From IMG/VR virus record IMGVR_UViG_3300027917_000036: DNA of 20,000 nucleotides. The stretch is one strand, 5' to 3'. Below the pieces are notes generated by a model, which saw only the letters and a program-made list of their open reading frames with translations, had not been told where the DNA came from and did no database searches. The DNA comes from an uncultured virus (IMG/VR IMGVR_UViG_3300027917_000036) (Duplodnaviria; Heunggongvirae; Uroviricota; Caudoviricetes). Below are positions 1 to 20,000 of this stretch, one piece after another (positions within the stretch are counted from its first letter, which is position 1; each line of letters begins with the position of its first letter). The position numbers and the translations under genes are program-made.

Positions 1-108
1 AAAGCCATCTTTGATTTTCTTAAGATAACTTTTTGCGTAACTGATAAAAGTTGGTTGGCAATAATCAACAATCTGTCCAATGAGTTGAGTTGTCAGGTTA
101 ATACCCAT
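1..108 (-). CDS. Hypothetical protein, 5' part only (MGINLTTQLIGQIVDYCQPTF...), runs off the window
   Basis: ATG at 108 preceded by SD AAGGAGGAAA on the - strand; frame open to position 1; not in the ORF track. Confidence 0.65.
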   Translation of the reverse strand, partial: MGINLTTQLIGQIVDYCQPTFISYAKSYLKKIKDGF

Positions 109-139
109 AACGCTTTCCTCCTTTAAATCTAAATAGTTT

Positions 140-205
140 GTGACTGCCATCATCAGTACCTCGCCGTCACACGAGGCAGACGGTGCCCAAGGGCACCGTT
201 TCGGC
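140..205 (-). ncRNA. Type II hammerhead ribozyme HH1
   Basis: Minus strand reads GCC GAAAC GGUGCC-cuug-GGCACC GUC^ UGCCUCG-ugugacgg-CGAGGUA CUGAUGA U GGC A GUCAC. Loop I GUGAC pairs with tail GUCAC. Predicted cut between 179 and 178. Confidence 0.93.
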
Positions 206-225
206 TATACTTATTATAACAGTTT

Positions 226-540
226 TTACAGTTTTTCGTCTTTGAACGCGATGGTTCCTAATACTTTCAAGGCCATAGCAACACTATTGTTCAGGCTGAT
301 TTTCCCGACGTATAAGTTATGCTGTTTTCCCTTATATGTTACAAAAATCGTTTCTTCTTTTTGGTCGAAAGGTTTGATCTTATCCAGTGGCGGGAAGATT
401 GTAAGTTCTGGCCTCGTCATTTTGACGAACCATAGATCGAAGGCATCGATAGCCTTCATTTTGCTTGTGAATACTCCCAGGATTTCTCCATCTTCTTTGA
501 TTACCCAAATATCCGTTTGTTGTCTAATGTTCTTTCCCAT
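226..540 (-). CDS. Hypothetical phage protein, 104 aa
   Basis: ORF track; strong SD AAGGAGGGA upstream; flanked by HH2 and HH1. Confidence 0.8.
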   Translation of the reverse strand: MGKNIRQQTDIWVIKEDGEILGVFTSKMKAIDAFDLWFVKMTRPELTIFPPLDKIKPFDQKEETIFVTYKGKQHNLYVGKISLNNSVAMALKVLGTIAFKDEKL

Positions 541-565
541 AATAATCCCTCCTTAATAAATTGTT

Positions 566-631
566 TGGCTACCATCTTCAGCACCACAGCACCACCTGTG
601 GTGGACGACCGCCATTGGCGGTCGTTTCGGC
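566..631 (-). ncRNA. Type II hammerhead ribozyme HH2 (CUGAAGA core)
   Basis: Minus strand reads GCC GAAAC GACCGCC-aau-GGCGGUC GUC^ CACCACAG-guggug-CUGUGGUG CUGAAGA U GGU A GCCA. Loop UGGU pairs with tail GCCA. Cut 604|603. Confidence 0.9.
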
Positions 632-633
632 GA

Positions 634-717
634 TTAAACATACCCGAAAATTGCACGTTTAATTATAACGTAACCTAAAAAACATCCCAGACAAAATAGC
701 AAAATTATACCTAACAT
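634..717 (-). CDS. Small single-pass membrane peptide, 27 aa (MLGIILLFCLGCFLGYVIIKRAIFGYV)
   Basis: ATG at 717 with SD AAGGAGGGG; hydrophobic stretch followed by KR; TAA lies 2 nt before HH2. Confidence 0.65.
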   Translation of the reverse strand: MLGIILLFCLGCFLGYVIIKRAIFGYV

Positions 718-730
718 GACTTCCCCTCCT

Positions 731-1078
731 TTAAGATCGAAGCCCATAGAACGTAACCATATGAAGGGCTTCTAATGTTGCGCCATTTAGTTTACCAAGA
801 TTCCGTTTTAGAGTTTTCCAGTACTCATGGTCCCAACCATAAACATTGTCCTCGGCGAGACGGTTAATAATTCCGTCTACCATGTTGGTTTTTTCCATTG
901 ATGATTTTGGGCTTTGCCGCATGTTAATGCTTTTCTTCATGATTGCCATTGTTTCTACGGCATCATCCTTGTCATCAGTGAAGTACGATTTATCTTCGAT
1001 AACTTTTCCATCTTCGATCCATCGAACTTCATACTCGCCCCATTGTTTTCTTTCGACAAGTTTCAATTGGATCCCCAT
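731..1078 (-). CDS. Hypothetical phage protein, 115 aa
   Basis: ORF track; SD AAGGAGGGA upstream. Confidence 0.8.
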   Translation of the reverse strand: MGIQLKLVERKQWGEYEVRWIEDGKVIEDKSYFTDDKDDAVETMAIMKKSINMRQSPKSSMEKTNMVDGIINRLAEDNVYGWDHEYWKTLKRNLGKLNGATLEALHMVTFYGLRS

Positions 1079-1098
1079 AATTCCCTCCTTGTTTATGA

Positions 1099-1135
1099 TG
1101 CGTTCCAGTAGGACGATAACTACTACTGGAACGCA
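1099..1135. repeat. Perfect 13-bp intergenic hairpin
   Basis: TGCGTTCCAGTAG (1099-1111) / CTACTGGAACGCA (1123-1135), 11-nt loop, between two minus-strand ORFs. Confidence 0.8.
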
Positions 1136-1144
1136 AATGGGCTG

Positions 1145-1417
1145 TTATTTTTTAGGTCTTACATAATCGAAGGTCAGCCATCCCTTGCGATTATCCGGGC
1201 CAGTACGCTGGAATACTCCTTGAGCACCATAATGCAGATTATAGTGTTCAACAAGTTCCTGGAGGAGGTCGTCGGTAAAGATATAATACCCTGCCTCAAG
1301 GAATTTTAATTCCTCTTCGGTTGACAGGGGATTAAACCGTTTTGCAATTACTCTGGTCACTGCGTTCTTATCGTCGTCAATTCCCAGAACTTTTGCTACC
1401 CATACCCGTTTTCCCAT
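1145..1417 (-). CDS. Hypothetical phage protein, 90 aa (MGKRVWVAK...)
   Basis: Start moved from the track's 1474, which lies inside HH3, to ATG 1417, which has SD AAGGAGGAG. Confidence 0.8.
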   Translation of the reverse strand: MGKRVWVAKVLGIDDDKNAVTRVIAKRFNPLSTEEELKFLEAGYYIFTDDLLQELVEHYNLHYGAQGVFQRTGPDNRKGWLTFDYVRPKK

Positions 1418-1441
1418 GGTACTCCTCCTTTCAAATGAGGA

Positions 1442-1508
1442 ACCTGCCTCATCAGCACGTGGAGGTAATCCCACGTGGACTATTCACCCGGAGGTGAATA
1501 GTTTCGGC
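1442..1508 (-). ncRNA. Type II hammerhead ribozyme HH3
   Basis: Minus strand reads GCC GAAAC UAUUCACC-uccg-GGUGAAUA GUC^ CACGUGG-gauuaccu-CCACGUG CUGAUGA GGC AGGU. Loop ACCU pairs with tail AGGU. Cut 1478|1477. Confidence 0.94.
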
Positions 1509-1510
1509 GT

Positions 1511-1681
1511 TTAATTGTTATCCTCAGCCCTGCGTTTCCAGAAACGCACATTCGCATCGGCGTCTTTGCAACGTCGGGCCCAGCGTACCACAGCAGCCTT
1601 AGATTTTGACTGTTCAACCTTTTTAGCACAAAAGGCACGCTTTTCTTCCCAGAACTTAACATTCGCTTCTGCAGTGTTCAT
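1511..1681 (-). CDS. Hypothetical 56-aa protein with an internal repeat (AEANVKFW / ADANVRFW)
   Basis: ATG 1681 with SD AAGGAG; TAA 2 nt before HH3; below the ORF-track size cutoff. Confidence 0.7.
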   Translation of the reverse strand: MNTAEANVKFWEEKRAFCAKKVEQSKSKAAVVRWARRCKDADANVRFWKRRAEDNN

Positions 1682-1693
1682 AGCTAAACTCCT

Positions 1694-1963
1694 TTAATCG
1701 TTGATACAACTTCTCACTTTGTGATCAATGACACGCCAGCCAAAAGAAGCCCATCGCCCTTCAGTTGGTTTCCATCCTTTGCTGGCAATAGCGGATATAG
1801 TCGCTTTTCTTGGCTCCAAATATTCAGGATCCGTATGATCCATCATAATTGCGAAAACGTCCTCTGAATAAGTTGGCCAACAACTGTTATACCGCAACAT
1901 ATCCACAGGAAATATACCGCTGCCTTCAACTATAAATCTGTGCATAAACATTTTTGTTGCCAT
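1694..1963 (-). CDS. Hypothetical phage protein, 89 aa
   Basis: ORF track; SD AAGGAGGGA. Confidence 0.8.
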   Translation of the reverse strand: MATKMFMHRFIVEGSGIFPVDMLRYNSCWPTYSEDVFAIMMDHTDPEYLEPRKATISAIASKGWKPTEGRWASFGWRVIDHKVRSCIND

Positions 1964-1993
1964 AATAAATCCCTCCTTGTGATAAATCGATTT

Positions 1994-2058
1994 TGAGCCA
2001 CCTCATCGGCGCATGGAGCTCATCTCATGCGGACAGGGACCGAAGCCCCTGTTTCGGC
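1994..2058 (-). ncRNA. Type II hammerhead ribozyme HH4 (CCGAUGA core)
   Basis: Minus strand reads GCC GAAAC AGGGGC-uucg-GUCCCU GUC^ CGCAUG-agaugagcuc-CAUGCG CCGAUGA GGU GGCUCA. Loop UGAGCU pairs with tail GGCUCA. Cut 2032|2031. Confidence 0.88.
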
Positions 2059-2060
2059 AT

Positions 2061-2261
2061 TTAGTGAACAGTGTAACCTCTGTTCTTTAGGATTGTGTGC
2101 CAGATACCCAATTTATATGGATTAGTCATCCTTTGGGTACGAAGATTAATATGTTGCATAATCTTCTCATCGCTATCGGCAAATTTCTTCTCAATATTTT
2201 CGAGCCTGAAAATTGCCTTTTCCACTTCCTTTAATGTTCTTTCTGCTGTCATAGTTTTCAT
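2061..2261 (-). CDS. Hypothetical phage protein, 66 aa
   Basis: ORF track; SD AAGGAGGAAA; flanked by HH5 and HH4. Confidence 0.8.
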   Translation of the reverse strand: MKTMTAERTLKEVEKAIFRLENIEKKFADSDEKIMQHINLRTQRMTNPYKLGIWHTILKNRGYTVH

Positions 2262-2285
2262 GATAAGTTTCCTCCTTAAAATATT

Positions 2286-2356
2286 TTGACCTGCCTCATC
2301 GGCAGTACGGCGGTCAATCCGTACTGGACGGGGATCTTAGCGATCCCCGTTTCGGC
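2286..2356 (-). ncRNA. Type II hammerhead ribozyme HH5 (CCGAUGA core)
   Basis: Minus strand reads GCC GAAAC GGGGAUC-gcuaa-GAUCCCC GUC^ CAGUACGG-auugaccg-CCGUACUG CCGAUGA GGC A GGUCAA. Loop UUGACC pairs with tail GGUCAA. Cut 2327|2326. Confidence 0.9.
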
Positions 2357-2358
2357 TC

Positions 2359-2814
2359 TTATGATTTGTTCTCATAAACAAATGGTTCCGCTGTTCTGAC
2401 ACTCCCAAGGTCATCACAGCATACAAATCCTTCAAGATGTTTTGGATGGAGTTTGTAGGGAAGGAACAGCATCCAGACAAGCAAGTCTTCTCGCTTCTCA
2501 AATTCTTTTAAATAGACAAAGACCTTCTCGTCGTCATAGCGGTCTATTAAGTCCATTTCCACTGTTTTATCATCTATAATAATAACAATATCATAAATGT
2601 TATAAGTGGTGAACAGAACGGCTTCGCCAATCATCGGGCTTTCGCTTTCACAGCCAGCATAACATTCCCAGTCCTCTTCGCTAAAGGGCTTGAACATCAT
2701 ATCCTTAAATCGTGGAGTAGAATGTCGAATGTCACGCACCATAGCTGCTATGCGCTTGCCAGATTCCCTAATAGAACCCCAATCTTTGCTTAACTGTTCA
2801 ATTGTTTTTTCCAT
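2359..2814 (-). CDS. Hypothetical acidic phage protein, 151 aa
   Basis: ORF track; SD AAGGAGGGA; flanked by HH6 and HH5. Confidence 0.8.
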   Translation of the reverse strand: MEKTIEQLSKDWGSIRESGKRIAAMVRDIRHSTPRFKDMMFKPFSEEDWECYAGCESESPMIGEAVLFTTYNIYDIVIIIDDKTVEMDLIDRYDDEKVFVYLKEFEKREDLLVWMLFLPYKLHPKHLEGFVCCDDLGSVRTAEPFVYENKS

Positions 2815-2846
2815 CGTAAATCCCTCCTTAAAATAAATTAATATTA

Positions 2847-2913
2847 GACTGCCTCATCGGCGTGAACCCGTCACGGCTCACGGACTGTTACCCCGAAGGG
2901 TAACAGTTTCGGC
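2847..2913 (-). ncRNA. Type II hammerhead ribozyme HH6 (CCGAUGA core)
   Basis: Minus strand reads GCC GAAAC UGUUACCC-uucg-GGGUAACA GUC^ CGUGAGCC-gugacg-GGUUCACG CCGAUGA GGC A GUC. Loop GAC pairs with tail GUC. Cut 2883|2882. Confidence 0.88.
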
Positions 2914-3189
2914 TTATAGGAGGATTTATCGGAGGATTAATGCATCAGCCTGCGATCCTACTGAAATTCGGATCGGTTCTTCCCAAAATTCCAACGGGAT
3001 TCTCTGTTGCGGTTTTCTGGCATCCAAACCCGTGCGCGGTTGGACTAAGATGTTGTGGGGATTTAGAACTGATGGCTCACTTTACCACATGCTTTATCGG
3101 GAAAGGCCTCGCGTCCCATGCCAGACGCGGTCCACGGTTTTATCCATGGCTAATCCTTTCTGGTTTTCGTAAAATTCGATAAGTTTTTA

Positions 3190-4190
3190 TAGTGAAAAAC
3201 CGTTTTAGGAAGGAGCCCTATTTTTTGCACGGCAGGGACAAAACCATACCGGAGGGAAAATCGGGTGGGATAAAACTAAGCTATTCAACGGTTAAAAACG
3301 CTATCTTAAAACCTTATGAGAAGGATAACAAATCCAGAGGTTTTTGTTTTCCCTTGACCGCCCAGCCCGTTATCCTTAGGAACCCAAGGGAGGGAGTCGC
3401 TGGAGCCCGACTCCCTGTATACATTATCGACATTTTTACACAAAAAACAAGGACCTGAGGGCATTTTAAAGGCTAAAAAGGGCCTCCAGAATCCTCCAGA
3501 AGGAAAAAAGGCCCGAAAACGCCTATTTTTACCCCTTCTATACCTAAAAAAGCGCATGTAGGCCGTTTTTCGTCCTCTCTGGACCGATATAAAATGCCCG
3601 AAAACCTAAAATGCCAAAAAAAGTCCTTTTTTAGCTATATTTTAGCTATAAGATAGCTGTTTTCACGATTAAATCTAAGTAAATCAAACTAAAAAATCAA
3701 ACTCAGCCCTTCCCCATTTAGGGCTAAAAAAGCCCTAAAAACGGTTAAAAAGCCTTCCGAAATGCCGCTGCCCTACTTATCGTTTAGTCGCTAAAATAAG
3801 GATGTGAACAGTCCTGAGAGGATCCAGAATGAACAGTCGGGATAGGGCCGTAAAAGGGCTATAGGTTAAAAAAAAGCGCAAACGCTAAAGGGGTGAAAAG
3901 CGTTGCGTTACGTGTTGCACGGTTACGGGTGAAGGGCTGCGTGCGTGGTGGTGGTACAGAGGGATGGGTTTTTTAGGATGAACTCGCGCCACCTTCCCCC
4001 ACGGCCACGGCCTATAGTTTGACGTTAATCCCATGCCGATGTGACCGGACACATCCGGAACATCCTGTATGTGTAAATTATCCTTGTTTATATAGTCTGT
4101 TCAACTTATCATATAGCCTCTTGGAAATCCGTGTATGAACACGGTAAATGGTTATGTGCCTGGATGGCTTATTTTCTAACAGAGGGAGTG
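3190..4190. other. Long divergent, probably non-coding region with many A/T tracts (candidate genome end, pac site or divergent promoters)
   Basis: No ORF with a convincing SD; lies between the leftward small-gene cluster and the terminase small subunit gene; numerous A4-A8 tracts. Confidence 0.5.
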
Positions 4191-4748
4191 ATGCCAAGTC
4201 CCCGAAAATATAACAAGAGTATATCCCGTCGACCGCAAGATAAAAAGCGAAAGAGGAATGCTACGTTCACACGTCTCGCCAGAAAGATTATTTACGAGGC
4301 ACTTGGAGCGCGAATGCCTATTAACAGAGCGACAGAGCTTGCAGGTATTTCGCCTGACGTGTATAGGGACTGGATGGACAAAGGATTATCAGATCCTAAT
4401 AAGTTTCCAGTGCATGCTTGCTTCGTTCGTAAAATCAAGCGTATCCAGGCACAACATGAAAAAGATGCCTTAGATGTTATCAGGGCAGCGCACGAGGGAA
4501 AGTTTGTTATTAAAGAAACTCGCGTTTCCACTGGTACAAAAGGCACGACAATGACAAGGACCACAAAGACTGTTCATCCTAATTGGGGTGCTGCAGCATG
4601 GTTCTTGGAACGTCGATATAAGGATTATCAGATCAACCAAGCTTTAGAACAGAACTTATTAACTCCCCAACAAAAAGCATTAGAAATTAAAATGGCTCTT
4701 GATGCGTTAACAGAAACGGTGCCCAGTAGTCCTAACGGAGAAGAGTAG
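4191..4748 (+). CDS. terS: Terminase small subunit, putative
   Basis: Directly upstream of terL; HTH-like segment (INRATELAGISPDVYRDW) and WGAAAWFLERRY motif; start set at ATG 4191 after GAGGGAG. Confidence 0.75.
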   Translation: MPSPRKYNKSISRRPQDKKRKRNATFTRLARKIIYEALGARMPINRATELAGISPDVYRDWMDKGLSDPNKFPVHACFVRKIKRIQAQHEKDALDVIRAAHEGKFVIKETRVSTGTKGTTMTRTTKTVHPNWGAAAWFLERRYKDYQINQALEQNLLTPQQKALEIKMALDALTETVPSSPNGEE

Positions 4749-6170
4749 ATGGCATTTGCTGCTCGAACACTATACGATCCTGAGAATTATGCCACTGATA
4801 TGAATTTATCAGCAAGCATGGAACGTAAGGCACGTGCTCTGGTAGCCAGATGGTATAAGCTGCGTTATCATGCTGTACAGAGCAGTTTATGGCGATCGCC
4901 TTATCGTTTTAATGTAGTACCTTCTGGCAGACGTAGCGGGAAAACAGAATTGCTCGGTAAGCGGAAATTAGTTCTCAAAGCCCTGAAAGGCTCACCTTAT
5001 ATGGATGGGCGATATTTCGCTGCTGCACCTACAAGGGACCAAGCTAAACGCATCTATTGGAAAGATCTCAAGATGCTTACCCCTCCTTGGTTAATGGGTG
5101 GCCCTCCTTCTGAATCTAATCTAATGATTCCACTTATCAATGGCTCTGAGATCCATGTTTTGGGAATGGATAAACCGGAACGTGTTGAAGGATCTCCTTG
5201 GGACCACGGTATTCTGGATGAGATCGGCAACATGAAGCCTGATACTTGGCCAGAGCACGTAAGGCCAGCTCTTGCTGACAGGCATGGTTCTTGTGACTTT
5301 ATTGGTGTTCCTGAAGGCCGTAACCACTATTATGACTTATATAAAAACGCCCAAGCGGACGACACTGGTAATTGGGGAGTGTTCCATTGGATGTCTTCTG
5401 ATATCCTTCCCGAAGAAGAAATAGAACAGGCAAAACTGGATCTTGACGAACTGACCTTCCAACAGGAGTTTGGCGGACTGTTCGTTATGTTCAGTGGGGC
5501 AGCATATTACAATTTTGATGAAAAGAGAAATCAAGGAGCATACAGGCAATTCTACGATCGTAAAAAACCTCTCGTCTTCTGCTTCGACTTTAATGAGAGT
5601 CCTGGTGTTGCCGCCATTATTCAGGAACTACCTATCAAGATCTCCAAGAAGCATTTATACCTCGTTGGAAAAACGTTCAGTGCTGTTATCGGCGAGGTTC
5701 ATATTCCACGCAACAGTAACACTATAAAGGTCTGTGATAAGTTATGGGAAGATTGGAAACGCCATCGTGGACCAGTGATATGTTATGGTGATTCTACTGG
5801 TGGGGCTGGAGGTAGCGCAAAGGTTCAGGGTAGCGACTGGGACCTTGTAAAGAAAGTATTAAAATCTAAATTTGGTGATCGCATATCTTTCCGTGTTCCT
5901 AAGCAAAATCCTCGAGAGCGAGCAAGAGTTAATGCCGTGAACAGTCGTCTTAAGAATACTGTAGGGCAAGTCTTTCTGGGAGTGGATCCCAAGCATGCCC
6001 CAATGACTGTTAAGGACTTTGAGGGTGTTCGTGTAGTAGAAGGAGGAACTGGGGAAATTGATAAGTCCGATAAGATGTTAACTCACTTGACAGATGCTAT
6101 TGGCTATTACATCGCTTATGAATATCCTGTCAGGCAATTATTGGCTCCTAAAGAAAGGTATTGGAAATAG
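4749..6170 (+). CDS. terL: Terminase large subunit
   Basis: Walker A SGRRSGKT, Walker B GILDE, RNase H-like nuclease motifs CFDFN, YGD and THLTDAIGY. Confidence 0.95.
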   Translation: MAFAARTLYDPENYATDMNLSASMERKARALVARWYKLRYHAVQSSLWRSPYRFNVVPSGRRSGKTELLGKRKLVLKALKGSPYMDGRYFAAAPTRDQAKRIYWKDLKMLTPPWLMGGPPSESNLMIPLINGSEIHVLGMDKPERVEGSPWDHGILDEIGNMKPDTWPEHVRPALADRHGSCDFIGVPEGRNHYYDLYKNAQADDTGNWGVFHWMSSDILPEEEIEQAKLDLDELTFQQEFGGLFVMFSGAAYYNFDEKRNQGAYRQFYDRKKPLVFCFDFNESPGVAAIIQELPIKISKKHLYLVGKTFSAVIGEVHIPRNSNTIKVCDKLWEDWKRHRGPVICYGDSTGGAGGSAKVQGSDWDLVKKVLKSKFGDRISFRVPKQNPRERARVNAVNSRLKNTVGQVFLGVDPKHAPMTVKDFEGVRVVEGGTGEIDKSDKMLTHLTDAIGYYIAYEYPVRQLLAPKERYWK

Positions 6171-6174
6171 GGAA

Positions 6175-6543
6175 ATGGATAGGTTCTATTTTAAAAAGAC
6201 TTACTCGATACAGGACATATACAATATTTTCGATATTCCACCGACTTTTCAATGTGTGAATAAAACATATCCTTCTATAGAAGAAGCAAATAAAAAGCTG
6301 GAAGGATTTAAGAAGGCGTTCAAGAAAGGATATCGCATGTTGGCCCACTATCACCATCCGGACCACGGTGGTGCCAAGGAGAAGATGCAAACTATTAACA
6401 TGATCTATAGTAATCTTATGAAGACGCTGTCACTTATCCGTAGGCAGCCACCGCCACGGCCACAAGTTGTGCACTACTACTATTATAGTACTGCAGGTTA
6501 TTCTGGTTATGGTGGTAGTTCAACAACCACAGCATACTGGTAG
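6175..6543 (+). CDS. J-domain (DnaJ-like) protein
   Basis: FKKGYRMLAHYHHPDHGG...MQTIN matches J-domain helix II, HPD loop and helix III; start moved to ATG 6175 just after the terL stop. Confidence 0.8.
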   Translation: MDRFYFKKTYSIQDIYNIFDIPPTFQCVNKTYPSIEEANKKLEGFKKAFKKGYRMLAHYHHPDHGGAKEKMQTINMIYSNLMKTLSLIRRQPPPRPQVVHYYYYSTAGYSGYGGSSTTTAYW

Positions 6544-6553
6544 GAGACTTATC

Positions 6554-6721
6554 ATGGCAAAGACAATCATGGCAAAGAAAGGCGTAACAAGAATTACAGC
6601 GAAGCAGAAATCAGCAAGGCGTATGAACATTAAAAAAGCCCAAGCAGCACATCGGAAAGCGAAACGGGCTGCGGCCAAAAGAGAGAAGAGAGAACATCTT
6701 GGCACAACTCCTTGGTCTTAA
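6554..6721 (+). CDS. Small highly basic protein, 55 aa
   Basis: SD AGGAG then ATG 6554; contains RITAKQKSARRMNIKKA. Confidence 0.75.
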   Translation: MAKTIMAKKGVTRITAKQKSARRMNIKKAQAAHRKAKRAAAKREKREHLGTTPWS

Positions 6722-6755
6722 ATAATGTATAAGTTGAGTATATAGGAGACTTATT

Positions 6756-7016
6756 ATGGCAAGGACAAGGGCAAGAATTACTTCAAAACAAAAGTCTGCG
6801 AGGCGAAGGAATATCAAGATCGCTCGAGCTACTCGTGGAAAGGGAGGCAGAGGTAGACTCGGAGGGAGTGTCGTGCTTGTTTCCCATACTGGAAAGATGG
6901 GTATGAAAAAAGGCCTTGGTACAATGGGGATGGCGAAGGGAGCTGCTGGTAAGACTTCTCCTGCTCAGTTACGTGGAATAGTCGGAGGATTTAAGAGACA
7001 AGGATACATTAGATAG
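6756..7016 (+). CDS. Small basic Gly-rich protein, 86 aa, N-terminus paralogous to the previous gene
   Basis: SD AGGAG; contains RITSKQKSARRRNIKIA. Confidence 0.75.
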   Translation: MARTRARITSKQKSARRRNIKIARATRGKGGRGRLGGSVVLVSHTGKMGMKKGLGTMGMAKGAAGKTSPAQLRGIVGGFKRQGYIR

Positions 7017-7036
7017 GGAAGGAGGTAATCATATCA

Positions 7037-7636
7037 GTGAAAGAGGTAGTAGTTGCTGGCATACCTCGTTGCGGAACGACTTATCTATTCAGGTGTTTAG
7101 CAGGGATGTCCCCTGCCGGCACAACTCCTAAAGGGCCTGAATTAGAGCGATTGCCGATAATGAAAACTCACGGCTTGGCTCCACCGAATAGTTTTAAGGA
7201 TCCGTGGAGTGTTAAGACATCAAGGCACATGGTGGCAGGAGGATTAGCAATTTTCTTGTTCGGCGATCCTGTGCTCGCTGTTATATCAACTCGGTTTCGC
7301 AGATGGCGGAATGTTCATGCTCGTAATTGTGGCTTTTTTGGTAAATTGGAACATGCTGATATTTACCGCACAGACTGTTTTAACTATGAGAAGATGTTCG
7401 ATACCTGGACATCAGCGGCAAAGGCAAATGGGGCAGTGCTTGCGCTCCGATATGAAACACTTTATGAGAATCGGAGCGCGGTTGAGAAGTTCCTTGGCAG
7501 AACAGTACGTTGGAATCCTTGGAGGAAACGGAATACTGCCTACGATGCTGTCCCTCAAGACGATCTCAGGAATATTGTAAACACTTATCAAAGTTTAATC
7601 CGAAAGGTGCGTAATGCGCCAGATGTGATACAGTAG
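7037..7636 (+). CDS. Sulfotransferase-family protein
   Basis: N-terminal 5'-PSB loop GIPRCGTTYL, KTH, a GDP variant of the 3'-PB R-D/N-P motif, and LRYETL; SD AAGGAGG before a GTG start. Confidence 0.75.
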   Translation: MKEVVVAGIPRCGTTYLFRCLAGMSPAGTTPKGPELERLPIMKTHGLAPPNSFKDPWSVKTSRHMVAGGLAIFLFGDPVLAVISTRFRRWRNVHARNCGFFGKLEHADIYRTDCFNYEKMFDTWTSAAKANGAVLALRYETLYENRSAVEKFLGRTVRWNPWRKRNTAYDAVPQDDLRNIVNTYQSLIRKVRNAPDVIQ

Positions 7637-7651
7637 AAGGAGGAACTTATC

Positions 7652-7909
7652 ATGGCATATCAAGATCAGCCAATGACAGAAGCAGAATGGCAAGCGTTTG
7701 ATGATGCCCGTACTTTGGCAAGAGCTGAAACCATTAAAGCCGATAAGGGCCGTTTCAATAAGGCATCTACAGCAGCAAAGCGAATACTCGCTGAAGAGAA
7801 AGAAGAGACAAAGGCAATGGCCAAGGTCGCTGGTAAGAAAACCACTGAAACGAATCCTGATAAAACCAACGACACTATTGCTGGATTGAATATATTCAAA
7901 AAAATCTAA
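7652..7909 (+). CDS. Hypothetical helical phage protein, 85 aa
   Basis: ORF track; SD AAGGAGG. Confidence 0.8.
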   Translation: MAYQDQPMTEAEWQAFDDARTLARAETIKADKGRFNKASTAAKRILAEEKEETKAMAKVAGKKTTETNPDKTNDTIAGLNIFKKI

Positions 7910-7921
7910 TCGGAGATTACA

Positions 7922-9469
7922 ATGGCCGAAGTAAAAACTGTTCAGGATCTCTTAGACGAGCATTGGCTCTATGCCGATAATATTTCAGAGTGGATATTTT
8001 TAATATCTGCTTATGAAGGTACAAAAGAGCTGGTGGAGCAAGGATACCTGCCAAGGCATGAGAGAGAAAGTGTTACAAACTGGATGCGTCGCAAGTCTGA
8101 AGCAACGGGATTCAATTATAGCAAGAGTGTCGTTGATCTGTTCAATCTATACTTGTTCAAAGAACCAGTGAAGAGGAACCTTGATCAATTGGCTGATGAC
8201 CCTGCGTGGCAACTGTTCGAGGAAGATTGTAACCTTATGGGTGATACTTTTGATGATTGGTTCACTGAGCAAGGGCGATACGCTTCTATTTATGGTGCTG
8301 TAGGGGTATTGGTAGATAAGGCCAAACACGATCTTGTCACTCGGCAGGAAGAGCTGGATAAAAAGATTTATCCATACTGTTCGGTCTATTATCCACCTGC
8401 TATATTAGATTGGGATTGGGATAGAGATCCAGAAACTAATCGGCCTATTCTTTCATATCTAAAGCTCTTGGATGAGAAGGATTTTTATAGGATCTGGTGG
8501 CCAGATAAGTATGAGGTATGGCAGATACCCGAAGATGTGACAGATCAGAAAACAATTGATAAGTCTGCTGCGGCCAAACTTGTAGAGGCAGGTCCTAATC
8601 AACTTGGTGAAATTCCGTTTTTCTGGTTGTATAACTTTCGTGGTCGGCATGTCCCTATAGGTGTCAGTGATATACATGAAGTGGCGCGTTTGGATGTTTC
8701 TATTCTAAGAAACATCTCTCAGGGAGATGAAGTTATTGACTATGCTGCTTTCCCGATGATGCGGAAGCCACACGAGGAAGGAAAGGTTAATCCTGATGGA
8801 AGTTTAACTCATCCAGCATCTCAGGATGAGGTTGGTCCGACGGCTGTCTTGGGTTTTGACCCTGATAAACCGGAATCTAAGCCTGACTGGCTAAATGCTT
8901 CTGTCAGTGATCCTATCAATGCAATATTGGGATGGATTGAAAGAAAGGTAGCAGAAATCTATAGAGCCACCAATGCAGGAGGCATGGCAGCAACTGAAAT
9001 ATCAACCTCCCCTAAATCGGGCGCAGCACTTAAGACAGAGTTTCAATTATTGAATGCTTCACTCGTTAAGAAGGCAGTTTCCTTGGAAAAGGGAGAAGAA
9101 CGGCTATTATATTATTGGTTGAAATGGCAGGACCAGGAAGAGTACCTTGAAAATATAACTATTCAGCGGGAACGTACTTATGATGTTGAAGACTTAACCA
9201 CAGAACTTGAAAATGTGCTCACTGCACAGACGGTGGTACATAGCCCTGAATTTCATAATATGCTTGAGAAGAATGTTGTACGTTCTATGCTACCTGCGCA
9301 CGATGATTCTCAACTGGAGGCGGTGGATAAAGAGATCGACGAATATTATGAAATGTCTAAACAGTATACATTGGTTGCAGCGGAACAATCGTTGAAAGCC
9401 CTGACGACGCCTCCTCAAGAGGATGAAGAAGGTGAAGGTGAAGAAGAGGGGGAGGGTGAAGAACAATGA
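7922..9469 (+). CDS. Portal protein
   Basis: 515 aa, downstream of terL; portal-like motifs YLPRHERE, NYSKSVVD, NQLGEIPF and SGAAL; acidic C-terminal tail. Confidence 0.88.
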   Translation: MAEVKTVQDLLDEHWLYADNISEWIFLISAYEGTKELVEQGYLPRHERESVTNWMRRKSEATGFNYSKSVVDLFNLYLFKEPVKRNLDQLADDPAWQLFEEDCNLMGDTFDDWFTEQGRYASIYGAVGVLVDKAKHDLVTRQEELDKKIYPYCSVYYPPAILDWDWDRDPETNRPILSYLKLLDEKDFYRIWWPDKYEVWQIPEDVTDQKTIDKSAAAKLVEAGPNQLGEIPFFWLYNFRGRHVPIGVSDIHEVARLDVSILRNISQGDEVIDYAAFPMMRKPHEEGKVNPDGSLTHPASQDEVGPTAVLGFDPDKPESKPDWLNASVSDPINAILGWIERKVAEIYRATNAGGMAATEISTSPKSGAALKTEFQLLNASLVKKAVSLEKGEERLLYYWLKWQDQEEYLENITIQRERTYDVEDLTTELENVLTAQTVVHSPEFHNMLEKNVVRSMLPAHDDSQLEAVDKEIDEYYEMSKQYTLVAAEQSLKALTTPPQEDEEGEGEEEGEGEEQ

Positions 9470-9834
9470 TGGCGAATCCTAATACTTCTAAAACGGTATC
9501 TGGATCGGAGAACTTATCAACGACCAGCACGGATCATTATTATACGTGGGAGGATCAAATGCACGTTGGTGAATTTTATGAGAAGGAATACTATTCACCC
9601 TGGACAGATTATGATAAGGATTACATTACGTGGGTTTTAAGAAATGAATTTTTAAAACTTTTGGAAAGAAACCGTTGGAAAGAACTCAAGCATGAAATGA
9701 GGAATGATAAGTGCCCAAGACCACCTTTAGACCTACGCCCTATGGTGCGGCATACTATTCGAATACGTGGAACGTTCAAGGGTAGGGGTGAACGGTCCGT
9801 CTCGAAGGGCTCAGGACCTTACACTATCCATTGA
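9466..9834 (+). CDS. Hypothetical protein, 122 aa
   Basis: ATGA overlap with the portal stop codon. Confidence 0.55.
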   Translation: MMANPNTSKTVSGSENLSTTSTDHYYTWEDQMHVGEFYEKEYYSPWTDYDKDYITWVLRNEFLKLLERNRWKELKHEMRNDKCPRPPLDLRPMVRHTIRIRGTFKGRGERSVSKGSGPYTIH

Positions 9835-9847
9835 GCGGAGGGACGTT

Positions 9848-9988
9848 ATGCCAAAAGGGACAAAAGTAGCGCGATGTGTTCGTAAAGTTATGAAGCAAGG
9901 CAAATCAAAGGCATCAGCGATTAGGATTTGCCAAGAGTCTACTGGCCTGTCTTATAAAACGGGTAAAAAACCAAAAAGGAAAAAATAA
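9848..9988 (+). CDS. Small basic protein, 46 aa (MPKGTKVARCVRKVMKQGKSKASAIRICQ...)
   Basis: SD GGAGG then ATG 9848; two Cys; Lys-rich tail. Confidence 0.7.
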   Translation: MPKGTKVARCVRKVMKQGKSKASAIRICQESTGLSYKTGKKPKRKK

Positions 9989-10035
9989 TGTGTAGTAGTA
10001 AAAAGAAGAAAAAGAGGAAGAAGCGTAAGAAATGA
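9988..10035 (+). CDS. Possible 15-aa poly-basic micropeptide MCSSKKKKKRKKRKK
   Basis: TAATG overlap with the upstream stop and ATGA overlap with the downstream start. Confidence 0.4.
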   Translation: MCSSKKKKKRKKRKK

Positions 10036-12437
10036 TAGAAGCCATTGCAGATTCTGTTAAGAGTGCCGATAAGACGCTTGATCTTTATGAGAAGAAGCAC
10101 CAGAAAAGACTTCTCAAATCAATCCAATCGTTGGAAGATAAGATGGTCGGCCTCTTACAAGATATCAAAACGAAGGATGGTCGCGTTGAAGGCTTGAAAG
10201 TAAATCTTAAGCAAACGCAGGTTATTCATCAAAAGATGATAAGGATCTTTGAGGATACATATGGCGTTGCCGTTAAAGATATTCTTGGGGACTTTCAGGA
10301 TGTGGCGACTATTATCCAGGATAGCTGGGCAGATCTTGGAGAGGCAGTGAATTTTACTGGCGTTGATGTTCAAATGATGAAATCATTGCAAGCACAGACC
10401 AATGCGCAATATGCGCAGTATGGGGTGCAAGCACAGGAAAGGATCGCAGATGCTTTGTATACAGCATCTATTGGAGGTCAGCCTTTTTCTGAACTATTAA
10501 GAACAGTGCGTGGAGTTCTGCGCGGTCATAAGGACGTGCGTGGTAGGCCGATGGAGTCTTATGCCCATCAGCATGCGATGGATAGTGTTAGGAACTTTCA
10601 TAATGATGTGAATATTAAGAAATCTGAAGATCTTGGCATAGAACGATTCTTATATTACGGCAATCTTATTAATACTTCTCGCCAGTTCTGTAGGACAAGA
10701 GCTGGAAAGGTTTATTCTAAAAAGACTATCGAAAGCTGGAATGATATGTCTTGGTCAGGTAAGGCTGGCCCACCGTTGCAATACCGAGGAGGTTACAATT
10801 GCAGGCATCATTGGCGACCTGCCAGAGAGGAATGGTTCACAGATACTGTCGATGACACAGAAACAAGCATATTGCTCGACGATGCTGCAACAGTAGACGA
10901 TCCAGAAGTAACGCGTCTAAGAAAGGATTTAGCCAGTGTTCAAAAGGAGTCTCAGGCAGTGCTGGCAGAAAAGAAACAAGTTGCGGCAAAGCGCAAATCG
11001 ATCAGAGAAGAATTGGCTGCAGCGACGGACCCAAAGGTTAAAAAGGAATTGAGGCAACAGGTTGCAGATTGGCGACAAAAAACAATTAAACTTGAACAGT
11101 TGCAAAAAGCATATCGTGAAAAAACTGTTGAACTACAGGCTGAATTAAAAGAGGCGTTGGCTAAGAGTCGTGGAGTAAAGCCTCCTCCACCGAAGCCAAA
11201 AGTAAAACCGATTCCGGCGAAGCAAGTTATCACTTTAACAGAGGCTGATATCTTGAAGCTTGGCATGAAACAAGAAGAGAAAATTATTAATCTTGGAGAG
11301 GCAATACCTACAAAGGGATTACAAAGGATAAGTGAAAAGGGCAAAAAGACTTTTCAACTCAGAAGGGAATGGCAACAGGCTGAAGATGAACTCTATGCTC
11401 TTGCTGATCAATTGAGCGAAGCATCCCAACGGGAAAATGCCAGACGATGGACATGGGCAGGTAGCTGGGATGAATCTGATAATAAATTGCTTAGAGCTAT
11501 CAATGCTAAGCATCAAGAAGTATTCGAAAGAAAAATGGCTTGGTACAGATCGTTGCCAAGAGAAGATAAATTGTTACAACGAGATAAGACGGTCCGTGAG
11601 ATTTTAGACCAGGCAATGACAACTCAAGGGCGCAGACGATTTAAGAAAGTGAAGGATGGAACTGATCATTTAAGTTATCGTATGCTTAATGAATTGCAAC
11701 GTCATGAGATGAAAATTAATTGGCAACCAGGAAGGGCTTGCTTCCGATCGTCAGAAGGCGCAATATACCTTGCTGATGCAGACTATTATGATGTTGTGGC
11801 CCATGAGCTGAGTCATGCAATAGATTCTTTGATGGGTTCTAACTTTAATGGTAATTGGGCAAGGACAGGTTTGGCTTGGAAAAACAATAATGTTTTTGTG
11901 AAGCCTGAAATGCGAGATAATCTTAGAGCATGGTTTAAAAGACAAGATAATAAAGGTCTTGGCACTTATACAAACGGTGATGGTAAATATTTTAAAGGTC
12001 AATGGATACATAACTATGAAGGTCGTTTGTATGAAGGCCGTTGGAATTATATCCATGCTACTGGGGAAGAAGTTAAACAAATGAGAGGCATTGCTCAGGA
12101 ATGGTGGGCAATGAATATTCAGCGTTACAGCAAAGCAATAAGGAAAAGTACGAAAGCGTTTGCGGATGATGTTGCTACATATACTAATGCTCTTGAAGAG
12201 GCCAAATCGCAGTTGGATAATGCTTTGGCTACTAAACAATCCAAAACTACTATTCAAGCATTAGAAGCTGATATTCGTAGTATTCAGGCATCGCTGAATA
12301 TAACGTATGAAAAGGATGTTGTTGGTTACATAGAAGATTATCTCGTTACACATACGGACTGGAGAAAAGTTAAAAAGATGTACCCGGAGTTTGCAGAGTT
12401 TATTGAAGAATTTCATAAGACAATTACGAGGACATAA
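10032..12437 (+). CDS. MuF / SPP1 gp7-like minor head protein with coiled-coil linker and C-terminal HEXXH metallopeptidase-like domain
   Basis: Follows the portal; SRQFC...GGYNCRHHW minor-capsid motif near residues 215-265; VVAHELSHAID with distal QEWWA. Confidence 0.85.
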   Translation: MIEAIADSVKSADKTLDLYEKKHQKRLLKSIQSLEDKMVGLLQDIKTKDGRVEGLKVNLKQTQVIHQKMIRIFEDTYGVAVKDILGDFQDVATIIQDSWADLGEAVNFTGVDVQMMKSLQAQTNAQYAQYGVQAQERIADALYTASIGGQPFSELLRTVRGVLRGHKDVRGRPMESYAHQHAMDSVRNFHNDVNIKKSEDLGIERFLYYGNLINTSRQFCRTRAGKVYSKKTIESWNDMSWSGKAGPPLQYRGGYNCRHHWRPAREEWFTDTVDDTETSILLDDAATVDDPEVTRLRKDLASVQKESQAVLAEKKQVAAKRKSIREELAAATDPKVKKELRQQVADWRQKTIKLEQLQKAYREKTVELQAELKEALAKSRGVKPPPPKPKVKPIPAKQVITLTEADILKLGMKQEEKIINLGEAIPTKGLQRISEKGKKTFQLRREWQQAEDELYALADQLSEASQRENARRWTWAGSWDESDNKLLRAINAKHQEVFERKMAWYRSLPREDKLLQRDKTVREILDQAMTTQGRRRFKKVKDGTDHLSYRMLNELQRHEMKINWQPGRACFRSSEGAIYLADADYYDVVAHELSHAIDSLMGSNFNGNWARTGLAWKNNNVFVKPEMRDNLRAWFKRQDNKGLGTYTNGDGKYFKGQWIHNYEGRLYEGRWNYIHATGEEVKQMRGIAQEWWAMNIQRYSKAIRKSTKAFADDVATYTNALEEAKSQLDNALATKQSKTTIQALEADIRSIQASLNITYEKDVVGYIEDYLVTHTDWRKVKKMYPEFAEFIEEFHKTITRT

Positions 12438-12439
12438 TT

Positions 12440-12736
12440 ATGGATATACCATTAAGATCTATCCATGGTGATGGGCAGATAACATACAACGATGCTGTCT
12501 ATTCACCAGTAGATTTTGAAGTAAAAGGTTCTGAAAAACTTATCACAGCAGTAACTGCTTACTTGAACAAGGAACGCGAGTTTTGGATCCCTGAGAGTCA
12601 GGATATAGATGACTATCGGGTTGATTTGAAGAAACCAATAGACGGGCTTGATTATTTCGAAATGGCATTGAGTGAGATGTTCGCTGAGATTGACATTGAA
12701 GTACTTTGGCCAGAAGTCGAAACGGAGACTGAATAA
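12440..12736 (+). CDS. Small acidic protein, candidate partner or immunity protein for the MuF C-terminal domain
   Basis: 98 aa, D/E-rich, starts 2 nt after the MuF stop; function inferred from position only. Confidence 0.6.
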   Translation: MDIPLRSIHGDGQITYNDAVYSPVDFEVKGSEKLITAVTAYLNKEREFWIPESQDIDDYRVDLKKPIDGLDYFEMALSEMFAEIDIEVLWPEVETETE

Positions 12737-12897
12737 TGAATGTATCAGAATTTGTCATTAAAATATTAAGTGAAACAAATGGTTTGTGTTTTCTTCCGGT
12801 AGCGGTCGATGGACCAACCCCTGAGCCTATTGAGAAGAAATTTGAGATTGGAGTGGACAAGGGTTACTTATTATTAAGACCGCGAAAGGAGGAATAG
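12736..12897 (+). CDS. Hypothetical protein, 53 aa (MNVSEFVIKIL...)
   Basis: TAATG coupling, GGAG upstream, fills the gap to the next gene; not in the ORF track. Confidence 0.6.
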   Translation: MNVSEFVIKILSETNGLCFLPVAVDGPTPEPIEKKFEIGVDKGYLLLRPRKEE

Positions 12898-12898
12898 C

Positions 12899-13327
12899 AT
12901 GCAATATCAACCAATGTATTTTAGGATAGAAGAATTAGTTTCCCCTGAGATTATTAACACTCCACCGTTCGATAGCAGAAAGGATTTGTTGTGGTGGTTG
13001 TTCGATGATCGTATACTTATCACAGCAGATCGCTTGCGTGGGCGTTATGGCAGAATGCTATGTAACACTTGGTTGTGGGGAGGATCCACAAAGTATCGTG
13101 GATTCAGGCCTTCCGGTTGTCCTGTTGGTTCTAAGTGGAGCCAGCATAAGTTCGGTCGCGCTCTTGATCTTGTTCCATTAGATACTGGAGTAGATGATAT
13201 TAGAGCGAATATTATTAATGGGGAAGATCGGGAGGCCCATAAATATGTAACGGCTATTGAGTTGAAGGTATCATGGTTGCATCTCGATTGCCGAAATAAT
13301 ACAGGACTATTGAAGTTCAGTCCTTAG
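12899..13327 (+). CDS. Peptidase M15-family Zn peptidase (peptidoglycan hydrolase / endolysin-like)
   Basis: GFR...SQHKFGRALD...WLHLD matches the SxHxxGxAxD and HxD zinc motifs. Confidence 0.85.
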   Translation: MQYQPMYFRIEELVSPEIINTPPFDSRKDLLWWLFDDRILITADRLRGRYGRMLCNTWLWGGSTKYRGFRPSGCPVGSKWSQHKFGRALDLVPLDTGVDDIRANIINGEDREAHKYVTAIELKVSWLHLDCRNNTGLLKFSP

Positions 13328-13330
13328 AGT

Positions 13331-13501
13331 TTCGTGCGTGAGAAGTTTTCTATTAATCTTTTTTTTAACGGTTGGCTATCGTGCGTTAATGGGTTAATTT
13401 CGTCGAAAGGACTTATTAGCATATATGGAAAAAAGAAAAGCCAGCTGAGCCGTTTTCGGTTCACCTGATGAGGATGTCTTAACTTACTTCTCACGCACGA
13501 A
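13331..13501 (+). repeat. 16-bp perfect inverted repeat enclosing about 140 nt; candidate structured RNA
   Basis: TTCGTGCGTGAGAAGT (13331-13346) / ACTTCTCACGCACGAA (13486-13501). Confidence 0.7.
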
Positions 13502-13559
13502 TTAATTTTGTAGAGGCAATGTGAATTGAACACTGTAGCCAGTTATATCAACTTATCGC

Positions 13560-13652
13560 GCCGGATGGCAAAAAAGCCCGGATGGGTGAAACCCAAAACC
13601 AGCAGTATTGTATTAACTTCCGGATGGAAAACCTATAATAGCCCGGATGGGC
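13560..13652 (+). promoter_or_regulatory. Four GGAU-loop mini-hairpins in the scaffold leader
   Basis: GCC-GGAT-GGC, GCCC-GGAT-GGGT, TTCC-GGAT-GGAA and GCCC-GGAT-GGGC; the last abuts SD AAAGGAGG. Confidence 0.7.
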
Positions 13653-13665
13653 AAAGGAGGGCAAA

Positions 13666-14532
13666 ATGCCTTGGAAAATAAAAGCTGATGAAGAAGGGAA
13701 ACCAGTATTTCAGGACGAAAAGCCAGTGTATATCGATCCCGATGGCAAGGAGCTGACCTTAGATCCTCCAAGCATGTACGAAAAAATCTTGGATCTTAAT
13801 AAGGAAAGCAAGAAGCATAGGGAAACGGCAAAAACTCTGGAATCCAAGATCGTATTGTTCAATGATATTGAAGATCTTGAGGAATGGAAGAAGCAAGCCG
13901 ACACTGCTATTGAAACAGTAGCGAACTTTAACGATAAGGACTGGATGAAAGCTGAGAAGGTTGAGAAGTTGAAAAAGGAAATGGTGGATGCTCATGAAGC
14001 CAAACAAGAACAATTGCGCAAAGAATTTGAAGCGAAAGCCGAAGAGTTCAAGGCAATCGTTGATAAGAAAAATGGGCAAATCAGAGAGCTTATGATATCC
14101 AGCAAATTTGCAACTTCTCCATTATTCAGCGGTTCTGAACCGAAAACTACATTGCCTCCGGAAATTGCGGAGACCTATTTCGGGAAAAACTTTAAAGTCG
14201 AAGAAAAGGAAGATGGATCGCTACAACTTACAGCATACTACTCTAATGGCGACCTGGTCTATTCAAAAGAGAACCCAGGCGAATTGGCTGCATTCGATGA
14301 AGCGATGCAATATATCTTTGACAAGTTTCCTGGGAAGGATAAACTTCTCAGGGCCAAACCCGGAAGTGGCGCTCCTCCTGGTGGAGACGATAAGAAAACT
14401 GGTGAGACCGACGACATCGCGGAACTTCAAAAACAGCATGCTAATGCTACCGCGAATGGCGATATTAAGAGAGCAATCGCCTTGAAGAATCGGATCCATC
14501 AACTTAGGATGAATCAGAAAGCGGCAGCGTAG
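13666..14532 (+). CDS. Capsid scaffolding protein, putative (resembles the DUF6651 type)
   Basis: Charged coiled-coil directly before the capsid gene; KPVYIDPDGKE, FGKNFKVE and PGELAAFDEA motifs; KPGSGA tail. Confidence 0.75.
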   Translation: MPWKIKADEEGKPVFQDEKPVYIDPDGKELTLDPPSMYEKILDLNKESKKHRETAKTLESKIVLFNDIEDLEEWKKQADTAIETVANFNDKDWMKAEKVEKLKKEMVDAHEAKQEQLRKEFEAKAEEFKAIVDKKNGQIRELMISSKFATSPLFSGSEPKTTLPPEIAETYFGKNFKVEEKEDGSLQLTAYYSNGDLVYSKENPGELAAFDEAMQYIFDKFPGKDKLLRAKPGSGAPPGGDDKKTGETDDIAELQKQHANATANGDIKRAIALKNRIHQLRMNQKAAA

Positions 14533-14564
14533 CCATGCGCAGAATCTATGGAGGATAATTACTC

Positions 14565-15527
14565 ATGGCTAATACTAACAATCCTGCAACAATGTGGAAC
14601 TGCCCGAATTATACGGGCGAGCTTTTTCTGATCGGTGCGAATCAGACTCCCTTCCTTAACATGATAGGTGGTCTGCAAGGGGCGACTATTAAACTTGTCG
14701 CCCACTTGGAATTCCCGCTGGCTCAGCCTTGGGCCCTTGAGGCAGCAGCTCAGCCTGAAGTTACTGAGACTGATTCTCTCACTGCGCCTACAGCATGGAC
14801 CTATGTCCGTGGCCAGGACATCAATACTTGTCAGATCTTTCATCGGTCTGTCAGCGTGTCCTATCTGAAACAATCGGTTACTGGAGCTGTCGTAGCCGAT
14901 GCCACGACTGGTCTTGTTGATATTACTGGGCAACAGCCAGTTGGCAATGAAAGGGATTTCCAGATTGCTGCCCATATGCGGCAGATCGCTGTGAACGTTG
15001 ACTATACATTCCTAAATGGAGCTTATCAGAAGGCGACGGATGCTGGCACCGCTGCTAAGTGTCGTGGAATTATCACTGCCGCGACAACCAATGCAGTGAA
15101 TGCTTCTTCAGCTGATCTCTCCAAGCCTCTTGTCAATCAGCTTCTGCGGACCATGGCCGCGAACGGTGCAGAATTTGTGAATCCGGTCATTCTCTGTAAC
15201 GCTTTTCAGAAGCAACAGTTGAGCGACATTTATGGTTATGCTCCCGAAAGCCGGAATGTTGGTGGCGTAAACATTAACCAGATTGAGACCGACTTTGCTA
15301 TTCTCGGTGTGATCTGGGCACCGAACGTTCCCACAAGCACGCTGCTGATTGCGGATCTATCCGTTTGTGCTCCGGTGTTCTTGCCTGTGCCTGAGAAGGG
15401 AGTTCTCTTCTATGAAGAACTGTCCAAAACAGGTGCCTCTGAAAAGGGTCAGATCTATGGCCAGATTGGCTTGGATTATGGTCCGGAAGAGTATCACGGA
15501 AAAATCACCAATCTTAGCACATCGTAA
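14565..15527 (+). CDS. Major capsid protein (DUF5309 / SU10-like HK97 fold)
   Basis: 320 aa after the scaffold; TPFLNMIG, NTCQIFHRSVSVS, ETDF and EELSKTG...GQIYGQIGL motifs. Confidence 0.85.
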   Translation: MANTNNPATMWNCPNYTGELFLIGANQTPFLNMIGGLQGATIKLVAHLEFPLAQPWALEAAAQPEVTETDSLTAPTAWTYVRGQDINTCQIFHRSVSVSYLKQSVTGAVVADATTGLVDITGQQPVGNERDFQIAAHMRQIAVNVDYTFLNGAYQKATDAGTAAKCRGIITAATTNAVNASSADLSKPLVNQLLRTMAANGAEFVNPVILCNAFQKQQLSDIYGYAPESRNVGGVNINQIETDFAILGVIWAPNVPTSTLLIADLSVCAPVFLPVPEKGVLFYEELSKTGASEKGQIYGQIGLDYGPEEYHGKITNLSTS

Positions 15528-15590
15528 GAACGTTTGATACTTGGCAAATTGGTGAATAATAATAATACTCTTTTCTAACGGAGGTTAAGC

Positions 15591-15761
15591 ATGGCAACTA
15601 AATATCAAAAGATAAGGGACGAGATGGAGAAGCTCCCTGGTGTTCATCCTCGTATGAGGGAATGGATCACTGTGGTCAATGCTTCAATCTCTTGGCCTAC
15701 AACGACCACAACCACAAGTACCACAACTACTACTACTACGAGTACAACTACTACTACATAG
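15591..15761 (+). CDS. 56-aa protein with a 20-residue Thr/Ser C-terminal tail
   Basis: SD GGAGG, ATG 15591; MATKYQKIRDEMEKLPGVHPRMREWITVVNASISWP-T6-S-T7-S-T5, then TAGTAG; missed by the ORF track. Confidence 0.8.
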   Translation: MATKYQKIRDEMEKLPGVHPRMREWITVVNASISWPTTTTTTSTTTTTTTSTTTTT

Positions 15762-15801
15762 TAGTTTAACACTTGTTGGTTGTAAACAGGAGAAGATAAC
15801 C

Positions 15802-16194
15802 ATGGCAAAGAAGAAAAAACAAATGAGACGCTTCTATCAAGGTAAGAAAGAAGGAGTCGTTTGGGATCCTAAAAGGAATGTTGCTTATGTCGAATTTCAA
15901 GATCGGCAGTTCTTGACGGACGACCCCAATAAGATAGCCCTGCTTATCGAACTCGGTTATCAAGAGGTTTCTTTGACGGCGAAACGACCGCCTGACGCTG
16001 GCCCTGACAATGAGCCTGAAATCAAAGGAGACGTACCCGTCTTGCCTCAAGGTATGACAGAGGAAGCAATGTTAGTACGTCAGAAAAGAGAGGCGTTACT
16101 TGATCAAGGCAAAGGCATAAGTGCAGGTTCAATTACTGGAGAAGAACCAGCGCCGAAGGGTAAGAAAAAGATAACTCGGCGTAAACCTAAATGA
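15802..16194 (+). CDS. Hypothetical virion-associated protein, 130 aa
   Basis: Start moved to ATG 15802 after SD AGGAG. Confidence 0.75.
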   Translation: MAKKKKQMRRFYQGKKEGVVWDPKRNVAYVEFQDRQFLTDDPNKIALLIELGYQEVSLTAKRPPDAGPDNEPEIKGDVPVLPQGMTEEAMLVRQKREALLDQGKGISAGSITGEEPAPKGKKKITRRKPK

Positions 16195-16211
16195 ACAGTG
16201 AGGTCTAATCA

Positions 16212-16661
16212 ATGGCTATTACAGCTTATTCAACTGACGATGATCTTCTCACTATTCGTCCAAACATTCTCGATTTTGGTGTCCGAGACTGGGAGGAGAA
16301 GCACGTTAAAGCATTTAATACTATTAATCGCGTGCTTATCGCTCGGTGGTACAAGGAAGTTGCCGATGAACATGGAATTGATAATTGGCGTGAAACACCG
16401 TTCGATCCTGAAAAAGTAGATGCTGATCAGATTAAAGAGTTATCATGTTACAAGACGCTTGAGCTGATATATATGCATCTGATGAAGGATTCTCCTCAGG
16501 CCGATGGATTTGAAAGGCAGCGTGGTGTTTATCGTGACTTATATAATGAGGAACTGAGGACACTGCTGGCTACCGGCCTGAATTACGACTGGGATGATGA
16601 TGATGTTATTGGCGATACAGAAAAGTATATCGTTCGTCAGAGGCGTCTGGTAAGGGTATAA
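16212..16661 (+). CDS. Head-tail adaptor, putative
   Basis: Size, position after the capsid gene, and N-terminal YSTDDDL typical of adaptor proteins. Confidence 0.65.
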   Translation: MAITAYSTDDDLLTIRPNILDFGVRDWEEKHVKAFNTINRVLIARWYKEVADEHGIDNWRETPFDPEKVDADQIKELSCYKTLELIYMHLMKDSPQADGFERQRGVYRDLYNEELRTLLATGLNYDWDDDDVIGDTEKYIVRQRRLVRV

Positions 16662-16664
16662 AGC

Positions 16665-17123
16665 ATGGCTCAACCCATTAGGCTGAAAGGGGCTAAAGAG
16701 CTCAACCGACTTTTCAAAAAGATTGGCGCAGATATATTTAATGCCGAACTATTTGGAGAGATTGGTGCATTTATGACTACGTCTATCGCTTATCGAACTT
16801 CTCAAGGTGAAGATATGTATGGTGATGAGTTTGATGAATATAGCGAGAAGTACGCAAAAAAGCGAGCCGATATCGGGCTTCCTGTGAATATCGTTGATTT
16901 GTTTTATACTGGATCGATGATGGGTTCTTTAACATGGGATGCCAGTGATGAAAAAGTTGAAGTCTTTTTCATGCCGGGAACAGATAAATCTGGTGTTGAA
17001 AATTCGCTGAAAGCCTACTACCTCAATGTTAAGAGGGAGTTCTTTGGAATCAGTGATGTTGAAAGAGAAGAGATATTAGATCTTGCTGCAGATCATGTAG
17101 ACAAATTAATCAAAAAAGGTTAA
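16665..17123 (+). CDS. Virion morphogenesis / tail completion protein (Mu gpG / P2 gpS-like)
   Basis: LKGAKELNR, DLFYTGSMMGS and KREFFGIS motifs. Confidence 0.7.
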   Translation: MAQPIRLKGAKELNRLFKKIGADIFNAELFGEIGAFMTTSIAYRTSQGEDMYGDEFDEYSEKYAKKRADIGLPVNIVDLFYTGSMMGSLTWDASDEKVEVFFMPGTDKSGVENSLKAYYLNVKREFFGISDVEREEILDLAADHVDKLIKKG

Positions 17124-17127
17124 TGAA

Positions 17128-17577
17128 ATGGCTGAGAATAGTATAAGGGAACAGATCATAGCACAGGTAGTAAGTGAGTTGGAAAATATCGATGGTATTA
17201 ATGTAGTCCAGCGAACACTGCCTATGTTTGACCAGCTGAAAGAGTTTCCCTCCACTGTCTTCCCGTTGGCTGTAGTAGTAGGAGGCTTGCCCAAACCGGT
17301 GACGAAGCGCACCGGGAGGACAGGCCACGTGGACCATTTAACTTCACAGCTGACAATTGATGTCAATGTTTATTTTGTCAACTCTGGCGATCCGGACACG
17401 TTGATAAGTAATCTTGCTGACGATATTTGGATTAAGCTCTGGACAGATCAAACCAAGGGAGGATTAGTCCGACAAAGTGAAGTGGAATTCCTTACTAATC
17501 CAGTACATTGGGAACCATTCATAGCATTTAAGATGCGAAACACTGTTACTTATGAACATGATACTGGAGGAATTTAA
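17128..17577 (+). CDS. Tail terminator protein, putative (lambda gpU-like)
   Basis: SIREQII N-terminus, FPLAVV and DQTKGGLV; immediately precedes the tail tube gene. Confidence 0.65.
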   Translation: MAENSIREQIIAQVVSELENIDGINVVQRTLPMFDQLKEFPSTVFPLAVVVGGLPKPVTKRTGRTGHVDHLTSQLTIDVNVYFVNSGDPDTLISNLADDIWIKLWTDQTKGGLVRQSEVEFLTNPVHWEPFIAFKMRNTVTYEHDTGGI

Positions 17578-17579
17578 TT

Positions 17580-18125
17580 ATGGGCTATAATCCCGAAGAG
17601 TATGTCATTGGTAAGGGAGTCCTGTATATAGGTGAGTGGACAGGATCTACTCCTCCTACAGATCCTGGTGATTTTGTGGATGTGGGAAACTGTCCTGTCG
17701 TCTCTGTTGAACCTGTAACTGAACGGCTTCCGCACTATTCATCTCGTGCGGAGTTCAGGAATAAGGACAAGAATCCTATTACCCAACAGGACTACAATGT
17801 CAACATTACTGCGGATCAAGTGTCTGCAGGGAACATTGCAAGATTCGTTATGGGTACGGTTGTTGGTGATACCATACGTGGATTTCAGGCGTCCAATAAG
17901 GAATATGCTTTGAAGTTTGTTTCCAATAATCCTATCGGTCCAAACTCTACATGGAAGTTCCACAAGGTAACCATGTCTGGAACTGGCGACTTGGCACTTA
18001 TTGGGGAGGAATGGCAAGAGATGACCTATTTGGCTGAAGGACTTGTTGATACAGCAAACAATCCGAACAGTCCTTATTTTGATGTCCAACTTACCACTAC
18101 AACTACTACTACGACAACTACGTAG
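17580..18125 (+). CDS. Major tail tube protein with a C-terminal T10 tract
   Basis: YVIGKGVLYI, DVGNCP, FVSNNPIG and GDLALIGEEW tail-tube motifs; no sheath gene present. Confidence 0.8.
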   Translation: MGYNPEEYVIGKGVLYIGEWTGSTPPTDPGDFVDVGNCPVVSVEPVTERLPHYSSRAEFRNKDKNPITQQDYNVNITADQVSAGNIARFVMGTVVGDTIRGFQASNKEYALKFVSNNPIGPNSTWKFHKVTMSGTGDLALIGEEWQEMTYLAEGLVDTANNPNSPYFDVQLTTTTTTTTTT

Positions 18126-18167
18126 TAGCGATCACGCTTTAATTCTTTTAGGAAAAGGAGAAGTGTT

Positions 18168-18587
18168 ATGAGAAAAAGCACAGAATTTAATGTTGAGGGG
18201 AAGGAGAAGAAGTTCGAGATCAGGGAATTTACGATTGGCGAACTTCTCACCCTCTTAGATAGTGCTGGTAGCGGTTCCGGGGAGGATGGTAAACAGGATG
18301 ATTCCATAGAATCTTTTGCAGAACTATTCAACGAGAAGTTCCTGCCTCTCGTTTCGAATATTACTATGGAAGATCTTCTCGGAATGACTCCCAGTGAAAT
18401 TGAATATATTTGGGAGAAATTTCAAAAGGTAAATAAATCTTTTTTCCGGATGGCCCGGACGATGAATCTAAACAGCATAGCCAACCAAATGAGGGACGCG
18501 ATCATAGAAGACTTTGGGAAATGGCTTGCGAGCTCATCGAGTCTGGGCACAACCGAGTTACCGAATACGGATACAGCTACTTCTTAG
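18168..18587 (+). CDS. Tail assembly chaperone (G-like)
   Basis: Acidic protein between tail tube and tape measure genes; VNKSFF. Confidence 0.8.
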   Translation: MRKSTEFNVEGKEKKFEIREFTIGELLTLLDSAGSGSGEDGKQDDSIESFAELFNEKFLPLVSNITMEDLLGMTPSEIEYIWEKFQKVNKSFFRMARTMNLNSIANQMRDAIIEDFGKWLASSSSLGTTELPNTDTATS

Positions 18588-18742
18588 AAGCATATGCTGC
18601 ACATATTAAGATTCAGTTTGAGAAGAATAAAAGTATGGCTGTGGCTTTTAGGATGGCAAGATTTGCTGATAAGCACGAGTGGCGAAGGTACATGAAAAGA
18701 AAATCGCCAGGATTCCGGCGTATTATTGGTCCTAATGATTAA
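18440..18742 (+). CDS. Tail assembly chaperone -1 frameshift extension (T-like)
   Basis: In-frame slippery heptamer T TTT TTC at 18440-18446; the -1 frame is open from there to TAA 18742. Confidence 0.6.
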   Translation, partial: FFPDGPDDESKQHSQPNEGRDHRRLWEMACELIESGHNRVTEYGYSYFLEAYAAHIKIQFEKNKSMAVAFRMARFADKHEWRRYMKRKSPGFRRIIGPND

Positions 18743-18750
18743 GGTGTATT

Positions 18751-20000
18751 ATGGCTGACGCAAGCAAAACAATGAAAATCATTATCGAAGCGCAGGGCGA
18801 TCAGGCTCAACGTATATTACGAACTTTGCGCGGAGAGATGAATAAAGTTGAAAGAGATACCAATAAAGCATCTGGCTCCATGGTGAAGCTACGTGCTGCA
18901 ATGTCGAAATTGAAAAGTGCAGTATTCGGCTTGAAAGGTTTACTTGTCGGGGCAGGTGTTGGTCTTCTTTCAAGGTCGTTTCTTGATGCGGCGAAAACTT
19001 CTGAAGCATATAGAATAAGATTAAATGTCTTGCTTGGAGATGTTAAGGAAGGGAACCGTCTGTTTCGAGATATGTCTAAGTACGCATCTGGCGTGTCCTT
19101 TAGCTATGAGGAAATTATGGGATCTGCGACTTCCCTTGCTGGAGTTATGAAGGGTGGCGTGGATGAAGTGAATAGATGGATGCCTCTGATTGGTGACCTT
19201 GCTGCTGCTTCGGGATTGAGTATTCAGGAAGCCACCTCTCAGATCATTCGTATGTATAGTGCTGGTGCTGCATCTGCAGATCTCTTCAGAGAACGTGGAA
19301 TCCTTGCAATGCTTGGTTTCCAGTCCGGTGTTAGCTATTCGGCTAAGGAAACGCGCGAACGCCTTGTGCAGGCTTGGGAGGACCCTGCCAGCAAGTTCCG
19401 TGGAGCATCTGAACAGTTAAGTCGCTCTTGGGAAGGTATGATGTCCATGCTGGGCGATGCTTGGTTCCAGTTTAGGAATCAAGTCATGGAATCTGGTGTC
19501 TTTGATTTTCTGAAATCAGGGCTCCAACTTCTTATAGACTATATTGGCCAACTCAGGAAAGAAGGTGATCTTAGTTCGTTTGCGCAACGTGTGGGCAAAG
19601 TTATAATCGCTGTATTGAAAACTATTATCCGTGGTGTTGCATTGTTAGGAGATGCGTTCCGTGGATTAAAAATGATATGGAACGGATTGAAAGCAGCCTT
19701 TGCACTATTCGCCGAGGGACTGAATAGAGGCCTTGCTGCTTTATACGATGTGGTAGATTTTATTCTTGGCTTAATTGGCAAGGCAATTGTCAAGTATGCC
19801 GATCTACTGGACAAGTTAGATTTTACTGGGAAAGCCAAAGGTTTTAACCAGATGATCAGGGACGCTGGTTCCTTTCTTACTACTATGGAGGGTGCTGGCG
19901 ATCAAATGAGAAAACAAGCCGATTATTGGTGGAAAGTCAACAAGGAAGCATCTAAAAATGTCGAGACCCTTGTCACGCAGGAGTCTTGGCTATCAAAGGC
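18751..20000 (+). CDS. Tape measure protein, N-terminal part, runs off the window
   Basis: ATG 18751 after AAGGTG; MADASKTMKIIIEAQGD...RLNVLLGDVKEGNRLFRDMSKYASGVSFSYEEI...LIGDLAAASG matches a tape-measure N-terminal domain; omitted from the track because no stop is reached. Confidence 0.9.
   Translation, partial: MADASKTMKIIIEAQGDQAQRILRTLRGEMNKVERDTNKASGSMVKLRAAMSKLKSAVFGLKGLLVGAGVGLLSRSFLDAAKTSEAYRIRLNVLLGDVKEGNRLFRDMSKYASGVSFSYEEIMGSATSLAGVMKGGVDEVNRWMPLIGDLAAASGLSIQEATSQIIRMYSAGAASADLFRERGILAMLGFQSGVSYSAKETRERLVQAWEDPASKFRGASEQLSRSWEGMMSMLGDAWFQFRNQVMESGVFDFLKSGLQLLIDYIGQLRKEGDLSSFAQRVGKVIIAVLKTIIRGVALLGDAFRGLKMIWNGLKAAFALFAEGLNRGLAALYDVVDFILGLIGKAIVKYADLLDKLDFTGKAKGFNQMIRDAGSFLTTMEGAGDQMRKQADYWWKVNKEASKNVETLVTQESWLSK

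What the first reader, a model, noticed from the sequence alone, without database searches (positions are those of the whole stretch)
140..2913. Six type II hammerhead ribozymes punctuate a phage small-gene operon
Seen: six intergenic minus-strand elements (140-205, 566-631, 1442-1508, 1994-2058, 2286-2356, 2847-2913) share the layout GCC-GAAAC-[stem III]-GUC-[stem I]-CYGAWGA-(U)GGY-[tail pairing with loop I]. Stems I, III and the pseudoknot differ in sequence between copies yet stay paired, so the copies show covariation within one genome. All are sense to the ORFs and lie just upstream of a strong SD. Known: this is the hammerhead core with its ends in stem II (type II), a class reported in bacteria and phages. 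Inference: the polycistronic, probably early, mRNA cuts itself without RNases into units of 556, 295, 554, 874 and 425 nt carrying 1, 1, 2, 3 and 1 ORFs. Each unit would have a 5'-OH hairpin end and a 3' hairpin with a cyclic phosphate. I am not aware of such dense gene-by-gene ribozyme punctuation as a described phage expression system.
Basis: partly seen in the sequence, partly recalled or inferred. Interest (0 to 1): 0.95.

Follow-up and report, generated by a model that had tools for sequence, protein, structure and literature searches.

The report
Hammerhead ribozyme array in phage operon
Six self-cutting hammerhead RNA motifs really do sit between the small genes of one phage operon, but this layout has been known in phages since 2011, so it is a clean new example whose one unusual point is that half the copies carry a rare single-letter change in the catalytic core.

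Summary
Six minus-strand type II hammerhead motifs lie at the stated coordinates, and all six predicted cut sites were reproduced. A seventh begins just past the window's left edge.

Rfam RF02276 (threshold 37 bits):
- HH4, HH5 and HH6 pass in a whole-window scan.
- HH1 passes at 43.2 bits, but only when scanned alone.
- HH2 scores 30.2 bits, below threshold.
- HH3 gets no hit.

A model built from HH1 and HH4 finds the other four at E 1e-10 to 3e-8 and nothing else in 20 kb. Stems I and III covary strongly.

HH1-3 carry CCGAUGA, the U4C core variant. In IMG/VR this variant is common and well stemmed. Other changes at positions 4, 5 and 6 are almost absent.

The novelty claim fails. Perreault et al. 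2011 described hammerhead clusters flanking single prophage genes and proposed transcript processing. Arrays of 6-8 with the same geometry occur in unrelated IMG/VR contigs. This scan has already noted such arrays on other DNA, in at least 74 genomes.

Cleavage and early expression remain untested because no RNA data exist.

The parts
2843..2914 (-). HH1: type II hammerhead with U4C core (CCGAUGA). Stem III 10 bp, stem I 8 bp, stem II GCC/GGC. Cut predicted at 2883|2882. Lies upstream of the first ORF.
   Evidence: parse. Rfam 43.2 bits (at or above 37) only when scanned alone. Training sequence of R1. Loop I/tail run is only 3 bp.
2285..2357 (-). HH2: type II hammerhead with U4C core. Stem III 9 bp, stem I 8 bp. 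Cut predicted at 2327|2326.
   Evidence: R1 43.2 bits, E 1.5e-9. Rfam 30.2 bits, below gathering. 6-bp pseudoknot, p 0.003. The minimum-energy fold is the full three-way junction.
1990..2061 (-). HH3: type II hammerhead with U4C core. Stem III 8 bp, stem I 6 bp plus an irregular top, stem II with a G-U pair. Cut predicted at 2032|2031.
   Evidence: R1 45.9 bits, E 2.8e-10. No Rfam hit. 6-bp pseudoknot, p 0.006. Fold z-score only -1.77.
1438..1509 (-). HH4: canonical type II hammerhead (CUGAUGA). Cut predicted at 1478|1477.
   Evidence: Rfam 37.3 bits against gathering 37.. Training sequence of R1.
563..632 (-). HH5: canonical core with A at N7 (CUGAAGA) and an extra U after A9. Cut predicted at 604|603.
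   Evidence: Rfam 52.5 bits. R1 38.3 bits..
138..206 (-). HH6: canonical core with an extra U after A9. Cut predicted at 179|178.
   Evidence: Rfam 62.2 bits. R1 47.5 bits. 6-bp pseudoknot, p 0.002.
2359..2814 (-). ORF A, 151 aa, unknown function. Unit 1.
   Evidence: ATG with AAGGAGG. No PHROG or Pfam hit. No IMG/VR relative.
2061..2261 (-). ORF B, 66 aa, unknown function. Unit 2.
1511..1963 (-). ORF C (89 aa, 1694-1963) and ORF D (56 aa, 1511-1681), separated by a 12-nt gap with no ribozyme. Unit 3.
   Evidence: ORF C matches phrog_11674, unknown function, E 3.7e-12. It has 35-41% identical homologues in 37 phage records.
634..1417 (-). ORF E (90 aa, 1145-1417), ORF F (115 aa, 731-1078) and ORF G (27 aa, hydrophobic, 634-717). 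Unit 4.
   Evidence: ORF F matches phrog_7884, unknown function.
226..540 (-). ORF H, 104 aa, unknown function. Unit 5.
1..108 (-). Start of ORF I. It is 104 aa in the near-identical record G001, where a seventh hammerhead follows it outside the window.
   Evidence: L004 1180-1491; seventh hammerhead at L004 1486-1546, cut by the contig end.
1099..1135 (-). 13-bp hairpin in the 66-nt E-F gap, the only long gap in the operon without a hammerhead.
   Evidence: -22.9 kcal/mol, z -4.37. No Rfam family. Unique in the window.
2914..2937 (-). Tandem 12-nt repeat in the leader immediately 5' of HH1. Each copy holds CCUCC, which is complementary to the SD of ORF A.
   Evidence: D8. (the minimum-energy fold pairs it with the SD). 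(duplex -14.7 kcal/mol against -3.2 to -9.2 for the other five).

Best explanation
The minus-strand operon of an uncultured tailed phage carries at least seven type II hammerhead self-cleaving ribozymes, co-transcribed with nine or more small genes of unknown function. The sequence was held in marine-sediment metagenome runs.

**Layout (shown).** Each ribozyme starts 2 nt after a stop codon in four of the five cases with an upstream ORF. Each ends 28-37 nt before the next ATG.

**Cleavage products (inferred from established hammerhead chemistry, not shown here).** Each ribozyme cuts after C17. The upstream RNA would end in the stem III hairpin with a 2',3'-cyclic phosphate. The downstream RNA would begin with a 5'-OH directly at the base of the stem I hairpin, 60-70 nt ahead of the next start codon.

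**Result (inferred).** One long transcript would become units of 1-3 genes, each capped by a hairpin at both ends. This would uncouple the stability and translation of neighbouring genes.

**Core variants.** HH4-6 have the canonical core. HH1-3 have U4C, which most likely cleaves more slowly but is a maintained natural state and not decay.
For: **Motif identity.**
- Rfam RF02276 is at or above gathering for 4 of 6.
- A model trained on two copies finds the other four at E 1e-10 to 3e-8 and nothing else in 40 kb of both strands.
- Of 13 core positions, all are kept in HH4-6 and 12 in HH1-3.
- 16 of 21 stem pairs covary and 98.4% of cells are paired.
- The minimum-energy fold gives the full three-way junction for 4 of 6, and stems I and III for all six.

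**Placement.** All copies are on the coding strand, in gaps between ORFs that have strong ribosome-binding sites.

**Phage context.** The plus strand encodes terminase, portal, scaffold, major head, tail and tape-measure proteins.

**The same architecture elsewhere.**
- In six unrelated IMG/VR loci, 30 of 34 hammerheads have an ORF stop within 25 nt upstream.
- 25 of 34 have an ORF start within 60 nt downstream.

**U4C is maintained.**
- The same count was 0 of 7 for G5A, 0 of 13 for A6G and 1 of 25 for U4A/U4G, all from complete scans.
- C4 and U4 copies do not differ in stem or pseudoknot length (61 against 85 copies).

**Literature.** Triple prophage arrays cleave in vitro at the expected sizes, and one cleaves in E. 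coli (Perreault 2011, section 6). Three type II hammerheads are active in vivo in Desulfovibrio (PMC8782182, passages).
Against: - No RNA data exist for this phage, so neither transcription of the operon as one RNA nor any cleavage is shown.
- U4C 'considerably decreases activity in vitro' (Perreault 2011 discussion).
- HH2 is below Rfam's threshold and HH3 is not detected.
- HH3 folds little better than shuffles (z -1.77).
- HH1 has no significant pseudoknot.
- In HH1 and HH3 the minimum-energy fold replaces stem II with a small local hairpin, GCC/GGC or CC/GG around GAUGA.
- The only relative available, G001, is the same phage (1 mismatch in 3009 bases). There is therefore no between-genome conservation test of these particular copies.
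- The biological benefit of processing is unproven in the field (review PMC6765202, passages).
Confidence: 0.75

Rival explanations
1. Only the canonical copies (HH4-7) cleave. The three U4C copies (HH1-3) are catalytically dead or too slow to matter. They persist as structured intergenic spacers, that is, hairpins that insulate or stabilise the message.
For: - U4C considerably lowers in vitro activity (Perreault 2011 discussion).
- The founding alignments disqualified any core mutation unless activity was measured (methods passage).
- Rfam scores are weak or absent for HH2 and HH3.
- HH1 lacks a significant pseudoknot.
- A competing local hairpin appears in HH1 and HH3.
Against: - If these copies were decaying, other core positions should mutate too. 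All 12 other core positions are intact in each.
- In IMG/VR, U4C is the only frequent well-stemmed variant: 62 copies against 0, 0 and 1 for the controls.
- U4C copies have stems and pseudoknots equal to U4 copies.
- A U4C viroid hammerhead suffices in vivo (Perreault 2011).
Confidence: 0.2
2. The ribozymes chiefly mark the borders of exchangeable gene cassettes. Their conserved core segments serve as short recombination sites through which phages swap small genes, and RNA cleavage is secondary.
For: - Gene content next to hammerheads is not constant (Perreault 2011).
- ORF C homologues in Erythrobacter phage XM05 and Acidovorax phage ACP17 have no hammerhead within 2.5 kb.
- ORF A has no relative in IMG/VR.
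- An earlier scan note (e1-6068284) reports gain and loss of genes at such junctions.
Against: - The copies share only about 8 nt and about 12 nt of identical sequence. Stems I and III are entirely different between copies, which gives little homology for recombination.
- Conservation follows the catalytic core and base pairing, as expected for an RNA function.
- No related genome was available to show cassette exchange here.
Confidence: 0.08
3. Successive cleavage and ligation by neighbouring hammerheads yields circular or spliced RNAs instead of linear mRNAs.
For: Hammerheads can ligate. Perreault 2011 raise this possibility for clusters.
Against: The same authors report that they could detect neither product (data not shown there). 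No joints could be examined here because no RNA run exists.
Confidence: 0.03

Closest known systems
Clustered hammerhead ribozymes flanking single genes or short gene blocks in prophages (Perreault et al. 2011, PLoS Comput Biol, PMC3088659; Clostridium scindens, Azorhizobium caulinodans and Agrobacterium tumefaciens arrays)
   Same: Several hammerheads lie on the coding strand between small phage genes of varying identity. [quoted passage not shown]
   Different: The arrays tested there were triple. This one has six in 2.8 kb, and at least seven in all. Half of its copies carry U4C, a state those authors' alignments excluded by rule unless activity was shown.
Type II hammerhead ribozyme family, Rfam RF02276
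   Same: Stem II is open, stems I and III are hairpins, and the GAAA / GUC / CUGANGA core is present. A loop I to 3'-tail pseudoknot is present in most copies. 4 of 6 reach the gathering score.
   Different: HH2 (30.2 bits) and HH3 (no hit) fall below the family threshold. HH1-3 have C in place of U at core position 4. HH5 and HH6 have an extra U after A9, which the Rfam alignments show as an insertion.
Large hammerhead arrays in other uncultured phage contigs (IMG/VR loci L058, L006, L077, L080, L016, L015)
   Same: They hold 3-8 type II hammerheads on one strand within 2-6 kb. Each ribozyme starts 0-3 nt after a stop codon in many cases, and the next start codon lies about 25-38 nt downstream. 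U4 and C4 cores are mixed.
   Different: The stem sequences and the genes are unrelated. No protein or DNA homology to this operon was found.
Natural U4C hammerhead of a viroid (cited as reference 30 in Perreault 2011)
   Same: The same single core substitution is retained in a biologically functional ribozyme (discussion passage).
   Different: It is a viroid replication ribozyme and not a DNA-phage mRNA element. I saw only the citing sentence and did not read the original paper.

Membership tests
Type II hammerhead ribozyme (Rfam RF02276) | Covariance-model score at or above the curated gathering score (37 bits) | tested here: inconclusive
   Met for HH6 (62.2), HH5 (52.5), HH4 (37.3) and HH1 (43.2, seen only on a 91-base stretch). 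Not met for HH2 (30.2) or HH3 (no hit). That is 4 of 6.
Type II hammerhead ribozyme (Rfam RF02276) | Three-helix junction with hairpin-closed stems I and III and open stem II | tested here: met
   6 of 6. Stem III is 8-10 bp, stem I 6-8 bp and stem II 3-4 bp. 98.4% of cells are paired and 16 of 21 pairs covary.
Type II hammerhead ribozyme (Rfam RF02276) | Consensus catalytic core C3 U4 G5 A6 N7 G8 A9, G12 A13 A14, A15.1-U16.1, H17 (as defined in Perreault 2011 methods) | tested here: inconclusive
   Fully met in HH4, HH5 and HH6. HH1, HH2 and HH3 have C at position 4 and keep the other 12 positions. By the strict 2011 rule these three would be disqualified unless shown to be active. U4C is a known active natural variant and is common in stemmed IMG/VR motifs.
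Type II hammerhead ribozyme (Rfam RF02276) | Pseudoknot of 4 or more bp between loop I and the tail 3' of stem II (present in a majority of members, not all) | tested here: inconclusive
   Runs of 6, 6 and 6 bp in HH2, HH3 and HH6 (p <= 0.006). 5 bp in HH4 (p 0.14), 4 bp in HH5 (p 0.5) and 3 bp in HH1 (not significant).
Type II hammerhead ribozyme (Rfam RF02276) | Site-specific self-cleavage after H17 giving 2',3'-cyclic phosphate and 5'-OH ends | not testable with these tools
   No RNA run holds the sequence. This needs in vitro transcription or end-specific RNA-seq.
Clustered phage/prophage hammerhead arrays (Perreault 2011) | Several hammerheads close together on the coding strand, flanking single genes or short gene blocks in a phage genome | tested here: met
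   Six lie in 2.8 kb between 1-3-gene blocks, with a seventh in G001. The phage structural module is adjacent.

The most novel reading that the evidence does not exclude
Position 4 of the phage type II hammerhead core is naturally a pyrimidine (Y4) and not a fixed U. On this reading the C4 state is a selected, slower 'gear'.

- **Graded processing.** The three promoter-proximal ribozymes (HH1-3) would be C4 and the distal ones U4, so the transcript would be cut at graded rates. This would set different lifetimes or timing for the gene units.
- **Unmasking the first gene.** Cleavage by HH1 would sever a leader carrying two CCUCC anti-SD repeats from the SD of the first gene and so unmask its translation.

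The evidence does not exclude this reading. It does not show any rate difference. In other arrays the C4 copies show no consistent position.
Probability: 0.12. Interest if true: 0.55.

Novelty: new member of a known kind. Interest (0 to 1): 0.3.

Why it matters
**Why the locus is useful.** The biological role of the many bacterial and phage self-cleaving ribozymes is still called largely elusive (review PMC6765202). A compact, regular array offers a convenient natural test bed for whether ribozyme punctuation controls mRNA stability and translation. Here the array has six or seven ribozymes, each placed from stop codon to ribosome-binding site, with two core states side by side. As a kind of system it is not new.

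**U4C may be under-counted.**
- U4C is frequent and well maintained in phage hammerheads, while other changes at positions 4-6 are nearly absent.
- Consensus-based searches and Rfam's speed filters therefore probably under-count these ribozymes. HH1 scores 43.2 bits but was invisible in normal scans.
- The textbook 'invariant U4' may need softening for this class.

Tried and rejected
**Relatives of the operon.**
- ORF A has no relative in IMG/VR.
- blastn of window 1-3300 against 50,697 phage records gave no match.
- The large terminase subunit gave one relative at 29% identity on a 4-kb contig, which I did not follow.
- ORF F had no tblastn match in phages.
- G001 turned out to be the same phage, so it gives no comparative signal.

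**Expression.** No RNA holder was listed for the stretch. Laying the three DNA runs (contigs only) added nothing on the ribozymes beyond one low-depth 2-nt deletion at 191.

**Promoters and terminators.** The consensus scan of 1-4300 gave counts no higher than shuffles (10 against 8.5, and 6 against 4.5). The operon's start and end remain unmapped.

**Extra candidate inside ORF F (1064..969, minus strand).** Rejected as a chance match. Stem II is only U-A/U-A, stem III has three G-U pairs, stem I has a 41-nt loop, and neither Rfam nor R1 reported a hammerhead hit there.

**E-F hairpin.** It matches no Rfam family.

**Gene function.** There were no Pfam hits above the cut-offs for 10 small proteins. 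PHROG hits went only to families of unknown function.

**Positional rule for C4 copies.** Not supported. C4 copies sit at varied positions in other arrays, although those loci were centred on C4 hits.

**Compensation for U4C.** I tested whether longer stems or pseudoknots offset U4C and found no difference.

Full report
**What is there.** On the minus strand between 138 and 2914 lie six elements with the layout GCC / GAA / hairpin / GUC / hairpin / CYGAWGA / (U) / GGY.
- A script parse gives stem III of 8-10 bp and stem I of 6-8 bp.
- The unit lengths (556, 295, 554, 874, 425 nt) and ORF counts (1, 1, 2, 3, 1) are also right.
- A near-identical virus record, G001, differs by 1 mismatch in 3009 aligned bases. 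It continues 259 bases past the window's left end and shows a seventh hammerhead after ORF I, cut off by the contig end. The array therefore has at least seven members.

**Is it more than chance?**
- A regex-plus-stem scan of both strands of the 20-kb window gives seven hits, all on the minus strand, and none in 200 shuffles. The seventh hit, inside ORF F, is weak and is rejected below.
- Rfam's Hammerhead_II model (gathering score 37 bits) reports HH6 at 62.2, HH5 at 52.5 and HH4 at 37.3 bits in the whole-window scan.
- HH1-3 were absent from that scan and from a 1-kb scan at E <= 10.
- Scanned on stretches of about 90 bases, HH1 scores 43.2 bits, above threshold. HH2 scores 30.2 bits, E 6.4e-5. 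HH3 gets no hit.
- HH1 was therefore lost to Rfam's speed filters and not to its score.
- A covariance model, R1, built from HH1 and HH4 alone and run without filters, finds the other four at 38.3-47.5 bits (E 1e-10 to 3e-8). Nothing else in the window scores above 14.3 bits.

**Structure.**
- On the model-fitted alignment of the six copies, 98.4% of 123 cells form standard pairs and 16 of 21 pairs change on both sides. No shuffle of 500 reaches the observed values, and sliding the partners drops pairing to 30-46%. The alignment was fitted to the structure, which favours pairing. The stems share almost no sequence, so the covariation is real.
- Minimum-energy folding returns the complete three-way junction for HH2, HH4, HH5 and HH6, and stems I and III for all six. 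The z-scores run from -4.97 to -1.77, with HH3 the weakest.
- The loop I/tail pseudoknot is clear in three copies: 6 bp in HH2, HH3 and HH6, each p <= 0.006. It is marginal in HH4 (5 bp) and HH5 (4 bp) and absent in HH1 (3 bp).

**Context.**
- The plus strand from 4131 onward encodes the small and large terminase subunits, portal, scaffold, major head protein, neck and tail-terminator proteins, major tail protein and tape measure. This is a tailed phage.
- The ribozyme operon runs in the opposite direction, away from a roughly 1.2-kb repeat-rich non-coding stretch.
- Its nine ORFs all start with ATG behind a strong AAGGAGG-type site.
- None has a known function. There are two PHROG families of unknown function and no Pfam hit above cut-off.
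- In four of the five cases with an upstream ORF, the ribozyme starts 2 nt after the stop codon. The next ATG follows 28-37 nt after stem II.
- Three junctions have no ribozyme. Two are 12-13-nt gaps. The third is a 66-nt gap holding a 13-bp hairpin that matches no Rfam family.

**The core variant.**
- HH1-3 read CCGAUGA, which is U4C. HH4 and HH6 read CUGAUGA and HH5 reads CUGAAGA.
- Perreault et al. 2011 note that U4C considerably lowers in vitro activity yet suffices in a viroid (discussion passage).
- Their final alignments disqualified any core mutation unless activity was measured (methods passage).
- I asked whether C4 is decay or a maintained state by scanning IMG/VR with the pattern GCCGAAAC...GUC...C?GAUGAGG and filtering for stems of at least 5 bp:

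| Core tested | Scan | Distinct matches | Stemmed |
|---|---|---|---|
| G5A | complete | 7 | 0 |
| A6G | complete | 13 | 0 |
| U4A/U4G | complete | 25 | 1 |

- C4 copies (61) and U4 copies (85) do not differ in stem III, stem I, pseudoknot or loop lengths.
- C4 is therefore a specifically tolerated, well-kept state in phage type II hammerheads. Whether it is slower here is not known.
- Only one paper in the searchable library holds both 'hammerhead' and 'U4C'. Other wordings could hide more.

**Is the arrangement new? No.**
- Section 6 of Perreault et al. 2011 (read whole) says that multiple hammerheads often flank individual genes or short gene blocks in prophages. [quoted passage not shown] It also reports that triple arrays cleaved as expected in vitro, and one in E. 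coli.
- A 2019 review repeats the idea and calls the biology unresolved (passages).
- Three type II hammerheads near phage-like genes were shown active in vivo in Desulfovibrio (passages).
- Among the loci fetched around U4C hits I found arrays by script. Counts are script hits, with model R1 hits in brackets where they differ: eight in L058, eight in L006, seven (six) in L077, four in L080, four in L016 and three in L015. R1 made 33 matches in these loci.
- These arrays share the geometry. 30 of 34 have a stop within 25 nt upstream and 25 of 34 have a start within 60 nt downstream.
- This scan's own notes hold 86 findings on such arrays in at least 74 genomes. The follow-up notes shown there place them with the clusters described in 2011.

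**Gene identity is not tied to the ribozymes.**
- ORF C has 35-41% identical homologues in 37 phage records.
- The two I fetched, Erythrobacter phage XM05 and Acidovorax phage ACP17, have no hammerhead within 2.5 kb.
- ORF A and ORF F have no relatives in the collections searched.

**Mechanism and what remains inferred.**
- *Shown:* motif identity, strand, placement and covariation.
- *Inferred from established hammerhead chemistry:* cleavage after C17 leaves a 2',3'-cyclic phosphate on a fragment ending in the stem III hairpin. It leaves a 5'-OH on a fragment that begins with the stem I hairpin, 60-70 nt before the next ATG.
- *Inferred, from my own recall of bacterial mRNA decay and of synthetic ribozyme insulators, and from no call:* such ends would slow 5'-end-dependent and 3'-exonucleolytic decay and would insulate each gene's translation from its neighbours.
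- *Not shown:* that the operon is one transcript, that it is early, or that any copy cleaves. No RNA run holds the sequence, and the promoter and terminator scans were uninformative.

**A side observation.**
- Directly 5' of HH1 lies a tandem 12-nt repeat, each copy containing CCUCC.
- In the minimum-energy fold of the uncut RNA this pairs with the SD of ORF A across the ribozyme.
- The duplex is -14.7 kcal/mol, against -3.2 to -9.2 for the other five junctions.
- Cutting at HH1 would separate the two strands. This is the basis of the bolder reading, and it is untested.

**Verdict.** This is a genuine, regular, fairly large hammerhead array in an uncultured phage. It is a new member of a kind described in 2011. 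The modest added value is the evidence that U4C is a maintained core state that standard searches under-report.

Noticed in passing
L004 1486-1546 (G001; about 214-259 bases beyond window position 1, minus strand): A seventh type II hammerhead follows ORF I directly after its stop codon. It is cut off by the contig end (Rfam 21.5 bits, model positions 8-52). The array therefore extends beyond the window.
   Followed up: partly
window 1099-1135 (-): A 13-bp hairpin with an 11-nt loop (-22.9 kcal/mol, z -4.37) fills the only long ribozyme-free gap of the operon, between ORF E and ORF F. It matches no Rfam family and is unique in the window. It could be an RNase III site or a stabiliser that stands in for a ribozyme.
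   Followed up: partly
window 2914-2937 (-): A tandem 12-nt repeat lies immediately 5' of HH1, and each copy contains CCUCC. It is predicted to pair with the SD of ORF A across the ribozyme (duplex -14.7 kcal/mol). None of the other five junctions has such a partner.
   Followed up: partly
window 2938-4130: About 1.2 kb between the ribozyme operon and the small terminase gene has no convincing ORF. It is rich in A-run/GCCC-type short direct and inverted repeats (families D1-D5, I1-I7). It may be a packaging, origin or divergent-promoter region.
   Followed up: no
window 969-1064 (-), inside ORF F: A hammerhead-like regex match with a canonical CUGAUGA and GAAA. It has only U-A/U-A for stem II, three G-U pairs in stem III and a 41-nt loop I. 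Neither Rfam nor model R1 reported a hammerhead hit there, so it is probably chance.
   Followed up: yes
window 2851-2862 and 2000-2011 (-), HH1 and HH3: In the U4C copies, G2.1-C3-C4 can pair with the GG(C) of stem II across GAUGA. The minimum-energy folds of HH1 and HH3 choose this small hairpin over stem II. It is a possible competing inactive conformer created by the C4 state.
   Followed up: no
window 2843-2914: Method point: Rfam's speed filters hid a 43.2-bit, above-threshold hammerhead in 20-kb and 1-kb scans. It appeared only when a 91-base stretch was scanned. Routine annotation will under-count such copies.
   Followed up: yes
window 10032-12434 (+) and 12899-13324 (+): An 801-aa ORF with no PHROG hit and a 142-aa endolysin-like ORF (phrog_894, E 1.5e-9) sit inside the head-morphogenesis module, between the portal and the scaffold genes.
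   Followed up: no
window 191 (HH6 stem III/loop): One low-depth contig of run X2 (depth 2.1 of 10.3) lacks 2 bases here. It may be an assembly error or a minor variant in the ribozyme's loop III.
   Followed up: no
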